In this document: positions 1 through 64,000 of the stretch, piece after piece
How the letters are laid out: each line of letters starts with the position of its first letter
Position numbering within the stretch: the first letter of the stretch is position 1
Source of the DNA: an uncultured Methylococcaceae bacterium
GTDB taxonomy: Bacteria > Pseudomonadota > Gammaproteobacteria > Methylococcales > Methylomonadaceae
Direction of reading: 5' to 3'
Assembly: GCA_913056195.1 (NCBI GenBank)
Contig: CAJXMF010000001.1
Coordinates: 36,270 to 100,269, forward strand
Length of the DNA: 64,000 nt
Translations under genes and position numbers: made by a program
Notes under the pieces: generated by a model
Databases searched by the model: none
What the model saw: the letters and a program-made list of their open reading frames with translations, nothing else
What the model was told of the DNA's origin: nothing

Positions 1-300
1 CAAGGACTGGCAACTTGGTTGCGCTTTCAGGAAAGCGTGAATAAAGGCGTTATCCCCGCCTATGAAATGATTGAAGGCCCGATTTTGCTGGTTGGCGGCG
101 CATTGTTGCTGACGCCGGGTTTTTTTACCGATGCGATCGGTTTTGCCTGTCTGGTGCCGGGCGTGCGTAAAAAAATTGCCCGTTATGTCATTGAAAATAA
201 ACTCGTGACACCCGTTGGCGGCTTTCAGCAGGAGGGTACACCGACCCATCATGTGATCGAAGGCGAATTTGAGAAAAAAGATGGCGATGAAACGCCTTAA
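1..300 (+). CDS. fxsA: FxsA family cytoplasmic membrane protein, C-terminal part (gene starts upstream of the window)
   Basis: The frame is open from nt 1. LLVGGALLLTPGFFTDAIGFACLVPGVRKKIARYV matches the conserved FxsA core as I recall it. Confidence 0.6.
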   Translation, partial: QGLATWLRFQESVNKGVIPAYEMIEGPILLVGGALLLTPGFFTDAIGFACLVPGVRKKIARYVIENKLVTPVGGFQQEGTPTHHVIEGEFEKKDGDETP

Positions 301-345
301 TACTTGATGTGACAAGCCAAAAGCATCAACCCAGTATAACACCGC

Positions 346-1635
346 TCAATCATCTATTTTCTGAATAACCTTGTGGATGCGACGCACGCCTAACGCGACA
401 ACCACCAGCACCACTGGAATCGACACACCCACGGCGATGGAGGGGTTGATTTGCCAACCGGCTGATTTCATCGCCTGGGCGATGGAGCCAATCAATCCGA
501 CGACATAGCTGGTAATGGCGATGATGGACAAGCCCTCTACCGTACTTTGCAGTTTTAATTGCATTTTGGCATGCGTATTCATGGATTTCAGCAAGGCCTG
601 GTTTTGTCGTTCGATGGAAATATCCACCCGCGTTCTGAGCAGTTCGCCGGCATTGCTGATGCGTTCTGATAAACGCATAAAACGTTTGATGGTGGACTGG
701 CAGGTGCCGATGGCAGGTTCGAGTCGGCGATTCATAAATTCACTGAAGGTTTGCAGACCCTGGATTCTGACTTCGCGCAAATCCTGAATGCGTCGAACAA
801 CCAGATTGTAATAGGCGCTGGCGGCGCCAAAACGATAATCGTTGCTGGAGATATGGTTTTCGATTTCTGCCGCCAGCCGCGTCAGTTCGTCCAGTAAACG
901 GCTGTCATCGCTGTCTTCCTCGGCCATCGCCGCCGTTATGGTGCGTAATTGCTGGTCGGATTTAATCAACACCGGGGTCAGTTGACGCGCAATGGGGAAG
1001 GCTAACAACGCCATGACCCGGTATACCTCAATTTCAAACAAACGCTGAATCAAACGACCGGCTTGCGCCTTTTTTAAATGTTTGTTGATAATCAAAAAGT
1101 GACTGAAGCCGTCGGCGTGAATCCGAAAATCCGTATAGGCGCTGGCCGCCCCGCCACTGACTTCAGCACCAACCAGGGCATTTCCGGAAAACAAGGCGCT
1201 AATCTCATCCAGGTTGTTAAGCTGGTTGGCCGGGATAATTTCAGCATGACTGGCGACCATCAATTGCCCCGGTAATTTTGCCATCCAATCGACAGGCGCC
1301 TTTTTCAGAGCCGGTTCTGCAAAGGGCTGTGAAGTATTGAGGTTGACAAAAAACGTGTAGGTGACAAATTCGCTGTGTTGCTCCCACAGCAACTGAAAAT
1401 CGCCAAAAGTAGCCATAAAATGATTGGCATCGGGCGTTGGCGGGGTGATGCCAAAGCGCTCACAGAGCGTCAATAAATGGGCGAAGTCTTGTTTTTTTTC
1501 TTCAGGATTGACCATTAAGGCCAAATGCGAGGCGCGGACTGGTAATTCCAGGATCACCGAGGCGCGGGCATGAACTTCATTGTGTAACAGAAAGCGTTTG
1601 GAATGATTTTCAGGTAGCGGAAATAATGTTGGCAC
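346..1635 (-). CDS. DUF3422-family membrane-anchored protein
   Basis: 429-aa ORF with a GTG start. The N-terminal LLHNEVHARASV...RASHLA pattern and two C-terminal TM helices are typical of DUF3422 proteins, from memory. Confidence 0.5.
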   Translation of the reverse strand: MPTLFPLPENHSKRFLLHNEVHARASVILELPVRASHLALMVNPEEKKQDFAHLLTLCERFGITPPTPDANHFMATFGDFQLLWEQHSEFVTYTFFVNLNTSQPFAEPALKKAPVDWMAKLPGQLMVASHAEIIPANQLNNLDEISALFSGNALVGAEVSGGAASAYTDFRIHADGFSHFLIINKHLKKAQAGRLIQRLFEIEVYRVMALLAFPIARQLTPVLIKSDQQLRTITAAMAEEDSDDSRLLDELTRLAAEIENHISSNDYRFGAASAYYNLVVRRIQDLREVRIQGLQTFSEFMNRRLEPAIGTCQSTIKRFMRLSERISNAGELLRTRVDISIERQNQALLKSMNTHAKMQLKLQSTVEGLSIIAITSYVVGLIGSIAQAMKSAGWQINPSIAVGVSIPVVLVVVALGVRRIHKVIQKIDD

Positions 1636-1732
1636 GGCGCATTCGGGCGGTGTTTAAAATAGATGAGTATAGATAAAATGCGGGAAATAAGCGAACAACG
1701 GGATAAAGACGCGCTTTATCCCGTTTGGATAC

Positions 1733-1990
1733 TTAGCTATCAGATTTGTCTTCAGTGTCCGCTGCAGAGGATGAGTCTTGCTCCAGCGTGCTTTTGTCCA
1801 TTGCCGAGTATGCCGGACACCAGCCGGAATAGCCGGTCGCGGCTAAAACACAGCCAATCAGCAATAAAGGGACGCTGGCGGTAAACAGCGAAATAAATAT
1901 CGCCGCGGCGCCGCCCCAGAGGCGATATTTTTTTTCCTGTGCACCGACATTGTGTTCGAATTTTATTAAACGTTTGACATCAAAGCTCAT
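1733..1990 (-). CDS. DUF2892 / YgaP-like small membrane protein
   Basis: 85 aa with two hydrophobic helices and a GWCPAY motif characteristic of the YgaP-like TM domain. Confidence 0.55.
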   Translation of the reverse strand: MSFDVKRLIKFEHNVGAQEKKYRLWGGAAAIFISLFTASVPLLLIGCVLAATGYSGWCPAYSAMDKSTLEQDSSSAADTEDKSDS

Positions 1991-2264
1991 GATTTTACCT
2001 TCCTGCCCGTGTTAAGTGATCGGAAATGCTGAAAAATCAGTTGCCTGGCTGGTCACAACCAGGCTAGCTGTCTTTCCATGTTTCCTGTTGTTATTGTGTG
2101 GATTGCATTGACGTTTAGGGCCAGGCCCAAAAATCAAAACGTCAACTTTTAAATATACACCGCTTGAAAAATTGTGCAAGGCGCAGTAATAGGCTATTTA
2201 AATCGTGAGCACTGTTTTAATGGTATATTGAACGGTTTGAGTCAATATTATCAGTTGTTTTAAG

Positions 2265-4430
2265 ATGGATACCGAATCAATTATCAGTCAGTTAAATGAT
2301 GCGCAAAGACTTGCCGTTTCTGCCCCGGAACAGCCGGTTTTGGTACTGGCAGGTGCAGGCAGCGGTAAAACGCGGGTGCTGGTGCATCGAATTGCCTGGC
2401 ATATCATGGTGAATGGCGTGTCACCGCAAAATATTCTGGCGGTGACGTTTACCAACAAGGCGGCGACCGAAATGCGCGGCCGGGTGGAAGCGTTACTTAA
2501 ACAATCGGCGCGCAATTTATGGATCGGGACCTTTCACGGTTTGGCACATCGCTTGCTTAGACGCCATGCCAAACAGGCAAAATTGCCGGAAACCTTTCAG
2601 GTGATCGATTCTGATGATCAGCTGCGGTTGATTAAACGTTTGCTGCGCAATTTGAATATTGATGATAGCAAATATCCGCCCAAACAAATCCAATGGTATA
2701 TCAATGCGCAAAAGGATGAAGGCATCCGCGCACGCCATATGATTGAAGATGGCGACCCGTTTCAGCGACAAATGATTGCGATTTATAAGGCCTATGAAGA
2801 GGTTTGTCATCGTTCGGGGTTAGTCGATTTTGGCGAATTATTGCTTAGAACGCATGAATTACTGCGTGATAATGACGATTTGCTAAGCTTTTATCGGCAA
2901 CGCTTTCGGCATGTGCTGGTTGATGAATTTCAGGATACCAACACCATACAATACGCCTGGCTGCGCTTGCTGACCGAGGGCCAGAACAATCTATTCGTGG
3001 TTGGCGATGACGATCAGTCTATTTACGGCTGGCGCGGGGCAAAAATTGAAAATATTTATTCATTCCGCAAACACTATCCCGATCACCAGCTGATCAAACT
3101 GGAACAGAATTACCGTTCCACCGGCCATATTCTGAAGGCCGCCAACACGTTGATCGCCAACAACGAAGAACGTCTGGGCAAGGACTTGTGGACCGACAGC
3201 GGTGATGGCGATTTGATTTCCTTATATACGGCATTCAATGAACAGGACGAGGCCTATTTTGTCGTTGAGAAAATACGGCAATGGGTGAATGACGGGGGAT
3301 TGCGCCGGGATGTCGCCATTTTGTATCGCTCCAATGCCCAATCACGACAGTTTGAGGAAAAATTGATGAGTACCGGCACGCCGTATCGGGTTTACGGTGG
3401 GTTGCGGTTCTTTGAGCGAATGGAAATCAAAAATGCGCTGGCGTATTTAAGGCTGATGTCCAATCGGGATGACGATGCGGCGTTTGAGCGTGTCGTCAAT
3501 ACGCCGACCCGGGGAATCGGCAATAAAACACTGGAGGATGTTCGGCAACTGGCCCGGAGCGAAAATATTTCATTATGGCAGGCCGGGTTGAAAATGCTGC
3601 AACAAAATCGCTTGACCGCTCGTGCCGCCAATGCACTGAGAGGCTTTCAACAGCTTATCCAAAATCTGGCCACCGAAGCCGAAGGGCAGGAATTGTTTGA
3701 AAAAGTGCAGCTTGTGGTTGAAAAAAGCGGCCTGATTGCCTTGTATAAAAAAGAGAAAGGTGAAAAAGGCGAAGCACGGGTGGAAAACCTGGAGGAATTG
3801 GTCAACGCCGCCCGTTTGTTTGACTATGAAGCCGATAATGAAGAAAACCTGTCGGAACTGGATATGTTTCTGGCACACGCCGCGCTGGAGGCCGGTGATA
3901 CACAGGGCGAAGACTATGAGGATTGTGTACAGCTGATGACATTACATTCGGCCAAAGGACTGGAGTTTAAAATTGTGTTTTTGGTCGGCATGGAAGACGG
4001 TTTGTTCCCTTCCCAACAATCGACCGACGATCCAGCCCGGCTACAGGAAGAACGACGCTTGTGTTATGTGGGCATCACCCGTGCACGTGAGCAACTGTAT
4101 TTAACCCATGCTGAATCGCGTCGTTTGTATGGCAATGAAACCTATCCTGCACCCTCGCGTTTTATTCGGGAAATTCCGGCTGAATTGATGCAGGAAATCC
4201 GTCTGCGCGCTAATCTGAATCAAAAGCTGGCACCGACCGCTAAGAACAGCAGTGCGGCTATGGCGGGCGCTAAATATAAACTGGGCCAGCGCGTCATTCA
4301 TCAGAAATTTGGCGAAGGCGTGGTGTTACAGGTGGAAGGTGAAGGCGCACAGGAGCGGGTGCAGATCAATTTTAAGACTGTTGGACTAAAATGGTTGATG
4401 TTGGCTTATGCCAAATTATCGACTGTGTAA
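2265..4430 (+). CDS. uvrD: DNA helicase II (UvrD)
   Basis: 721 aa with SF1 helicase motifs (AGAGSGKT, VDEFQDTN, QNYRS, TLHSAKGLEF, YVGITRA) and full-length collinearity with UvrD. Confidence 0.95.
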   Translation: MDTESIISQLNDAQRLAVSAPEQPVLVLAGAGSGKTRVLVHRIAWHIMVNGVSPQNILAVTFTNKAATEMRGRVEALLKQSARNLWIGTFHGLAHRLLRRHAKQAKLPETFQVIDSDDQLRLIKRLLRNLNIDDSKYPPKQIQWYINAQKDEGIRARHMIEDGDPFQRQMIAIYKAYEEVCHRSGLVDFGELLLRTHELLRDNDDLLSFYRQRFRHVLVDEFQDTNTIQYAWLRLLTEGQNNLFVVGDDDQSIYGWRGAKIENIYSFRKHYPDHQLIKLEQNYRSTGHILKAANTLIANNEERLGKDLWTDSGDGDLISLYTAFNEQDEAYFVVEKIRQWVNDGGLRRDVAILYRSNAQSRQFEEKLMSTGTPYRVYGGLRFFERMEIKNALAYLRLMSNRDDDAAFERVVNTPTRGIGNKTLEDVRQLARSENISLWQAGLKMLQQNRLTARAANALRGFQQLIQNLATEAEGQELFEKVQLVVEKSGLIALYKKEKGEKGEARVENLEELVNAARLFDYEADNEENLSELDMFLAHAALEAGDTQGEDYEDCVQLMTLHSAKGLEFKIVFLVGMEDGLFPSQQSTDDPARLQEERRLCYVGITRAREQLYLTHAESRRLYGNETYPAPSRFIREIPAELMQEIRLRANLNQKLAPTAKNSSAAMAGAKYKLGQRVIHQKFGEGVVLQVEGEGAQERVQINFKTVGLKWLMLAYAKLSTV

Positions 4431-4470
4431 CAGATGTTACGCCGTCATGCCCGTAACATCAGCACGCCAT

Positions 4471-4908
4471 TCAAACAGACTGCTTTTTTGCCAGGGTTTC
4501 GCCCAGTCGGGCGAGCGCATTTTGAAGTTTTTTGTCTTTTTGCGTTTGCGCCGTTTGCTGAATGAGGGCGATATTTTCGGGGGACGGCAGGCGTGGTTTT
4601 CGGGTTGAGCGTGGCCTCACGCGCTCAGGAATAACCTTGATTTGAACGCGTTGTAATTGTGGCCAGCCCGCATCAATCGCTTTATGTAAAATGCCTTGAT
4701 GATAAAAACGCAATTGTGATGACCAAATGGCCGACGCCGTGTAAAGCACCAGTTTTTTACCGGATACCACGCAGTATTGCACATGCCCGGCCAGGCTTTC
4801 CGGTAGCATTGATTTGATTTGAATCAATAAGCGTTGTTGTTGGTTGATAACCTGCTGGTAGCGGGCCAGTACAGGCAAGCGGCCCGCCGGTTTAAAGGCT
4901 TTTTTCAT
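4471..4908 (-). CDS. DciA / DUF721 family protein
   Basis: 145 aa. The pattern G-KLVLYTASAIWSSQLRF...ILHKAI, followed by a basic C-tail, resembles DUF721 (DciA) proteins. Confidence 0.55.
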   Translation of the reverse strand: MKKAFKPAGRLPVLARYQQVINQQQRLLIQIKSMLPESLAGHVQYCVVSGKKLVLYTASAIWSSQLRFYHQGILHKAIDAGWPQLQRVQIKVIPERVRPRSTRKPRLPSPENIALIQQTAQTQKDKKLQNALARLGETLAKKQSV

Positions 4909-4918
4909 GAATTAAACG

Positions 4919-5218
4919 TTAATTCCAGGAGCGTACCACCGCTTCCTGGGATTCCAGCATGGGCCAGTCGAAATCTTCCAGAATGGCGACGCCCGCAATC
5001 AATTCACTGATATCGATATTGCGAAGCATCAAATCGGCTTTTCTGACACAAATATTCACATGCTTCAATGTCGCTTGTATCCATTTCAGTGTAGTATTGT
5101 TCTGCTTGATCGAATAAACCGCATTCTCGGTAAAGATGATCGTGTCACCTTCGGCTGTTTTTTCCAGTTCAGACGGGTTGATGGGGAATTGGCTGATGAT
5201 ATGAAGCATGGCAAGCAC
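4919..5218 (-). CDS. TusB/DsrH-family sulfur-relay protein (stand-alone)
   Basis: 99 aa. MLHIISQ-P, EGDTIIFTENAVYS and the C-terminal VVRSW align well with remembered TusB/DsrH sequences. Confidence 0.6.
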   Translation of the reverse strand: MLAMLHIISQFPINPSELEKTAEGDTIIFTENAVYSIKQNNTTLKWIQATLKHVNICVRKADLMLRNIDISELIAGVAILEDFDWPMLESQEAVVRSWN

Positions 5219-5321
5219 CTCGGTATACGTTAGGTATTACAGGCTTAAATGACAAAAAACCCATAAAAAACAAGACACGTTAATCCTAGGCCAATTGTTG
5301 GGTGTTGCCAAGGGTTGTTGG

Positions 5322-5344
5322 TATAAAAATACAATATTTTTATA
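5322..5344. promoter_or_regulatory. Perfect 10-bp inverted repeat (TATAAAAATA-CAA-TATTTTTATA) upstream of modA; candidate operator
   Basis: Read directly from the sequence. It lies ~115 nt upstream of the modA ATG in the divergent intergenic region. Its AT-rich TATA-type half-sites are reminiscent of ModE operators. Confidence 0.3.
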
Positions 5345-5460
5345 TTTAACTGCAGGAACAAGCCGTAACATTTTGATTTATAAATTTAAAAAAATTTAAT
5401 GGCCTGTTGTTTTTTTGTGACAGTTTGTATTTTAAAGGCAGGTTTTGCCGGTTTTTTATT

Positions 5461-6219
5461 ATGGCGATGAAGTCCATCCTCTTTTGTTTGCTTTTAACGG
5501 TGACTCTGCTGACGCAGGCCGCTCCGCCACCGTTGATTGCAGTCGCGTCTAATTTCAGGTGGGTGATGGTGCCGCTCGAACACCGTTTTGAGCAGGAAAC
5601 CGGGTATAAATTGCGTATCAGTTACGCCGCTTCCGGCCTGTTAGCGCAACAGATCAGACAGGGCGCACCCTTCGAGCTGTTTATTTCCGCCAATCCGGAT
5701 TATATCGAATATTTGCCGACCAAGAAGATCCGCCAAAAACAGGTTTTGGCTTACGGGCAACTGGCCTTGATGCTCTCCCGTTCAGTGTCTTTACCCATAG
5801 ATTCCCGTTTGAATGGGCTAGGACGAACAAGCAAAATTCGTCACATCGTCATTGCCAATCCAGATTATGCGCCTTTCGGTGAAGCAGCTTTAGCCATTTT
5901 GCAGGGTTTACAGGGTTGGTCACAGATCAAAGCGCGGCTGATTTATGCCGAAAATGCCGCGCAAACGGTACATTTTATTGTATCGGGTGCGGCGCAGGCC
6001 GGTCTGGTCCCTTATAGCCTGGCACTGAACCCAGCCTTGAAAACCCGCGTCCAAACTGTATTACTGGCGCCCGCATTACAGCCGGATTTGCCGCAAACGG
6101 CCGCCCTGCTGTCATCTGCCGGTGATGTAGCCACACAGTTTTACCGCTTTTTAGGCCGCGAAGCCAGCCAAACCGTGTTACGACAACACGGTTTTACTAT
6201 TGAAAGGACAACGCGATAA
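5461..6219 (+). CDS. modA: Molybdate ABC transporter substrate-binding protein
   Basis: Signal peptide MAMKSILFCLLLTVTLLTQAAP. A ModA-like body (VASNF, YAASG, ISANP) sits directly upstream of modB and modC. The start is taken at ATG 5461 rather than the ORF-track TTG at 5407. Confidence 0.85.
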   Translation: MAMKSILFCLLLTVTLLTQAAPPPLIAVASNFRWVMVPLEHRFEQETGYKLRISYAASGLLAQQIRQGAPFELFISANPDYIEYLPTKKIRQKQVLAYGQLALMLSRSVSLPIDSRLNGLGRTSKIRHIVIANPDYAPFGEAALAILQGLQGWSQIKARLIYAENAAQTVHFIVSGAAQAGLVPYSLALNPALKTRVQTVLLAPALQPDLPQTAALLSSAGDVATQFYRFLGREASQTVLRQHGFTIERTTR

Positions 6220-6887
6220 TGGATTGGCCGGCATTCAATCTTTCCATCAAGCTTAGCTTGCTTACCGTGTTGATTTTGTTACCGGTGGGTATTCTGGCCG
6301 GGCGTTTGCTGGCCAATCGGCATTTTCCCGGACGTTTTCTGTTGCAAAGCGTGATTACCTTACCTTTAGTGTTGCCGCCTACGGTACTGGGCTATTATTT
6401 ATTGGTCAGTTTCAACCCCGATCATGGGCTTGGCAAGTGGTTAGCCGACAGTTTCGATCTACACTTGATTTTCAGTTTTGACGGGCTGGTGCTGGCCTCG
6501 GTTATTTTCAATTTGCCGTTTGCCATTCAACCGATGCAGCGTGCTTTTAGCGACATTCCCGCCGAAATCCGGGAAGCGGCACAGTGCTGTGGACTGAACC
6601 CCTGGCGGGTGTTATGGAAAATAGAATTGCCGTTGGCCTGGCCCGGTATTCTAATGGGATTGGTGATGACCTTTGCGCATACATTGGGTGAATTTGGTCT
6701 CGTGTTGATGGTCGGCGGCAATATTCCCGGCGAAACCCAAACCCTGGCGATTGCCATCTACGAAAAAATGCAGCTGTTTGACCAGCCGGCCGCATCGGTG
6801 ATGGCGTTAACGTTGTTGATTTTCTCTCTGCTGACGCTCAGTCTGAGTTTTTGGCTGAGCGCTTGCCGTGAAAAACGCTATGTCTAA
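6219..6887 (+). CDS. modB: Molybdate ABC transporter permease
   Basis: 222 aa, multi-TM, with the EAA-type loop EAAQCCGLNPWRVLWKIELPLA. The start abuts the modA stop. Confidence 0.9.
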   Translation: MDWPAFNLSIKLSLLTVLILLPVGILAGRLLANRHFPGRFLLQSVITLPLVLPPTVLGYYLLVSFNPDHGLGKWLADSFDLHLIFSFDGLVLASVIFNLPFAIQPMQRAFSDIPAEIREAAQCCGLNPWRVLWKIELPLAWPGILMGLVMTFAHTLGEFGLVLMVGGNIPGETQTLAIAIYEKMQLFDQPAASVMALTLLIFSLLTLSLSFWLSACREKRYV

Positions 6888-7974
6888 AGTCGGTATTTCT
6901 GTTTTATTATCGCAACAGCGGCCGATTCCATTACAGGTAAAACTAGACTGCAAACCCGGCGAATTATTAGCCTTAACCGGCCCTTCCGGCAGTGGTAAAA
7001 CCACCATTCTTCGCGCCATCGCCGGCTTATATCAGGCCAGGCGCGGCCATGTTGAATGTAATGACGAAATCTGGCAGGATGGAAAACGTTTTTTAGCCGC
7101 CCATCGGCGCCATGTCGGGCTGGTTTTTCAACAATACGCCCTGTTTCCGCATTTAACCGTATTTGAGAATATCCGGCTGGCATTGCCGAAGCAATCAAAG
7201 TCCAAGTCGTACAGGGAAGTCATGACATTACTGGCGCAGGTGCATCTGACGGGTCTTGAAAAACGCTATCCCAAGCAATTATCCGGTGGTCAGAAACAAC
7301 GTGTCGCCGTCGCGCGCGCGCTGGCCCGAAAGCCTGCAGTTTTATTGTTGGATGAGCCGTTTTCAGCGGTGGATCAGGTCACCCGACGTAAATTATACCG
7401 GGAATTATTGCTGTTACGGCAATCGCTGGCAATTCCGATTATTCTGGTGACCCACGATTTGGAAGAGTCGGCGTTACTGGCCGATAACATTGCGCTGTTG
7501 CATAAAGGTGAGGTACTGCAAACCGGTACACCGGAAACCCTGCTCAAACGCCCCCAAACCGTCACCATCGCCCGATTGATGGATCAGCAAAATGTATTTG
7601 AAGCCCGTGTTATTGAACAGGCGCCGAACCAAACCATCCTCAATTGGCACGGCATTGTTTTACACGCACAAGCCCAGCCAGACTGGCCTGTTGATGGCAA
7701 CGTCGTGCATTGGATGGTTCCCGCATCGGGTATTTTATTACACCGTCGTGACCGACCCTCGCGGGGAGAAAAAGAGAATCCGCTGTCAGGCCGGATTGTT
7801 GAATATTTTGAAACCAACGGCCAGGTGCATATCTACGTGAGTGTCGATCAAGCCCCCTTGTGCAAACTAAATATCAATGTGCCGCTCCACGTCGCCCAAC
7901 GCAACCGCTTAAGCTTAGGTGAAACCATCAGTTTTTCAATATTGGCCCAGCATATTCATTTAATGAAATCATAG
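6868..7974 (+). CDS. modC: Molybdate ABC transporter ATP-binding protein with C-terminal TOBE/Mop-like domain
   Basis: Walker A GPSGSGKTT, signature LSGGQKQRV, Walker B LLLDEPF, plus a ~130-aa C-terminal extension. The alternative ATG at 6880 overlaps the modB stop and may be the true start. Confidence 0.9.
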   Translation: MKNAMSKVGISVLLSQQRPIPLQVKLDCKPGELLALTGPSGSGKTTILRAIAGLYQARRGHVECNDEIWQDGKRFLAAHRRHVGLVFQQYALFPHLTVFENIRLALPKQSKSKSYREVMTLLAQVHLTGLEKRYPKQLSGGQKQRVAVARALARKPAVLLLDEPFSAVDQVTRRKLYRELLLLRQSLAIPIILVTHDLEESALLADNIALLHKGEVLQTGTPETLLKRPQTVTIARLMDQQNVFEARVIEQAPNQTILNWHGIVLHAQAQPDWPVDGNVVHWMVPASGILLHRRDRPSRGEKENPLSGRIVEYFETNGQVHIYVSVDQAPLCKLNINVPLHVAQRNRLSLGETISFSILAQHIHLMKS

Positions 7975-8105
7975 CCTGCTGGACGGAACGAATCTGGCCC
8001 TCTATGATAAACACTATAGTTTATATCCAATACACGTTATCGTGAATTCTCTGCAAATATTTACAGGATCGCTATATTCCTCATACCGTCTATAGGTGTC
8101 ATGCT

Positions 8106-9674
8106 ATGCAAGCTTATATTGATAATTTAATACAGGCCATCACGTTGTCGGGCGAAGCTGAGGTCGTTGAGCGGGTTGAAACCCATATTTCCTGGGTTTT
8201 GCTGACAGGAAAATATGCCTACAAAATCAAAAAGCCGGTAAATCTTGGCTTTCTTGATTTTTCCACGCTGGAAAAACGGCATTTTTATTGTCAGGAAGAA
8301 TTGCGCTTGAATGCACGATTGGCGCCATCAATTTATCTTGATGTCGTTCCGATTACCGGGAGCATGGAGAAGCCGGTATTGGGCGGTAAAGGTGCGGTTA
8401 TTGATTATGCGGTAAAGATGACACAGTTTCCGGCACAGTCGGAATTAACCCATGTGGTGGCGCAGAATCAGCTTAAAAACAGACATATTGACAGGCTGGC
8501 AGAAATCATTGCAGACTTTCATCAACGCATCGACAGGTCTTCCGTGCAGACAAAATGGGGAACGCCAGAACAAGCACATCACTCTACGCGGGATACCTTT
8601 GCATGTTTGTTGCGCAATTTGAGTGATGATAACGACCGGTCACGGGTTGAAAAAATGTATCGATGGATCAACGATACATTTGACCAGTACAAAGCCGATT
8701 TTCAACACAGACATGACCAAGGCTTTGTGCGTGAATGTCACGGCGATTTACATCTTGGCAATATTGCGTTGGTGGGGGATGATATTCTGATTTTCGATGG
8801 CATTGAGTTCAGTGAATCGCTGCGCTGGATAGATGTTATCAGCGAGATTGCCTTTTTGATAATGGATTTGCAGTATCGGAATCTTCAGCCCAAAGCCTAT
8901 CGTTTGCTCAATGCCTATCTGGAGCAGACCGGTGATTATACCGGCTTGAAATTATTGCGCTATTATCGGGTTTATCGGGCAATCGTCCGGGCCATGGTGG
9001 CGGCCTTGCGTGCCAGGCAGTCAGACGTTTCGACACAGGCGCAGAAAGCCTTGCAGCAGGAATACCGGGCCTATCTTGATCTTGCCGAGCGCTATATCAA
9101 ACCGCAACAACCGCTGTTGTTACTCTGCCACGGCTTTTCCGCTTCTGGCAAGTCTACGATTACACAGCTTATCCTGGAAAACCTGCCGGCCATACGTTTA
9201 CGTTCCGATGTTGAACGTAAACGTTTGTTTGGTCTTAAAAAACAGCAGAAAACGCATTCCGGTATCGGCCAAAATGTGTACAGCAACCAAGCGACCGAGT
9301 TGACGTATGATAAATTAAAAGCGTTGTCGGAAGTCGTGTTGCAAAGCGGTTATCATGTGATTGTCGATGCAACTTTTCTATCCAAACGTCAGCGGCGAAA
9401 ATTTTACGACATAGGACAACGCAGTTCATGCCCGTGGATTATTGTTGATTTTGTGGTCGCAGAAGATGTTTTGCGGGCGCGTATTGAAAATCGGTGTAAA
9501 AACCAGACTGGAGTTTCGGAAGCCGATAGCGCGATTCTGGATTATCAGTTAAAAAACCATGATCCCCTGGATCAATATGAAAAAAAATTTACCTGTACAA
9601 TCAATGCTGAAAAGCACTTCGTATTTTCTACTTTTAAACAACAGTTGGAACAGTGCCTGACACAGAGTAAATAG
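8106..9674 (+). CDS. Bifunctional aminoglycoside-phosphotransferase-like kinase / P-loop ATP-binding protein
   Basis: The N-terminal half has an APH/ePK-like catalytic loop (CHGDLHLGNI...FDGIEF). The C-terminal half has the P-loop GFSASGKST and a zeta-toxin/gluconate-kinase-like fold pattern. Confidence 0.7.
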   Translation: MQAYIDNLIQAITLSGEAEVVERVETHISWVLLTGKYAYKIKKPVNLGFLDFSTLEKRHFYCQEELRLNARLAPSIYLDVVPITGSMEKPVLGGKGAVIDYAVKMTQFPAQSELTHVVAQNQLKNRHIDRLAEIIADFHQRIDRSSVQTKWGTPEQAHHSTRDTFACLLRNLSDDNDRSRVEKMYRWINDTFDQYKADFQHRHDQGFVRECHGDLHLGNIALVGDDILIFDGIEFSESLRWIDVISEIAFLIMDLQYRNLQPKAYRLLNAYLEQTGDYTGLKLLRYYRVYRAIVRAMVAALRARQSDVSTQAQKALQQEYRAYLDLAERYIKPQQPLLLLCHGFSASGKSTITQLILENLPAIRLRSDVERKRLFGLKKQQKTHSGIGQNVYSNQATELTYDKLKALSEVVLQSGYHVIVDATFLSKRQRRKFYDIGQRSSCPWIIVDFVVAEDVLRARIENRCKNQTGVSEADSAILDYQLKNHDPLDQYEKKFTCTINAEKHFVFSTFKQQLEQCLTQSK

Positions 9675-9823
9675 TGCGGCGATTGGACAGGCTTCTTACA
9701 AAGCAAAAAACGCAGCAAAGAGAATACATTCTTTTTATTGATGGAGAAAAACCGCTGCCCGCTAAAACCAATAACCCGCTTTATATCCGAATTATCGGCG
9801 CACCGAGGAAATTGAACGAAAAG

Positions 9824-9850
9824 ACCGGCTAACCATGCCGGTTTTTTTTG
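9824..9850 (+). terminator. Rho-independent terminator candidate
   Basis: ACCGGC-taaccat-GCCGGT stem-loop followed by a run of 8 T. Confidence 0.5.
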
Positions 9851-9966
9851 CCAAAAATAGGGCAATGATTACCGGATAAAAACAGGTATTTTATTTTCAA
9901 CTGTCCCGTGAGTGTCCCATGGGCTTATTTTGAAGCGACTGAAAAAAGTTAGCTATTTGATTTAAT

Positions 9967-10043
9967 TGGCGTCCCGAGGAGGATTTGAACCCCCGGCCTG
10001 CCCCTTAGGAGGGGGCCGCTCTATCCTGCTGAGCTATCGGGAC
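9967..10043 (-). tRNA. tRNA-Arg (anticodon CCT)
   Basis: The reverse complement folds as a cloverleaf. The acceptor pairs GTCCCGA with TCGGGAC, the anticodon stem is GCCCC/GGGGC with loop CT-CCT-AA, the T-loop is TTCAAAT, and the 3' CCA is encoded. Confidence 0.9.
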
Positions 10044-10167
10044 TGAATAAATGCGTTATTTTAGCATGCAACAGCGACGTATGGGATAGATAGTACTGTA
10101 AGAACATTTATGCCGCTTCTGGATTTTAGGTGACAAACTAAAAATAAAGCTATTTTTTATGTTCAGG

Positions 10168-10194
10168 CTTGAAAAAATAAGATGTTCCCTCATA
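10168..10194 (+). promoter_or_regulatory. sigma32 (heat-shock) type promoter for clpB
   Basis: CTTGAAA, then a ~13-nt spacer, then CCCTCATA. This compares with the consensus CTTGAA-N13-17-CCCCATNT and lies ~40 nt upstream of the clpB ATG. Confidence 0.5.
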
Positions 10195-10234
10195 GTAGAT
10201 GTAAGAAAAAATTTATATAAGTGAGGTGCGCAAT

Positions 10235-12808
10235 ATGCGGATGGATAAATTAACCAGTAAATTTCAAGAGGCTTTATCTGATGCTCAAAGTCTTGCTCTA
10301 GGCAAGGATCATCAGTTTATTGAGCCTGTACATATTATGAGTGCGCTGTTAAATCAGCAAGGCGGAAGTGTCCGACCTTTGTTGATGCAAGCGGGCGTAG
10401 ATGTGAATGCGCTGCAAAATGAAATTCAGCAGGAGTTAGGTCGACTACCGGTTGTTGAAGGTGCCGGTGGCGATGTGCAACTGTCTAACGATACCGGTCG
10501 TGTGCTGAATTTGATGGATAAGTTGGCACAAAAAAGAAACGATGCCTATATTTCCAGTGAGCTATTTCCATTGGCCGCCTTGGAAAGCGGTGGTTTTTTA
10601 CAAAACCTGTTCAAGAAATTGGGTTTGACCAGGGAAAAACTGGAACAAGCGATTGAAAATGTCAGGGGAGGCGAGAACGTGACCGATCCGAATGCGGAAG
10701 AACAAAGACAAGCATTGGAAAAATATACCATTGATTTAACCGAACGTGCAGAACAAGGGAAACTGGATCCTGTTATTGGTCGGGATGATGAGATTCGTCG
10801 GACAGTTCAGGTCTTGCAACGGCGGACTAAAAATAATCCGGTGTTGATTGGTGAGCCTGGTGTGGGTAAAACCGCCATAGTTGAGGGTTTGGCGCAGCGG
10901 ATCGTGAATGGCGAGGTGCCTGAGGGGCTTAAAAATAAACGCTTGTTATCATTAGATATGGCGGCGTTGATTGCGGGCGCAAAATTCCGCGGCGAATTTG
11001 AAGAACGTTTAAAAGCCGTATTAAACGATGTGGCTAAGCAGGAAGGTAATATCATTCTGTTTATCGATGAATTGCATACCATGGTCGGCGCCGGTAAAGC
11101 CGATGGCGCGATGGATGCCGGGAATATGTTGAAACCTGCTTTGGCACGGGGCGAATTGCATTGTGTGGGTGCCACAACGCTGGATGAATACCGGCAATAT
11201 ATTGAAAAAGATGCGGCACTGGAGCGACGTTTCCAGAAAGTGATGGTCGATGAACCTTCGGTTGAGGATACCATTGCGATTCTGAGGGGCTTGAAAGAGC
11301 GTTACGAAGTGCATCACGGGGTGGAAATTACAGATCCTGCGATTGTCGCGGCCGCGACATTATCGCACCGCTATATTACCGATCGACAGTTGCCGGATAA
11401 GGCCATTGACCTGATAGATGAAGCGGCCAGCCGTATCCGTATGGAAATTGACTCCAAACCAGAAGCGATGGATAAGCTGGAGCGCCGCTTGATTCAGTTG
11501 AAGATTGAACGTGAGGCGCTGAAAAAAGAAACCGATCCGGCGTCTAAAAAACGTCTGGAGACGTTGGAGGAAGAAATCGCTTCGCTGGAAAAGGAATATT
11601 CTGATCTGGAAGAAATATGGAAAGCCGAAAAAGCGGCTGTGCAAGGTTCTGCGAGCATTAAGGAAAAACTGGAGCAGGCCCGTCAGGAATTGGAATTTGC
11701 GAGTCGTGCCGGTGATTTGACCAAAATGTCAGAATTGAAATACTCGGTTATTCCGGCCCTTGAGCGCGAGCTGGATCTGGCATCACAGGCTGAAATGCAG
11801 GAAATGCATTTGCTGCGCAATAAAGTGACCGAAGAAGAAATCGCCGAAGTGGTGTCTAAATGGACAGGCATACCGGTGTCCAAAATGCTGGAAGGCGAAA
11901 AAGAGAAACTGTTGCGCATGGAGCAGGAATTAGGTAAGCGTGTCGTCGGACAGGATCAAGCCGTGAAGGCTGTGAGTGCGGCAATTCGTCGTTCGCGCGC
12001 CGGCCTGGCCGATCCGAACAGACCAAATGGTTCGTTTCTGTTTCTGGGACCGACCGGGGTGGGTAAAACCGAGTTGTGTAAATCTTTGGCCGAATTTTTA
12101 TTCGATACCGAAGAATCCATGGTCAGAATCGATATGTCGGAGTTTATGGAAAAACATTCTGTCGCACGGTTGATCGGCGCACCTCCGGGCTATGTCGGCT
12201 ATGAAGAAGGTGGCTATTTAACTGAAGCTGTGCGGCGTAAACCGTATTCCGTCATCCTGATGGATGAGGTCGAAAAAGCGCATCCTGATGTATTCAATAT
12301 TCTGCTACAGGTATTGGATGATGGTCGATTGACGGATGGTCAGGGCCGTACGGTGGATTTTCGTAATACCGTGATCGTCATGACATCTAACCTGGGTTCT
12401 GACAGAATTCAGGAGATGGCCGGTGAAGAAAACTATGATGCGATGAAAAATGCCGTCATGGAAGTGGTTTCCGGACATTTTAGACCGGAATTTATCAACC
12501 GTATTGATGAAGTAGTTGTATTCCACCCATTGACCCGTGAACAGATCCGGGAAATCGCCAAAGTTCAAATTGATCATCTGCTCCAACGCCTGAAAGATCG
12601 TGATATTGAGCTGACGATTACCGATGAAGCACTTGATCTGTTAGGTGAAGCAGGATTTGATCCGGTCTATGGTGCAAGACCGCTGAAAAGAGCCATTCAG
12701 CACCAGCTGGAAAATCCGTTAGCCTCCGAACTGTTGGCGGGCCATTTTGGACCAGGAGACACTATCCGGGTCTATGTTGAAAATGGTGTCTTAACATTCA
12801 GTAAATAA
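10235..12808 (+). CDS. clpB: ATP-dependent chaperone ClpB
   Basis: The N-terminus [21 protein letters not shown] is near-identical in pattern to E. coli ClpB. It has two AAA+ modules ([16 protein letters not shown]) and a middle coiled coil. With the ATG at 10235 the product is 857 aa, as in E. coli. Confidence 0.97.
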
Positions 12809-12832
12809 AGTCTTCGCCAAGACGATCAGACA

Positions 12833-12866
12833 AGGGCGCTAGCTATAGAGTTAGCGCCCTTTTTTG
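12833..12866 (+). terminator. Rho-independent terminator after clpB
   Basis: AGGGCGCTA...TAGCGCCCT stem followed by TTTTTT. Confidence 0.8.
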
Positions 12867-13024
12867 TTGCGGCGAAATTATACTCACCACACATTGGATT
12901 TTTATCCACAGGCGGAGTATTGTTTATAAGTCAGTTAAACGTGAAGACAGATGTTTGCAGTTGATGTATCTTCTGATACATGTCTTTGATCCTTGCGTGG
13001 TGATTAGTTGGAGCTTAACTGAAT

Positions 13025-13366
13025 ATGCATGAGATGTCTTTGTGTGAAGGGGTGCTGCAGATCTTGCAAACCGAGGCTGAGAAACAAGGCTTTAAACGGG
13101 TCAAAACCGTGTGGCTGGAAATCGGGGAATTATCCAGTGTAGAACCTGAAGCCATGCGTTTTAGTTTTGATGTCGTGATGAAAAACACACTGGCAGACGC
13201 GGCGCAATTAAAAATTATCCATAAACCGGGAGAGGCCTGGTGCACGCAATGTTCAAAAACGGTCAACGTCAAACAGCGTTATGATGAGTGTCCTGATTGC
13301 GGCAATTATCAGCTGCAGATAACAGGTGGTGATGAAATGAAGATAAAAGAACTGGAGGTGGAGTAA
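13025..13366 (+). CDS. hypA: Hydrogenase nickel-insertion protein HypA
   Basis: [10 protein letters not shown]-terminus with zinc-site cysteines CxxC...CxxC (CTQCS, CPDCG); 113 aa. Confidence 0.9.
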
Positions 13367-14241
13367 TGTGTACAGTATGCGGTTGCGGAGAAGGCGAAAG
13401 CAGAATCGAAGGTGAGCATGCTCACCATCATCATGGACATGATCACGCTCATGCTCATATGCATGAACACGCCGACAGCCATCATTATGGTCACGGCCCG
13501 GCTCATGCCCATGCACCGGGGATGAACCAGTCCCATATGGTGCAGATTGAGCAGGATATTCTGAGCAAGAATGATGAATATGCTCGGGCCAACCGGCAGG
13601 CATTTGCCGAAAATGGGATTCTGACCTTAAATCTGGTTTCCAGCCCGGGATCCGGTAAAACCAGCCTGCTGACCCGCACCCTGCAGGATTTAGGCGATGA
13701 AATCCCCATGGCGGTGATTGAAGGCGATCAGGAAACCAGTCGGGATGCTGACCGGATAAGAGAAACCGGCGTCAGGGCTGTGCAAATCAACACCGGCAAG
13801 GGCTGTCATCTGGATGCCCACCAGGTTGGACATGCTGTGGATCATTTGGAACTGGCGCGGGATTCTGTTCTGATGATTGAAAATGTCGGTAACTTGGTCT
13901 GCCCGGCGGCCTTTGATTTAGGAGAAGCGGCTAAAGTCGCGATTCTGTCGGTGACAGAAGGTGAAGACAAACCGATAAAATACCCGGATATGTTTCATGC
14001 GGCGGATATTTTACTGCTAAACAAAATCGACTTGTTACCATATCTTGATTTTGATGTGGCGCAATGTATTGATTATGCCCGGAGGATTAATCCCGGTATC
14101 CAGATTTTTAAGGTTTCAGCAAAAACAGGTGAAGGCATGCAGGATTGGTATCGGTGGATAGAAACAGCCTTGGAGTCCCGGTTGCTGGGTCATACGTTAC
14201 AGGCTGCCGATGCTCCGGCTGCAAACACCGTGACAGGTTGA
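13366..14241 (+). CDS. hypB: Hydrogenase nickel-incorporation GTPase HypB
   Basis: MCTVCGCG high-affinity Ni motif, a His-rich stretch, the P-loop [11 protein letters not shown] and ENVGNLVCP. Confidence 0.95.
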
Positions 14242-14312
14242 TGGCGGCCTTGCGTACTGAAATTACTACAGCGTAAAGGGACTTATTCTTTTTTGAAATA
14301 TCTGGCTTAACT

Positions 14313-16685
14313 ATGCCCAAAACCACATCCCCACCTGCTGCCGGTGTCACATTGCGTATCCGTGGTCTGGTGCAAGGCGTGGGTTTTCGGCCATTTATCT
14401 GGCGTCTGGCTCACCGGCATCACCTGGGCGGCCGGGTATTGAATGATGGCAGTGGTGTTTTGATTGAGGTGTGGGGTGAGCCACAAAGACTGGATACATT
14501 TATCCGGGATATTCCCGAGCATTGTCCGCCTTTAGCCAGAATTGATCATGTTGAGCAGCAGCCGTTGCAGGCTCAGTCAGGGCATTCATTTGAAATTGTC
14601 GACAGCCGGCAAGGTAATATGCAGACCGGGGTGGCGGCTGATGCTGCAATTTGTCAGGACTGTCTTGACGACATCAACGATCCACTGAACCGGCGTTATC
14701 GCTATGCCTTTACCAATTGCACCCATTGCGGTCCGCGCCTGTCGATTATCAACAACATACCCTATGATCGCTGTCATACCAGCATGGCTAAATTCAAGCT
14801 GTGTGACGACTGTCAGGCTGAATATGATAATCCCGCCGATCGCCGCTTTCATGCCCAGCCAAATGCTTGCCCTGTATGTGGGCCACGGCTGTGGCTGGAA
14901 CCTGCCGCTGATTTTATTGAGGCTGTTGATGATATTGAACGCGCCGCTGAATTGATTCGGCAGGGGATGATTATTGCCATAAAAGGCATTGGTGGTTTTC
15001 ATCTAGCCTGTGATGCCTTGAATGAACAGGCTGTTTCCCGGCTCAGGCAACATAAGCAGCGCGATGCCAAGCCCTTTGCGATGATGGCTAAATCAGTTGA
15101 TATGATTCGGCAATATTGTCGGGTAACGGATTATGAGGCGGATTTATTGTCCTCACCCCAGGCACCGATTATATTACTTGATAAAAAACAGGCAATATCC
15201 TGGCCGCTGGCCAGTCAGATTGCAGCCGAGCAATCTGAATTGGGTTTTATGTTGCCGTATACTGCATTACATACCCTGTTAATGCAGGAAATGGACGCCC
15301 CGCTGGTGATGACATCGGCCAATCTGAGTGATTTCCCTCAATGTATTGATAATGATTTAGCGCGCCAGCAGCTAACGGGGCTGGCGGATTATTTTCTGAT
15401 GCATGACCGGGATATTCTGCATCGACTGGATGATTCGGTTGTCTGGGTGGTTAACGGGCAGTGCCGGATGATGCGGCGAGCCCGGGGCTATGCACCCCAT
15501 GCCATAATGCTGCCACAGGGGTTTGACAACGGTTCGGATTTACTGGCCATGGGCGGTGAACTTAAAAATACTTTTTGTCTGATTAAAAACGGGCAGGCGG
15601 TGTTATCGCAGCATATGGGGGATCTTGAAAATGCCGCGGTGCTGCTCGATTATGAGAATGCAATAAAACTGTATCAACGTTTGTTTAACCATCGGCCGAA
15701 AATTCTGGCCGTTGATGCGCATCCTGAATATATTTCCAGCAAACTGGGGATGCAACAAGCCGTCGAATACGGTATTGAGCCCATTACAGTACAGCATCAT
15801 CATGCCCATATTGCCGCGTGTCTGGCTGACAATGGCTGGCCAATAGCCGCAGGGAAGGTATTGGGAATTGTGCTGGATGGCTTGGGTTTTGGAGAAGATG
15901 GAGAACTATGGGGCGGTGAATTTTTACTGGCCGATTACTCAAGCAGTATACGCCTTGCAACCATGAGACCGATTGCCTTAATCGGTGGCGCACTGGCCAT
16001 GCGGGAGCCGTGGCGTAATACTTATGCGCATTTACAGGCGGCTTTTGACTGGTCAGATCTACAAAAACAATACCCGGAACTTGAACTGATACAATTTCTA
16101 CAACAAAAGCCGTTGGCAACAATTGATGCCATGTTAACCAATAAGCTGAATACCCCACTGGCCTCATCCTGCGGTCGTTTGTTTGATGCGGTTGCCGCTG
16201 CAATTGGCCTGTGTCGGAATCAAATCAGCTATGAAGGGCAAGCCGCTATGGCATTGGAAAACCGCGTCAGTCAGGCATTGCTGATAAGCGAGAAAGATCA
16301 GGGCTACTCATTTGTGATTGACAAACATAGCGCGATACCGCGCTTGCTGGCCGATAAAATGTGGCAAGCATTATTGGATGATTTACAGCACGGGGTTGCA
16401 GAAGCGGTAATAGTCAGTCGTTTTCACCTGGGGCTGGCGGATGGACTGATGAAAATGGTTTTATATTTACAGTCCAAACAACAGACCCGCCTGGATAATA
16501 TCGTATTATCCGGCGGTGTCTTTCAAAACAGAGTACTCTTTCAATTGGTGGACAGCAAACTGAAAGAGGCCGGGTTTAATGTCTTGACTCATCGCTGGGT
16601 TCCCGCTAATGATGGCGGACTTGCATTCGGACAGGCCATGGTTGCATTGGCCCGAACCATGAAGGAGAAAGCAGTATGTGTTTAG
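14313..16685 (+). CDS. hypF: Carbamoyltransferase HypF
   Basis: 790 aa with an acylphosphatase-like N-terminus (VQGVGFRPF), four CxxC zinc-finger motifs, and YrdC-like and Kae1-like regions. Confidence 0.95.
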   Translation: MPKTTSPPAAGVTLRIRGLVQGVGFRPFIWRLAHRHHLGGRVLNDGSGVLIEVWGEPQRLDTFIRDIPEHCPPLARIDHVEQQPLQAQSGHSFEIVDSRQGNMQTGVAADAAICQDCLDDINDPLNRRYRYAFTNCTHCGPRLSIINNIPYDRCHTSMAKFKLCDDCQAEYDNPADRRFHAQPNACPVCGPRLWLEPAADFIEAVDDIERAAELIRQGMIIAIKGIGGFHLACDALNEQAVSRLRQHKQRDAKPFAMMAKSVDMIRQYCRVTDYEADLLSSPQAPIILLDKKQAISWPLASQIAAEQSELGFMLPYTALHTLLMQEMDAPLVMTSANLSDFPQCIDNDLARQQLTGLADYFLMHDRDILHRLDDSVVWVVNGQCRMMRRARGYAPHAIMLPQGFDNGSDLLAMGGELKNTFCLIKNGQAVLSQHMGDLENAAVLLDYENAIKLYQRLFNHRPKILAVDAHPEYISSKLGMQQAVEYGIEPITVQHHHAHIAACLADNGWPIAAGKVLGIVLDGLGFGEDGELWGGEFLLADYSSSIRLATMRPIALIGGALAMREPWRNTYAHLQAAFDWSDLQKQYPELELIQFLQQKPLATIDAMLTNKLNTPLASSCGRLFDAVAAAIGLCRNQISYEGQAAMALENRVSQALLISEKDQGYSFVIDKHSAIPRLLADKMWQALLDDLQHGVAEAVIVSRFHLGLADGLMKMVLYLQSKQQTRLDNIVLSGGVFQNRVLFQLVDSKLKEAGFNVLTHRWVPANDGGLAFGQAMVALARTMKEKAVCV

Positions 16686-16966
16686 GTATACCGGGACAGA
16701 TTGTTGAAATAACCGATAGCAAACAATTATTGGCCAAAGTTGATGTGGCAGGCGTCAGACGCCAAGTGAATATTGCCTGTGTTGTCGATGATTCAGAGCA
16801 GGCACAATCTTGTGTGGGTGACTGGGTGTTGGTGCATGTGGGATTTGCTATGAGCCGGATTGATGAGCAGGAAGCACAGAAAACACTGGCCTTGCTGAGT
16901 GAACTGGGTGAAGTACAGCAGGAACTGGACGCCATGCAGGACAGCCAGACAGTGCTGGGGTCTTAA
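16676..16966 (+). CDS. hypC: Hydrogenase assembly chaperone HypC/HupF family
   Basis: MCLGIPGQIVEI N-terminus with the essential Cys2. Overlaps the hypF stop. Confidence 0.9.
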   Translation: MCLGIPGQIVEITDSKQLLAKVDVAGVRRQVNIACVVDDSEQAQSCVGDWVLVHVGFAMSRIDEQEAQKTLALLSELGEVQQELDAMQDSQTVLGS

Positions 16967-17661
16967 TGTCTGCCGAAGATTCGTTAAAAGCTTTGTATCC
17001 TTTTTTACAGGGTGAAAAAAAGCCGGCTGCCAGTGAGAATGGGGCGTTGCTTGAAACCGTGCGTCAAAAAGCCAATCATTCCGTTGAGATAAAACAACAG
17101 TTTTTTGCCGCTAACAGTCAGCAGTTGATTGACATTGCCCATGCGCTGGCCGAGGTATATCGCCATCAGGGCCGCCTCTTTACCATGGGTAATGGTGGTT
17201 CCAGTTGTGATGCCGCGCATCTGGCAGTCGAATTTCAGCATCCTGTAACGACAGGACGGCCGGCACTGCCCGCGATGAATCTGTGTATGGATATGGCAAT
17301 GATTTCTGCGGTCAGTAATGATATTGGCGTGCAGCATGTATTTACCCGTCAGCTTGATGCACATGCCCGTGCTGGCGATGCGCTGGTCGGTTTTTCCACC
17401 AGCGGCAATTCGGCCAATCTGATGAATGGCTTCAGTAAGGCGCGTGATATGAATTTGCTTACCGTGGGATTTGCCGGTGGTGATGGCGGGGAAATGAAAA
17501 GTTCCGAATTACTCGATTATTGCCTGGTGGTTGAAACCGACTCCATTCATCGGGTTCAGGAAGTACATGTCGCCTGTTATCACATACTCTGGGACCTGGT
17601 TCATACACTGTTGGCCGATCAGCGGGGTTTTTTGGCCGAACCGCCAGGAAAAAGCCGATGA
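16966..17661 (+). CDS. SIS-domain protein, GmhA (sedoheptulose-7-phosphate isomerase)-like, embedded in the hyp operon
   Basis: GNGGSSCDAAHLAVEF, NDIG...VFTRQ and GFSTSGNSANL match the GmhA/SIS signature. The start abuts the hypC stop and the 3' end overlaps hypD by 4 nt. Confidence 0.8.
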   Translation: MSAEDSLKALYPFLQGEKKPAASENGALLETVRQKANHSVEIKQQFFAANSQQLIDIAHALAEVYRHQGRLFTMGNGGSSCDAAHLAVEFQHPVTTGRPALPAMNLCMDMAMISAVSNDIGVQHVFTRQLDAHARAGDALVGFSTSGNSANLMNGFSKARDMNLLTVGFAGGDGGEMKSSELLDYCLVVETDSIHRVQEVHVACYHILWDLVHTLLADQRGFLAEPPGKSR

Positions 17662-18809
17662 AATTTGTTGATGAATTTCGCGACCCGAAAAAAGCCCGTG
17701 CATTGATTGAACAAATCAACAAACTGGGAGAGAAAATACAACGAACCGACAGCCGCCCATTACAGCTGATGGAATTTTGTGGCGGCCATACCCATACCAT
17801 TTTCCGTTACGGCATAGAGCCGATGCTGCCAGACTGGATAGAACTGATTCACGGGCCGGGCTGTCCGGTATGTGTTTTGCCTATGGGGCGGGTGGATGAT
17901 TGCGTAGCGCTGGCTGAAAGGCCGGATGTGATTTTTACCACATTTGGCGATGCCATGCGGGTGCCGGGTTCTAAAAAAAGTCTGCTTCAGGCAAAGGCGG
18001 AAGGTGCAGATATCCGCCTGGTGTATTCACCGCTGGATGCCTTGCAATTGGCGCGAAAAAATCCGGAGCGTCAGGTTATCTTTTTTGCATTGGGTTTTGA
18101 AACCACCATGCCCAGCACCGCATTAACCGTATTGCAGGCAGAGCGTGATGGCGTGGAAAACTTTTCCTTGTTTTGCAATCACATCACAACCGTACCGACG
18201 ATTAAGGCTATTCTGGACTCCCCCGACATGAAAATAGACGGCTTTCTGGCGCCCGGACATGTCAGCATGGTGGTCGGCGAGCAGCCGTTTCAGTTTGTAT
18301 CACAAGCTTATAAAAAGCCGATTGTCATTACCGGCTTTGAGCCGCTGGATATTCTGCATTCCATCTGGATGTTGCTGAAACAAATCACCGAACATCGCTG
18401 TGCGGTTGAAAACCAGTATGCCCGGATTGTTCCTCCCGAGGGTAATAAAATCGGTCTGAAGGCGATAGAACAGGTGTTTGAAATCCGTGAGTTTTTCGAA
18501 TGGCGGGGGCTGGGTTCAATCGATCATTCCGGCGTCAGAATGCGTGAGCGCTATGCCCGTTTTGATGCGGAACAGAAATTTGCCATTCCAAATCTTAAAA
18601 TTGCAGACCCTAAATCCTGTCAATGTGGCGAGGTGCTGAAAGGCGTTATCCGGCCGTGGGAATGCAAGGTATTTGCCGGCAGCTGTACTCCTGAAACGCC
18701 GATGGGTGCCTTGATGGTGTCATCGGAAGGCGCTTGTGCAGCGTATTATAATTTTGGCAATATTCCTGAATTATTGTCCAAACGGCAGACCGCGAAAAAG
18801 GAGTCATAA
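17658..18809 (+). CDS. hypD: Hydrogenase formation protein HypD
   Basis: MKFVDEFRDP N-terminus, with CGGHTH, GPGCPVCV and the C-terminal CxxC cluster. Confidence 0.95.
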   Translation: MKFVDEFRDPKKARALIEQINKLGEKIQRTDSRPLQLMEFCGGHTHTIFRYGIEPMLPDWIELIHGPGCPVCVLPMGRVDDCVALAERPDVIFTTFGDAMRVPGSKKSLLQAKAEGADIRLVYSPLDALQLARKNPERQVIFFALGFETTMPSTALTVLQAERDGVENFSLFCNHITTVPTIKAILDSPDMKIDGFLAPGHVSMVVGEQPFQFVSQAYKKPIVITGFEPLDILHSIWMLLKQITEHRCAVENQYARIVPPEGNKIGLKAIEQVFEIREFFEWRGLGSIDHSGVRMRERYARFDAEQKFAIPNLKIADPKSCQCGEVLKGVIRPWECKVFAGSCTPETPMGALMVSSEGACAAYYNFGNIPELLSKRQTAKKES

Positions 18810-19856
18810 ATGAGTCGCCCACTTCGTCAATTCAATGCGGAAATCATTACTCTGGCCCATGGCAGCGGTGGCAAGGCCACGCGTGATTTAATCGAAAATG
18901 TTTTTGTCAGCAGTTTTGACAATAAATATTTAAACCAACTGGAAGATCAGGCGCGTTTTGACCTGACCGACATCGGCAAACACGGCAAGCGCCTGGCTTT
19001 AACAACGGATTCCTATGTTATCGACCCGTTGTTTGTTCCGGGCGGTGATATTGGCAAACTGGCTGTCACCGGAACTGTTAATGATTTGGCTGTAGGCGGT
19101 GCAAAACCGCTGTACCTGACTTGCAGCATGATTATCGAGGAAGGTCTGACGATGGATGCGTTGCGCCGTGTTGTTTTGTCCATGAAGGCCGCCGCCGCTG
19201 AGGCGGGTGTTGCCATTGTAACGGGTGATACCAAAGTGGTTCAGCGTGGGGCGGCCGATAAGCTGTTTATCAATACCGCCGGTGTCGGAGTGATTCCTCA
19301 AGATGTGGATATTCGGGCAGATAAGGCCCGGCCTGGAGATGTCATTATCGTCAATGGTTTTATCGGCGATCATGGTGCAGCCATCGTCGATGCCCGGGGC
19401 GATATGGCATTGGAAAACACCATCAAGTCAGATTGTCAGGCACTGAATGGTCTAATAGAGAGGATGCTGGATGTCTGTCCGGATATTCATTGTATGCGCG
19501 ATGCAACCCGAGGCGGTGTGGCAACGGTATTAAATGAATTTGCCGAGGCCAGTTCGGTTGCCATTATGCTGGATGAAACAGCGATTCCGGTAAGGCAGGA
19601 AGTCAGAGGAATGTGTGAAATTCTCGGGCTGGATCCGCTTTATTTGGCTAATGAAGGCAAACTGCTTGCCGTGGTTCCGGCATCTCATGCCGATAAGTTG
19701 ATTGCGCAAATGAAGCAGCACCCGGCTGGCAGGGATAGTGTCATCATCGGCCGGGTAGATCAAAGTCCGGCTGGCCGGGTAATACTGGAAACGGGGTTTG
19801 GCGGCTCGCGCATTATTGATATGCTGGTCGGCGAACAGTTACCCAGAATTTGTTAA
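18810..19856 (+). CDS. hypE: Hydrogenase expression/formation protein HypE
   Basis: AIR-synthase-like fold pattern and the C-terminal PRIC motif, with the terminal Cys that is cyanated. Confidence 0.95.
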   Translation: MSRPLRQFNAEIITLAHGSGGKATRDLIENVFVSSFDNKYLNQLEDQARFDLTDIGKHGKRLALTTDSYVIDPLFVPGGDIGKLAVTGTVNDLAVGGAKPLYLTCSMIIEEGLTMDALRRVVLSMKAAAAEAGVAIVTGDTKVVQRGAADKLFINTAGVGVIPQDVDIRADKARPGDVIIVNGFIGDHGAAIVDARGDMALENTIKSDCQALNGLIERMLDVCPDIHCMRDATRGGVATVLNEFAEASSVAIMLDETAIPVRQEVRGMCEILGLDPLYLANEGKLLAVVPASHADKLIAQMKQHPAGRDSVIIGRVDQSPAGRVILETGFGGSRIIDMLVGEQLPRIC

Positions 19857-20026
19857 TACAGGAATCAACACGTCATTCTGTATTTTAGTTTTGGGCTTTC
19901 TGGTGGGAAAGAGAAGTCCAGGATAACCATCCTTGCTCTCAAATTAGTGTATTGATGAATAGCTGCCAATGGCAAAAGGACTGGGACAATAAGTCTATAC
20001 GTTGACAGGATATAAAATCCTCAGGC

Positions 20027-20060
20027 AAAAAAAAGCCTTCCCTGTTTTTACGGGGAAGGC
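20027..20060 (-). terminator. Rho-independent terminator oriented for a minus-strand transcript
   Basis: The stem pairs GCCTTCCCTG with CGGGGAAGGC. The 8-nt A run lies on its low-coordinate side, which is a U run only for minus-strand RNA. There is no T run on the plus-strand side. Confidence 0.6.
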
Positions 20061-20170
20061 TAAAAAGTCAAGCGGAGTGTGTTATGAGGAGGTTCCACTT
20101 GTAATACAACACCAAGGAGGTAGTTACATCTGATCGTCATGTTCCGCTAATAGCGCTCTGTTTCGATTGG
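20028..20170 (-). ncRNA. Candidate small RNA (5' end uncertain) ending at the orphan terminator
   Basis: No ORF of 60 aa or more is present. A minus-strand sigma70-like promoter reads TTGTAA-16 nt-TACAAT (20203..20176). The transcript body carries two CCUCC motifs. See findings. Confidence 0.25.
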
Positions 20171-20222
20171 GTACTATTGTACGGATAAATAAGAAGTTTA
20201 CAATACAGCATAGAATAAATAG

Positions 20223-20245
20223 ATTGTTTTTATTTTGGAAACAAT
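20223..20245. promoter_or_regulatory. ATTGTTT-N9-AAACAAT dyad (contains T-N11-A); candidate LysR-type binding site
   Basis: A 7-bp inverted repeat read from the sequence, ~40-60 nt upstream of the LysR-family gene start. Confidence 0.3.
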
Positions 20246-20283
20246 TAAAATGTCAACGCTTTAATTCTTTTTATTGATAGTGA

Positions 20284-21186
20284 ATGGATAAGCTAACCAG
20301 CATGAATGTTTTTGTTAAGGTTGCCCGAGCGGGCAGCTTTGCGGCGGCGGCTCGCGAGCTGGGCATTTCCCGCGCGATGGCCACTAAACATATCATGTTC
20401 CTGGAAAAACAGTTACATACCCGCTTGTTCAATCGGACGACGCGAAGTTTGAGTCTGACCGAGGCGGGCGCCGCCTATCTTGAGCGATGCCAGGAGGTTC
20501 TACTGGATGTGGAGGAGATGGAAGCGGCTATTACCCATTTGCAGCATGAGCCACGGGGTGTGCTGAAAATCAGCGCACCGCCTGTGATCGGAGCAACCCA
20601 GATTGCACCGGCATTGACCGACTATATGAAAGAATATCCGCATATTGATGTCGATATGACGCTACATGGCGGGCACACCGATTTAATCGAAGAGGGGTTT
20701 GATATTGGCATTTGGTTAGGTGAACTCAGCGACACCAGTCTGGTTGCACGAAAATTGGCGCGTTCACAGTTGGTTGCCTGTGCGTCGCCGGATTATCTGG
20801 CTCAAAAAGGGGTACCGGAACAGCCTGAAGACTTGAATGAACATAGCTGTCTGGTCAATTGGGCCATGTCACCGCGGAATAAATGGTTATTCAAAGGTGT
20901 GTTAGGTAAGTTCGAAATCAAGGTCAGTGGTCGCATGCAGGCGAATATGGCCGATCCTATTCGTGTTGGTGCAATTAATGGTTTAGGTATCGTGATGCTG
21001 CCGCGTTACATCGTGGGACGGGATATTGAAAAAGGCAAGCTGCAACCGATACTGGAAGACTACGCCATTGATCCTATTCCAATCCATGCCGTTTACCCGC
21101 ATCGAAAATATTTATCCACCAAGGTGCGGATATTTATTGACTATTTACAAGCCTGGTTACCGAATCGGGTGGGAATGACAGAATAA
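20284..21186 (+). CDS. LysR-family transcriptional regulator
   Basis: N-terminal HTH FVKVARAGSFAAAARELGISRAMATKHIMFLEKQL plus a LysR substrate-binding domain pattern; 300 aa. Confidence 0.9.
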   Translation: MDKLTSMNVFVKVARAGSFAAAARELGISRAMATKHIMFLEKQLHTRLFNRTTRSLSLTEAGAAYLERCQEVLLDVEEMEAAITHLQHEPRGVLKISAPPVIGATQIAPALTDYMKEYPHIDVDMTLHGGHTDLIEEGFDIGIWLGELSDTSLVARKLARSQLVACASPDYLAQKGVPEQPEDLNEHSCLVNWAMSPRNKWLFKGVLGKFEIKVSGRMQANMADPIRVGAINGLGIVMLPRYIVGRDIEKGKLQPILEDYAIDPIPIHAVYPHRKYLSTKVRIFIDYLQAWLPNRVGMTE

Positions 21187-21758
21187 TGCCGGAACAACAG
21201 ATCAAGTGGGATCAAATTTATCGGAACTCGGATATCACGGCAGCACCTGCAACGGTTTTAAGGCAAAATGCCTGTTTATTGCCGACCCAAGGCACGGCTT
21301 TGGATTTGGCCTGTGGATTGGGTGGCAATGCGCTGTTTCTGGCGCAGCATGGCCTTGAAACACAAGCTTGGGATATTTCCCCAGTGGCGTTGGCTAAATT
21401 AGACGATAAATCACAGTCTGCCGGCCTGCACATTCAGACAAAACCGGTTAAAATAACACCCGAAACATTTTCACATCAGGCGTTTGATGTCATTGTGGTG
21501 AGCCGTTTTCTGGATCGATCGTTGGCATCGGCCATTTTGGACGCCTTAAACCCGGATGGCTTATTATTTTATCAAACCTTTGTTGTTGATAAATTGACCC
21601 GTTCCGGCCCATCAAATCCCGATTATCTACTGCAACGGAATGAATTGTTAACGCTGTTTGAGGCATTGACCCTGGTTTATTACCAGGAGCTTTCCCGTAT
21701 TGGCGATTTGAATGCCGGGAATCGAGATGAAGCCTTATTTATTGGCCAAAAAACATAG
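21186..21758 (+). CDS. Class I SAM-dependent methyltransferase (TehB-like)
   Basis: Motif I ALDLACGLGGNALFLA. 190 aa. The start overlaps the LysR stop (TAATG). Confidence 0.75.
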   Translation: MPEQQIKWDQIYRNSDITAAPATVLRQNACLLPTQGTALDLACGLGGNALFLAQHGLETQAWDISPVALAKLDDKSQSAGLHIQTKPVKITPETFSHQAFDVIVVSRFLDRSLASAILDALNPDGLLFYQTFVVDKLTRSGPSNPDYLLQRNELLTLFEALTLVYYQELSRIGDLNAGNRDEALFIGQKT

Positions 21759-21767
21759 AAACAGACC

Positions 21768-22160
21768 ATGATTGAAAACCTGAATCCAAAACAATGCTGG
21801 GAATTGCTTCAACAAAATCCACAAGCCGTTTTAATTGATGTCAGAACAGCGATTGAACATAGCTTTGTCGGCCATCCACCAGGCGCCGTTCATATTGCCT
21901 GGAAAGAATTTCCCGGCATGCAGTCAAACCCTGATTTTATCGAGCAGCTAAAACAAACAGTTCCCGATAAGACGGCCCCTGTCCTGTTATTATGTCGCAG
22001 TGGCCAACGATCATTGGCGGCTGCACAAGCCTTAGAGGCGGAAGGCTATCAGCATTTGATCAATATCGTCGATGGCTTTGAAGGGCCGTTGGATGACAAC
22101 AAGCACCGCGGCACGCTTGGCGGTTGGCGCTATGAAGGACTACCCTGGGAACAGAGTTAA
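21768..22160 (+). CDS. Rhodanese-like domain protein
   Basis: 130 aa, LIDVRT...H, with the active-site loop LLLCRSGQRS. Confidence 0.8.
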   Translation: MIENLNPKQCWELLQQNPQAVLIDVRTAIEHSFVGHPPGAVHIAWKEFPGMQSNPDFIEQLKQTVPDKTAPVLLLCRSGQRSLAAAQALEAEGYQHLINIVDGFEGPLDDNKHRGTLGGWRYEGLPWEQS

Positions 22161-22215
22161 TCCACCTTTCTTTTTAACCTCGCTGTATTTTTAGCTACTT
22201 ATTATATTTTTAAAC

Positions 22216-24030
22216 GTGATAGAAAAACTCAGAAACATTGCCATTATTGCGCACGTTGACCACGGTAAAACCACGTTGGTCGATCAATTATTACAACAAT
22301 CCGGTACCTTTGCCGCCCATGAAAAAGTCGATGAACGCATCATGGACTCAAACGATTTGGAAAAGGAACGCGGCATTACCATTTTGTCTAAAAATACAGC
22401 GATCGACTGGAATGGCTACCATATCAATATCGTTGATACGCCAGGACATGCTGATTTTGGCGGCGAAGTCGAGCGCGTATTATCCATGGTGGATTCAGTC
22501 CTGTTATTGGTCGATGCCGTTGATGGCCCAATGCCACAAACCCGTTTTGTGACACAGAAAGCCTTCGCCATGGGTTTGAAACCCATTGTCGTGATTAATA
22601 AAATCGACCGCCCGGGTGCTCGCCCTGACTGGGTGATCGATCAAACCTTCGATTTATTCGATAAACTGGGCGCAACCGATGAGCAACTGGATTTTCCGAT
22701 TGTGTACGCCTCAGCCTTAAATGGCTATGCCAGCCTGAGTGACGATGTGACAGAAGGTAATATGACGCCTTTGTTTGAAACCATCGTCGAGCAAGTCAGC
22801 CCGCCCGATGTCGATGTCGATGGGCCGTTCCAGATGCAAGTGATTACATTGGATTATAATTCTTATGTCGGCGTCATTGGCATTGGCCGAATCAAACGCG
22901 GTACGGTCAAGGTCAACATGCCATTGACCATTATCGATCATGAAGGCAATACCCGCTCAGGCCGTATGTTGCAGATTTTTGGTTTTCATGGTCTGGAGCG
23001 GGTGCCGGTACAACAGGCATCGGCGGGTGATATTATTGCCTTTACCGGTATTGATAAATTGCAGATTTCAGATACCTTGTGTGACCCTGAGGCCGTAGAA
23101 CCATTGCCGGCCCTATCGGTGGACGAACCGACCGTCAGCATGACATTTCAGGTCAATAACTCGCCGTTTGCCGGCAAAGAAGGCAAGTTTGTCACCTCCC
23201 GGCAAATTCGTGAGCGTCTGGAAAAGGAATTGCAGCATAATGTCGCCTTGCGGGTGGAAGATACCGATGATCCCGATAAATTCAAGGTTTCCGGTCGCGG
23301 TGAACTACACCTGTCTATCCTGATTGAAAATATGCGGCGGGAAGGTTTTGAGCTGGGCGTGTCGCGCCCTGAAGTCATCATCAAAGAAGTCGATGGCGAA
23401 AAACAGGAACCTTTTGAAATGGTCACGATTGAGGTGGAAGAAATTCATCAAGGCGCGATCATGGAAAAACTGGGGGAACGAAAAGGTGACTTGCTGAACA
23501 TGGTGCCGGATGGTAAAGGCCGGATCCGGCTGGAATACATGATGCCGTCACGGGGGTTGATCGGTTTTCAGACCGAATTTATGACAGCAACCTCAGGTTC
23601 TGGTCTGCTCTATCATGTCTTTGATCATTATGGCCCGATGAAAGCGGGTGAAGTCGGCTCTCGGCAGCGTGGCGTGTTGATTTCCATGGTAACGGGCAAA
23701 GCTCTGGCCTATGCTTTGTTCAACCTGCAAGACCGTGGTGAATTATTCCTTGAGCATGCCGATGAAGTTTATGAAGGCATGTTGGTCGGTATTCATTCCC
23801 GTGCCAACGACCTGGTCGTCAATCCGACCAAAGCCAAACAGCTTACCAATATCAGGGCAGCTGGCACCGATGAAGCGCTGACCTTGACGCGCATTCAGAA
23901 AATGACCCTGGAGCAGGCACTGGAATTTATCGATGATGATGAACTGGTGGAAGTGACGCCAAAATCGATCCGCTTGCGTAAAAAATTATTGACCGAAAAC
24001 GAACGCAAACGCGCCTCCCGACCGAGCTGA
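22216..24030 (+). CDS. typA: Translational GTPase TypA/BipA
   Basis: GTG start. [29 protein letters not shown] and NKIDR, with 604-aa collinearity to BipA. Confidence 0.95.
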
Positions 24031-24060
24031 TCGCTGAACGATTTACGGCAAAAATTAAAA

Positions 24061-24090
24061 AGGCCCAAATGTTTTTAAGCATTTGGGCCT
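24061..24090. terminator. Intrinsic terminator hairpin between convergent typA and ubiK
   Basis: AGGCCCAAATG-tttttaag-CATTTGGGCCT. The A/T-rich run on the low-coordinate side gives a U tract for the minus-strand (ubiK) transcript. Confidence 0.6.
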
Positions 24091-24097
24091 TCGTCAC

Positions 24098-24180
24098 TAT
24101 TCAGAGTTCCCTGTTATTTGACACCCTCATCCCATCCTTCTCCCAAAGGGGGAAGGCGATATTGTGAGGGGCTCTGAATA
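24098..24180. other. 83-nt three-tier imperfect palindrome (structured extragenic element)
   Basis: Nested inverted repeats: TATTCAGAG/CTCTGAATA, CCCTCA/TGAGGG and CCTTCTCCC-aaa-GGGGGAAGG. Confidence 0.4.
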
Positions 24181-24195
24181 TTTTAAAGCGACTGA

Positions 24196-24462
24196 TCAGT
24201 TTTCTTGATCGGTCGATACCGGCAAACGTTTTTCCAGCTCGGCGACTTGTTTTTCCAAGGCCTCCAGCTTGGAGCGCGTTTTTGCCAGCACGCCTTTCTG
24301 GACGTCAAATTCTTCCCGCGTAACCAGATCAAGCTTGTCCAGTGCAGATTGCAAGATGGCGCGGAAACTTTTTTCCATTTCATCTTTAATCTGGCTCAAG
24401 CCGGGGGGCAAAGCGCCGCTTAATTTAGTGGCAATGTCTTCTATCGCTTTTGGATCAAACAT
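24196..24462 (-). CDS. ubiK: UbiK/YqiC-family accessory factor
   Basis: 88 aa. MFDPKAIEDIATKL...LDLVTREEFDVQ...L..LEKRL is the typical UbiK coiled-coil pattern. Confidence 0.75.
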   Translation of the reverse strand: MFDPKAIEDIATKLSGALPPGLSQIKDEMEKSFRAILQSALDKLDLVTREEFDVQKGVLAKTRSKLEALEKQVAELEKRLPVSTDQEN

Positions 24463-24466
24463 AATG

Positions 24467-25048
24467 TTACTCGTCGTAAAGTTTAAGTATTGGGGGCAAA
24501 TGTTCCCGGCAGATTTTCTCGGTGTCTGCGGGAGTTAAGGGTAAATCAGTCAGATTGCAATGGTAATGGCTGTCAATTTCTGCAAAATGTTGACAGGTTT
24601 TACACAAGCCAAACGATTTCGATTGATTAGCCTGTTGCAAAGCCGTCAAGGTTTTCACCAGGGCATCCTCAATCGATGTAAATTTTTCGGCGGCAATGTC
24701 TTTATCAATACGATCAAACAATTCAATTGAGGAAAAGTTTGCGACCAGTTGCTGACCGGCTTCGGTCAGCGCTAAATGAACAACGCGCATATCATCAGCA
24801 TCTGCGCGTTTTTCAATATAGCCTTTTCGCACCAGAATCTGAATGGATTGAGACACGGTGCCTTTGGTCAATCCCAGGTATTCGGTGATAGAGGCCGGCG
24901 TATCGCTGAATTTATTGCATTGCGCCAGGTATTCCAGAATTTGACCGTGAACCGGCTGCAGTCCATAAACGGCAAATTGTTTACGTTCTTCCGATCGAAT
25001 CAAGGTGCTGATTCGATCAATGAGATATAGGGTTTTTCTTGCATACAT
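24467..25048 (-). CDS. MarR-family transcriptional regulator with Cys-rich C-terminal extension
   Basis: Winged-HTH core (GLTKGTVSQSIQILVRKGYIEKR...D.R) followed by the tail CKTCQHF...HYHC...C. Confidence 0.8.
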   Translation of the reverse strand: MYARKTLYLIDRISTLIRSEERKQFAVYGLQPVHGQILEYLAQCNKFSDTPASITEYLGLTKGTVSQSIQILVRKGYIEKRADADDMRVVHLALTEAGQQLVANFSSIELFDRIDKDIAAEKFTSIEDALVKTLTALQQANQSKSFGLCKTCQHFAEIDSHYHCNLTDLPLTPADTEKICREHLPPILKLYDE

Positions 25049-25169
25049 AATTTTATTCTAGCATAAAAGAAAATGCTTAACCCAGCTTTGCCATTGACGC
25101 GCCATAAATCTATATATTATTTATCAATAACTTAGGGTATTGATACCTTGAATTTCCAGAAAAATCAAC

Positions 25170-26018
25170 TTAAATTCGAATAGCTTGTTTAAAAAACTCC
25201 GGCTGTGCCTTGCTGGCCTGGTGAATGTCAGCATTGTAATAGTGTGTGGCAAAAGTTTTTTGTTCAGCATCGTGGCGACGAAAATCAGATAAATCAGATT
25301 TTCCCGCCAGGGTGGCGCTCCACCAGCCGGAAGGATAGACACATTGCGGAAAAAACAGGGTTTGTAAGTGAGAAAATCCCGCCTTGTGCATCGCGCCGCG
25401 CATATCGGCTAACAGTTTTAGATGGTACAAGGGGGATTCACTTTGCTGAATGACGATGCCGTTGTCACTCAGGCAATTAAAACAATCCCGATAAAAATCT
25501 TCACTGAACAGACCTTCAGCCGGCCCTACCGGATCAGTACTGTCGACGATGATAATGTCGACGCTGTTTGGTGCAGCCTGTTTAACCCACTGAATACCGT
25601 CAATAAACTTGAGTTCTGCACGAGGGTCGTGATTCGATTCACACAGCGCCGGAAAATATTGTTCAGACAGCCGCGTTACGCGTTCATCAATATCAATTTG
25701 CACCACACGCTCGACGCCGGGATGTTTGAGGACTTCTTTCAAGGTGCCGCAATCGCCACCGCCGATAATCCAGATATTTTTTGGGTCGGGATGGGTAAAC
25801 AGCGCGGTGTGGCTCATCATTTCATGATAGAAAAAATTATCCCGGTCGGTCAGCATGACATAACCGTCGATTACCATCAGATTGCCGAATTTTTCGGTTT
25901 CATAGATTTCCAGAAACTGAAAATCCGACTGTTCTTCGTGTAATTTTTGTTTGATTTTTAGCGAAAACGCTGAACCTTCACTGGGGACAGGTTCAGTAAA
26001 CCATGACTCATCAAGCAT
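25170..26018 (-). CDS. speE: Polyamine aminopropyltransferase (spermidine synthase)
   Basis: LMVIDGYVMLTDRDNFFYHEMM, IIGGGDCGTLKEV and VDSTDPVGPAEGLF. Confidence 0.9.
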   Translation of the reverse strand: MLDESWFTEPVPSEGSAFSLKIKQKLHEEQSDFQFLEIYETEKFGNLMVIDGYVMLTDRDNFFYHEMMSHTALFTHPDPKNIWIIGGGDCGTLKEVLKHPGVERVVQIDIDERVTRLSEQYFPALCESNHDPRAELKFIDGIQWVKQAAPNSVDIIIVDSTDPVGPAEGLFSEDFYRDCFNCLSDNGIVIQQSESPLYHLKLLADMRGAMHKAGFSHLQTLFFPQCVYPSGWWSATLAGKSDLSDFRRHDAEQKTFATHYYNADIHQASKAQPEFFKQAIRI

Positions 26019-26039
26019 CTTTGATTCCTGAATAATGGG

Positions 26040-26591
26040 TTAAGTTTTGTTTAAATAATCCTGACATAAATACAGCGCCGCAATTGAACGGGCTTCGGTG
26101 CATTCGCCCGAGGCGAGTAATGCCGGGAGATTATCCAGCTTCCAGGGGACAACGTCCAGTTCTTCGGGTTCATCGCCGCTTAATTTGCTGGGATACAGGC
26201 CTTCGGCGATGACCACATCGATACAATGTTCCATATATGCCGGTGCCAGTGATAAAGCGGTCAGATGATGAAGTTTATGTGCCGCATAGCCGGCTTCTTC
26301 CTGCAATTCCCGATTAGCAGCGGTCAGGCAATCCTCCCCGGCATCGAGTTTACCTTTGGGAAGCCCCAGTTCATAACGGTGTAAGCCGGCGGCATATTCT
26401 CTGACCAGCAAGACCGTTTCCGAGTCAAGCAAGGGCACAATCAGGACGGCACCATGACCTTTTCCACGGATCAGGCGTTCGTATTCACGCTGTTCACCAT
26501 TTTGGAATTTCAGTGACAGTGATTCGACGCTAAATTGACGGGTTTGGACAATGGTTTTTCGGTGTAAAATCTCAGGTTTTTTGTGCATCAA
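26040..26591 (-). CDS. nudE: ADP compounds hydrolase NudE (Nudix)
   Basis: Collinear with E. coli NudE. Nudix box GKLDAGEDCLTAANRELQEEAGY, plus LSGDEPEEL. Confidence 0.85.
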   Translation of the reverse strand: MMHKKPEILHRKTIVQTRQFSVESLSLKFQNGEQREYERLIRGKGHGAVLIVPLLDSETVLLVREYAAGLHRYELGLPKGKLDAGEDCLTAANRELQEEAGYAAHKLHHLTALSLAPAYMEHCIDVVIAEGLYPSKLSGDEPEELDVVPWKLDNLPALLASGECTEARSIAALYLCQDYLNKT

Positions 26592-26684
26592 TGATCGTTA
26601 TTAAATGCCGTTACCAGATTCCGGCGTTAAGGATTCAGGTACAATATAACAGCATAATCAACCGATAACATCAATGGATTTTTT

Positions 26685-28511
26685 GTGACCATAAACGATT
26701 GGAGTACACAGGACGCTGAGCGCTTGTATGCCGTTCCATTCTGGGGCGAGGGTTATTTTTCGATTAACGCGGCAGGCCATGTTTGTGTCAAGCCGCGACA
26801 AGATACTGAAACCCGGATTGATTTGTTTGAGGTCGCGCAGGCCTTAAAACAACGGCCGCTGTCGTTCCCGGTATTACTGCGTTTTCCCGATATATTGCGC
26901 GACAGAATTTTTCAATTGCACAAGGCCTTTCAGGAAAGCTGCAAGCGGCATGATTATGGCGGGCAATATCTGCCGGTTTATCCGATTAAGGTCAACCAGC
27001 AAGGGACGGTGGTGGAAAATATCATCGCCGCCAAAAATATTGGTTTGGAAGCGGGGAGTAAACCCGAGTTACTGGCGATTCTAGGCTTATGCAGGCACGG
27101 TGTCATTGTCTGCAATGGTTACAAAGACGGAGCCTATATCCGCATGGCGCTGATCGGTCAGAAAATGGGCCAAACGGTGTTCATTGTGATCGAGAAACCT
27201 TCGGAGCTGGCGCTGATTTTGCAGCAAGCAGCTGAACTCGGCGTTGAACCCTGCTTGGGTATCAGAATTCGGCTGTCTACCATCAGTGCCGGAAAATGGC
27301 AAAACAGCGGTGGCGAGAAATCCAAATTCGGCCTCCATCCAGGCGATGTGCTGGCCGTGATCGAACGCTTGAAACAGGCTGGAAAGCTGGATATTTTACG
27401 CTTGATTCATTTTCATATGGGTTCGCAAATCGCCAATATTCACGATATCAAACGCGCGCTGAAAGAAGCCAGTCAGTTTTTTGTGCAGTTACGACGATTG
27501 GGGGTTCCAATTACCACGATTGATGTCGGCGGTGGTTTGGGGGTGGACTATGATGGCAGTCATTCGCGCCGGGAATGCTCGGCAAACTACAGCCTGGCCG
27601 AATATGCCGATAATATCGTCGCCACCTTTGCTGAATGCTGTCAAAAACAGGGATTACCCCAACCGGATATCATTACCGAGTCGGGGCGCGCGATTACGGC
27701 GCATCATGCGGTATTGATTACCAATGTCGCCGAGGTGGAACGCTATCCTGAAAAAACGGCACAAGATATGGATTGCTCCCAGCCTAATCTGTTGGAAACC
27801 TGGCATAACGTACAGTTTGAAATCAGCGAGGCCCGGCAAATGTTTGTCCAGGGTGATATTGATTTGCATGGGCTGGCGCAGCACGAACAGCAGTATATTC
27901 AAGCGATACAGAGGATTCGTCAGTCGCTGGATGTGTCGATTTACAGTCACCGCGAAATTTTGCAGGAACTCGATGAAAAGCTGGCCGACAAGTTTTTCTG
28001 TAATTTTTCCCTGTTTCAGTCGATGCCGGATGCCTGGGGTATTGAGCAGATATTCCCGATTTTGCCGATTCACCGACTGGATGAGAAACCTGAGCGCAGG
28101 GCGGTGATTCAGGACTTAACCTGTGATTCCGATGGCCGGGTGGATTTTTATGTGGAACGGCAGAATATCGAAAAAACATTGGCGGTGCATACACTGAAAG
28201 CGAATGAAATTTATTTGATTGGCTTTTTTATGCTGGGCGCCTATCAGGAAATTCTGGGTGATATGCATAATCTTTTTGGCGACACCCATTCTGTCAATAT
28301 CGAACTGACGGAAGACGGTTATCGCATGAGCGATTTTCTGGAAGGTGAGCATGTCAGTGATTTGCTCGATTATGTTCACATCAATCGACAAACCTTGCAG
28401 CAGGCCTATACGGAAAAATTGCAAACCAGCGCAGTATCATCCGCCGAAAAAGAACGCTATCTAAACGAATTGTTACACGGCTTGAAAGCCTATACATATC
28501 TGGAGAAATAA
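26685..28511 (+). CDS. speA: Biosynthetic arginine decarboxylase
   Basis: GTG start. WGEGYFSINAAGHVCV, YPIKVNQQ, HFHMGSQI and IDVGGGLGVDYDG; 608 aa. Confidence 0.92.
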   Translation: MTINDWSTQDAERLYAVPFWGEGYFSINAAGHVCVKPRQDTETRIDLFEVAQALKQRPLSFPVLLRFPDILRDRIFQLHKAFQESCKRHDYGGQYLPVYPIKVNQQGTVVENIIAAKNIGLEAGSKPELLAILGLCRHGVIVCNGYKDGAYIRMALIGQKMGQTVFIVIEKPSELALILQQAAELGVEPCLGIRIRLSTISAGKWQNSGGEKSKFGLHPGDVLAVIERLKQAGKLDILRLIHFHMGSQIANIHDIKRALKEASQFFVQLRRLGVPITTIDVGGGLGVDYDGSHSRRECSANYSLAEYADNIVATFAECCQKQGLPQPDIITESGRAITAHHAVLITNVAEVERYPEKTAQDMDCSQPNLLETWHNVQFEISEARQMFVQGDIDLHGLAQHEQQYIQAIQRIRQSLDVSIYSHREILQELDEKLADKFFCNFSLFQSMPDAWGIEQIFPILPIHRLDEKPERRAVIQDLTCDSDGRVDFYVERQNIEKTLAVHTLKANEIYLIGFFMLGAYQEILGDMHNLFGDTHSVNIELTEDGYRMSDFLEGEHVSDLLDYVHINRQTLQQAYTEKLQTSAVSSAEKERYLNELLHGLKAYTYLEK

Positions 28512-28512
28512 G

Positions 28513-29373
28513 ATGCAAGCAGGCATGATTGGACTCGGCGCTATGGGGGTTGGCATGGCCAGCAATCTGGCACAGGCCGGTTTTTTACAGGGTGTTTATA
28601 ATCGTACGCAACACAAGGCCGAAACATGGGCTCAAACATTGGCTTGTCGGCATTATGCTACGATTTCTGAGCTGGCTGCCGACTGCAATGTGGTGTTTCT
28701 ATGCGTCTCAGCCGATGTCGATGTCTTAGAGGTTGTTGAACAGATTCAGCAGGCCGCCAAACCCGGAACGATTGTAGTCGATATGTCCACGGTCAGCGTC
28801 GACACAGCGCGGCAGGCCGCGGCAAAATTGGCAGAAAAACAGATTGCCTTTCTCGATGCCCCCGTTTCAGGCGGCGTGGAAGGCGCTAAAAACGCTAAAT
28901 TGGTGATGATGGTCGGTGGTGACGAAGCGGTATTGGATAAGGTACGCCCACTCCTTATGGCGATGAGTCAGCGCATCGCCTACATGGGGCCAACCGGCAG
29001 TGGTCAGGCGACAAAGGCGGTAAACCAGATTATGGCGGCCGGCATCAATCAGGCCGTCAGCGAAGCCTTAATTTTTGGTCAGACCCAGGGACTTGATATG
29101 GATAAGGTGATTGATGTCATTTCAGGCGGTGCTGCGGGAAACTGGTTTTTACAGCATCGCGGGCCAACAATGATAAAAAACAGCTTTAAACCGGGATTTA
29201 AAGTGGCTTTGCATCATAAAGATTTAACCATTTGCCGGCAAATGGCTGAACAGAAACAATTGACCTTGCCATTGCTTGAAAAAACACTTCAGGATTATCA
29301 GGATTTGATCGCGCAAGGTTTTGGCGAAGAAGATATTTCTGCTCTGTACCGGCTGAAGAAAAATCTGGAGTAA
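28513..29373 (+). CDS. NAD(P)-dependent oxidoreductase, 3-hydroxyisobutyrate/6-phosphogluconate dehydrogenase family
   Basis: GMIGLGAMGVGMASNL Rossmann motif, DAPVSGGVEGAKNAKL and the family C-domain. Starts 2 nt after the speA stop. Confidence 0.8.
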   Translation: MQAGMIGLGAMGVGMASNLAQAGFLQGVYNRTQHKAETWAQTLACRHYATISELAADCNVVFLCVSADVDVLEVVEQIQQAAKPGTIVVDMSTVSVDTARQAAAKLAEKQIAFLDAPVSGGVEGAKNAKLVMMVGGDEAVLDKVRPLLMAMSQRIAYMGPTGSGQATKAVNQIMAAGINQAVSEALIFGQTQGLDMDKVIDVISGGAAGNWFLQHRGPTMIKNSFKPGFKVALHHKDLTICRQMAEQKQLTLPLLEKTLQDYQDLIAQGFGEEDISALYRLKKNLE

Positions 29374-29394
29374 CACCAAAATCCTGGAAAAACG

Positions 29395-29883
29395 CTATTT
29401 TCCGCAGCAGCGTTTATATTTTTTGCCGCTGCCGCATGGACAGGTTTTGTTCTTGCCTTCGTTGACTTGCTGGTTGGCACGGGAAACCGATTTAACCAGG
29501 CCATCCATATAAAACCAACGTCCGTTCTTGAACACAAAACGGCTGATTTCATGCATGACATACGGCTCGCCATCCAGGGTGTAATGGGCTTTGAATTCGA
29601 TAAGTCCTTTTTTATCGTTTATCGCGCCCTTCTTGCATTGAATAATGTCCAGCTGCGTCCAAACAACATCACCTTCTTTGGAAAAGTCAATAAATTTCGG
29701 CTTTTTCGTGCTAGCATCATCCCAGGTGGCGAGTAAATAGGCTTCATTTTTCTGGGCGTAGGCGGTAAAGCGCGAACGCATCAGTGCTTCAGCAGTCGTT
29801 GGATGGTCTTTGTGCGCAATGAAGCGCTGGCAACAGTTGGCACTGTTCAGGCCTGAACCACATAAACAGCTTGAATTATCCAT
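29395..29883 (-). CDS. ychJ: YchJ family protein (SEC-C motifs, UPF0225)
   Basis: An N-terminal CLCGSG...CC and a C-terminal CPCGSGKKYKRCCG SEC-C motif flank an NTF2-like core. Confidence 0.8.
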   Translation of the reverse strand: MDNSSCLCGSGLNSANCCQRFIAHKDHPTTAEALMRSRFTAYAQKNEAYLLATWDDASTKKPKFIDFSKEGDVVWTQLDIIQCKKGAINDKKGLIEFKAHYTLDGEPYVMHEISRFVFKNGRWFYMDGLVKSVSRANQQVNEGKNKTCPCGSGKKYKRCCGK

Positions 29884-29894
29884 CCAATGTTACC

Positions 29895-30548
29895 CTATCG
29901 TGTCCCATAAACGACAATGGTTTTGCCGTGCGCGCTGATCATACCTTTGTCCTGTAATTCTTTTAATACACGACCCGCCATTTCTCTGGAACAACCAACA
30001 ATGCGGCCAATTTCCTGGCGGGTAATGTAAATTTGCATGCCTTCCGGGTGGGTTATGGCATCGGGTTCTTTGGCCAGGTCCATCAAGGTTCGAGCAATGC
30101 GGCCTTCAACATCCATAAAGGCCAAGTCACGATATTTACGGCTGGTAATCAATAAACGGGATGAGATTTGTTCACCCAACATATAAAGGATATCGGCCGC
30201 ATAATCACGCATCTCCCGTTTTAAAGCCAGGTGGAGGCGATCATAGGAGATCTCTGCGAGTTGACATTTGCATCGGGTTTTAACGGTGACTTTACGGATT
30301 TCGCCACCTTTGAAAACCCCGACTTCACCAATAAATTCATGCTTGTTTAAATACGCCAGAATCAATTCACGGCCGGATTCATCTTCTACGCTGACACTGA
30401 CCGAGCCATCAAGGATAAATAATAATTTATCGCCCTCATCACCTGGACGAATAATAGTCTTTTTAGCCGGATATGAGCGGGTATGGCAGAGGCGTAAAAA
30501 CTGTTCTAAAGCTTCAGTGTTGATCATATTTTCAGTTATCAGAGCCAT
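29895..30548 (-). CDS. crp: cAMP-responsive global regulator Crp/Vfr
   Basis: cNMP-binding domain (FIGEVGVF) and C-terminal HTH RQEIGRIVGCSREMAGRVLK. Divergent from yhfA, as in E. coli. Confidence 0.9.
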   Translation of the reverse strand: MALITENMINTEALEQFLRLCHTRSYPAKKTIIRPGDEGDKLLFILDGSVSVSVEDESGRELILAYLNKHEFIGEVGVFKGGEIRKVTVKTRCKCQLAEISYDRLHLALKREMRDYAADILYMLGEQISSRLLITSRKYRDLAFMDVEGRIARTLMDLAKEPDAITHPEGMQIYITRQEIGRIVGCSREMAGRVLKELQDKGMISAHGKTIVVYGTR

Positions 30549-30846
30549 AAATGTTTATTACCGTTTAATAAATAGCAGATTACTCGTTTTTTGCAGCGTT
30601 TTTGATGTGACTGTCGTTTTGTTTAAAGCGTATGGAATACGTTAATATCCCGATTTTTGGGATACATTGCAATAGTCATCTGAAAAAAGCAATAAAAACA
30701 CGCCAGTCATTGTAAAATTATACCCTTTGCATATGATATTTGGGCAACCCTGCGATTACTTTTGTCGAGGGCAAGGCGAAAAAGCGAGCTGGCGTGACTG
30801 AATTTTATATGTTTAGAGTAATATAACCTTTTTTACAGGAAAATCT

Positions 30847-31263
30847 ATGCAAGCAACAATTAAATGGGTCGATGGCCGTATGTTTGTCGGTGAATCAGGT
30901 AGTGGTCATGCCGTAGTTATGGATGGCCCGCCGGATCATGGGGGTCGCAATATGGGAATTCGGCCTATGGAAATGATTTTATTGGGCTTAGGCGGCTGCT
31001 CGTCATTCGATGTGGTCGAAATTTTGCAGAAAGGACGTCATGATATCGTCGATTGCACGGCGGAAGTGACCGCCGAACGGGTCAATGCCGTACCTAGCGT
31101 ATTCAGTAAAATTCACCTACATTTTAAACTAAGTGGCAATGATCTGAAGCCTGCTGCCGTTGAGCGTGCGGTTAAATTATCGGCGGAAAAATATTGCTCT
31201 GCCTCTATTATGTTGTCCAATTCTGTCGACATCACGCATAGTTATGAGGTCGTTGAACAATAA
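30847..31263 (+). CDS. yhfA: OsmC-family protein YhfA
   Basis: Collinear with E. coli YhfA (KWV.G..F.GES.SGH, GGCS..DVV.ILQKGR.D.VDC, SAEKYCS, ITHSYEVV). Confidence 0.85.
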   Translation: MQATIKWVDGRMFVGESGSGHAVVMDGPPDHGGRNMGIRPMEMILLGLGGCSSFDVVEILQKGRHDIVDCTAEVTAERVNAVPSVFSKIHLHFKLSGNDLKPAAVERAVKLSAEKYCSASIMLSNSVDITHSYEVVEQ

Positions 31264-31286
31264 CGCACAGGTAGCGGAGATAAAGA

Positions 31287-32063
31287 TTGGAAAAATTACA
31301 ATTACATGGCTTTAACAATTTAACCAAGTCGTTGAGTTTTAATATTTATGATATTTGTTATGCGCCTGAAAAGCAGCAGAAAAATTACATCGAATATATC
31401 GATGAAGCTTATAACGCCGATCGATTAACGCAAATTTTAAGGGACGTCACCGAAATTATCGGTGCTAAAATCCTAAATATCGCGCATCAGGACTATGAAC
31501 CACAGGGCGCCAGCGTCACCTTGTTGATTGCTGAAGATGAGGTGATACCTTCCGGCATGTTGACAGAATCGCCCGGCCCTTTGCCTGAGGCTGTTGTAGC
31601 ACATTTAGACAAAAGCCATATTACCGTTCATACTTATCCTGAATGCCATCCGGATAATAGCATCAGCACCTTTCGTGCCGATATTGACGTCGCAACATGT
31701 GGCCAGATTTCGCCATTAAAGGCCTTGAATTATCTGATACACAGTTTTGAATCCGATATCGTTATCATGGATTATCGGGTGCGAGGGTTTACGCGCGATG
31801 TTTTTGGGCAGAAACATTTTATTGATCACAGCATCGATTCAATTCAGAACTACATTGCGGATGATACCAAGAATCGCTATCAGATGATCGATGTGAATGT
31901 GTATCAGGAATATATTTTCCATACCAAGATGATGTTAAAAGAGACGAGTCTTGAAAATTACTTGTTTGAGAAGCAAACGGCTCTGAACGAAGCAGAAAAA
32001 CAAAGGATTCAGGCACAGCTGGAAAAAGAAATGAGAGAAATATTTTATGGGCGGAATATCTGA
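31287..32063 (+). CDS. speD: S-adenosylmethionine decarboxylase proenzyme (class 1B)
   Basis: TTG start. [24 protein letters not shown] and the processing site [14 protein letters not shown] match E. coli SpeD. Confidence 0.92.
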
Positions 32064-32156
32064 TATCGAATTAGATTTATGAGCATTTCAATTGGCTAAA
32101 ATCCAATTTACGGGATTTCAGCATGCGTTTAGGCGAGTGTAAATATGAGATTTTTT

Positions 32157-32197
32157 GTAACTACTCTGCGAAGCTGAGTAGTTACGACTGGTTTTTT
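32157..32197 (+). terminator. Terminator candidate after speD
   Basis: Perfect 10-bp stem GTAACTACTC/GAGTAGTTAC. A TTTTTT run follows 6 nt downstream. Confidence 0.5.
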
Positions 32198-32433
32198 AAT
32201 TGAACAATCAGAACATATAAAATTAGCCGATATTGTATTGTTGGCGCGTTATCATAGCTTGCTTGATGGCTCATTGAAGACACAACTGCCTCCAATTACC
32301 GCATTGCCCAGTTTCTCACATTTAGAAAATGGCGCATTGACAGCGGATAAATCACTGAAGATACTGGTGGATGCACAGCAACAAGTCCGTCAGGCGATGC
32401 AAATATTCCCACAGACCCGATAAGGATAAAGCA

Positions 32434-34113
32434 ATGACCCAGAAAAAAAGAATCCTCATTATTGGCGGTGTTGCAGGTGGCGCTTCTTGTGCGGCAAGAT
32501 TACGTCGTTTATGTGAGTCGTGTGAAATCATCCTGCTTGAGAAGGGTGAATATGTTTCATTTGCCAATTGTGGCTTACCTTATTATGTCGGCAATGTGAT
32601 TACGGAACGTAAAGATCTGATTGTCGCGCCACCTGAGCGATTTGAGCAGCGTTTCAATATTCGGGTCAAAACCTGCCACGAAGTGACCGAAATCGATCGT
32701 CAGCATAGAATCATCCGAGGCAATAATCTTGCACAAGGCGGCCGCTTTGAATTGAGCTATGATGCCTTGGTGCTGGCGACCGGTGCAAATCCTGTCAAGC
32801 CGCCTTTGGCAGGCATTGATTTACCTGGAATAGGCAGCCTCAGAACCATCCCGGACAGTCAGCGCCTGAAACAGGCAGCAGAGCAAGCGCAGCACGCCGT
32901 GATTATTGGCGGCGGCTTTATTGGCCTGGAAATGATTGAAAACCTGTCAAGACAGGGGCTTCAGATTACTGTGATTGAGCGTGGCGAGCAAGTGATGTCG
33001 CCATTAGACCCGGAAATGGCCAGTTATGTTAAAAACGGTCTGGCTAACCATGCGGTGACCTTGAAACTGAATACACAGGTAACAGCATTCAGCGAGGTAA
33101 GCGATAAATTGCAGGTGCATTGTGAGCATCAAACCCTGATTGAAACCGATATGGTGTTATTGTCCATCGGTGTGAAGCCGGCATCGGCGTTGGCTCGGCA
33201 AGCCGGATTGGCTTTAGGCGATTCGGGAGGGATTCGGGTGACAGCACAACAAAGAACCAGTGATCCTGCTATCTGGGCTGTCGGTGATGTCGTTGAAAAT
33301 GAAGATACTGTATTGCATGACTATCATCCGCTTCCTTTAGCAGGACCTGCCAACCGACAAGGGCGAATCGCAGCGTCTTCAATTTTGGAGTCTTTTCACC
33401 CGTTAGCGCAAAGAAAGCAAAGTTTTCGGGGTGTGCAAGGCACGGCTGTTTGCAAAGTATTTGAATTGACCGTTGCACTGACCGGCGCTAACGAAAAAAA
33501 CTTACGACGCAACGCGATTCCGTATCAAGCCATTTATTTACATCCGGGACACCATGCCGGCTATTTTCCCGGTGCGAAACCGATTCATCTCAAGCTGTTG
33601 TATAGCCCAGGCGACGGTACAATTTTAGGTGCCCAAGCCATTGGCGAGGCCGGCGTCAGTCGCAGAATTGATGTGATTGCTATGGCCATGCAGATGGGCG
33701 GAACCGTGTTTGACCTGGAAGAGGCTGAATTATGTTATGCGCCGCAATTTGGTGCTGCAAAAGATCCTGTCAATCTGGCCGGTATGATTGCCGCTAATCA
33801 CTTGCGGCACGACCTGCAGTTGGCGGATTGGCGAGAACTTAACCTAAGCAATCATCAATTGCTGGATGTTCGATCCGAAGCGGAATATCAGACTGAACAC
33901 ATTAAACACGCTATCAATATCCCATTGGAGCAACTCAGAGAAAAATACAGTCTGTTAGCAAATGACAAGCCGGTTTGGGTCGTCTGCGGCGTCGGTCAAC
34001 GCGCCTATTATGCTGTCAGATTGTTGATGCAGCAGGGCTTTGATGTCAAAATCTTATCCGGCGGCATGCAAACCTGGCGTGCATTTTGCGATGCGGGCAT
34101 GCTTGATTACTGA
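32434..34113 (+). CDS. CoA-disulfide reductase-family flavoprotein fused to a C-terminal rhodanese domain
   Basis: The start is taken at ATG 32434 after an AAGGA RBS. IIGGVAGGASCAARL, the redox Cys in SFANCGLPYY, a second GG Rossmann motif, and a C-terminal rhodanese loop VVCGVGQRA. Confidence 0.85.
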   Translation: MTQKKRILIIGGVAGGASCAARLRRLCESCEIILLEKGEYVSFANCGLPYYVGNVITERKDLIVAPPERFEQRFNIRVKTCHEVTEIDRQHRIIRGNNLAQGGRFELSYDALVLATGANPVKPPLAGIDLPGIGSLRTIPDSQRLKQAAEQAQHAVIIGGGFIGLEMIENLSRQGLQITVIERGEQVMSPLDPEMASYVKNGLANHAVTLKLNTQVTAFSEVSDKLQVHCEHQTLIETDMVLLSIGVKPASALARQAGLALGDSGGIRVTAQQRTSDPAIWAVGDVVENEDTVLHDYHPLPLAGPANRQGRIAASSILESFHPLAQRKQSFRGVQGTAVCKVFELTVALTGANEKNLRRNAIPYQAIYLHPGHHAGYFPGAKPIHLKLLYSPGDGTILGAQAIGEAGVSRRIDVIAMAMQMGGTVFDLEEAELCYAPQFGAAKDPVNLAGMIAANHLRHDLQLADWRELNLSNHQLLDVRSEAEYQTEHIKHAINIPLEQLREKYSLLANDKPVWVVCGVGQRAYYAVRLLMQQGFDVKILSGGMQTWRAFCDAGMLDY

Positions 34114-34133
34114 ATTTCCAATACACAACCTCT

Positions 34134-34670
34134 ATGTCATTACAAGATCAACTTTTAAAAGCCGGCCTGGTCAATCAGCACAAAGCCAAACAAGTGAAGA
34201 CACAAAAGCGCAAACAGGCCAAGCAGAAAAATAAATCAGCCGATCAGACAGAAGCGCAACGGCTTGCGCAAGAGGCGCGCGTCAAGCAAATCGAAAAGGA
34301 TCGGCAATTCAATCAACAGCGTAATCAGGAATCTGAAAAACGCCAACAAGCCAATCAGATTGCGCAGTTGATTGAAACCAACAAGCTTGCCCACGACGAA
34401 GATGGCATCCCCTATCGCTTTACCGATGAAAATAAAGTCAAGGCGCTTTATGTCAGCGAGACGATTCGGCAAAAGATTATCTCAGGTAGGCTGGCTATCG
34501 TCAGAGCAGGTCAACGTTATGAGGTTGTTGCTTCAGAAGTCGCCGAGAAAATTCGCCAATGTGATGCCTCTGTGGTCGTGGTATTGTTTGATAATAGCGA
34601 ACAGAAATCAAATGATGACGAAGATGATCCGTATAAAGATTATCAAATTCCCGATGATTTGATGTGGTAG
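34134..34670 (+). CDS. yaiL: DUF2058 (YaiL-like) protein
   Basis: MSLQDQLLKAGLV N-terminus, a Lys/Gln-rich middle and an acidic C-tail DDEDDPYKDYQIPDDLMW. Confidence 0.65.
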   Translation: MSLQDQLLKAGLVNQHKAKQVKTQKRKQAKQKNKSADQTEAQRLAQEARVKQIEKDRQFNQQRNQESEKRQQANQIAQLIETNKLAHDEDGIPYRFTDENKVKALYVSETIRQKIISGRLAIVRAGQRYEVVASEVAEKIRQCDASVVVVLFDNSEQKSNDDEDDPYKDYQIPDDLMW

Positions 34671-34710
34671 CCGATGTTGTTGACAAAGGCCTGTCGGTCA
34701 TTATTAATAC

Positions 34711-34742
34711 AAAAAAGGCGCACCATCAAGATGCGCCTTTTT
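34711..34742. terminator. Bidirectional intrinsic terminator between convergent genes
   Basis: An A run, then AGGCGCA-loop-TGCGCCT, then a T run. Confidence 0.7.
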
Positions 34743-34789
34743 GTATGAATGATGTTCCGTTTTTGGAACGTATTTAGATACTTAAAAGC

Positions 34790-35392
34790 TTACAGCTTGT
34801 CAGCATTGTCAGCCAGGTACTGAGCAACACCATCAGGACTTGCGTCCATACCCGATTCGCCTTTATGCCAACCGGCGGGGCACACTTCGCCATGTTCTTC
34901 GTAGAACTGTAAGGCATCAACCATACGCAGCATTTCATCCATGTTACGGCCTAATGGCAGGTCGTTGACAACCTGATGGCGGACAACGCCGTTCTGATCG
35001 ATCAGGAAGCTGCCACGGAAAGCGACGCCGCCTTCAGATTCAACATCGTAGTTTTTGCAAATTTCATGGGTGATATCAGCCGCCATGGTGTAACGGACAG
35101 GACCAATACCCCCTTCATTGACAGGTGTATTACGCCATGCGTTATGGGTGAAATGAGAGTCGATAGAAACAGTGATGACTTCAACACCACGGCTTTTGAA
35201 TTCATCAATACGATGATCCAATGCGATCAATTCACTTGGACATACAAAGGTAAAATCCAGTGGATAGAAAACAATAACCGCATATTTACCACGAGTTGCT
35301 TCAGCAAAGTTGAATGAATCAACAATCTGGCCGTCACCTAAGACTGCGGGAACGGTAAAATCAGGGGCGGGTTTACCTACTAGAACGCTCAT
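34790..35392 (-). CDS. Typical 2-Cys peroxiredoxin (AhpC/Prx1 subfamily)
   Basis: Peroxidatic motif DFTFVCPSEL and resolving Cys in EVCPAGW; 200 aa. Confidence 0.9.
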   Translation of the reverse strand: MSVLVGKPAPDFTVPAVLGDGQIVDSFNFAEATRGKYAVIVFYPLDFTFVCPSELIALDHRIDEFKSRGVEVITVSIDSHFTHNAWRNTPVNEGGIGPVRYTMAADITHEICKNYDVESEGGVAFRGSFLIDQNGVVRHQVVNDLPLGRNMDEMLRMVDALQFYEEHGEVCPAGWHKGESGMDASPDGVAQYLADNADKL

Positions 35393-35643
35393 TTACTCTC
35401 TCCGATTATTTTTACAAAACAATGATTTACAGCATATTCGCATAAACATCTGTATGCGATTCAAATATTCTACACCAAAATAGTAGGGATTAGCGCACAA
35501 AATATCAACTTTTACTTGATTATTTTCATTTTTTGGCGATAATTTGTAGTCAATAAATTACATAAATAGCAATTTAAGTCAGTTGCTTCTATTTAACATC
35601 GTCAACCCAAGGTGGTTGTTATTATAAAAAAGACATAAATACT

Positions 35644-36156
35644 ATGGCAAAAGTAAAACATATTACTGAGCCGGATGCGTTCGGCTATCAAGTTCGAATC
35701 GTAAGGCGTGGAAAAGAAAACAGTCGCTACTTTTCACATAAACTGTGGGGGAACAAAAACAAATCCCTGCAAGCGGCAATCGCCTGGCGCGATCAAATGC
35801 TCGTGGTTTTAAAAGGGAGCCGAACACGCTTTTTAAAGCCGCCTAAAAACAAAACCACAACCGGGATAACCGGTGTCTCCAGAACCATCAAATATGATCA
35901 TCGTAAAGATAAAAGCTATCTTTGCTATACCGTTTTCTGGGTAAAGGACAATAAATCGCGCAATAAGACCTTTCAGGTCGGGAATGTCGAAACGGTTACC
36001 GCAGACGACGAACTGCACGCCTTTAGAACCGCCCGTTTATTCCGCCATTGCTACGAACATGCCATCGATCACGATTTACCCTTTGATGACAGTGTCTTTG
36101 CAGGCTGGAAGAAAAAGCGCCTGTACGAAGATGCAGCGCTGAATGCGGTATATTAA
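35644..36156 (+). CDS. AP2/ERF-like DNA-binding domain protein (two AP2-like units)
   Basis: FGYQVRIVRRGKENSRYFSHKLWGNKNKSLQAAIAWRD fits the bacterial AP2 pattern G-[YW]-x-V-R...GK...FS...G...AL..A...RD. A second unit starts at GITGVSR. Confidence 0.5.
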   Translation: MAKVKHITEPDAFGYQVRIVRRGKENSRYFSHKLWGNKNKSLQAAIAWRDQMLVVLKGSRTRFLKPPKNKTTTGITGVSRTIKYDHRKDKSYLCYTVFWVKDNKSRNKTFQVGNVETVTADDELHAFRTARLFRHCYEHAIDHDLPFDDSVFAGWKKKRLYEDAALNAVY

Positions 36157-36311
36157 CTAAGATAGTAATCCTGAACAGGAGCGATGCGCGGACAAAGACA
36201 GGCGTCACAGATACCATACCATCTGCCTGTTTTTCATTTCGACTTTGATTTACACGGCATCGCTGTCATGCCGAGTCCATGTATTATGATGTGTGCATTT
36301 TTGTAAGCGCA

Positions 36312-37493
36312 TTATGTGGATTTTTCAGATCGTAAATAATTAACCCACTGGCGGGCGGTTTTTTGCTGTTTGCGATATTTTTCCGCCCGCTGAAAGGCCT
36401 TAAGCGCGGCCTGCCGGTGACCCGCCTCATACTGGCTGATGCCTAACAACACATAAGCCTGACCAGGATGTCTTAGTCGGCCTTTTTGTAAAGCCTTTTG
36501 GGCGGCTACGATGGCTTTCGGCCAGTTTTCCTGTTCAACATAAATTTGCGCCAATTGCAGATAAAGTTTGCCTTTCGGACTCAGCGCTGACGCTTTATTG
36601 AGCGCGGTGATAGCCAAATCGGATTCTTTGGCCATTTGCCAGATATTAGCCAGGGTTTCCCAGTTTTTCGCTGTCTGCCGGATACTGCCATTTTTAAAGC
36701 CTTGTTGCAGCAGTCTGCCGGCTTTATAGGGATCGCCGATATAGCTGATGAGGTTGATGAGGTTCAACTGTTCTTTTTCGCTTCTTAAGTGTCCGCTCAA
36801 GTAACGTAAATATTGTACACTGGCCGCTTTTTTATAGTGCTTGAGTTGCTGTAGAACTGATGCGTATTGCGCCCAATAGGTATCATTGTCAGGGTACAAC
36901 TGCATCAGTTTTTTCAAAAGTCTGGCGGCACTGCGATAATCATCCAATTCATAATAGAGCGCTAGGTTCAGTTGATACCAGGTTTGCTGGGGCTTTTTGC
37001 TTTGCTGAATGGCGCGTTTAATATGCGGTAAGGCGTTGCGGTATTGTTTGAGCTGCGCGTAAGCATTGGCCAGCATCGCCTCGGTTTCGGCGTCGAGATG
37101 GCGGGTTTGGGGGAATGTCTTAATCGCCAGTGCATATTGCTCGGTCGCCATATACAGCTGAGCCAGATTAAGCCGGGCTTGCAGGGTTTGTTCGAGCGGC
37201 AAGGCATTCAGCGCCAAGGCTTGTTTGAGCGTGTTGGCCGCAAGACGATAGTTTTCCTGCAAGGCATACAGCGAAGAGAGTGAGCGCAAAACGACAGCTC
37301 TCTCGTAACCATCGACATTTTTTAGCAATTGTTTAAGCGCTTGTCTGGCATTTGAGTAAGCCTTTTTGCCAATCTGTTTTTCAACCTGAGATAATTTTTT
37401 ATACACAAAAGGCGAAACAGAGGGCGCTTTTTGCTTTGCGGCAACGCTATTGAAAGCGATAAAAAAGACTAGCAGTAACAGCCGGATGCTCAT
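36312..37493 (-). CDS. Tetratricopeptide-repeat protein (TtpD-like member of the TonB2-type cluster)
   Basis: Signal peptide and repeated TPR-like A/Y/L periodicity. Overlaps the tonB stop by 4 nt. Confidence 0.7.
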   Translation of the reverse strand: MSIRLLLLVFFIAFNSVAAKQKAPSVSPFVYKKLSQVEKQIGKKAYSNARQALKQLLKNVDGYERAVVLRSLSSLYALQENYRLAANTLKQALALNALPLEQTLQARLNLAQLYMATEQYALAIKTFPQTRHLDAETEAMLANAYAQLKQYRNALPHIKRAIQQSKKPQQTWYQLNLALYYELDDYRSAARLLKKLMQLYPDNDTYWAQYASVLQQLKHYKKAASVQYLRYLSGHLRSEKEQLNLINLISYIGDPYKAGRLLQQGFKNGSIRQTAKNWETLANIWQMAKESDLAITALNKASALSPKGKLYLQLAQIYVEQENWPKAIVAAQKALQKGRLRHPGQAYVLLGISQYEAGHRQAALKAFQRAEKYRKQQKTARQWVNYLRSEKST

Positions 37494-38131
37494 TTTTTTA
37501 ATTTGAATTTGAGGGTTTGTACCGCACGTTGTTCAAAAGCAACGCCGTCGATAATTTTAGGTTTAAACTTCCATCTACGAATGGCTTTCAATGCGGCGCG
37601 ATCAAAAATATTGGGCGGCTGTGAAGCCACAACAACAGGGTCTTTGACCGTGCCTTGTTCGGTTATGGTAAATTCAATTTTTACCCAGCCTTCAATTTTT
37701 CGCCGCGCAGCACGCATGGGGTAGCGCGGTGGAATTCTGACCAGCGGAATGACGTTGGTGCTGATTTTTCCTTGTCCCATTTGCACCCCGGCTACGACAG
37801 AGCCGGCAAAGCGACCACTATTCAATGGAATATTCAATGCCGGCATATTCATCTGCAGCGACGTGGCCTGAGGATTGATGGCATTGCTTTGAACCGTGTT
37901 GACGACCGGCTGCGGAGGTGGTGGTTGTTTTTCAGGCGGTGGCTCTTTTAGTTTACGTTGTTTAATCTGCGGCGGCTTGCTGTCTTTTTTCAGACGAACA
38001 AATTCTGTCATCTGCAAATCGATGACTTTTTGCTTTTTGTGGTGGTCGGTTTCGATCATCCATTGCATGAGCCAAAATACGGCAAATGCCAGAATCAGGC
38101 TAAGGCCTAAGGCAAGTAACAGACGTTTCAC
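37490..38131 (-). CDS. tonB: Energy transducer TonB
   Basis: N-terminal TM, a Pro-rich spacer KEPPPEKQPPPPQP and a C-terminal domain YPMRAARRKIEGWVKIEFTITEQGTV. Confidence 0.85.
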   Translation of the reverse strand: MKRLLLALGLSLILAFAVFWLMQWMIETDHHKKQKVIDLQMTEFVRLKKDSKPPQIKQRKLKEPPPEKQPPPPQPVVNTVQSNAINPQATSLQMNMPALNIPLNSGRFAGSVVAGVQMGQGKISTNVIPLVRIPPRYPMRAARRKIEGWVKIEFTITEQGTVKDPVVVASQPPNIFDRAALKAIRRWKFKPKIIDGVAFEQRAVQTLKFKLKK

Positions 38132-38541
38132 GGGCTGCCGACCTCAGTTGCAATGGCTGCATTGGTGATGCCCGCCAGACGGACTTGATCCATGACTTGC
38201 GTCAGCCGGTCTACCGTGGCGTTTTTGTCCGCGGCGATGATGACCGAGCCGAGCGGATTTTCCGCATGCAAACGGGCAACATTAGCTCTGACGGCCCGAA
38301 TATCCACTTGTCGTTTATCAATCCACACATCGCCATTGGCCTTGATGGCAACGATAATATGGCCATGTTCTTTGCGGGTTGCAGTTTGCGCCGTCGGACG
38401 ATTCACGTCGATACCGGATTCTTTGACAAAGGATGTGGTGACGATGAAAAAGATGAGCATGATGAAGACAATGTCCAACATCGGTGTCATGTCGATGTCG
38501 GCATTTTGTTCACCATTGGAACGATAAGATTTACGACGCAT
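38128..38541 (-). CDS. exbD: Biopolymer transporter ExbD/TolR
   Basis: 137 aa. DMTPMLDIVFIMLIFFIV TM followed by an ExbD periplasmic domain pattern. Confidence 0.9.
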   Translation of the reverse strand: MRRKSYRSNGEQNADIDMTPMLDIVFIMLIFFIVTTSFVKESGIDVNRPTAQTATRKEHGHIIVAIKANGDVWIDKRQVDIRAVRANVARLHAENPLGSVIIAADKNATVDRLTQVMDQVRLAGITNAAIATEVGSP

Positions 38542-38546
38542 AAGGA

Positions 38547-39071
38547 TCAGTGGGTTTGCAGGGAATCGGTTAAGTGATGGGTTTCGTCATCAATGCGCTG
38601 CTCGAGCAAGCGGTTGAAATACAAACCGCCAATGGCAATCACCATACCCGCCATCGTGGTAATCGTGGCCTGGGAGATGCCGGCGGCCATGGCTCTGGGG
38701 TTGCCATTTCCAGTGATAGCCATGGTGTCAAAAACATGAATCATGCCCGTCACGGTGCCCAATAAACCCAGCAGTGGGCTTATTGCCGTCAGCATTTTGA
38801 TGATCGGCATGGTTTTGCGCATATCCACCACCGCCTGGGAAATCAGGTAACGACGGAAATAACGGGCATACGGCGATTTTTTATCGTGCCGCTGCTGCCA
38901 GCTTTTTAAATAGTGCTGATAACGTTTTGGATAATCAAGTTTGAAAAATAAAAGGCGCTCAATAATCAAAAACCATAACAGAACGGACACCCATAAAATC
39001 ACGGACAGGATGATACCGCCGGCTTGTAAAAATTCACGAATCAATTCAATTTGTTCAAACATAAACTGCAT
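38547..39071 (-). CDS. exbB: MotA/TolQ/ExbB proton-channel protein
   Basis: 174 aa. ISPLLGLLGTVTGMIHVF and the downstream A.GI..A...T..G motif. Confidence 0.9.
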   Translation of the reverse strand: MQFMFEQIELIREFLQAGGIILSVILWVSVLLWFLIIERLLFFKLDYPKRYQHYLKSWQQRHDKKSPYARYFRRYLISQAVVDMRKTMPIIKMLTAISPLLGLLGTVTGMIHVFDTMAITGNGNPRAMAAGISQATITTMAGMVIAIGGLYFNRLLEQRIDDETHHLTDSLQTH

Positions 39072-40399
39072 TATTTTCCCAGTCTGCGGGTGATGATACC
39101 CGCGCTTTGTTCGTCAAGAACCTGGACCAATACACGACTGCGCGCGACCATCAGGCTATGTAAAAACAATAAAGGGATGGCAACGCATAAGCCCAGCATC
39201 GTCGTGACCAAGGCTTGAGAAATACCACTGGCCATCAATTTTGGGTCGCCGGTGCCAAACAAACTGATGGCCTGAAAGGTGGCAATCATGCCGGTCACGG
39301 TGCCGAGCAGCCCGAGCAGTGGCGCCACAGCAGTCACTAATTTAACCAACGACAGTCCTTTTTCCAGTTCCGGCACTTCGCGGGTCAGCGCTTCATCGAG
39401 AATCAGTTCCAGCGTTTCGGTATCTTCGTGCTTATTTTGTTCGATCATTTGCAAAATACGGCCAAGCGGGTTGTCATCGCGCACTTCTTCGCTCTGCAGC
39501 TGTTGCTCTATTTTTTTGCCAATCAGCCCGAGCATCAGCAGACGATACAAGGCATAAAGCAAGCCGAAGGCACCAAGCCCCAGAATGATATAACCAATAA
39601 TGCCGCCTTGATTGATGCGCTCAACAACATTGGGTTCTTGCACCAGCATGCTGAGGATGACGCCGCGGGTCGGATCAATGCCTAAGGCAACCGGGCCTGT
39701 TTTAGCCTGGATAAATTGTTTGGCCAGATCGATATATTTATCATCTGGTTGCCGGGCTAATTCGATCAAGCGGTGAATATCGTGATCGTATTGTAAATAA
39801 TGCCCATTCGAGGCCAGAACATTGAAGGCACCGATACGATAAACCTTGGTGGAATGGGTTTCACCACTTGCCGTTTGTATGTCGCTGTCGAAATAAACCA
39901 CTTCGCCGGCTTCGGTCATTTCCTGTTGCAGCAAAAACCACAGTTCTTCGAGTTGTGTAATGGTGGGCAAGGCTTTGCTGTCGGCCAGTTGTTTCAGTCT
40001 TTCCGAGCGGCCAGGCAGCTGCGCCGAAATCACAGAATGCGATAAGTCAACAGCTAAATCACCTGCGGCTTGTCGCGCCACGCCAAATAATTCGCCCAGT
40101 TCGCCGCTGCGGTCTTTCAGTTGGCTTTCCAGCCCGGCCAAACGTTTTTCATTTTCTTCCAACTGTGCCTTGAGTTTCTGGCTCAAGGATTTTTGATCAT
40201 TCAGCTGTGCCTGAGCCTGGTTCAGCAATGCCTGCTGCTGAGTCTTTTCTGCCAAAAAATGGGCTTCACGTTGCCGATTTATTTTGGCTTCGCTGCTGTG
40301 TTCCCTCTTTACTTTTTGCAGTAACTGATCCAGATCCAGATGTTTGGCCGAGGCGGACAGGGTTAACACATTGAGGACAATAAAAAGGATAATTTTCAT
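39071..40399 (-). CDS. Large MotA/TolQ/ExbB-family protein with N-terminal periplasmic coiled coil (TtpC-like)
   Basis: 442 aa with a signal peptide, a long Q/E/K-rich coiled coil and a C-terminal ExbB core VAPLLGLLGTVTGMIATF. Confidence 0.85.
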   Translation of the reverse strand: MKIILFIVLNVLTLSASAKHLDLDQLLQKVKREHSSEAKINRQREAHFLAEKTQQQALLNQAQAQLNDQKSLSQKLKAQLEENEKRLAGLESQLKDRSGELGELFGVARQAAGDLAVDLSHSVISAQLPGRSERLKQLADSKALPTITQLEELWFLLQQEMTEAGEVVYFDSDIQTASGETHSTKVYRIGAFNVLASNGHYLQYDHDIHRLIELARQPDDKYIDLAKQFIQAKTGPVALGIDPTRGVILSMLVQEPNVVERINQGGIIGYIILGLGAFGLLYALYRLLMLGLIGKKIEQQLQSEEVRDDNPLGRILQMIEQNKHEDTETLELILDEALTREVPELEKGLSLVKLVTAVAPLLGLLGTVTGMIATFQAISLFGTGDPKLMASGISQALVTTMLGLCVAIPLLFLHSLMVARSRVLVQVLDEQSAGIITRRLGK

Positions 40400-41208
40400 T
40401 GTGCCGCCTCCGCTGCAGGAACCGGTAAGGTGAGTAAATCAGGCGCCATTTGTTTGCGCGCAATTCGCAACCCTTTGCTTACCGGACTGCGATATTGGCT
40501 ATCCAGAACCTGCCATTGCTTGGTTTCTTTATTCCAGAAACCGGTTTCACTGCCGTCGAGTCGTTGAAAATAGAGTGCGATCCGGCCTAAGCGTAAAAAA
40601 TCAACTGAACTGGTTTTACCGTTCAAGGTAAGGTCACCCCGATAGGCTTCAATGGTCCGGCCAAACTCATTTTCAATTTGATAGGCTTCCAGAATACGGC
40701 GGTATTTTTCTGCATTGCTGATATCGGCACGTTGCATCATCTGCTGCAAGCGCTCAATGCGTTGTTTGCGCTCTTCAGGCAGAAAGGGTAAATCTAATGC
40801 GACAAATTTCGCCAGATTATCGAGCATGTTTAAAATCAGCGGTACGATTTCCTGCTGGGTGGTATCGATATCGTGTAACTGTTGCTGCAAAGAGGCGAGA
40901 TCTTGTTGTTGCGACTGCAGCATATCCTGTAGATATTTATTGTACACTTTCAGGCTTTTAGTCTGATGGAGCGCAGCGCGGTATTGGTTTAACATGCTTT
41001 GCGTTTTGTCACTGATGCGGTCGATTTTATGTTGCGATTCAGCCGCAGCTTTCAGTGTTTGGGTTTCGACCTGGACGGCTTGTGACAAAGGGTTGGCGGA
41101 TAAGGCCGGCGCTATGAGCGATGTGAATATCAGCGCCAAATTAAAGCGACGTGTTGTGAAGAAGTCCATATCAAGATAGTCAGATTTAAGAAAAGTCAAG
41201 GCTAACAT
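40396..41208 (-). CDS. DUF3450 (TtpB-like) periplasmic coiled-coil protein
   Basis: First gene of the cluster. The probable true start is the ATG at 41169, giving the signal peptide MDFFTTRRFNLALIFTSLIAPALSA. Confidence 0.7.
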   Translation of the reverse strand: MLALTFLKSDYLDMDFFTTRRFNLALIFTSLIAPALSANPLSQAVQVETQTLKAAAESQHKIDRISDKTQSMLNQYRAALHQTKSLKVYNKYLQDMLQSQQQDLASLQQQLHDIDTTQQEIVPLILNMLDNLAKFVALDLPFLPEERKQRIERLQQMMQRADISNAEKYRRILEAYQIENEFGRTIEAYRGDLTLNGKTSSVDFLRLGRIALYFQRLDGSETGFWNKETKQWQVLDSQYRSPVSKGLRIARKQMAPDLLTLPVPAAEAAQ

Positions 41209-41365
41209 AAATCATAATTATGGTGCTACATTTTTTTGCTTTTAAAACAGCATAAATTGAATAAAACAGGTAAAATAGAGGGCTTTATTGGAGAGTTGGC
41301 TGGTCATCAACGCCAGTTAACGCCATTTCATTACTCCGTACCTTTGAATTTATCAACAAACAACC

Positions 41366-42436
41366 ATGTCCAGTCGATCCAATATTGATGATTTAAGAAT
41401 CATCAAAACGCAAGAAGTTGTGACGCCAACACAGGTCCATTCAGAATTACCCATCAGCGATCAAGCCGTGCAAACCGTGATGGATGCGCGCGCCGAAGCC
41501 CATAAAATATTAACTGGGGAAGATGACAGGCTACTGATTGTTGTCGGGCCATGTTCTATCCATGATCCAGACGCAGCGCTTGAATATGCTGAAAAACTCA
41601 AAACGCTGAAAACAGAATTAAAAGATGATTTACTGATCATCATGCGCGTATATTTTGAAAAGCCCCGCACCACCGTGGGTTGGAAAGGCTTGATCAATGA
41701 TCCTGATCTCAATAGCAGCTTCAATATCAATAAAGGCCTGAGAATGGCACGCAAGGTTCTGCTGGGAATTAATAATCTGGGTATGCCGGCGGCGACCGAA
41801 TATCTGGATTTGATTACCCCCCAATATGTTTCCGATCTGATTTCATGGGGGGCAATTGGCGCACGAACGACTGAAAGCCAGGTACATCGTGAATTGGCTT
41901 CGGGGCTGTCTTGCCCGGTCGGCTTTAAGAATGCAACCGACGGTTCATTTAAAATTGCCATCGATGCCATCAAGGCGGCGATGAGTCCGCACCATTTTTT
42001 GTCAGTCACGAAAGAAGGTCGTACCGCTATTTTTTCCACGAGTGGCAATGAGGATGCGCATATCATTTTGCGTGGTGGCAAAGATGCGCCAAACTATGAT
42101 GCAGTGAATGTGGACAAAGTAGCCAAAGGTATGGAGAAAGCCGGTTTAAGAGCCAATATTATGGTTGATTTCAGCCATGCCAACAGTTTAAAACAATTTC
42201 AACGACAAATGATTGTCGGTGAAGATGTCGGAGAACAGATTGCGAATGGTGATAAGCGGATCATGGGTATTATGGCGGAAAGCAATCTTAAATCCGGTCG
42301 TCAGGATTTGATTGACGGACAGCCTTTAACGTATGGCCAAAGTATTACCGATGGCTGCTTGGGTTGGGATGATTCGGAAACGCTGCTTAATACTATAGCG
42401 GAGAAGGTCCGAAAAAGACGTACGGTTGCGGCGTAA
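41366..42436 (+). CDS. aroG: 3-deoxy-7-phosphoheptulonate (DAHP) synthase, class I alpha (isozyme specificity not determinable)
   Basis: LLIVVGPCSIHD, RVYFEKPRTTVGWKGLINDP and GARTTESQVHRELASGLS; 356 aa. Confidence 0.9.
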   Translation: MSSRSNIDDLRIIKTQEVVTPTQVHSELPISDQAVQTVMDARAEAHKILTGEDDRLLIVVGPCSIHDPDAALEYAEKLKTLKTELKDDLLIIMRVYFEKPRTTVGWKGLINDPDLNSSFNINKGLRMARKVLLGINNLGMPAATEYLDLITPQYVSDLISWGAIGARTTESQVHRELASGLSCPVGFKNATDGSFKIAIDAIKAAMSPHHFLSVTKEGRTAIFSTSGNEDAHIILRGGKDAPNYDAVNVDKVAKGMEKAGLRANIMVDFSHANSLKQFQRQMIVGEDVGEQIANGDKRIMGIMAESNLKSGRQDLIDGQPLTYGQSITDGCLGWDDSETLLNTIAEKVRKRRTVAA

Positions 42437-42479
42437 ACAGGTACAGACGTGGATTTAAATGAGCAATGAGTAAATAAAA

Positions 42480-43457
42480 ATGAAAATAACTGTAAATGGT
42501 GAAATTAAATCGTATATTGAAAACGTCACCATCGCTAATATCATTTCTGAATTAGGCTTGCAAGGGAAACGAATTGCCGTTGAATTGAATAAGGAAATCG
42601 TACTTTATGATCAGTATGATGCACATCCATTAAATGATGGCGACAGGTTGGAAATTGTTCAAGCTATCGGTGGTGGACAGGATGATAGCTTCACGCTTGC
42701 GGGTAAGCAATATCGATCGCGGTTGCTGGTGGGTACCGGTAAATATAAAGATTTGCAAGAAACCCGCCTGGCAATTGAAGCCAGTGGTGCTGAAATCGTC
42801 ACCGTGGCCATTCGGCGTACCAATATTGGCCAGAACAAAGATGAACCGAATTTGCTGGATATCATTTCACCGGATAAATATACTATTCTGCCTAATACGG
42901 CCGGCTGTTTTACGGCAGAAGATGCGGTCAGAACCTGCCGCCTGGCGCGCGAATTATTAGGTGGCCACACACTGATCAAACTGGAAGTGCTGGCTGATCA
43001 GAAAACCTTGTTTCCCGATGTTGCAGAAACCTATGTCGCTGCGGAACAACTGGTTAAAGATGGTTTTGATGTGATGGTCTATACCAACGATGACCCGATT
43101 GCCGCCAAACGACTGGAAGAGATTGGTTGCGTGGCGGTGATGCCACTGGCGGCGCCAATTGGATCAGGGCTGGGCATTCGAAACCCTTACAATATTATGA
43201 CTATCGTCGAGAATGCGCATGTGCCCATTCTGGTGGATGCAGGTGTCGGAACGGCATCGGATGCCGCAATTGCGATGGAATTGGGTTGTGATGGCGTGCT
43301 GATGAATACCGCCATTGCAGCGGCGCAAAATCCGCTGCTGATGGCGTCGGCGATGAAAAAAGGCATTGAAGCCGGGCGTGAAGCCTTTTTAGCCGGCCGC
43401 ATGCCACGTAAACGTTTTGCCTCCGCCTCTTCTCCGATTGACGGTTTATTTTTATAA
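42480..43457 (+). CDS. thiG: Fused sulfur-carrier ThiS / thiazole synthase ThiG
   Basis: Residues 1-66 are ThiS-like and end in IGGG. They run without a stop into ThiG ([37 protein letters not shown]). Confidence 0.85.
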
Positions 43458-44150
43458 GTGATGTCGGATAAAAAACCGATTGAACAGTGGCGCATCCGCA
43501 GTTTTATCCGTCGACAAGGGCGGGTGACGGCCGGGCAAAAAATGGCGCTGGAACAGTATTGGGATGATTATTGTCTGGATCCAGAGCAGCCGTTAAATCT
43601 GCAAACGACTTTTGCGGACACGGCACCGATTATTGTTGAAATTGGTTTCGGTAATGGCGAAAGCTTGGCGCAAATGGCTGAAAACAATCCTCAAAATAAC
43701 TATTTGGGCATAGAGGTTCATCGTCCTGGCGTCGGCCATTTGCTGCGTTTACTGGCCGAGCGACATATCGACAACCTGCGTGTTTTCCACCATGATGCGA
43801 TTGAAATTCTACAACAAAAAATACCCGATAACGCCTTGGCCGGTGTGCATCTTTTTTTTCCTGACCCCTGGCATAAGCGTCGGCATCATAAACGCCGTAT
43901 CGTTCGACCTTCCTTTGTTGAATTATTAGAAAAAAAATTACAGACCGGTGGCTATTTTCATGCGGCGACCGATTGGGAACATTACGCTCAAGAGATGTTG
44001 AAAACCTTATCGGCCAGTACCAGGCTGAAAAATTTAGCGGATGATGGTGGCTTTTGTCCGCGTCCGGATTACCGGCCACTAACTAAATTTGAAAAACGGG
44101 GTTTACGTTTGGGACATGGGGTTTGGGATTTGATTTTTAGCCGTCGTTAG
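43458..44150 (+). CDS. trmB: tRNA (guanine46-N7)-methyltransferase
   Basis: EIGFGNGESL, FFPDPWHKRRHHKRR and TDWEHYA. The ATG at 43461 is equally possible as the start. Confidence 0.9.
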   Translation: MMSDKKPIEQWRIRSFIRRQGRVTAGQKMALEQYWDDYCLDPEQPLNLQTTFADTAPIIVEIGFGNGESLAQMAENNPQNNYLGIEVHRPGVGHLLRLLAERHIDNLRVFHHDAIEILQQKIPDNALAGVHLFFPDPWHKRRHHKRRIVRPSFVELLEKKLQTGGYFHAATDWEHYAQEMLKTLSASTRLKNLADDGGFCPRPDYRPLTKFEKRGLRLGHGVWDLIFSRR

Positions 44151-44260
44151 TTCGGCTGATCCCTTTTACAGAAATGAGATTATGTTGGTTTTTACGCTGC
44201 TCTGCATCCATGCAATCGTAGCCATCCTGCCAATACAACATATTTAATCCATTACCTTTC

Positions 44261-46222
44261 TTAATGCAAGTCGAATTCTTTTTCCGGCTGTGTATCAGGC
44301 AGGTCATTGATATGCATACTTTTCATGATAGTGACAAGTTCCTGGCGCTGGTTTTTTAATTGCTCTAACTCTTGCTTGAGCTGGTTGATGTTTTCCTCTA
44401 CATTGCCTTTCGACTCGGTAATTCTCCGCAACATTTGTAAACGGTTTTCAATTTGTTTCTTATGATCTTTGATCTGGTGCATCAAAGGTGTCAAAACACT
44501 GTTGCTCCAGCTTGCGGCATCTTTTTGTGCCTGTTGCATGATTTTGCGTGCTTTGGCAATCAGTGTGCTATAGAGTTTATTGACAACAATACTTTGCTCG
44601 GTCAAGGTCGTTTTCGTACTATTGCGAAATGCTTCACCTTCCTCAAAAATCTGCTCTAGTTCAAATTGATATTGTTTGATGGAAAACAGTTGCGGCTCTA
44701 TTTCCTTAAAGCCGTATTCATCCTGGAATTTCTTATGAATTGCCCGAACCAGGCGACGCGTTTCATTGGTGATATCGACAGAGTCTTGTAACAAATCGCG
44801 TAAGTCATCAAATAATTTACGCATACTTTGTTTCATACCGTAAGTGGTCAGGCTTTTTTTCATCTCCTGTCGAGATAACCGGATGATCTCATCAATTTTA
44901 TCTTTGGAGAATGATTCCACCAACATTTTAGCCTGGACGCTAAATACCTTGCGGCTGGCCTGGAAATTCTCTACGTTGGTCATGTATGCATTTTGTTGAT
45001 CCCGTGTTTCGGCCATCAATTTAGCCGTCATTTCATGGTTTTCAAAATCCATTTTCTGGAATTCTTCCAGCTGTTTGCTTGCATTTTCGAATTTGGTGTT
45101 GCATAGGTTTAACGATTCATTAACCAAAAATCCAATTTTATTACTAATCGTTTGCAATAAGATATCGCGCCGTTGCATCAGGATGTCATCGGATAAATAA
45201 TGCTCCAGCTTGTCCAATCGGCTTTTATGCAGCAATTCAGGGTCGGATTTTATTTTGGCGAGTAAGGCTTGCTTAGCGGAGACCGGAAAGATGACATCCT
45301 CGTTTAAACCTAAAATACTGGCCGATACTTCGATTTGTTTATCGATAGCGTCTTCGTAGCCTTCTTCTCCGGCCAGATCATCCCACATGGCATCAATTTT
45401 GTTCATGACGACAGCAAGGCCTTGTTTGCTGTGTCCGCGAGAATTACAAACATGATTTTTCCACATTTCAAGGTCACTTTTCGTGACACCTGTATCAGCG
45501 GCCAGCACAAAAATGATGGCTTGTGCATTTGGCAACATGCTCAATGTGAGTTCAGGCTCTGTGCCAAGCGCATTCAGGCCCGGAGTATCCAAAATACAGA
45601 GGCCTTGTTTTAACAAGGGATGTGGGAAACTGATCAGCGCATGACGCCAACATGGAATTTCAACCGTTTCAGGGTCGATAATTCCTTGCTCGGCGGCTTC
45701 TCGTTCATTCCATAATCCCAATTTTTCAGCGACTTCCCGCATCACCTTTTTAGTGGCGACCAGTTCTTGAAAGGCCTTTTGCATTTGTGTGGGCGAGTCA
45801 CAATCCAAGTCGATTTGCGTCCAACGCTCGGGGTTGTTTTTAAATTCGATTAGAGACACATCTTCGAGCCGGCTTTCGATGTTTAAGAGACGAATATAGC
45901 TGCCGCCTTCTTCATCCCAAAACATCTCGGTGGGTGACATCGTGGTACGGCCCGGCGAAGACGGGAGCAAACGAACGCCGGTTTCAGCAAAAAACAATGC
46001 ATTAATCAGTTCGGTTTTACCGCGGGAAAATTCTGCGGCAAAAGCCAATGTGATCTTGTCATGTTGCAGGCCACTCAATATATTGAGTAGGGTTTCAGTA
46101 CTATGAGGGTCATTCAGTTTGTAACGAATACGCCATTCGACGTACATTTCTATCGCTTGAACAAGCTGTTCACGCCAATGGGAATATTCGCGTAACTGAT
46201 CTGTAAATTCCGGATTACTCAT
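44261..46222 (-). CDS. Dynamin-family (bacterial dynamin-like) GTPase
   Basis: G1 AEFSRGKTELINALF, G3 ILDTPGLNA and G4 VMNKID, followed by a ~350-aa helical stalk-like region. Confidence 0.75.
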   Translation of the reverse strand: MSNPEFTDQLREYSHWREQLVQAIEMYVEWRIRYKLNDPHSTETLLNILSGLQHDKITLAFAAEFSRGKTELINALFFAETGVRLLPSSPGRTTMSPTEMFWDEEGGSYIRLLNIESRLEDVSLIEFKNNPERWTQIDLDCDSPTQMQKAFQELVATKKVMREVAEKLGLWNEREAAEQGIIDPETVEIPCWRHALISFPHPLLKQGLCILDTPGLNALGTEPELTLSMLPNAQAIIFVLAADTGVTKSDLEMWKNHVCNSRGHSKQGLAVVMNKIDAMWDDLAGEEGYEDAIDKQIEVSASILGLNEDVIFPVSAKQALLAKIKSDPELLHKSRLDKLEHYLSDDILMQRRDILLQTISNKIGFLVNESLNLCNTKFENASKQLEEFQKMDFENHEMTAKLMAETRDQQNAYMTNVENFQASRKVFSVQAKMLVESFSKDKIDEIIRLSRQEMKKSLTTYGMKQSMRKLFDDLRDLLQDSVDITNETRRLVRAIHKKFQDEYGFKEIEPQLFSIKQYQFELEQIFEEGEAFRNSTKTTLTEQSIVVNKLYSTLIAKARKIMQQAQKDAASWSNSVLTPLMHQIKDHKKQIENRLQMLRRITESKGNVEENINQLKQELEQLKNQRQELVTIMKSMHINDLPDTQPEKEFDLH

Positions 46223-46326
46223 AGCAAGCCTTTTCCAAATGGACCTTATTTAATGTAATGAGGTGGGTTTTACCCGATTGTCAATAAGTGTAGCCTAAAT
46301 CATCAATTTTTTTGCATTGTGTGGTT

Positions 46327-46965
46327 TTAGACGCCAAATTTTTCCTGATATTGCCTTATTGCCGGTAAATGTGCCTGAAAATTGGGAGATAGTTCAAGAA
46401 ATTTTACAATATCAGAAAATGAAATAATGCTGATAACCGGCATGGAAAATTGTTCTTCGACTTCCTGGATAGCCGATTTTTCGTTTGTACCTTTTTCCTG
46501 GCGATCCAGCGCAATCAAAACGCCAGCAGGTTTGGCGCCGGCTTGTTGTATAATTTCGACCGATTCACGTACCGAGGTTCCGGCGGTAATGACATCATCA
46601 ATAATTAAAGCATTGCCAACGAGCGGTGAACCGACAAGGTTTCCGCCTTCGCCATGATCTTTGGCTTCCTTGCGATTGAACACAAATGGAATATCGCGCT
46701 TTTGTCTGGCATAGGCGATAGAGACCGTACTGACCAAGGGAATACCTTTATACGCCGGCCCATATAATATATCGATAGCCATGTTGGATTCGATCAAGGC
46801 CTGCGTATAAAAATAACCCAGTCGATCTAATTTCGAACCGGTATTGAATAGCCCGGTATTAAAAAAATACGGGCTCATTCGTCCTGATTTCAGTTGAAAT
46901 TGGCCAAATTTCAGAACCTCACAGTCTAAAGCATATTGAATGAATTCTTTTTTGTATGATTGCAT
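46327..46965 (-). CDS. pyrE: Orotate phosphoribosyltransferase
   Basis: FGQFQLKSGRMSPYFFN and the PRPP loop LIIDDVITAGTS; 212 aa. Confidence 0.95.
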   Translation of the reverse strand: MQSYKKEFIQYALDCEVLKFGQFQLKSGRMSPYFFNTGLFNTGSKLDRLGYFYTQALIESNMAIDILYGPAYKGIPLVSTVSIAYARQKRDIPFVFNRKEAKDHGEGGNLVGSPLVGNALIIDDVITAGTSVRESVEIIQQAGAKPAGVLIALDRQEKGTNEKSAIQEVEEQFSMPVISIISFSDIVKFLELSPNFQAHLPAIRQYQEKFGV

Positions 46966-47315
46966 GAAAATTCGTTGAAAAAGCGGTTATTCTAACCCGA
47001 AATACTGTCATCGCGCAGACCCCAGGCAATGGCAATAATCGCATTGATGCCAACAAGTGTTTTTTCTTGAAGTGTATGCGCCGCACTTGACTACTATTTT
47101 AGTTTGTTTCTGACTATACTGATAGGCATTGTAAATCGTTGGAAAGGCATATTTTATACGCGCCACACATGAATGCGTCATTCTCACCGCCCTTTTTTGC
47201 CGATGGCATGACATTGTTCATATATGAAGCGTATAAATAGCGATAAACCACAATCAGAACACGCTTGTGTGAGTTCTGGGATTTCATTCAGTGTTTGACT
47301 GAAAAAAGGAATACT

Positions 47316-47894
47316 ATGAAAGAAATATGTTTTGTTTTAGCCGCATGCTTTGCGGTAAGTGCGAATGCCGAAATATATAAATGTACCGATGATACGGGGA
47401 ATACCTCGTATCAAGCCAAGCCCTGTCGAGATAAAAGTCAGGCTTATGCGCTTGATACGAGAACCGGCTCTCATATTACTATCAAGGTTAAGGAAGATCA
47501 GAAGTTGCAGCAGGAATTAAAACGGCAGCAATTGGAATTGGAAAAACAAAAAAAACGGCAACTGGAACAACAGTGGGCGTCGGCCGCTAAAGTCGAACAG
47601 GAAAAGACCCGGACTTTGATTCAAAACAATCCGAAGGAATTTTCCATTTATGCGATTCCGCCTTATCAACTGAATCAATTACCACCCGTTGCTCAACAAT
47701 TTAAGCCACGTTTACCTGACATTGAAAAACTGAGAAGACTGGCAGCGCAAAAAGCCTTGGTGAGTGGACAATGCACACGGGTGGAATCGGATCAACTGAG
47801 CCCGCGCAGCAAACAAGCTAAACTGATTGTGCTTGTCGATTGCAGCAGCGGCAAGAGTTTTTATTTTAGCGAAACCGAATTACTGAAAAAATAA
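47316..47894 (+). CDS. DUF4124-domain exported protein
   Basis: ATG after an AAGGA RBS. Signal peptide, then IYKCTDDTGNTSYQAKPC (the DUF4124 signature) and a Q/K/E-rich coiled coil. Confidence 0.65.
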   Translation: MKEICFVLAACFAVSANAEIYKCTDDTGNTSYQAKPCRDKSQAYALDTRTGSHITIKVKEDQKLQQELKRQQLELEKQKKRQLEQQWASAAKVEQEKTRTLIQNNPKEFSIYAIPPYQLNQLPPVAQQFKPRLPDIEKLRRLAAQKALVSGQCTRVESDQLSPRSKQAKLIVLVDCSSGKSFYFSETELLKK

Positions 47895-48721
47895 TGACAT
47901 CTCAAACCATTTTGATTACAGGTTGTTCCAGCGGGATCGGTTATGCAACGGCGTTGGAATTGAAAAAACGCGGTCATCGGGTTATTTGTTCTGCGCGTAA
48001 AGCAGACGATGTTGAGCGTCTGAACAAGGAAGGTTTTGAAGCCATAAAACTGGATTTAGCCTGCTCTGACAGTATTCAGCAAGCCGTTACAGCCTTGCTG
48101 AAGATGACAAACGATAAAATAGATGTTGTGTTTCATAATGGCGCTTATGGTCAGCCGGGTGCGGTTGAGGATTTGACGCGAGATGTTTTGAAGGCGCAGT
48201 TTGAAACCAATTTTTTTGGCACACATGAGCTGACCAGTCTGTTGATTCCCGTTATGCGTCAACAAGGTCACGGGCGCATTATATACAACAGCTCGGTTCT
48301 AGGCTTTGTGCCGATGCGTTTTCGCGGTGCTTACAATGCCAGCAAGTTTGCATTGGAAGGCTTGGCGTCAACCTTACGCCTGGAGCTGCATGGTAGCGGT
48401 ATTCATGTTGTGCTTATCGAGCCGGGACCTATTGAAAGCAAATTTCGGCAAAATGCTTATCACATGTTCAAACGCAATATTGATGCTGAAACCAGCGTCC
48501 ATAAGTCTGTTTATCAGGCCATTGAACAGCGTTTGCAACAACAAGGTCCTGTCGTTCCATTTACGCTGCCGGCAACGGCTGTTGCGACTAAAGTGATTCA
48601 CGCGGTCGAATCCAAACGGCCTAAGCTGCATTACTATGTAACCTTCCCCACCTATTTATTCGGTTTTTTAAAACGTATTCTGCCGGCTGCATGGTTGGAT
48701 CCCATTCTCAGGTCGGTATAG
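47894..48721 (+). CDS. SDR-family NAD(P)-dependent oxidoreductase
   Basis: TGCSSGIG, NGA and YNASK catalytic motifs; 275 aa. Confidence 0.85.
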   Translation: MTSQTILITGCSSGIGYATALELKKRGHRVICSARKADDVERLNKEGFEAIKLDLACSDSIQQAVTALLKMTNDKIDVVFHNGAYGQPGAVEDLTRDVLKAQFETNFFGTHELTSLLIPVMRQQGHGRIIYNSSVLGFVPMRFRGAYNASKFALEGLASTLRLELHGSGIHVVLIEPGPIESKFRQNAYHMFKRNIDAETSVHKSVYQAIEQRLQQQGPVVPFTLPATAVATKVIHAVESKRPKLHYYVTFPTYLFGFLKRILPAAWLDPILRSV

Positions 48722-48836
48722 TGCGTGTGCTGGTAATCCTAAAAAATTATGATAGAATCGCCCAAGGCATTTGATTCATTGGCTATCTTAAATGTCTTAA
48801 GTGCTAAATTAAAAAAACAATGACGAGGTTTTACAT

Positions 48837-49220
48837 ATGAAAATTTTGAAAAGTGCAGTTGTTGCATTTTCTTTAGCTTTAACTTTGGGCTCTTTCTCAA
48901 CATCGGCCGTTGCCTGTGAAACCGGACGTATTTGCTATACCCCGGAACAAGCCATTGATTTGGTTCTACAGGATATCAAATCGGCGATGGATGCTATTGA
49001 TTCAGGTTCTGAAGGTGAAGTTGTGGCTGCTGTAATCAAATCGGCCAGCGACGCCAGTAAAGAAATCAACGCGAATGATGTTGTTGACAGAAATCGTCAA
49101 CGTGCCAATGGTATCTTGAAAAAAGCACGTAAAGAAGCCAAAAGAGAGCAATTACAAGTTGCAGAAGAGCATTTAAAACAAGCCAAGAAAAGATTCGAAG
49201 CTTTAAAAGGCATGCTCTAA
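48837..49220 (+). CDS. Hypothetical small exported helical protein
   Basis: 127 aa with a signal peptide ending SAVA and a Cys pair CETGRIC, then a charged helical region. No family recognised. Confidence 0.45.
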   Translation: MKILKSAVVAFSLALTLGSFSTSAVACETGRICYTPEQAIDLVLQDIKSAMDAIDSGSEGEVVAAVIKSASDASKEINANDVVDRNRQRANGILKKARKEAKREQLQVAEEHLKQAKKRFEALKGML

Positions 49221-49248
49221 ACCGTCCTACGGTCAAGTCGATGGGGTT

Positions 49249-49758
49249 TTACGCCCCATCGTGTTTATGTTCTTTATCCGCGTACAATTCAGAACTCCCA
49301 TCCAAATCATCCGTTTCGCTATAAAGCAATACCGGCCCTGGGTTTAATAACCCTGCATCAACAACCCTGCAAACAGCCAGTTTATGATCGCCTGCATCAC
49401 AAAAATGGCTGATGCGACAATCAAAATAGCCCACACTTTCGGATAAAACCAGCGCACCCGTTTGCGCTTTTTGCCAGGAGAATCCAGCCATTTTATTTTT
49501 AAGACCTGTGGTGCCGAAGTGTTCGGCGAGCGGGTAGTGCTGTTTGCCGAGGACATTGACAGTACAGATTTTCCCTTTTTGCAGAATATCCCAGGAATAA
49601 TGCTCCGGGTTTATGCTGATGCATAATAAAACCGGGTCAAAAGACACTTGCATGACCCAAGCGGCGGTAAATGCATTTTCTCGTGTGTCATCTTTAACGC
49701 CAATAACATAAACACCATGACTGATGTTTTTTACCAGTTGATCAATTTTTTTATGCAT
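49249..49758 (-). CDS. Flavin reductase-like FMN-binding protein
   Basis: GVYVIGV...NAFTAAWVMQVSFDPVLLCISI is the flavin-reductase-domain pattern. The start is taken at ATG 49758, overlapping the nadC stop. Confidence 0.7.
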   Translation of the reverse strand: MHKKIDQLVKNISHGVYVIGVKDDTRENAFTAAWVMQVSFDPVLLCISINPEHYSWDILQKGKICTVNVLGKQHYPLAEHFGTTGLKNKMAGFSWQKAQTGALVLSESVGYFDCRISHFCDAGDHKLAVCRVVDAGLLNPGPVLLYSETDDLDGSSELYADKEHKHDGA

Positions 49759-50587
49759 GGTTGTCCATCCTGATTCGCATTGAAAGGTCAATGGCGCCGA
49801 TATTTTTAGTCAGTGCGCCGATAGAAATAAAATCAACGCCGGTTTGTGCAATCTGCCCGATGTTTGACAAGGTAATATTCCCCGATGCTTCCAGTTCAAC
49901 CTTCCCCATATTTCGTTGTACCGCAGTATTTAAATCATCAAGAGAGAAGTTATCGAGCATGATTCTTTCAGGTTGTGCCTGTAATGCCTGATCAAATTCA
50001 TCCAGGTTTTCAACTTCAATTTCCACTGGAACATCAGCAATGTGTCGGGCTTTTTGAATAGCCTGAGCAATAGAACCGGCCGCCAGAATATGATTTTCCT
50101 TAATCAAAATCGCATCAAACAAGCCTATGCGATGATTTAAGCTCCCACCACAACTGACGGCGTATTTTTGTGCCATTCTCAAGCCAGGAATGGTTTTACG
50201 GGTATCAAGGATTTTACAATCGGTATGGGCAACCGCATCAGCATAGCGTTTTGATTCTGTTGCCGTGGCCGACAGCGTCTGCAATATGTTCAGCGCCGTA
50301 CGTTCCCCAGTCAATAACGCTCGGGCCGATCCTTTTAAGGTGCATAACAGGGTGTCGGCAGGGACGAATGCGGCCTCCTGAATGTGCCAATCAATCTGTA
50401 TATTTGGGTTTAAGTGATGAAATACGGCGTCAAACCAGGCTTGCCCACATAGCACAGCAGGCTGCCGGCAAATAACCTGTGCTTCGGCAATCTGCTCGGA
50501 GGGGATGATTTGAGCGGTTAAATCACCATCGCCAACATCTTCATCCAGATAACGACTGATTTCTTCAGGAGTCGGTTGTATATTCAT
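49751..50587 (-). CDS. nadC: Nicotinate-nucleotide diphosphorylase (carboxylating)
   Basis: LTGERTALNILQ, ILDTRKT.PG.R, GGG.NHR and MLDNF. Confidence 0.93.
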   Translation of the reverse strand: MNIQPTPEEISRYLDEDVGDGDLTAQIIPSEQIAEAQVICRQPAVLCGQAWFDAVFHHLNPNIQIDWHIQEAAFVPADTLLCTLKGSARALLTGERTALNILQTLSATATESKRYADAVAHTDCKILDTRKTIPGLRMAQKYAVSCGGSLNHRIGLFDAILIKENHILAAGSIAQAIQKARHIADVPVEIEVENLDEFDQALQAQPERIMLDNFSLDDLNTAVQRNMGKVELEASGNITLSNIGQIAQTGVDFISIGALTKNIGAIDLSMRIRMDNHA

Positions 50588-50656
50588 GAAAAACTGAAAT
50601 GGAATTAAGACTGCATTATTATAACCTGCTATCGATCAAATACCGGATTTAGCTGC

Positions 50657-51235
50657 ATGCTTATAAATCAACATTATATATCGTCCGCAACAATTATGGC
50701 CTCGCCTAACTTTGACGACAGACCGAATCCTGTGGACATTTCCTTGCTGGTCATTCATTGCATCAGTCTGCCACCGGGTCAATTTGGCGGCAATGCAATT
50801 GAGCAGCTTTTCTGCAACCGGCTTGATCCGAATCAACATCCCTATTTTGAGGAAATTTATACCTTAAAGGTATCCGCACATTGTTTGATTCGACGTAACG
50901 GGGAAATTATTCAGTTCGTCGCCTTTGACAAGCGGGCGTGGCATGCGGGTGTCTCGTATTATCAGGGTCGTAAACGCTGTAATGATTTTTCTATCGGCAT
51001 AGAGCTGGAAGGTGACGAGTTAACGCCCTATGAAGATATTCAATATCAGAAATTAGCTCAGTTGAGTGCTGTTTTATTGGCAGAGTATCCCAAGTTACAA
51101 CGCCAGCATATTGTCGGGCACAGCGACATCGCACCGAATAGAAAAACAGACCCGGGCGACAGTTTTGATTGGCTCCGGTTTAATGACTATCTGGATCAAC
51201 GACTTTATAAGCATTCGATAACTTCTTCGCAATGA
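50657..51235 (+). CDS. ampD: 1,6-anhydro-N-acetylmuramyl-L-alanine amidase AmpD
   Basis: SPNFDDRP, LLVIHCISLPPGQFGG, AWHAG.S, GIELEG and GHSDIAP.RKTDPG. Divergent from nadC, as in E. coli. Confidence 0.9.
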   Translation: MLINQHYISSATIMASPNFDDRPNPVDISLLVIHCISLPPGQFGGNAIEQLFCNRLDPNQHPYFEEIYTLKVSAHCLIRRNGEIIQFVAFDKRAWHAGVSYYQGRKRCNDFSIGIELEGDELTPYEDIQYQKLAQLSAVLLAEYPKLQRQHIVGHSDIAPNRKTDPGDSFDWLRFNDYLDQRLYKHSITSSQ

Positions 51236-51325
51236 CAAAGCTTCATTCAAATATGAATAAAGAACAAACCCTGATTCCTAACCGTTTTATATCAAATATC
51301 AATAACTACATATCTTAATTCACAC

Positions 51326-52072
51326 TCAAGTTGCCAGCGTATCCATCAGATCAATCATAAATTCAGTCTCTTCATCATCCACTTTTTCCCAAGCACTAAA
51401 TCCCAGGCTTTTTAGAATAGCGACACCTTTTTCATCATGATGCATCGCTGTCAATAATTCTGTCATGGCATCGCGTTGATGCTGAAATTTGGGTCCAACC
51501 AACAGTGCGTGATGAATGACACTGATTTGACTGCGCACCAGAACTTTAAGTTGATTCTTAATCAGATTAGAAAGGTCATCAAAGGCCTCAGCCAGAAAAA
51601 TACCGACATCGGCTTCATTTTTCAGCAGATGTTTTGCGACAACAGGATAAGAGCCTGCTAATACGGGCGTAATATTCTCGCTGTTAAGGTCGGCCGGTTC
51701 CAGCATAATCATACCCATGAGCCGAACATCGGGATCGTCGGTGTAAGCGACTCGAACGCCTTGTTTCAATTCCTCCACAGCGTTCACCGCAGAGCTTTCT
51801 GCAACGGCGATGATGGCTTCATCGGATTCACCCGCCGCTTTGGCGACGGGTAAAAATCCTTTTTCGCGTACCAGCATGGCTGCATCGTAAGGGTTGGCAT
51901 AAATCAAATCAATTTGATCATTGTGTATGGCCGCATGTAACTCATCGAAATCATTAAACATTTCCAGATGAATAGCCTCGCAGGTTTGTCTTTGCAGCCA
52001 GGTATTAAAAATGTACCAGCCAGAGATGTGATCAGGAGAAAAGTCAGGGCTGACGGTAAACGTATAAGACAT
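51326..52072 (-). CDS. PhnD/phosphonate-binding-like periplasmic-binding-protein fold, without signal peptide (cytoplasmic)
   Basis: 248 aa. The type-2 PBP pattern is LIYANPYDAAMLV...G...V; the N-terminus MSYTFTVSPDFSPD has no hydrophobic leader. Last gene of the GTPase operon. Confidence 0.55.
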   Translation of the reverse strand: MSYTFTVSPDFSPDHISGWYIFNTWLQRQTCEAIHLEMFNDFDELHAAIHNDQIDLIYANPYDAAMLVREKGFLPVAKAAGESDEAIIAVAESSAVNAVEELKQGVRVAYTDDPDVRLMGMIMLEPADLNSENITPVLAGSYPVVAKHLLKNEADVGIFLAEAFDDLSNLIKNQLKVLVRSQISVIHHALLVGPKFQHQRDAMTELLTAMHHDEKGVAILKSLGFSAWEKVDDEETEFMIDLMDTLAT

Positions 52073-52087
52073 AGCAAACTCCGTAGC

Positions 52088-52564
52088 TTAAAACAGGGTG
52101 GGATACAGCTGGATGCATTCTTCAACTTTTTTGCGCGAGGGCTTGCGCCGTACCGACGTGTAACCCACCACTGATCCTTTTCGGATATTTGGAATCACGG
52201 TGGCTTTTACCCAGTAAAACCCACCATCCTTACGTAAATTTTTTACAAATCCTTGCCATTTTTCACCCTTTTGAACGGTGTTCCACAAATCCTTGAATGC
52301 GGCAGGCGGCATGTCCGGGTGTCGTAAAATGCAATGCGGTGCACCGATAAGTTCCTCTTCCGTATAACCCGACATTTCGACAAAAGACTTGTTGACATGG
52401 GTAATAGTACCGTCCAGGTCTGTGGTGGATACAATCAATTTTCCATCGGGATAAGGCGTTTCAATATCGGTATAGAGAATTCTGCGTTTAATCGAGTTAT
52501 ATAGCTGTAAATAAACTTCTTTGAAATCGCCGACTATATCATCAGGCTGCATATCAGAAATCAT
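52088..52564 (-). CDS. Stand-alone Aer-type (putatively FAD-binding) PAS domain protein
   Basis: The start is taken at ATG 52564 after the strong RBS AAGGGGAGG. STTDLDGTITHVNKSFVEMSGYTEEELIGAPHCILRHPDMPPAAFKDLW...W.G.VKN.RKDG..YWV matches the Aer PAS signature. Confidence 0.75.
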   Translation of the reverse strand: MISDMQPDDIVGDFKEVYLQLYNSIKRRILYTDIETPYPDGKLIVSTTDLDGTITHVNKSFVEMSGYTEEELIGAPHCILRHPDMPPAAFKDLWNTVQKGEKWQGFVKNLRKDGGFYWVKATVIPNIRKGSVVGYTSVRRKPSRKKVEECIQLYPTLF

Positions 52565-52580
52565 AAGACCTCCCCTTAGC

Positions 52581-52943
52581 TTACAACAATTCAGCGATAC
52601 TTTGTGCGGCGCGTTTAACATCCAGAAAAATCAGCCCCAGCTTGGCATTCGCTTTTGCCATGACAGTGAGAACCGCTTCATTGCCTGCATAGGTCATCAA
52701 AACATAGCCGTGATCGCCTTTGATCAAAACCTGCTCCAGCGTGCCGCGATTCAATTCTTGTGCGGTTCTGTCGCCTAATGACAACATGGCCGCACTCATG
52801 GCACCGACCCGATCTTCATCCAGTTCGGCCGGTAAAACCGAGGCCATCATTAAACCATCTGTTGAAATAACGCCGGATGCTTCAATGTCGCCGGATGTCC
52901 CGTTTAATTCGACCAATATTGAAGTTAACATATCGGATTTCAT
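52581..52943 (-). CDS. Roadblock/LC7 (MglB/CvnB-like) domain protein
   Basis: 120 aa. GVISTDGLMMASVLP...DEDRVGAMSAAMLSLGDRTAQEL..G.LEQVLIKGDHGYVLM is the canonical Robl pattern. Confidence 0.8.
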   Translation of the reverse strand: MKSDMLTSILVELNGTSGDIEASGVISTDGLMMASVLPAELDEDRVGAMSAAMLSLGDRTAQELNRGTLEQVLIKGDHGYVLMTYAGNEAVLTVMAKANAKLGLIFLDVKRAAQSIAELL

Positions 52944-52959
52944 TTAATTTCTCCTGTTT

Positions 52960-53616
52960 TTACGATGATTGAGAAGTCTCTGTTGTGGCATAACGAACGC
53001 TCAAGGCCCAGACTAGGTTGACAAAATCGGGGTGATTAAAAAAAGGGGTTCCTGCGATGACCAGCATAAAACGATAACCGCCAATATAAAGCGGCCAGAA
53101 CCCCAGTTGATTATTGCCATACGCATCGACAATTCCCCAGGACTGGCTGGCTATGCTCAAGTTGTTTTTTAACAGGCCGGAGCGACGCTTATGGATAATC
53201 GCCAGTTCTGCGCTGAGTGCCGATAATTCTTCGGCTGTTTCGTGCGGGAACCCTTGGCTGCCAAGGTAAAGCCCTTGTTCATCGGCCAGCAGTGATTTTT
53301 CCTGGCTGGAAAAAGAGGACAAAAGAGTCGGTAAAAAATCTTCCAGGGTTGCATTCGGGGCGGTCAAAGGTTTTTTTAAACCCTGTATCCAGCCTAATTT
53401 CTGGCAATGATGTAACAGGTTTAACGCCTGTTCTTCGTCATCGGTTTGCATTAAGTGTTTTAAGCTGTCGATTGACAGTGCAGGCGTTGTTCGCTCGCCC
53501 AGTAAATGCTGTAAAAATTGGCGACTTTTATTGTCTTCGTGTTCAGAAACGGAAAAATAGGTACCGGTCGGTGAGGGATAAAGGAATAAGTCTTTAGCCA
53601 AGGTCAATTTAGCCAT
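52960..53616 (-). CDS. Hypothetical protein; the C-terminal half resembles a divergent Roadblock/LC7 fold
   Basis: 218 aa. SLLADEQGLYLGSQGFPHETAEELSALSAELAIIHKR...WGIVDAYGNNQLGFWPLYIGGYRFMLVI follows the Robl secondary-structure logic. The start codon abuts the GTPase stop. Confidence 0.45.
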   Translation of the reverse strand: MAKLTLAKDLFLYPSPTGTYFSVSEHEDNKSRQFLQHLLGERTTPALSIDSLKHLMQTDDEEQALNLLHHCQKLGWIQGLKKPLTAPNATLEDFLPTLLSSFSSQEKSLLADEQGLYLGSQGFPHETAEELSALSAELAIIHKRRSGLLKNNLSIASQSWGIVDAYGNNQLGFWPLYIGGYRFMLVIAGTPFFNHPDFVNLVWALSVRYATTETSQSS

Positions 53617-54159
53617 TTAATCATCTCCTTCAATACCAGGATCAATCGAGAACAGTAAAGATTGAACGAGTATGGAAACATCACGAGAATTTCTGGCATC
53701 GACTGCAAAAACCGGATGCTTAACATTCAGTTTATTAAGTTCCTGATGATAGTGTTCGATAGTAGGTGTTGCTTTCAAGTCCATTTGCGTTACCCCGATA
53801 GCCACACTGGTTTGCTTGATGAAATCATCAAAGGCATTGATGAAAAAATTGAGATCCTGAAACGGATTTTTTCGGCTGTTGTCTAACAGCAGGATCAAGC
53901 CGATTCCACCCTCGATCAGAATATCCCACATAAAATCGAAACGCTCCTGCCCCGGTGTGCCATACAAATGTATCTTGTCGCCATCTGGCAGGTTCATGAC
54001 ACCGTAATCCATCGCAACCGTGGTTTCGGCTTTTCGGTCTTTCGTCATATCCGATGCCGAGGCATCGGTTTTGACCGGTTTAATATCACTGATGCTATGG
54101 ATCGCGGTGGTTTTGCCAGCACCGACAGGTCCTGTGAAAATTATTTTATGCTGAATCAT
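53617..54159 (-). CDS. Small P-loop GTPase of the COG2229 / conservon CvnD type
   Basis: G1 GPVGAGKT, G3 LYGTPGQERFDFMWD (Asp-less, as in MglA/CvnD) and G4 VTQMD; 180 aa. Confidence 0.8.
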   Translation of the reverse strand: MIQHKIIFTGPVGAGKTTAIHSISDIKPVKTDASASDMTKDRKAETTVAMDYGVMNLPDGDKIHLYGTPGQERFDFMWDILIEGGIGLILLLDNSRKNPFQDLNFFINAFDDFIKQTSVAIGVTQMDLKATPTIEHYHQELNKLNVKHPVFAVDARNSRDVSILVQSLLFSIDPGIEGDD

Positions 54160-55348
54160 CGTGATTTTTGGCGCGTAATTTATTTAATAGTTTGTTTAAC
54201 AAACCGCTTGATTTTATTTTCTTTTTTGGTGTTTCCTCAGGCCCATATTTTCGCTCTATCTGGGCCACCAGGTTTAATGCCTGACAGCCGCTGATAAACA
54301 CAAATACATACTGTGGCCCGATATTAAGCGTTCTGGCTACATCTAACATGGATTGTGGTTGTTGCATCAATAATGCGGTGATTCTCAAGGCATGAGGGGT
54401 AATCACCAGCCGGGTAAAATTAGGCCAGTGTTTTAAAACAACAGGCTTTGCAGGATCGATCTGTTCAGGATAGCGCCCCTTCGATGTCCAGATTGCCAAT
54501 TTCCATAAAAAACTTTCTTCATCCTGAAACTTGTCACTGGCCTGATTGACTTTTGTTTGTTGCAGATTGACCGGTAAAACACGAACTTTGCTTTCTGAGG
54601 TACGGCTGATTTTCAGGCTGGCGAAGGCGCGTAATTGATGGTCGCTGGCATCCAGCCAGATTTCATGGCTGTGTGGAAAAATAAGTAAAGGCCGCCAGCT
54701 GGCATCGACTTGTAAGGCTTGTTTCTTGTGACGGGCGACAGTGATTGCATGGTAAACAGAACCTAAAAGATAGTCGCCAGGCGAAAAACGGGCCTGATCA
54801 ATTTGCGCAGGATCTTCTATATTGATTGTTGGCATTAAACCGATAAAGCGGGTAAAACCTTTTTCATTAAACTCTTCCGCCGGGCGTGTGTGATTTTCTA
54901 GCGGCTTGATCGGCGAGCTTGGCGTTTTGTCGGTCGCTGCAGGTGATACTTTTGCGTGAAGTGCAGAGGACTTGGGCGCGGCTTCAATTTCTTTTTGTAT
55001 GGGGGGCGACTTTAATTGCAACTGACATTGCATGATAACTTGAATAATACCGTCTCTCGTCAGAGGCTTTTTCAGAAACAGATAATCATGCTCGATTGTA
55101 TTTGGCTTGTTTTTCAAAGATACAATCACAAGAATTCGCTCAGGGTGTTCTGCGCGTTGCTTTGCCAGTATTTTATCGGCACCGGCAAAATCAATATCGA
55201 TTAAATCAACATCAGGGCTATCGGCATCGTTCACAATTTTGATATGTTCAGAAATCTGCTTAAAAAACACGCATAGCATTTTATGTGTGCTTTGCGGAAC
55301 ACCGTGAATGGCGATTTTTATATCTTTATCATTCTCGCGCTGTTTCAT
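54146..55348 (-). CDS. Atypical receiver (REC-like) domain protein with Pro/Ser/Ala linker and an unknown C-terminal domain
   Basis: REC-like landmarks DLIDIDF, LVIVS and FLKKPLT are present. The N-terminal acidic pair is replaced by HGVPQ. A low-complexity linker SPPIQKEIEAAPKSS...SSPIKP precedes a ~230-aa domain I cannot place. Confidence 0.5.
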   Translation of the reverse strand: MKQRENDKDIKIAIHGVPQSTHKMLCVFFKQISEHIKIVNDADSPDVDLIDIDFAGADKILAKQRAEHPERILVIVSLKNKPNTIEHDYLFLKKPLTRDGIIQVIMQCQLQLKSPPIQKEIEAAPKSSALHAKVSPAATDKTPSSPIKPLENHTRPAEEFNEKGFTRFIGLMPTINIEDPAQIDQARFSPGDYLLGSVYHAITVARHKKQALQVDASWRPLLIFPHSHEIWLDASDHQLRAFASLKISRTSESKVRVLPVNLQQTKVNQASDKFQDEESFLWKLAIWTSKGRYPEQIDPAKPVVLKHWPNFTRLVITPHALRITALLMQQPQSMLDVARTLNIGPQYVFVFISGCQALNLVAQIERKYGPEETPKKKIKSSGLLNKLLNKLRAKNHDDSA

Positions 55349-56040
55349 GACGGCTTATCGCTAAAGTATTGTTGGAGTTGTTGCCATTCCACAATCAACG
55401 GTCTGTCTTTTTGTTCGGCCTGGGTAAAAATATCTGAAAAACGCTGACGATTATCGGTCGATCGATAAATTTGTAGTAATAAATGCTGGAGGTCTTCGTT
55501 ATCATCAGTAAACAGGGCTTCTTCGAGCAGGTCTATGGCGTGATCGACCTGGCTGTATTCAAGATAACTATGCGCGAGCGACAAGGTATCAACGGAATCA
55601 TCAAGCGAAGCTTGGTGCTGTGTTGTAATCAGTTCAGATTCTGCTATCCGCCCTGTGGCAAAAAGGCTGTATTTTACCGTTTGCAGCGTATGCAGATGTT
55701 TCTCGTCCACTGCGTTTTCCAGTAAGTTACGTTGCTGCGCAGACAACAGACTCTGGCTGCCGCTTATCATGCGCTTGATTAAGGCTTGCCCCTTGCCCTG
55801 AAGAATAATCAATAAATCCGTGAGGGCAGCGAATAAGTGATCGGCTTGTTGCTCAGTAAAACAGTAATAAATACGTTGAACATGACAAAGCAAATCGTTT
55901 GGTGTTCTGGAAATATGATGCAGCATTGTTTCCAGATCAAACGATAAACTTCCATTAAAAACACAGGCTCTGAATATAAAAGGCCGATCTTCAGCTGTTT
56001 TGTTGTCTTGAGATTCTTCAATAACAGGGAGGCTAAGCAT
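55345..56040 (-). CDS. Hypothetical protein with FimV-C-terminal-like helical motif
   Basis: 231 aa. LSLAHSYLEYSQVDHAIDLLEEAL resembles the FimV C-terminal TPR-like motif. Has an ATGA overlap with the next gene. Confidence 0.4.
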   Translation of the reverse strand: MLSLPVIEESQDNKTAEDRPFIFRACVFNGSLSFDLETMLHHISRTPNDLLCHVQRIYYCFTEQQADHLFAALTDLLIILQGKGQALIKRMISGSQSLLSAQQRNLLENAVDEKHLHTLQTVKYSLFATGRIAESELITTQHQASLDDSVDTLSLAHSYLEYSQVDHAIDLLEEALFTDDNEDLQHLLLQIYRSTDNRQRFSDIFTQAEQKDRPLIVEWQQLQQYFSDKPS

Positions 56041-56133
56041 CGATAAACCCTAAAAAACATAATCAAATTAAGCATAGGTTAAGGTTGATGCTTTTTGAAT
56101 AGTCAGACTACAAAGTGTGAGACAGATCTAAAT

Positions 56134-58428
56134 TTAATTTTTAAGCTTATCTGTATTTTCAGCCTGCTGGATAATCAACGGGCACAGCATAAAACCGATC
56201 AAGACCCCTAATGACACGACCCCGGCCAGGATTTTTAGTGAGGTACTTTCAGCCGCCAGCAGACTGCCGAAGGCCAGTGCGCTGGTCAGCATGGAGACAG
56301 TCATCGCCTGATAGGTCACTAAAATATTTCCGCCGCGGTTTTCCTGATAAAAAATACCGTAGTCGACACAAATCGCGACAACCAGTAAAAAAGCGACTAA
56401 ATGGAGAAAGCTGATGGCGACACCTGCAATGGCCCAGGATGACAAAATAAACAAGGCGGCTAACAGGGCCGGCAACAAGGTCGAGACTGTCATCGTCAGG
56501 CTGCGATAGCGATGTAGCATCAGCAGCATAATCAGGCCTACGCCTGCCAACAGCAGCTTTTTGGCCATTTGCGTATAGTCGTTGAGCATGGCATTCAATA
56601 AATCACGCTGACTGAAATAGCGTGCATGGCTCCAATCAGAAAACGCCTGGCGAACAATTTCAGGCGTATGTTGCGATAAGCCAATCAGAATAATTGTTTT
56701 ATCCGCCTGTTGCATGATGCGACTGTCGAGCAAATGTTTGACTGGTGTTTTAAATATTACATCCAGCGTCAATGGTGGGTTGGAAGGATAGTTCAAATGG
56801 CCTAATTTAGTGACGGATAAACCTTCCTGTTGTAATGCGTCCTGCCAGTGCTTTATGTTTGTCGGCGTCAGCTTGGCCTTTAGGGTTTTCTGGTTCAGAC
56901 GCTGTTGCTGACTGGACAGCAACCAAGGGAAAAGACCGAAATATTCGCTAAGTGCCTGCTGTTGCTTGAGCTGATCAAGACGTTTATAAACCTGCTCGGC
57001 ATGGCGTAACGCCAATTCAGTGGTGTCGCCTGACACCAGAATGAAGCGGCCTGGCTCGATGCTGGTCATGCGGGCGCGAATACGGCGGTCTTGCTGCTTT
57101 AGATCATCAAGTTCCGGCGTGAGTTGCTGCATATCCTGCATCCATTGCAGATGGCTCAGTGGCCAAATGGCGACCATTAAAAAAACAGCAATCATTGTCC
57201 AGCCGATTTTACGATAACGCTGACACAAATGTATCCAGCTTTGAATGCCGACGATTCTGACCGGTTGCGCGGATTGAATCACCAGTGCCGGTAGCATGAA
57301 GCGCGTGATCAGTAGAGCGATAACAATACCGCTCGCTGCAAATACAGCGACTTGTTGAAAACCGGGATACCCCGACACGCCCAACGCCAAATAGCCGATC
57401 ATAGTGGTTACCCCCCCAAGTAACATACTCGGCCAGATTTGCACAATGATGCTCCGGGGCGGTTGCTGTGACGATTGCTGCGCATGCACGAGTGCATGAA
57501 TCGGGTAATCGATACAAATACCGACCAATGTCGCGCCGATGGCGATGGTCATACCGTGGATATAGCCAAAAATACTGGCAGTGATCAGAATCGCGCTCAG
57601 AATCACAATCGCTAACAGGGTAAATACCTGAAACATTTGAAAAAGCGAGCGGAACGCCCACAAAAACAGAAGCATCAAGGCCAGCGAAGAGACGACACTG
57701 ATTTTGATAATATCGCCTTGAATCAGACCTTGGGTCGTCACGGCAAAAACCGGTACACCGGTCATTTCCAGCTGATAATTCTGATTGGCGTTCAAGGCCT
57801 TGAAACGCGCCAGAATAGCCTGTTGAATAGCTTTTTGCGCCGCGGTATCCATACCCGAAGGCCGGGTTTCTAAAATCAGATTTTGATAGCTTGTTGTGGG
57901 TTGGGCTTTGAATTTTTTCGCCAGGCCTTGAAAGCCGTTAAGAGTTAACAACAAAGGATCTTGCAAGGCAATCGGCTTAATCAAAGATGCTTGCGGCGAC
58001 AGTAATGCCTGTTTTAAAAAATGCGCTTTTTGATGTAATCCCTGTGTTGAGAACAGTGTGTTTAAATCGTCTTCGGGATGCAAACTGTAAATAGAATTGG
58101 CATGATTAACATATAACGTCTGCAAAGCATTTAGTGCCTGTTTTTTTTGTTCAGGATTCCAGACATCGGTGACCTTGTCGATGCGCTTTAATTGCGCAAT
58201 CAATTGCTGGATAAATTGTGGCTCAACGGCCTGGTTCGTGTTGGAGGTGATAGCAATTAAATAACGTCGCGACAAATTACCTGATTGCATGGCGTGGGCT
58301 AGCAATGCTTCATCGGCATTTTTACCGCTGACAATAAAGGTGGACAGGTCGGTTTTAAAGCTGACGCCGTTATAGGTCAGCGCGGCTAACAGCAAGGGTA
58401 ATCCGTAAAATAAAATGCGTAACAGCAT
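56134..58428 (-). CDS. MMPL/RND-superfamily predicted exporter (COG4258-like)
   Basis: 764 aa with two blocks of ~6 TM helices, each preceded by a large periplasmic loop. The architecture and neighbours match exporters of aryl-polyene-type clusters. Confidence 0.75.
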   Translation of the reverse strand: MLLRILFYGLPLLLAALTYNGVSFKTDLSTFIVSGKNADEALLAHAMQSGNLSRRYLIAITSNTNQAVEPQFIQQLIAQLKRIDKVTDVWNPEQKKQALNALQTLYVNHANSIYSLHPEDDLNTLFSTQGLHQKAHFLKQALLSPQASLIKPIALQDPLLLTLNGFQGLAKKFKAQPTTSYQNLILETRPSGMDTAAQKAIQQAILARFKALNANQNYQLEMTGVPVFAVTTQGLIQGDIIKISVVSSLALMLLFLWAFRSLFQMFQVFTLLAIVILSAILITASIFGYIHGMTIAIGATLVGICIDYPIHALVHAQQSSQQPPRSIIVQIWPSMLLGGVTTMIGYLALGVSGYPGFQQVAVFAASGIVIALLITRFMLPALVIQSAQPVRIVGIQSWIHLCQRYRKIGWTMIAVFLMVAIWPLSHLQWMQDMQQLTPELDDLKQQDRRIRARMTSIEPGRFILVSGDTTELALRHAEQVYKRLDQLKQQQALSEYFGLFPWLLSSQQQRLNQKTLKAKLTPTNIKHWQDALQQEGLSVTKLGHLNYPSNPPLTLDVIFKTPVKHLLDSRIMQQADKTIILIGLSQHTPEIVRQAFSDWSHARYFSQRDLLNAMLNDYTQMAKKLLLAGVGLIMLLMLHRYRSLTMTVSTLLPALLAALFILSSWAIAGVAISFLHLVAFLLVVAICVDYGIFYQENRGGNILVTYQAMTVSMLTSALAFGSLLAAESTSLKILAGVVSLGVLIGFMLCPLIIQQAENTDKLKN

Positions 58429-58432
58429 ATAT

Positions 58433-59059
58433 TCAGTGTGTGGATTGGGTTAATTGTCGGAGCAGATTCTCAATTTCTTGCTCAACCTTTTCACCTTCGG
58501 CTATTTTAGACAAGCTCATGATACTGCTGTCGCCATCGGCCTGCTGGATGTCGATACGATTAGCGGGCCGTTGCAATGGGCCACTGATAATAATCTTGAA
58601 GGCGGAATCAGGATCGTTTTTATCCTTTAAAATCAGCTGCCATTGATCGGCCTGGCTCAAGAAATCCAGTTGATAAAATTTCTCGAGAAGCAGCATATCC
58701 TGGCTCATCAGGGCCTTGAACACCGCAACATTCAGACTGAATGGGTGACTCTCATCGAGCAAGCCCTGATGGCGTAGCTGATTTTTTACATCGTAATAAA
58801 AAAGCTGCTGCCCGATAACCGCCATCAATACCCGTTCCGGTTTGAGCTGTTGTTTAATCATCACCCCCTCCTTTGGCAAGGAATACAAAAAACCTTCACC
58901 ATGCCAGGGCTGCGCCATCAGAGTCAGATCCTTACGTTCTTGATAAGCTAACTTTACGGCGCTGTCGGTGTGCATTCTTTTCAATACCGCAGGCAAGCTA
59001 TCGCGGGCATGAGCTGCGAAACTGATGAACAACAGGAAAAACAAGCCAAAATAGTTCAT
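58433..59059 (-). CDS. LolA-like outer-membrane lipoprotein-carrier-fold protein
   Basis: Start at ATG 59059 (ATGA overlap with the upstream stop). Signal peptide MNYFGLFFLLFISFAAHA and a beta-rich ~200-aa body in the position of the COG2834 protein. Confidence 0.55.
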   Translation of the reverse strand: MNYFGLFFLLFISFAAHARDSLPAVLKRMHTDSAVKLAYQERKDLTLMAQPWHGEGFLYSLPKEGVMIKQQLKPERVLMAVIGQQLFYYDVKNQLRHQGLLDESHPFSLNVAVFKALMSQDMLLLEKFYQLDFLSQADQWQLILKDKNDPDSAFKIIISGPLQRPANRIDIQQADGDSSIMSLSKIAEGEKVEQEIENLLRQLTQSTH

Positions 59060-59814
59060 TGGTTCTCCAAATCCATCCATACTTTGCGACCATTAACAAT
59101 CATGCTGCGCAGACTGGCAGCAGGGTTTGGAATGGAAAGTTCCGGGAAACGAATATGTCGGTAAATGTATTCGCCAATCATCAATAATCCAATTAACAGA
59201 TAAATAATCAGCCCATTGTACAACGCCCACCATCGATCACTTGCCCACACAGCCAAAACAATACAAAACACAGCATTAAAGGCGAAAAACACCGTCCAGA
59301 TCAATGTCAGCCGGGCTAAATAATCACTGATACCCGGGGGGAACTGTGGAAACTCCAGGCGAACAAAGCGTTCGATGAAGGACGGTCCGTGGTTTTTCAA
59401 CAAGGTTCGGCCAAACACGAACATCAGCATCAATTGAATCAATACCGGCATTGCCTTAGCGGTCAGTGTTTGTATATAAAAAGCGCCTAATAACAGCACA
59501 ACCGCGATGCTGACTTTATAGAGTCTGGTTTTAAAGCGGCGGACTTTTACCGCCTGTAATAAATAAATTGCCGAAAACAATGTTGGCGCAACCCAGGCCA
59601 TATGCTGCTGGATACCGATATAAACCAACAGCGGATAGGCCATAAAAAAACAAGTGACAATAATGCCTTTCGTCATGCCGACAAGACTTAAGCCGGATTG
59701 AGCCTGAATCTGTTTATTGCCGGCCTGAATAATCGCCTCTGCGGATTGTTTGGACGACAGCGTACTGCGATTTCGCGATTTACGTTTGCGGCGTTTTTTA
59801 TAATGACTCATCAA
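59056..59814 (-). CDS. Integral membrane protein (COG4648-like, as found in aryl-polyene/xanthomonadin clusters)
   Basis: Basic N-tail and ~6 TM helices. GRTLLKNHGPSFIERFVRLE...PPGISDYLARLTLIW...WWALYNGLIIYLLIGLLMIGEYIYR resembles my memory of this family. Confidence 0.5.
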   Translation of the reverse strand: MMSHYKKRRKRKSRNRSTLSSKQSAEAIIQAGNKQIQAQSGLSLVGMTKGIIVTCFFMAYPLLVYIGIQQHMAWVAPTLFSAIYLLQAVKVRRFKTRLYKVSIAVVLLLGAFYIQTLTAKAMPVLIQLMLMFVFGRTLLKNHGPSFIERFVRLEFPQFPPGISDYLARLTLIWTVFFAFNAVFCIVLAVWASDRWWALYNGLIIYLLIGLLMIGEYIYRHIRFPELSIPNPAASLRSMIVNGRKVWMDLENQ

Positions 59815-60374
59815 TCAACAATTTTATAGACTTTGCCATTGCGGAAATGTACACGGAAGCGATTGAAGCGGCCACTCCAATAGGTCCAGATATTCATGTT
59901 CAGATCAGGCGTTTCGGTGATCGGCGGATAGCCAATGGCTACCAGTACAGCTTTTTTACGCATGCCTTTGCCAACCGAACCTTTTTTGATATGGCGACGT
60001 TCCAGACGATTAAACTGCCTTAAATTCACTTTGCGTTTAGCAAATAATTTGTCAAATGCAGCAAAAATATCATCGCCGGTATGTTTTTTGACATTTTTGA
60101 TCAACAAAGGCCTGGCCATATTCTCCGGCTGGACCTCTATAGTTTTGGACTTGATGTTCAACAATCTCACTTTGGTATTGACTGGAATAGATGCACCACG
60201 GCGAAAATTGGTCGTTAAATGCACGCCTTTTTCATAGCGGATCACAAATTGGGTATAGTAATTGTCGCCGACGACGATATGGGCGGGTAATTCATCAGGT
60301 TTCAAAGTTTTATTACAGGCCGTCAACAGTATGGCTATCGACAATAAAAACAGACTGCGGATCAATAATTTCAT
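59811..60374 (-). CDS. Lipoprotein with BamE/SmpA-OmlA-like C-terminal motif
   Basis: Start at ATG 60374 after an AGGAG RBS. Lipobox LLTAC, with the C-terminal motif GMRKKAVLVAIGYP...W.Y...F...V.F.NGKVYKI. Confidence 0.6.
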   Translation of the reverse strand: MKLLIRSLFLLSIAILLTACNKTLKPDELPAHIVVGDNYYTQFVIRYEKGVHLTTNFRRGASIPVNTKVRLLNIKSKTIEVQPENMARPLLIKNVKKHTGDDIFAAFDKLFAKRKVNLRQFNRLERRHIKKGSVGKGMRKKAVLVAIGYPPITETPDLNMNIWTYWSGRFNRFRVHFRNGKVYKIVD

Positions 60375-60790
60375 AGCAACATCTCCTGGCTGAAAGATAA
60401 ATAAAGTGGCTGTAATGGTTAGGGCGATCGCCAAAAAAACTAACTCAGATATTACACCAGACCGCTCTCTATAGTAATGCGTTACTTAAAGACTGTTTCG
60501 ACCGTGGATGTGTGTTTTGCCTAAAGCGCTGTTCCGGTTTTAGTCTTTAATCGGTGCATCATCGCTCGTTATGGCTCCAGCATCAAATTGTGGCTTTAAT
60601 TTTCGACGCATAAGATGAGGAAATTCTATCTGTTTTTTTGGGGATACAATTTGGCAGAGGCAAGTTCTTGTAAAATTCAATATAAACAACTGAATTTTAA
60701 CAAAATTAAAGAAACCTTCCCATTTTTATGAAATATCCGGATTAAGGTACGCATCGCCTACCAGAGAGCATGATTTTACGGTTTTATGTT

Positions 60791-60819
60791 TGCCATGGTA
60801 CGCAATGCGCACCATGGCA
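60791..60819. promoter_or_regulatory. 29-bp near-perfect palindrome TGCCATGGTACGC-aat-GCGCACCATGGCA
   Basis: 13-bp arms with one mismatch, read from the sequence. Lies in the 480-nt gap between the cytochrome gene and the downstream operon. Confidence 0.35.
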
Positions 60820-60850
60820 GGATAAATGTGACAAAGCTGACCTACTCAAG

Positions 60851-60906
60851 GCAAAAGTTGCGCAGCAGCTGTTTGCTATCGATGTTTGAAGAAAACAGCT
60901 GTGCGC
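60851..60906 (-). terminator. Terminator candidate for the cytochrome gene
   Basis: On the minus strand a 14-bp stem with one bulge (GCGCACAGCTGTTTT/AAACAGCTGCTGCGC) begins 11 nt after the stop. It is followed by AACTTTTG. Confidence 0.4.
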
Positions 60907-60916
60907 ATTTACTGCA

Positions 60917-63775
60917 TTAGTCGTCGAAGCTCTTTTTAAGGCTGTGACAGAGATTGCAACTAACCTCATCGCCGGCCTTCAAGGACACCAGCACCTTGCC
61001 TTTTTTATTTTTTAAGACGCGATCTACCGGTACTTTCGCCAGGCGCGTGCCGAGGTGATCGGCGCCATGACAGGCTGCACAGCTGTCGCCGTTGCCGCGG
61101 TTCTTGGCAAAATGACCATGCACGTCTTCATCGAGCCAGTTCGGATCGTTGACCGGGTGCATGCCATGCGGACCGTCCATAGTACCATTGGGGAAGCTGT
61201 TGGCTTCGTGGCAGGTGGTACATTCGGTGATGGTGCCGGTGTGTCCCTGCAGCTGCATTGCCGTGACATTATCATTGGCATCCGGATTGCGGTTTGGCCA
61301 GATGGCATGCGGACTGCCGTGGCAGGATTCACAACCCAGGTTGGCATGGCCGTCCAGACTGTCGCGATACAGGGTGTTGTCATTTTCGGCAAAACGCGGG
61401 GTTTTAGCTGGCGTTGGTTCCGCGGCCGGATCATTGGCGGCGTATGCCAGTTTGGCGACAGGTTCGCTGCCGATGCCGCTGTGACAGGATCCGCACTGTG
61501 GTTCTTGAGCCCAGGGCTCACGTACTGTGCCATCCTGGCGGGTAAATTCCCCGCCCATAGCCAGCAAGTCGCCATGGCAGCTGTCGCATTTCTGGCCGGC
61601 AGTGAACATTCTGCCGCGGAAGCATTGGGTGATCTTGCCGGGATGACATTGAAAGCAGTTCTTCTCCATCGGTACGTTGTCTCCGAAAGGGATCAGGGTA
61701 ATAATGCCGTTCTGATTTTGCGGATCAAGCAACACTGGATCGCCCTGAAAGTCCCGGATCAGGGCGCCCTGTGCATCGACCTGCAGTTTGCCATGGAAGC
61801 CATGCATGACTTTCGACATGCTGTCGAGGAACGGATTGCCGCCCGGTCCGCCGACTACGGCAAGGGCATTGGAGCGGTGACAGCCGGCGCAGAGAACAGG
61901 TTGATCCTGGGCGATGAAATCGGTGCCATGCTTGAAATCATGCAACATCAGGATATTCTTCTTGGCCGCCCTTTCCACATCAAGGCGGTCGCTGGAAGCG
62001 GGTGCGACGAACTGGGGGCCAGCGCTGCGTGCCGCCGTGTCGGCGCCGACCTTGCCGGCGGTATGACAATCCCGGCAATCGACTTCTGCTGATACCGGCG
62101 CGACCACATCGGTGGTGGCCAGCACCGCGCCGTTGTTGCTGTCGATGGCCTGGATGCGCAGCAGTGGGTAGGAATTCAGACGCCCCTTGTCATCGACAGA
62201 GGTCATGGGAATGCCCTGAGCGGTATGCCAACCCTTGTCAATAATGTATTTGCTGAAATCCTGTGGATCATTGACAACATAAGGATCACTGATGCCTGGC
62301 ATGTAGCGGCCGTGACCCTGATCGAGATTATCCAGGGTCAGCAGGCCTTCGTCGAAGGCCGGGTTCAATCCTGGAAACAGCAGGGAAGCGATGCTTTGAC
62401 CGTTGAAATCATCCCAGAAATCAGACTTCCGGATCGTGGCATCGGCCAGTAGACTGCCCAGAGGGAAATTCTGGCTGGTGGAGTTGATCGAGTCGGGTCC
62501 GACGGGATCATTGGGATTGGTCGTCGCAGAATATTTCAACGCGACCGAACTGGCGTCAAGAATCAGAGGTTTGTTGGCGCCTGTCATACCCTTGCGTATG
62601 GCATGTGCATTGATGGTATTGAACGGTGGCAATATATTCAGCGGGTAGGAACCCAGATCGGCGCAGTGCATGCCCAGATCATTGAAGGGCAGCACCACAT
62701 GCTGGCCGTCGCCCGCTGCGGCAGAGCCCGGAGCCGGCTGCAGGGGCACCATGCCGCCCGGTAAACCCGGCGTGCCGGTACCGACGATGACGGTCATGCT
62801 GTCGGTACAGCGCGCACCCTGGTCATCGGTAACGATAAAATGTACCAGGAAGCTGCCGTTGTTGACATCGAAGACAACATCGCCCGGCACTAATACCATG
62901 GGACGTACATCGGCGCCGCCATTGAAATCCCATTCATAGCTCAAAGGCATACCTTCGGGATCACTGGCTGTACCGGCAAAATTGACGCTCTCGCCCAGGT
63001 TGATAGTGACCGTGGTGCTGGCAGGGCTGGTAATGGAGCAGCTTGGTGGTTGATTGCTGACAGGTGGGGGCGTTGATGGCGTCGAACAATCCTCGGGAGC
63101 ATGCTCAACATCCTTGCTGGCGCTCAACTGATCGGCCTGAACCTTGACGCGACAAGGGACTTGCGTCGGGTCCTCGACCCTGAAAGAAAAATGGGACGGA
63201 TCCTCACTCCGGTTTTTATCGGAAAGCAATGCACCGGTAATGTCGTCATAGAGCTTTACCGATTGCGGCTGTCCGCCTTTGAATTCACCCTTGACGGTGA
63301 GCCGCTTGTCTTTATATTTGGCATCGTCAATCTTGATTTTCTGAAGGCTACCGCCCCCCAAATCACCAGAACCTTCTTCGCTACCGCTGCAATTGTCCGG
63401 TGCTTTTTTAACCGATTTGCTGCGACTCACATGGCCCAGTTGTACTCTGACCGAACAGGGCACTGCTGCGCCTTGCAGGTCTTTCACTTCCAGGGTCAGT
63501 GATCTTTTTTTGCTTTTCTTTTGCAACAACAGTTGTCCGGTTTGTGCATCGAACAAGGATACCGAAAAAGGTTTTTCGCCTTTCAGTTTTATCTTGACCT
63601 TAAGCCGGTGTTTTCCAGCATCATATTTGGCACTCTTAATCGACAGATGTGTTTCATGCTTTTCACTGCCCGACTTCTCTTCATCGTCCGCCATAACGAT
63701 GAAATTGATTGATAAACTGGCGATGATGATGGCCAGCCATTGCAGTAGCCATCTTTGTATGGTTCTGTTGCTCAT
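60917..63775 (-). CDS. Secreted multihaem c-type cytochrome (nine CXXCH) with N-terminal tandem repeats and a PKD-like domain
   Basis: 952 aa with an AAGGGGG RBS and a signal-anchor-like N-terminus. Haem motifs: CRDCH, CAGCH, CFQCH, CDSCH, CGSCH, CESCH, CTTCH, CAACH, CNLCH. PKD-like segment NFAGTASDPEGMPLSYEWDF. Confidence 0.85.
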   Translation of the reverse strand: MSNRTIQRWLLQWLAIIIASLSINFIVMADDEEKSGSEKHETHLSIKSAKYDAGKHRLKVKIKLKGEKPFSVSLFDAQTGQLLLQKKSKKRSLTLEVKDLQGAAVPCSVRVQLGHVSRSKSVKKAPDNCSGSEEGSGDLGGGSLQKIKIDDAKYKDKRLTVKGEFKGGQPQSVKLYDDITGALLSDKNRSEDPSHFSFRVEDPTQVPCRVKVQADQLSASKDVEHAPEDCSTPSTPPPVSNQPPSCSITSPASTTVTINLGESVNFAGTASDPEGMPLSYEWDFNGGADVRPMVLVPGDVVFDVNNGSFLVHFIVTDDQGARCTDSMTVIVGTGTPGLPGGMVPLQPAPGSAAAGDGQHVVLPFNDLGMHCADLGSYPLNILPPFNTINAHAIRKGMTGANKPLILDASSVALKYSATTNPNDPVGPDSINSTSQNFPLGSLLADATIRKSDFWDDFNGQSIASLLFPGLNPAFDEGLLTLDNLDQGHGRYMPGISDPYVVNDPQDFSKYIIDKGWHTAQGIPMTSVDDKGRLNSYPLLRIQAIDSNNGAVLATTDVVAPVSAEVDCRDCHTAGKVGADTAARSAGPQFVAPASSDRLDVERAAKKNILMLHDFKHGTDFIAQDQPVLCAGCHRSNALAVVGGPGGNPFLDSMSKVMHGFHGKLQVDAQGALIRDFQGDPVLLDPQNQNGIITLIPFGDNVPMEKNCFQCHPGKITQCFRGRMFTAGQKCDSCHGDLLAMGGEFTRQDGTVREPWAQEPQCGSCHSGIGSEPVAKLAYAANDPAAEPTPAKTPRFAENDNTLYRDSLDGHANLGCESCHGSPHAIWPNRNPDANDNVTAMQLQGHTGTITECTTCHEANSFPNGTMDGPHGMHPVNDPNWLDEDVHGHFAKNRGNGDSCAACHGADHLGTRLAKVPVDRVLKNKKGKVLVSLKAGDEVSCNLCHSLKKSFDD

Positions 63776-63965
63776 GTTGCGCCCCCTTACAATATTGTTC
63801 TTGGATTTTGGATCAGTATTTTGAACTTAGCATGGCAATCTTAAGCGGACATTAGATTAGTGCAGATTCAATGCTGAAGCGCACAAACAGTAAACCTGTA
63901 TTGCTCGCAAAATCAGAGCAAAGCGCGGTATCATAGCGTCACCATTGATTAGCCACTCATTGAAC

Positions 63966-64000
63966 ATGACACTCAGCGTATTCGATATATTCAAAATTGG
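63966..64000 (+). CDS. sdaA: L-serine ammonia-lyase, first 11 codons only (continues beyond the window)
   Basis: ATG then TLSVFDIFKIG matches the very conserved SdaA N-terminus (S-x-FD-x-FK-[IV]-G). Too short to be certain. Confidence 0.45.
   Translation, partial: MTLSVFDIFKI

Follow-up and report, generated by a model that had tools for sequence, protein, structure and literature searches.

A Group 3 MglA-family GTPase operon with conserved TPR-like, PAS, and PhnD-like additions in Methylococcales and Thiothrix

The Group 3 MglA system was defined by Wuichet and Sogaard-Andersen in 2015 as the gene order DUF > MglA > MglB > MglB, its DUF protein being described as a receiver-like (REC-like) domain, a linker, and a winged helix-turn-helix (wHTH), for which a role in transcription control was suggested (PMC4316618). 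Examples include the Neisseria NMB0476 locus, MEALZ_2464 (Methylomicrobium alcaliphilum), Metme_1347 (Methylomonas methanica), and Snodgrassella mglA/mglB-1/mglB-2 (PMC4316618). Elsewhere, MglB was reported to have both GAP and GEF properties (PMC13408092), and MfpC, which takes the place of CvnC in the mycobacterial mfp conservon, was reported to be a GEF (PMC11343762).

Here, we analyzed a block of seven genes in a 64,000-nt stretch of DNA from an uncultured, methane-oxidizing Methylococcaceae bacterium (hereafter, the window). A preliminary description had proposed a compact unit centered on a small GTPase of MglA/CvnD type together with Roadblock proteins, with which motifs, Pfam matches, and synteny agree; its further views that no characterized system has this gene set, that the block was fused to an export module, and that one protein resembled FimV were not supported.

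Operon layout and conservation across relatives

The seven genes form a real, tightly packed operon. All seven open reading frames (minus strand, 51326-56040) were recovered at exactly the coordinates first assigned to them (Table 1), as were their junctions, i.e., a 4-nt ATGA overlap between genes 1 and 2, a 14-nt overlap between genes 2 and 3, a stop/start abutment between genes 3 and 4, and gaps of 16, 16, and 15 nt between genes 4/5, 5/6, and 6/7, respectively. For the PAS gene (gene 6), the mechanical ORF list held a longer frame starting at 52621, but we prefer the start at 52564 because of a GGGGAGG Shine-Dalgarno sequence there and because it agrees with the 158-aa gene call of public contigs identical to this one, and with homologue lengths of 157-166 aa. 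Terminators that might split the genes were sought: sites inside the block are weak, lie in coding sequence, and number 16 versus 12.5 +/- 3 expected from shuffled sequence, which is no excess. Upstream, the spacer behind the MMPL-like gene, where the terminator scan reported no terminator-like site, is likely the promoter region of the module. A Pfam profile search of all seven proteins assigned gene 3 to ATP_bind_1/Ras, gene 5 to Robl_LC7 (3.1e-16), gene 6 to PAS_3 (1.6e-15), and gene 7 to Phosphonate-bd (1.7e-41 over residues 5-235), and gave no match for the 231-, 400-, and 218-aa proteins (genes 1, 2, and 4).

Table 1 Genes, domains, and spacer of the seven-gene block (window positions)
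Feature	Positions	Strand	Description
Spacer, MMPL-like gene to gene 1	56041-56133	-	93 nt
Gene 1	55345-56040	-	231 aa; family unassigned by Pfam
TPR-like segment, gene 1	55417-55593	-	aa ~150-208
Gene 2	54146-55348	-	400 aa; "DUF" partner of Group 3 MglA
Receiver-like domain, gene 2	55010-55324	-	aa 9-113
Pro/Ser/Lys-rich disordered linker, gene 2	54881-55000	-	aa 117-156
Winged helix and terminal helix, gene 2	54170-54412	-	aa 313-393 (modelled)
Gene 3	53617-54159	-	180 aa; MglA-family (Group 3) small GTPase
Gene 4	52960-53616	-	218 aa; divergent MglB-like protein
Roadblock/LC7 fold, gene 4	52987-53349	-	aa ~90-210 (modelled)
Gene 5	52581-52943	-	120 aa; canonical Roadblock/LC7 (MglB-type)
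Gene 6	52088-52564	-	158 aa; stand-alone Aer-type PAS
Gene 7	51326-52072	-	248 aa; PhnD-like

Synteny in other genomes, which the preliminary description had asked after, is extensive. Of the related genome loci, 63 have flanks long enough to be counted as complete; in 55 of these (Methylococcales and Thiothrix) the whole set of seven recurs in unchanged order, its members overlapping or closely spaced while the outer flanks vary, and five carry genes 1-5 only, with genes 6 and 7 absent. Since this order recurs in 55/63 loci and the flanks are not shared (no flanking gene family is common to >15 loci), the arrangement is far beyond chance. Genes 1, 6, and 7 are additions to genes 2-5 that Methylococcales and Thiothrix have conserved. 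Within the block, conservation is highest for gene 5 (identity 75-100% across all loci), gene 1 adjoins gene 2 in 71 loci, mostly overlapping it by 4-20 nt, and gene 7 was called only in loci with gene 6, with one distant exception. The transcriptional fusion to an envelope export module that had been proposed is not supported: a 93-nt gap lies between the two, and MMPL/LolA-like genes lie beside the block only in its two closest relatives (L004 and L078) and are absent there in the other ~75 loci, so that this link is lineage-specific.

A catalogued four-gene core

Judged by sequence, genes 2-5 make up the Group 3 core, i.e., the "DUF" protein, MglA, and two MglB-type Roadblock proteins. The GTPase (gene 3) carries the motifs GPVGAGKT (G1), TT (G2), GTPGQ (G3), TQMD (G4), and DAR (G5), each conserved in at least 95% of 80 homologues; its G2 and G3 forms are those given for MglA Groups 2-5, and its G4 and G5 forms those given for Groups 2/3 (PMC4316618). 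It is 58.5% identical to its counterpart in a Neisseria gonorrhoeae locus and 31-39% identical to Streptomyces CvnD-type proteins, and MglA structures matched it at E 2e-4. The Neisseria locus, also the top match in an annotated plasmid/chromid collection, carries only genes 2-5, with gene 2 (partial match), gene 4 (42% identity), and gene 5 (59%) all syntenic. The earlier statement that no characterized system has this gene set thus fails for genes 2-5, which correspond exactly to the Group 3 MglA system (PMC4316618); because Table S2 of that paper lists the two methanotroph loci named above as Group 3, the core is already catalogued and known from sequence. What appears to be new is the extended module around it, with a TPR-like gene upstream and Aer-type PAS and PhnD-like genes downstream, and an exchangeable sensor position beside it, to which a DUF742/CvnC-like end on the 400-aa protein can tentatively be added.

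The cryptic Roadblock half suspected in the 218-aa protein (gene 4) was borne out by modelling. AlphaFold2 (pLDDT 75) predicted a Roadblock fold (alpha-beta-beta-alpha-beta-beta-beta-alpha) behind ~80 aa of helical N-terminal extension. The top-50 Foldseek matches of this model were all MglB/Roadblock/LC7/LAMTOR structures (E from 2.6e-4), and hhalign against a diverse Roadblock profile (E 0.0027) aligned "ADxQG" of gene 4 with the conserved "DG". The model indicates that gene 4 is a second, divergent MglB/Roadblock protein. Gene 5 contains an Asp-Gly pair ("STDGL"), such as was noted for Group 2-5 MglBs (PMC4316618).

Gene 2 belongs to a family of 1701 50%-identity cluster representatives (E<=1e-3) and was modelled at a mean pLDDT of 79.8 as a receiver-like domain, a disordered linker, and a C-terminal domain with alpha/beta and winged-helix parts (winged helix at aa 320-363), which agrees with the Group 3 DUF description (PMC4316618). 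Both the model and Foldseek agree with the atypical receiver, linker, and further domain first read from the sequence; of the likeness to RomR drawn at the same time, the receiver and linker layout stands and the C-terminal domain differs. The receiver-like domain matched CheY/REC structures (E 3e-4 to 1e-2, TM to target 0.6-0.68) and has D51, D53, S77, and K94-P95 invariant across the family. However, the beta1-alpha1 acidic position, D in 56/71 family members, is P18 in the window protein, and this replacement makes phosphorylation doubtful in the window's lineage. The linker (pLDDT <50) differs in length and composition among homologues; in some of them receivers occur in tandem or the linker is long and acidic. 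Comparison of the family alignment with a profile of 8 conservon DUF742 proteins in hhalign gave a score of 27.5 (E 0.0027), with collinear alignment across DUF742 positions 45-120, versus 13.9 for the reversed control and <=21.0 for 30 column shuffles. The similarity is weak (hhalign probability 11%); it tentatively marks the winged-helix end as DUF742/CvnC-like and may reflect a generic winged helix only.

Accessory genes and an exchangeable sensor position

Gene 1 carries an H-x-QRIY...AAL-DLL motif in its conserved N-terminal region and has a TPR-like helical hairpin toward its C terminus, with L50, H53, R56, D75, G84, Q164, A168, L172, E173, and W219 invariant in its family alignment. The FimV-C-terminal-like motif attributed to it amounts to a weak, generic TPR-like resemblance: FimV_Cterm matched 5/33 family members (best E 0.014; window protein, TIGR03504, E 0.11), other TPR models matched weakly (PilW 15/33, LapB 7/33, and BepA 3/33), and in a PDB profile search a TPR-like kinesin-light-chain design (E 7.5e-5) scored better than FimV (4mal, E 0.74).

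The stand-alone Aer-type PAS protein (gene 6) and the signal-less PhnD-like protein (gene 7) were both recognized correctly at the outset. The former matches the PAS domains of Aer (8dik, E 8.7e-40), MmoS (3ewk, 1.7e-26), and NifL (2gj3, 1e-12), with which it shares a PH..(L/V)RHPDMP motif, and Pfam found neither HAMP nor MCP domains in it; by homology, we infer an FAD-type redox sensor domain that would bind FAD. Gene 7 begins directly with the binding-protein domain, with no leader before it, and the block holds no ABC transporter genes; PtxB and ArrX are remote matches only. Its product is presumed to be a cytoplasmic PhnD-like protein with a type 2 periplasmic-binding-protein fold.

In relatives, other sensor genes stand beside or downstream of gene 5. 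A stand-alone protoglobin gene interrupts the block in 8 loci, of which 7 belong to the 63 complete ones, a CZB protein gene follows gene 5 in one locus (L073), and a REC/CheY/CheW/MCP/CheA cluster follows it in two five-gene variants (L052 and L072). In another locus (L058) the insertion is a STAS-PhnD fusion together with a SpoIIE-type phosphatase, and a Thermus plasmid has the order DUF4388-GTPase-Roadblock-protoglobin.

Proposed mechanism, alternatives, and known systems

We favor, as the probable account, a cytoplasmic signalling module, complete in itself, with the Group 3 MglA-family GTPase at its center. The gene 3 product would cycle between GDP and GTP forms, and the two Roadblock proteins would act on it jointly, probably as a heterodimer, taking the MglB role of GAP or nucleotide-state regulator, an idea that draws on the GAP and GEF properties of MglB (PMC13408092). 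The 400-aa protein would be the counterpart of conservon CvnC, its winged-helix module binding the GTPase as exchange factor or effector, as the DUF742 alignment and the MfpC report suggest (PMC11343762), and its receiver-like domain would gate that binding in place of the conservon kinase input. The PAS and PhnD-like proteins may serve as soluble inputs for redox/oxygen status and a small anionic ligand, most likely through contact with the two Roadblock proteins or the 400-aa protein; the putative ligand, like FAD binding, is predicted from homology only. The TPR-like protein could serve one nucleotide state as scaffold or effector, and the output would more plausibly be protein-protein control (localization, surface or motility function) than classical transcription control.

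Transcription control, in which the 400-aa protein would act as a DNA-binding response regulator of atypical kind and the GTPase and Roadblock proteins would tune its DNA binding, was the earlier proposal (PMC4316618) and gains from the modelled winged helix, from weak HTH_20 matches in 9/56 gene 2 family members, and from the conserved D51/S77/K94. We nevertheless regard it as rather unlikely: the winged-helix stretch also aligns with DUF742, and MfpC, the protein in the DUF742 position, reportedly works on the GTPase as an exchange factor and not on DNA, profile searches found no significant match of gene 2 to DNA-binding regulator families, and, the flanks being variable, no conserved target gene lies beside the block. 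Unlikely too, and slightly more so, is a polarity switch of the MglA/MglB/RomR type for type IV pili or surface motility, modelled on Myxococcus and Bdellovibrio, in which the block's sensors would bias reversals or pilus activity toward favorable oxygen levels. The GTPase and MglB-type proteins fit this, the receiver-linker and TPR-like proteins recall RomR and SgmX, the Che clusters directly after the block recall Frz or Pil-Chp, and in Snodgrassella, another bacterium with a Group 3 mgl locus, mutation of the orphan gene mglB-3 altered soft-agar spreading and colonization (PMC11112851). Yet gene 3 lacks the Group 1 hallmarks (an intrinsic Arg finger in G2 and TVPGQ), gene 2 and RomR differ in their C-terminal domains, pilus genes are unlinked in the window and most loci, and the Che link occurs in 2 loci only.

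Genes 1, 6, and 7 might also be mere neighbors of the core with unrelated functions, as the four-gene Neisseria locus, the five Methylococcales loci lacking genes 6-7, and a search of relatives that turned up no fusion of gene 1, 6, or 7 with a core gene would allow. This we consider quite improbable: these genes are co-oriented with the core at overlaps or 15-16 nt gaps, they are kept in 55/63 complete loci of two orders while all outer flanks change, and other sensor genes take the post-gene-5 position where the PAS and PhnD genes are absent. That the block is a proteobacterial copy of an actinobacterial conservon (CvnA-D, Group 2) is hardly credible. Its GTPase does share the Pfam family (ATP_bind_1) and DAR motif, and a Roadblock partner and a possible DUF742-like segment are present, but profile searches of the block agree with the preliminary description that a CvnA-type kinase and a separate DUF742 gene are missing, the conservon order (HK>MglB>CvnC>MglA) differs, and identity is far higher to Neisseria Group 3 than to CvnD-type proteins. 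Conservon membership was rejected on the absent kinase and the closer kinship to Group 3.

Set against known systems, the signalling module that we favor resembles each in part. Gene 6 aligns with the E. coli Aer PAS over the whole domain including RHPDMP, but is a stand-alone protein inside a GTPase operon. With the Myxococcus xanthus MglA/MglB/RomR-RomX module (Group 1), the block shares a small GTPase with a Roadblock regulator, a receiver and Pro-rich linker protein, and a TPR-type protein as a possible SgmX analogue; it differs in its G2 and G3 motifs, in the unrelated C-terminal domain of its receiver protein, in having its components in one operon, and in soluble PAS and PhnD sensors that replace the Frz pathway. 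Conservons (CvnA-D; Mfp) likewise combine an MglA-family GTPase with non-canonical G4 and DAR G5 and a Roadblock partner, some with accessory sensors (GAF proteins), and a DUF742-like winged-helix module may be common to both, whereas the block is without the membrane histidine-kinase-like CvnA, has two Roadblock proteins, differs in gene order and phylum, and has its DUF742-like part, if real, fused behind a receiver-like domain. Closest is Group 3 MglA, with the same motifs (GTPGQ, G4 without Lys, and DAR), gene order, and taxonomic range (beta/gamma-proteobacteria), and with the Neisseria GTPase identity and syntenic genes 4 and 5 given above; to the published set of four genes, the block adds a TPR-like gene at its 5' end and PAS and PhnD-like genes at its 3' end.

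A seven-gene block with a Group 3 MglA core

The seven co-directional minus-strand genes at 51326-56040 and the junctions between them, as reported in the preliminary description, matched our ORF list exactly (see table), and the domain calls made there were largely correct. The starts of genes 2-4 lie inside the gene before them or right at its end, and a recognizable Shine-Dalgarno sequence precedes each of genes 4-7. For gene 6, the mechanical ORF start lies at 52621 and an alternative at 52564; the latter is favored by a GGGGAGG ribosome-binding site, by agreement with the gene start annotated on three public contigs that encode identical proteins, and by homolog lengths of 157-166 aa. Terminator-like sites that might split the block into separate transcripts were weak and intragenic, and numbered 16 versus 12.5 +/- 3 in shuffled sequence.

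Gene 3 carries the GTPase motifs G1 GPVGAGKT, G2 TT (AETTVAMDYG), G3 GTPGQ (LYGTPGQERF), G4 TQMD (GVTQMD), and G5 DAR (VDAR), each at least 95% conserved across 80 homologs. In the published classification of MglA proteins, GTPGQ together with Thr for Arg in G2 marks Groups 2-5, and a G4 without Lys (not [NT]KxD) together with a G5 DAR marks Groups 2 and 3 (PMC4316618). Gene 3 has the combination expected of Group 3, i.e., GTPGQ, Thr rather than the Arg finger in G2, a Lys-less G4, and DAR, and by pairwise identity or E-value is closer to accepted Group 3 proteins than to Group 2 or Group 1. The Group 1 polarity-module hallmarks (an Arg finger by the G2 Thr, and TVPGQ) are absent from gene 3, which has TT and GTPGQ instead; Myxococcus xanthus MglA matched it at only E 2e-4, and Streptomyces conservon-type ATP/GTP-binding proteins at 31-39% identity. 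Genes 2-5 also show the neighborhood that defines the group, DUF > MglA > one or two MglB, in the order that Table S2 of the census of Wuichet and Sogaard-Andersen (2015) gives as DUF>MglA>MglB>MglB for Neisseria and Acidithiobacillus, as well as for MEALZ_2464 and Metme_1347, whose organisms are misprinted there ('Methylobacterium' alcaliphilum, methanica MC09) (PMC4316618). Group 3 systems are almost confined to beta- and gamma-proteobacteria (PMC4316618). Together, motifs, synteny, and Table S2 make genes 2-5 a member of the catalogued Group 3 family, and on this sequence evidence the GTPase is of the MglA family and belongs to a Group 3 core. The earlier view of the block as a system without known counterpart was thus overstated, since its core is a published Group 3 MglA system for which methanotroph loci had already been included.

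The best match in an annotated plasmid/chromid collection was Neisseria gonorrhoeae (GTPase, 58.5%; syntenic gene 4, 42%; gene 5, 59%; and part of gene 2), where no gene 1, 6, or 7 is adjacent. The record (NZ_CP119140.1; L084 among the loci fetched from other genomes) is 2.17 Mb long and labelled a plasmid, evidently being the chromosome. Its mglA gave matches in two frames, as did the receiver/wHTH gene upstream of it; both genes, also in NZ_CP119142.1, look frameshifted, by gene decay or assembly error. A Ralstonia megaplasmid locus had a different gene arrangement. Literature searches on methanotroph roadblock/GTP-binding proteins, gammaproteobacterial MglA, MEALZ_2462-2465, Metme_1347, and NMB0476 found no experimental work on the module. 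The only experimental hints for the family are the Snodgrassella phenotypes, in which all three mglB genes were reportedly beneficial for bee-gut colonization and mutation of the orphan mglB-3 changed soft-agar spreading (PMC11112851).

Features of the block, its neighbors, and related loci (L-numbers, loci fetched from other genomes; identities, tblastn against the window protein)
Feature	Location	Strand	Description	Identity
Gene 1	55345-56040	minus	231 aa	24-90% (genes 1 and 2)
Gene 1/gene 2 junction	55345-55348	minus	4-nt overlap	
Gene 2	54146-55348	minus	400 aa	24-90% (genes 1 and 2)
Gene 2, receiver-like domain	aa 9-113		Foldseek REC matches	
Gene 2, linker	aa 117-156		Pro/Ser/Lys-rich, disordered	
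Gene 2, C-terminal domain	winged helix, aa 320-363		~200-aa alpha/beta domain with winged helix and terminal helix, well predicted	
Gene 2/gene 3 junction	54146-54159	minus	14-nt overlap	
Gene 3	53617-54159	minus	180 aa, GTPase	65-94%
Gene 3/gene 4 junction	53616/53617	minus	abutting	
Gene 4	52960-53616	minus	218 aa	45-92%
Gene 5	52581-52943	minus	120 aa, Roadblock	75-100%
Gene 6	52088-52564	minus	158 aa, PAS	55-96%
Gene 7	51326-52072	minus	248 aa, PhnD-like	53-88%; one 27% match outside the block
Junctions 4/5, 5/6, 6/7		minus	gaps of 16, 16, and 15 nt	
Putative export genes	56134-60434	minus	four co-directional genes: 207 aa; 252-aa membrane protein; 215 aa, weak LolA_3; 764-aa MMPL/HpnN/BstA-like RND transporter	
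Multiheme protein gene	60917-63775	minus	952 aa, PKD and multiheme cytochrome c domains (Cytochrome_C7/c3, MtrC/MtrF-like II/IV)	
Protoglobin insertions	L038 11763-12320; L075 11211-11774		plus six further loci	
CZB protein gene	L073 9092-9451		directly past gene 5	
Che cluster	L072 12025-20132; L052 12084-~20000		Frz/Chp-like chemosensory	
PAS-SpoIIE-HATPase_c_2 and STAS-PhnD genes	L058 11217-15061		between genes 4 and 5	
Thermus plasmid operon	L087 3369-5498		DUF4388(PATAN)-GTPase-Roadblock-protoglobin	
Neisseria mglA and receiver/wHTH genes	L084 4400-6540		matches in two frames	
Genes downstream of gene 7, Methylomonas	L057 13526-16324; L022 10935-11549		histidine phosphatase, class I adenylate cyclase	

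Conservation of the block among relatives

The GTPase is 93-94% identical to proteins of a 'Methylomarinum' MAG and of the methane-oxidizing Gigantopelta aegis endosymbiont, and 65-76% identical to those of Methylomonas, Methylobacter, Methylovulum, Methylotuvimicrobium, Methylocaldum, Crenothrix, and Thiothrix. These identities point to a marine methanotroph of Methylomonadaceae type as the source of the window. The seven window proteins were searched by tblastn against 80 fetched genome loci, 63 of which had enough sequence on both sides. All seven genes, overlapping or separated by short gaps, kept their order in 55 of these 63, so the synteny in other genomes on which the preliminary description had made its proposal depend does exist; five loci had genes 1-5 without genes 6-7, and three were fragmentary or odd. 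The full set is also carried by the genetically tractable methanotroph Methylotuvimicrobium buryatense (L032). When the flanking ORFs of all loci were clustered, no family was common to more than 15 loci; with such variable flanks, retention of the seven genes identifies them as a conserved unit. This extended module, i.e., gene 1 upstream of the core (genes 2-5) and the PAS and PhnD-like genes downstream, ranges across Methylococcales and Thiothrix, is absent from the 2015 census, and appears new.

Four genes preceding the block resemble a set for the export of lipids or of hopanoids/sterols, and the block had been described as transcriptionally fused to an envelope export module. Outside the window, only L004 and L078, the two closest relatives, have the MMPL/LolA-like genes next to the block, which makes their presence a local accident of gene order, and functional coupling to them was rejected because no flanking gene was common to more than 15 loci. 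Upstream of this set (the 207-aa, 252-aa, LolA-like, and MMPL-like genes) lies the gene for the 952-aa protein, possibly a methanotroph cytochrome for extracellular electron transfer. In L057, L022, and Methylomonas loci like them, a histidine phosphatase gene (seven loci) and a class I adenylate cyclase gene (nine loci) follow closely past gene 7. A seven-gene locus was also present in a MAG labelled Methyloversatilis universalis (L079), with junction spacing as in Methylocaldum (L066 and L070) and a G+C of 0.59 versus 0.58; the contig may be mis-binned, and was therefore not counted as a betaproteobacterial seven-gene version.

Predicted partners of the GTPase

Gene 5 encodes a canonical Robl_LC7 protein (Pfam 3e-16) with the Asp-Gly pair noted for this type of MglB (PMC4316618). 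Gene 4 had no Pfam match, and the Roadblock-like half claimed for it was borne out by its AlphaFold2 model (pLDDT 75), in which residues ~90-210 form an alpha-beta-beta-alpha-beta-beta-beta-alpha fold whose top 50 Foldseek matches were all MglB, Roadblock/LC7, or LAMTOR proteins (E from 2.6e-4). A diverse Roadblock profile aligned to residues 82-149 (hhalign, E 0.0027) and the narrow gene 5 family alignment gave nothing, so that the kinship is seen only with a taxonomically wider profile and the structure model. PDB profile searches with genes 4 and 2 returned only marginal hints (CvnB5, E 0.79; EvgA receiver, E 0.24; spurious Mediator matches).

The AlphaFold2 model of gene 2 (pLDDT 80) has three parts, matching the receiver-like N-terminus, variable linker, and wHTH-like C-terminal region described for the Group 3 DUF protein (PMC4316618). 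The receiver fold was matched by Foldseek only, Pfam Response_reg giving no match, and D51, D53, S77, and K94-P95 are invariant in the family. Response-regulator receivers have a phospho-acceptor Asp, a Thr/Ser, a Lys, and an acidic Mg-binding pair; here the beta1-alpha1 loop holds a single Asp in 56 of 71 members and a Pro in the window protein, so that the receiver is atypical and perhaps cannot be phosphorylated. The proposed likeness to RomR, which consists of a receiver, a Pro-rich linker, and a Glu-rich tail, thus holds for the receiver-like domain and linker but not for the C-terminus, which is a folded alpha/beta and winged-helix domain of ~200 aa. Long gene 2 homologs contain receiver domains in tandem or lengthy acidic linkers, and none showed a Rosetta-stone fusion to genes 1, 6, or 7. 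Comparisons of gene 2 with the Thermus DUF4388/PATAN protein and with a 436-aa Ralstonia neighbor were not significant.

The C-terminal end of gene 2 bears on the conservon protein CvnC, a DUF742 protein. Pfam DUF742 matched none of 56 family members, and the block has no separate DUF742 gene. Nevertheless, residues 313-393 aligned to DUF742 by hhalign with a score of 27.5 (E 0.0027, probability 11%), against 13.9 for a reversed profile and at most 21.0 in 30 column shuffles, and these last ~80 residues are collinear with all of the conserved portion of DUF742/CvnC, including the 'GLLxKxLxKLR' / 'LLxxVxxGLxxL' terminal helix. The similarity could reflect a generic winged helix. Alternatively, given that MfpC, in the CvnC position of the mycobacterial mfp conservon, is a reported GEF (PMC11343762), the alignment weakly suggests by analogy that gene 2 could be a receiver-gated exchange factor with a CvnC-like end.

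Outside the core, gene 6 is by profile comparison the stand-alone Aer-type PAS protein originally proposed, matching the Aer PAS (PDB 8dik) at E 8.7e-40 across the cofactor pocket with the RHPDMP motif aligned and lacking HAMP and MCP parts; further matches were MmoS and NifL, whose PAS domains bind FAD, and gene 6 is a predicted FAD binder. Gene 7 has a full-length Phosphonate-bd fold (Pfam 1.7e-41) beginning at residue 5, which leaves no room for a leader, and no ABC transporter genes were found in the block. It is thus signal-less, as had been claimed, and unlike the PhnD-type transporter binding proteins of the same fold family, it has neither a signal peptide nor ABC permease/ATPase neighbors. 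Gene 1 belongs to no known family, and its C-terminal ~60 residues are TPR-like. The FimV-C-terminal motif once ascribed to it did not hold, with FimV_Cterm (TIGR03504, a 44-aa model) reaching 12.6 bits (E 0.11) against a cut-off of 30.65 bits and matching weakly in 5 of 33 family members; FimV in the PDB search gave E 0.74, and generic TPR models and a PDB TPR design scored better.

Possible exchangeable inputs and comparison with known systems

A stand-alone protoglobin gene (185-187 aa, Pfam 5e-27) lies inside the block, between genes 4 and 5 or 5 and 6, in eight loci (seven among the 63 complete) from Methylobacter, a Methylumidiphilus MAG, and L068. In one further locus (L073), the PAS and PhnD genes are replaced by a gene for a stand-alone CZB (chemoreceptor zinc-binding) protein, and in two five-gene variants (L052 and L072) genes for X-REC, CheY, CheW, a dCache MCP, and a CheA-REC hybrid follow within ~400-500 nt. 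In another locus (L058), the inserted genes encode a PAS-SpoIIE-HATPase_c_2 protein of 903 aa and a STAS-PhnD fusion of 376 aa, an insertion that ties a domain of PhnD type to partner switching. The Thermus thermophilus plasmid pTthSNM1-7b (L087) carries an annotated operon that is an independent case of a sensor globin adjoining an MglA-family GTPase. Across these examples, oxygen/redox-type sensors recur beside non-Group-1 MglA GTPases, and the sensor position would be exchangeable; both this position and the swapping of sensors appear new.

The block thus comprises an MglA-family GTPase, two Roadblock-fold partners, a receiver-like/winged-helix partner, an Aer-type PAS protein, and a leaderless PhnD-fold protein, encoded by seven genes conserved as a unit. 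MglB proteins have reported GAP and GEF properties (PMC13408092), and by analogy the Roadblock pair of genes 4 and 5 might set the nucleotide state of the GTPase, to which gene 2 would bind through its C-terminal module under control of the receiver-like domain. Redox/oxygen and ligand input would come from genes 6 and 7, or in relatives from a globin, CZB protein, or Che pathway, gene 1 might be a scaffold or effector, and the candidate outputs are transcription via the winged helix, or polarity/motility. A broader reading, which we consider possible though rather doubtful, is that the Group 3 MglA system works as a soluble, modular "G-protein sensor kit", in which a fixed core (the GTPase, a Roadblock heterodimer, and a receiver-gated CvnC-like exchange factor) would read an exchangeable cytoplasmic cassette (an Aer-type FAD-PAS with a PhnD-like protein, or else a sensor globin, CZB protein, or entire Che pathway), converting oxygen/redox state into a GTP/GDP switch in dwellers of oxygen gradients such as methanotrophs and Thiothrix.

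Many beta- and gamma-proteobacteria, among them Neisseria, Xanthomonas, Stenotrophomonas, and Acinetobacter, carry Group 3 MglA systems. Candidate inputs emerge from the version in methanotrophs and Thiothrix (a redox PAS and a PhnD-like binder; in relatives, a globin, CZB protein, or Che pathway), and the end of gene 2 suggests where an exchange-factor module may sit, giving an annotation-level family concrete, testable input hypotheses. If confirmed, oxygen/redox sensing via a small GTPase would bear on how methane oxidizers position themselves and adapt at oxic-anoxic interfaces. Compared with the actinobacterial conservon, which includes the sensor histidine-kinase-like CvnA, HisKA and HATPase domains are absent from the seven proteins and adjacent genes, in agreement with the original failure to recognize a CvnA, and the Streptomyces order HK>Roadblock>DUF742>GTPase differs from the DUF>MglA>MglB>MglB found here. 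The sensor-kit reading, if true, would add a third bacterial signaling logic beside two-component and chemotaxis systems.
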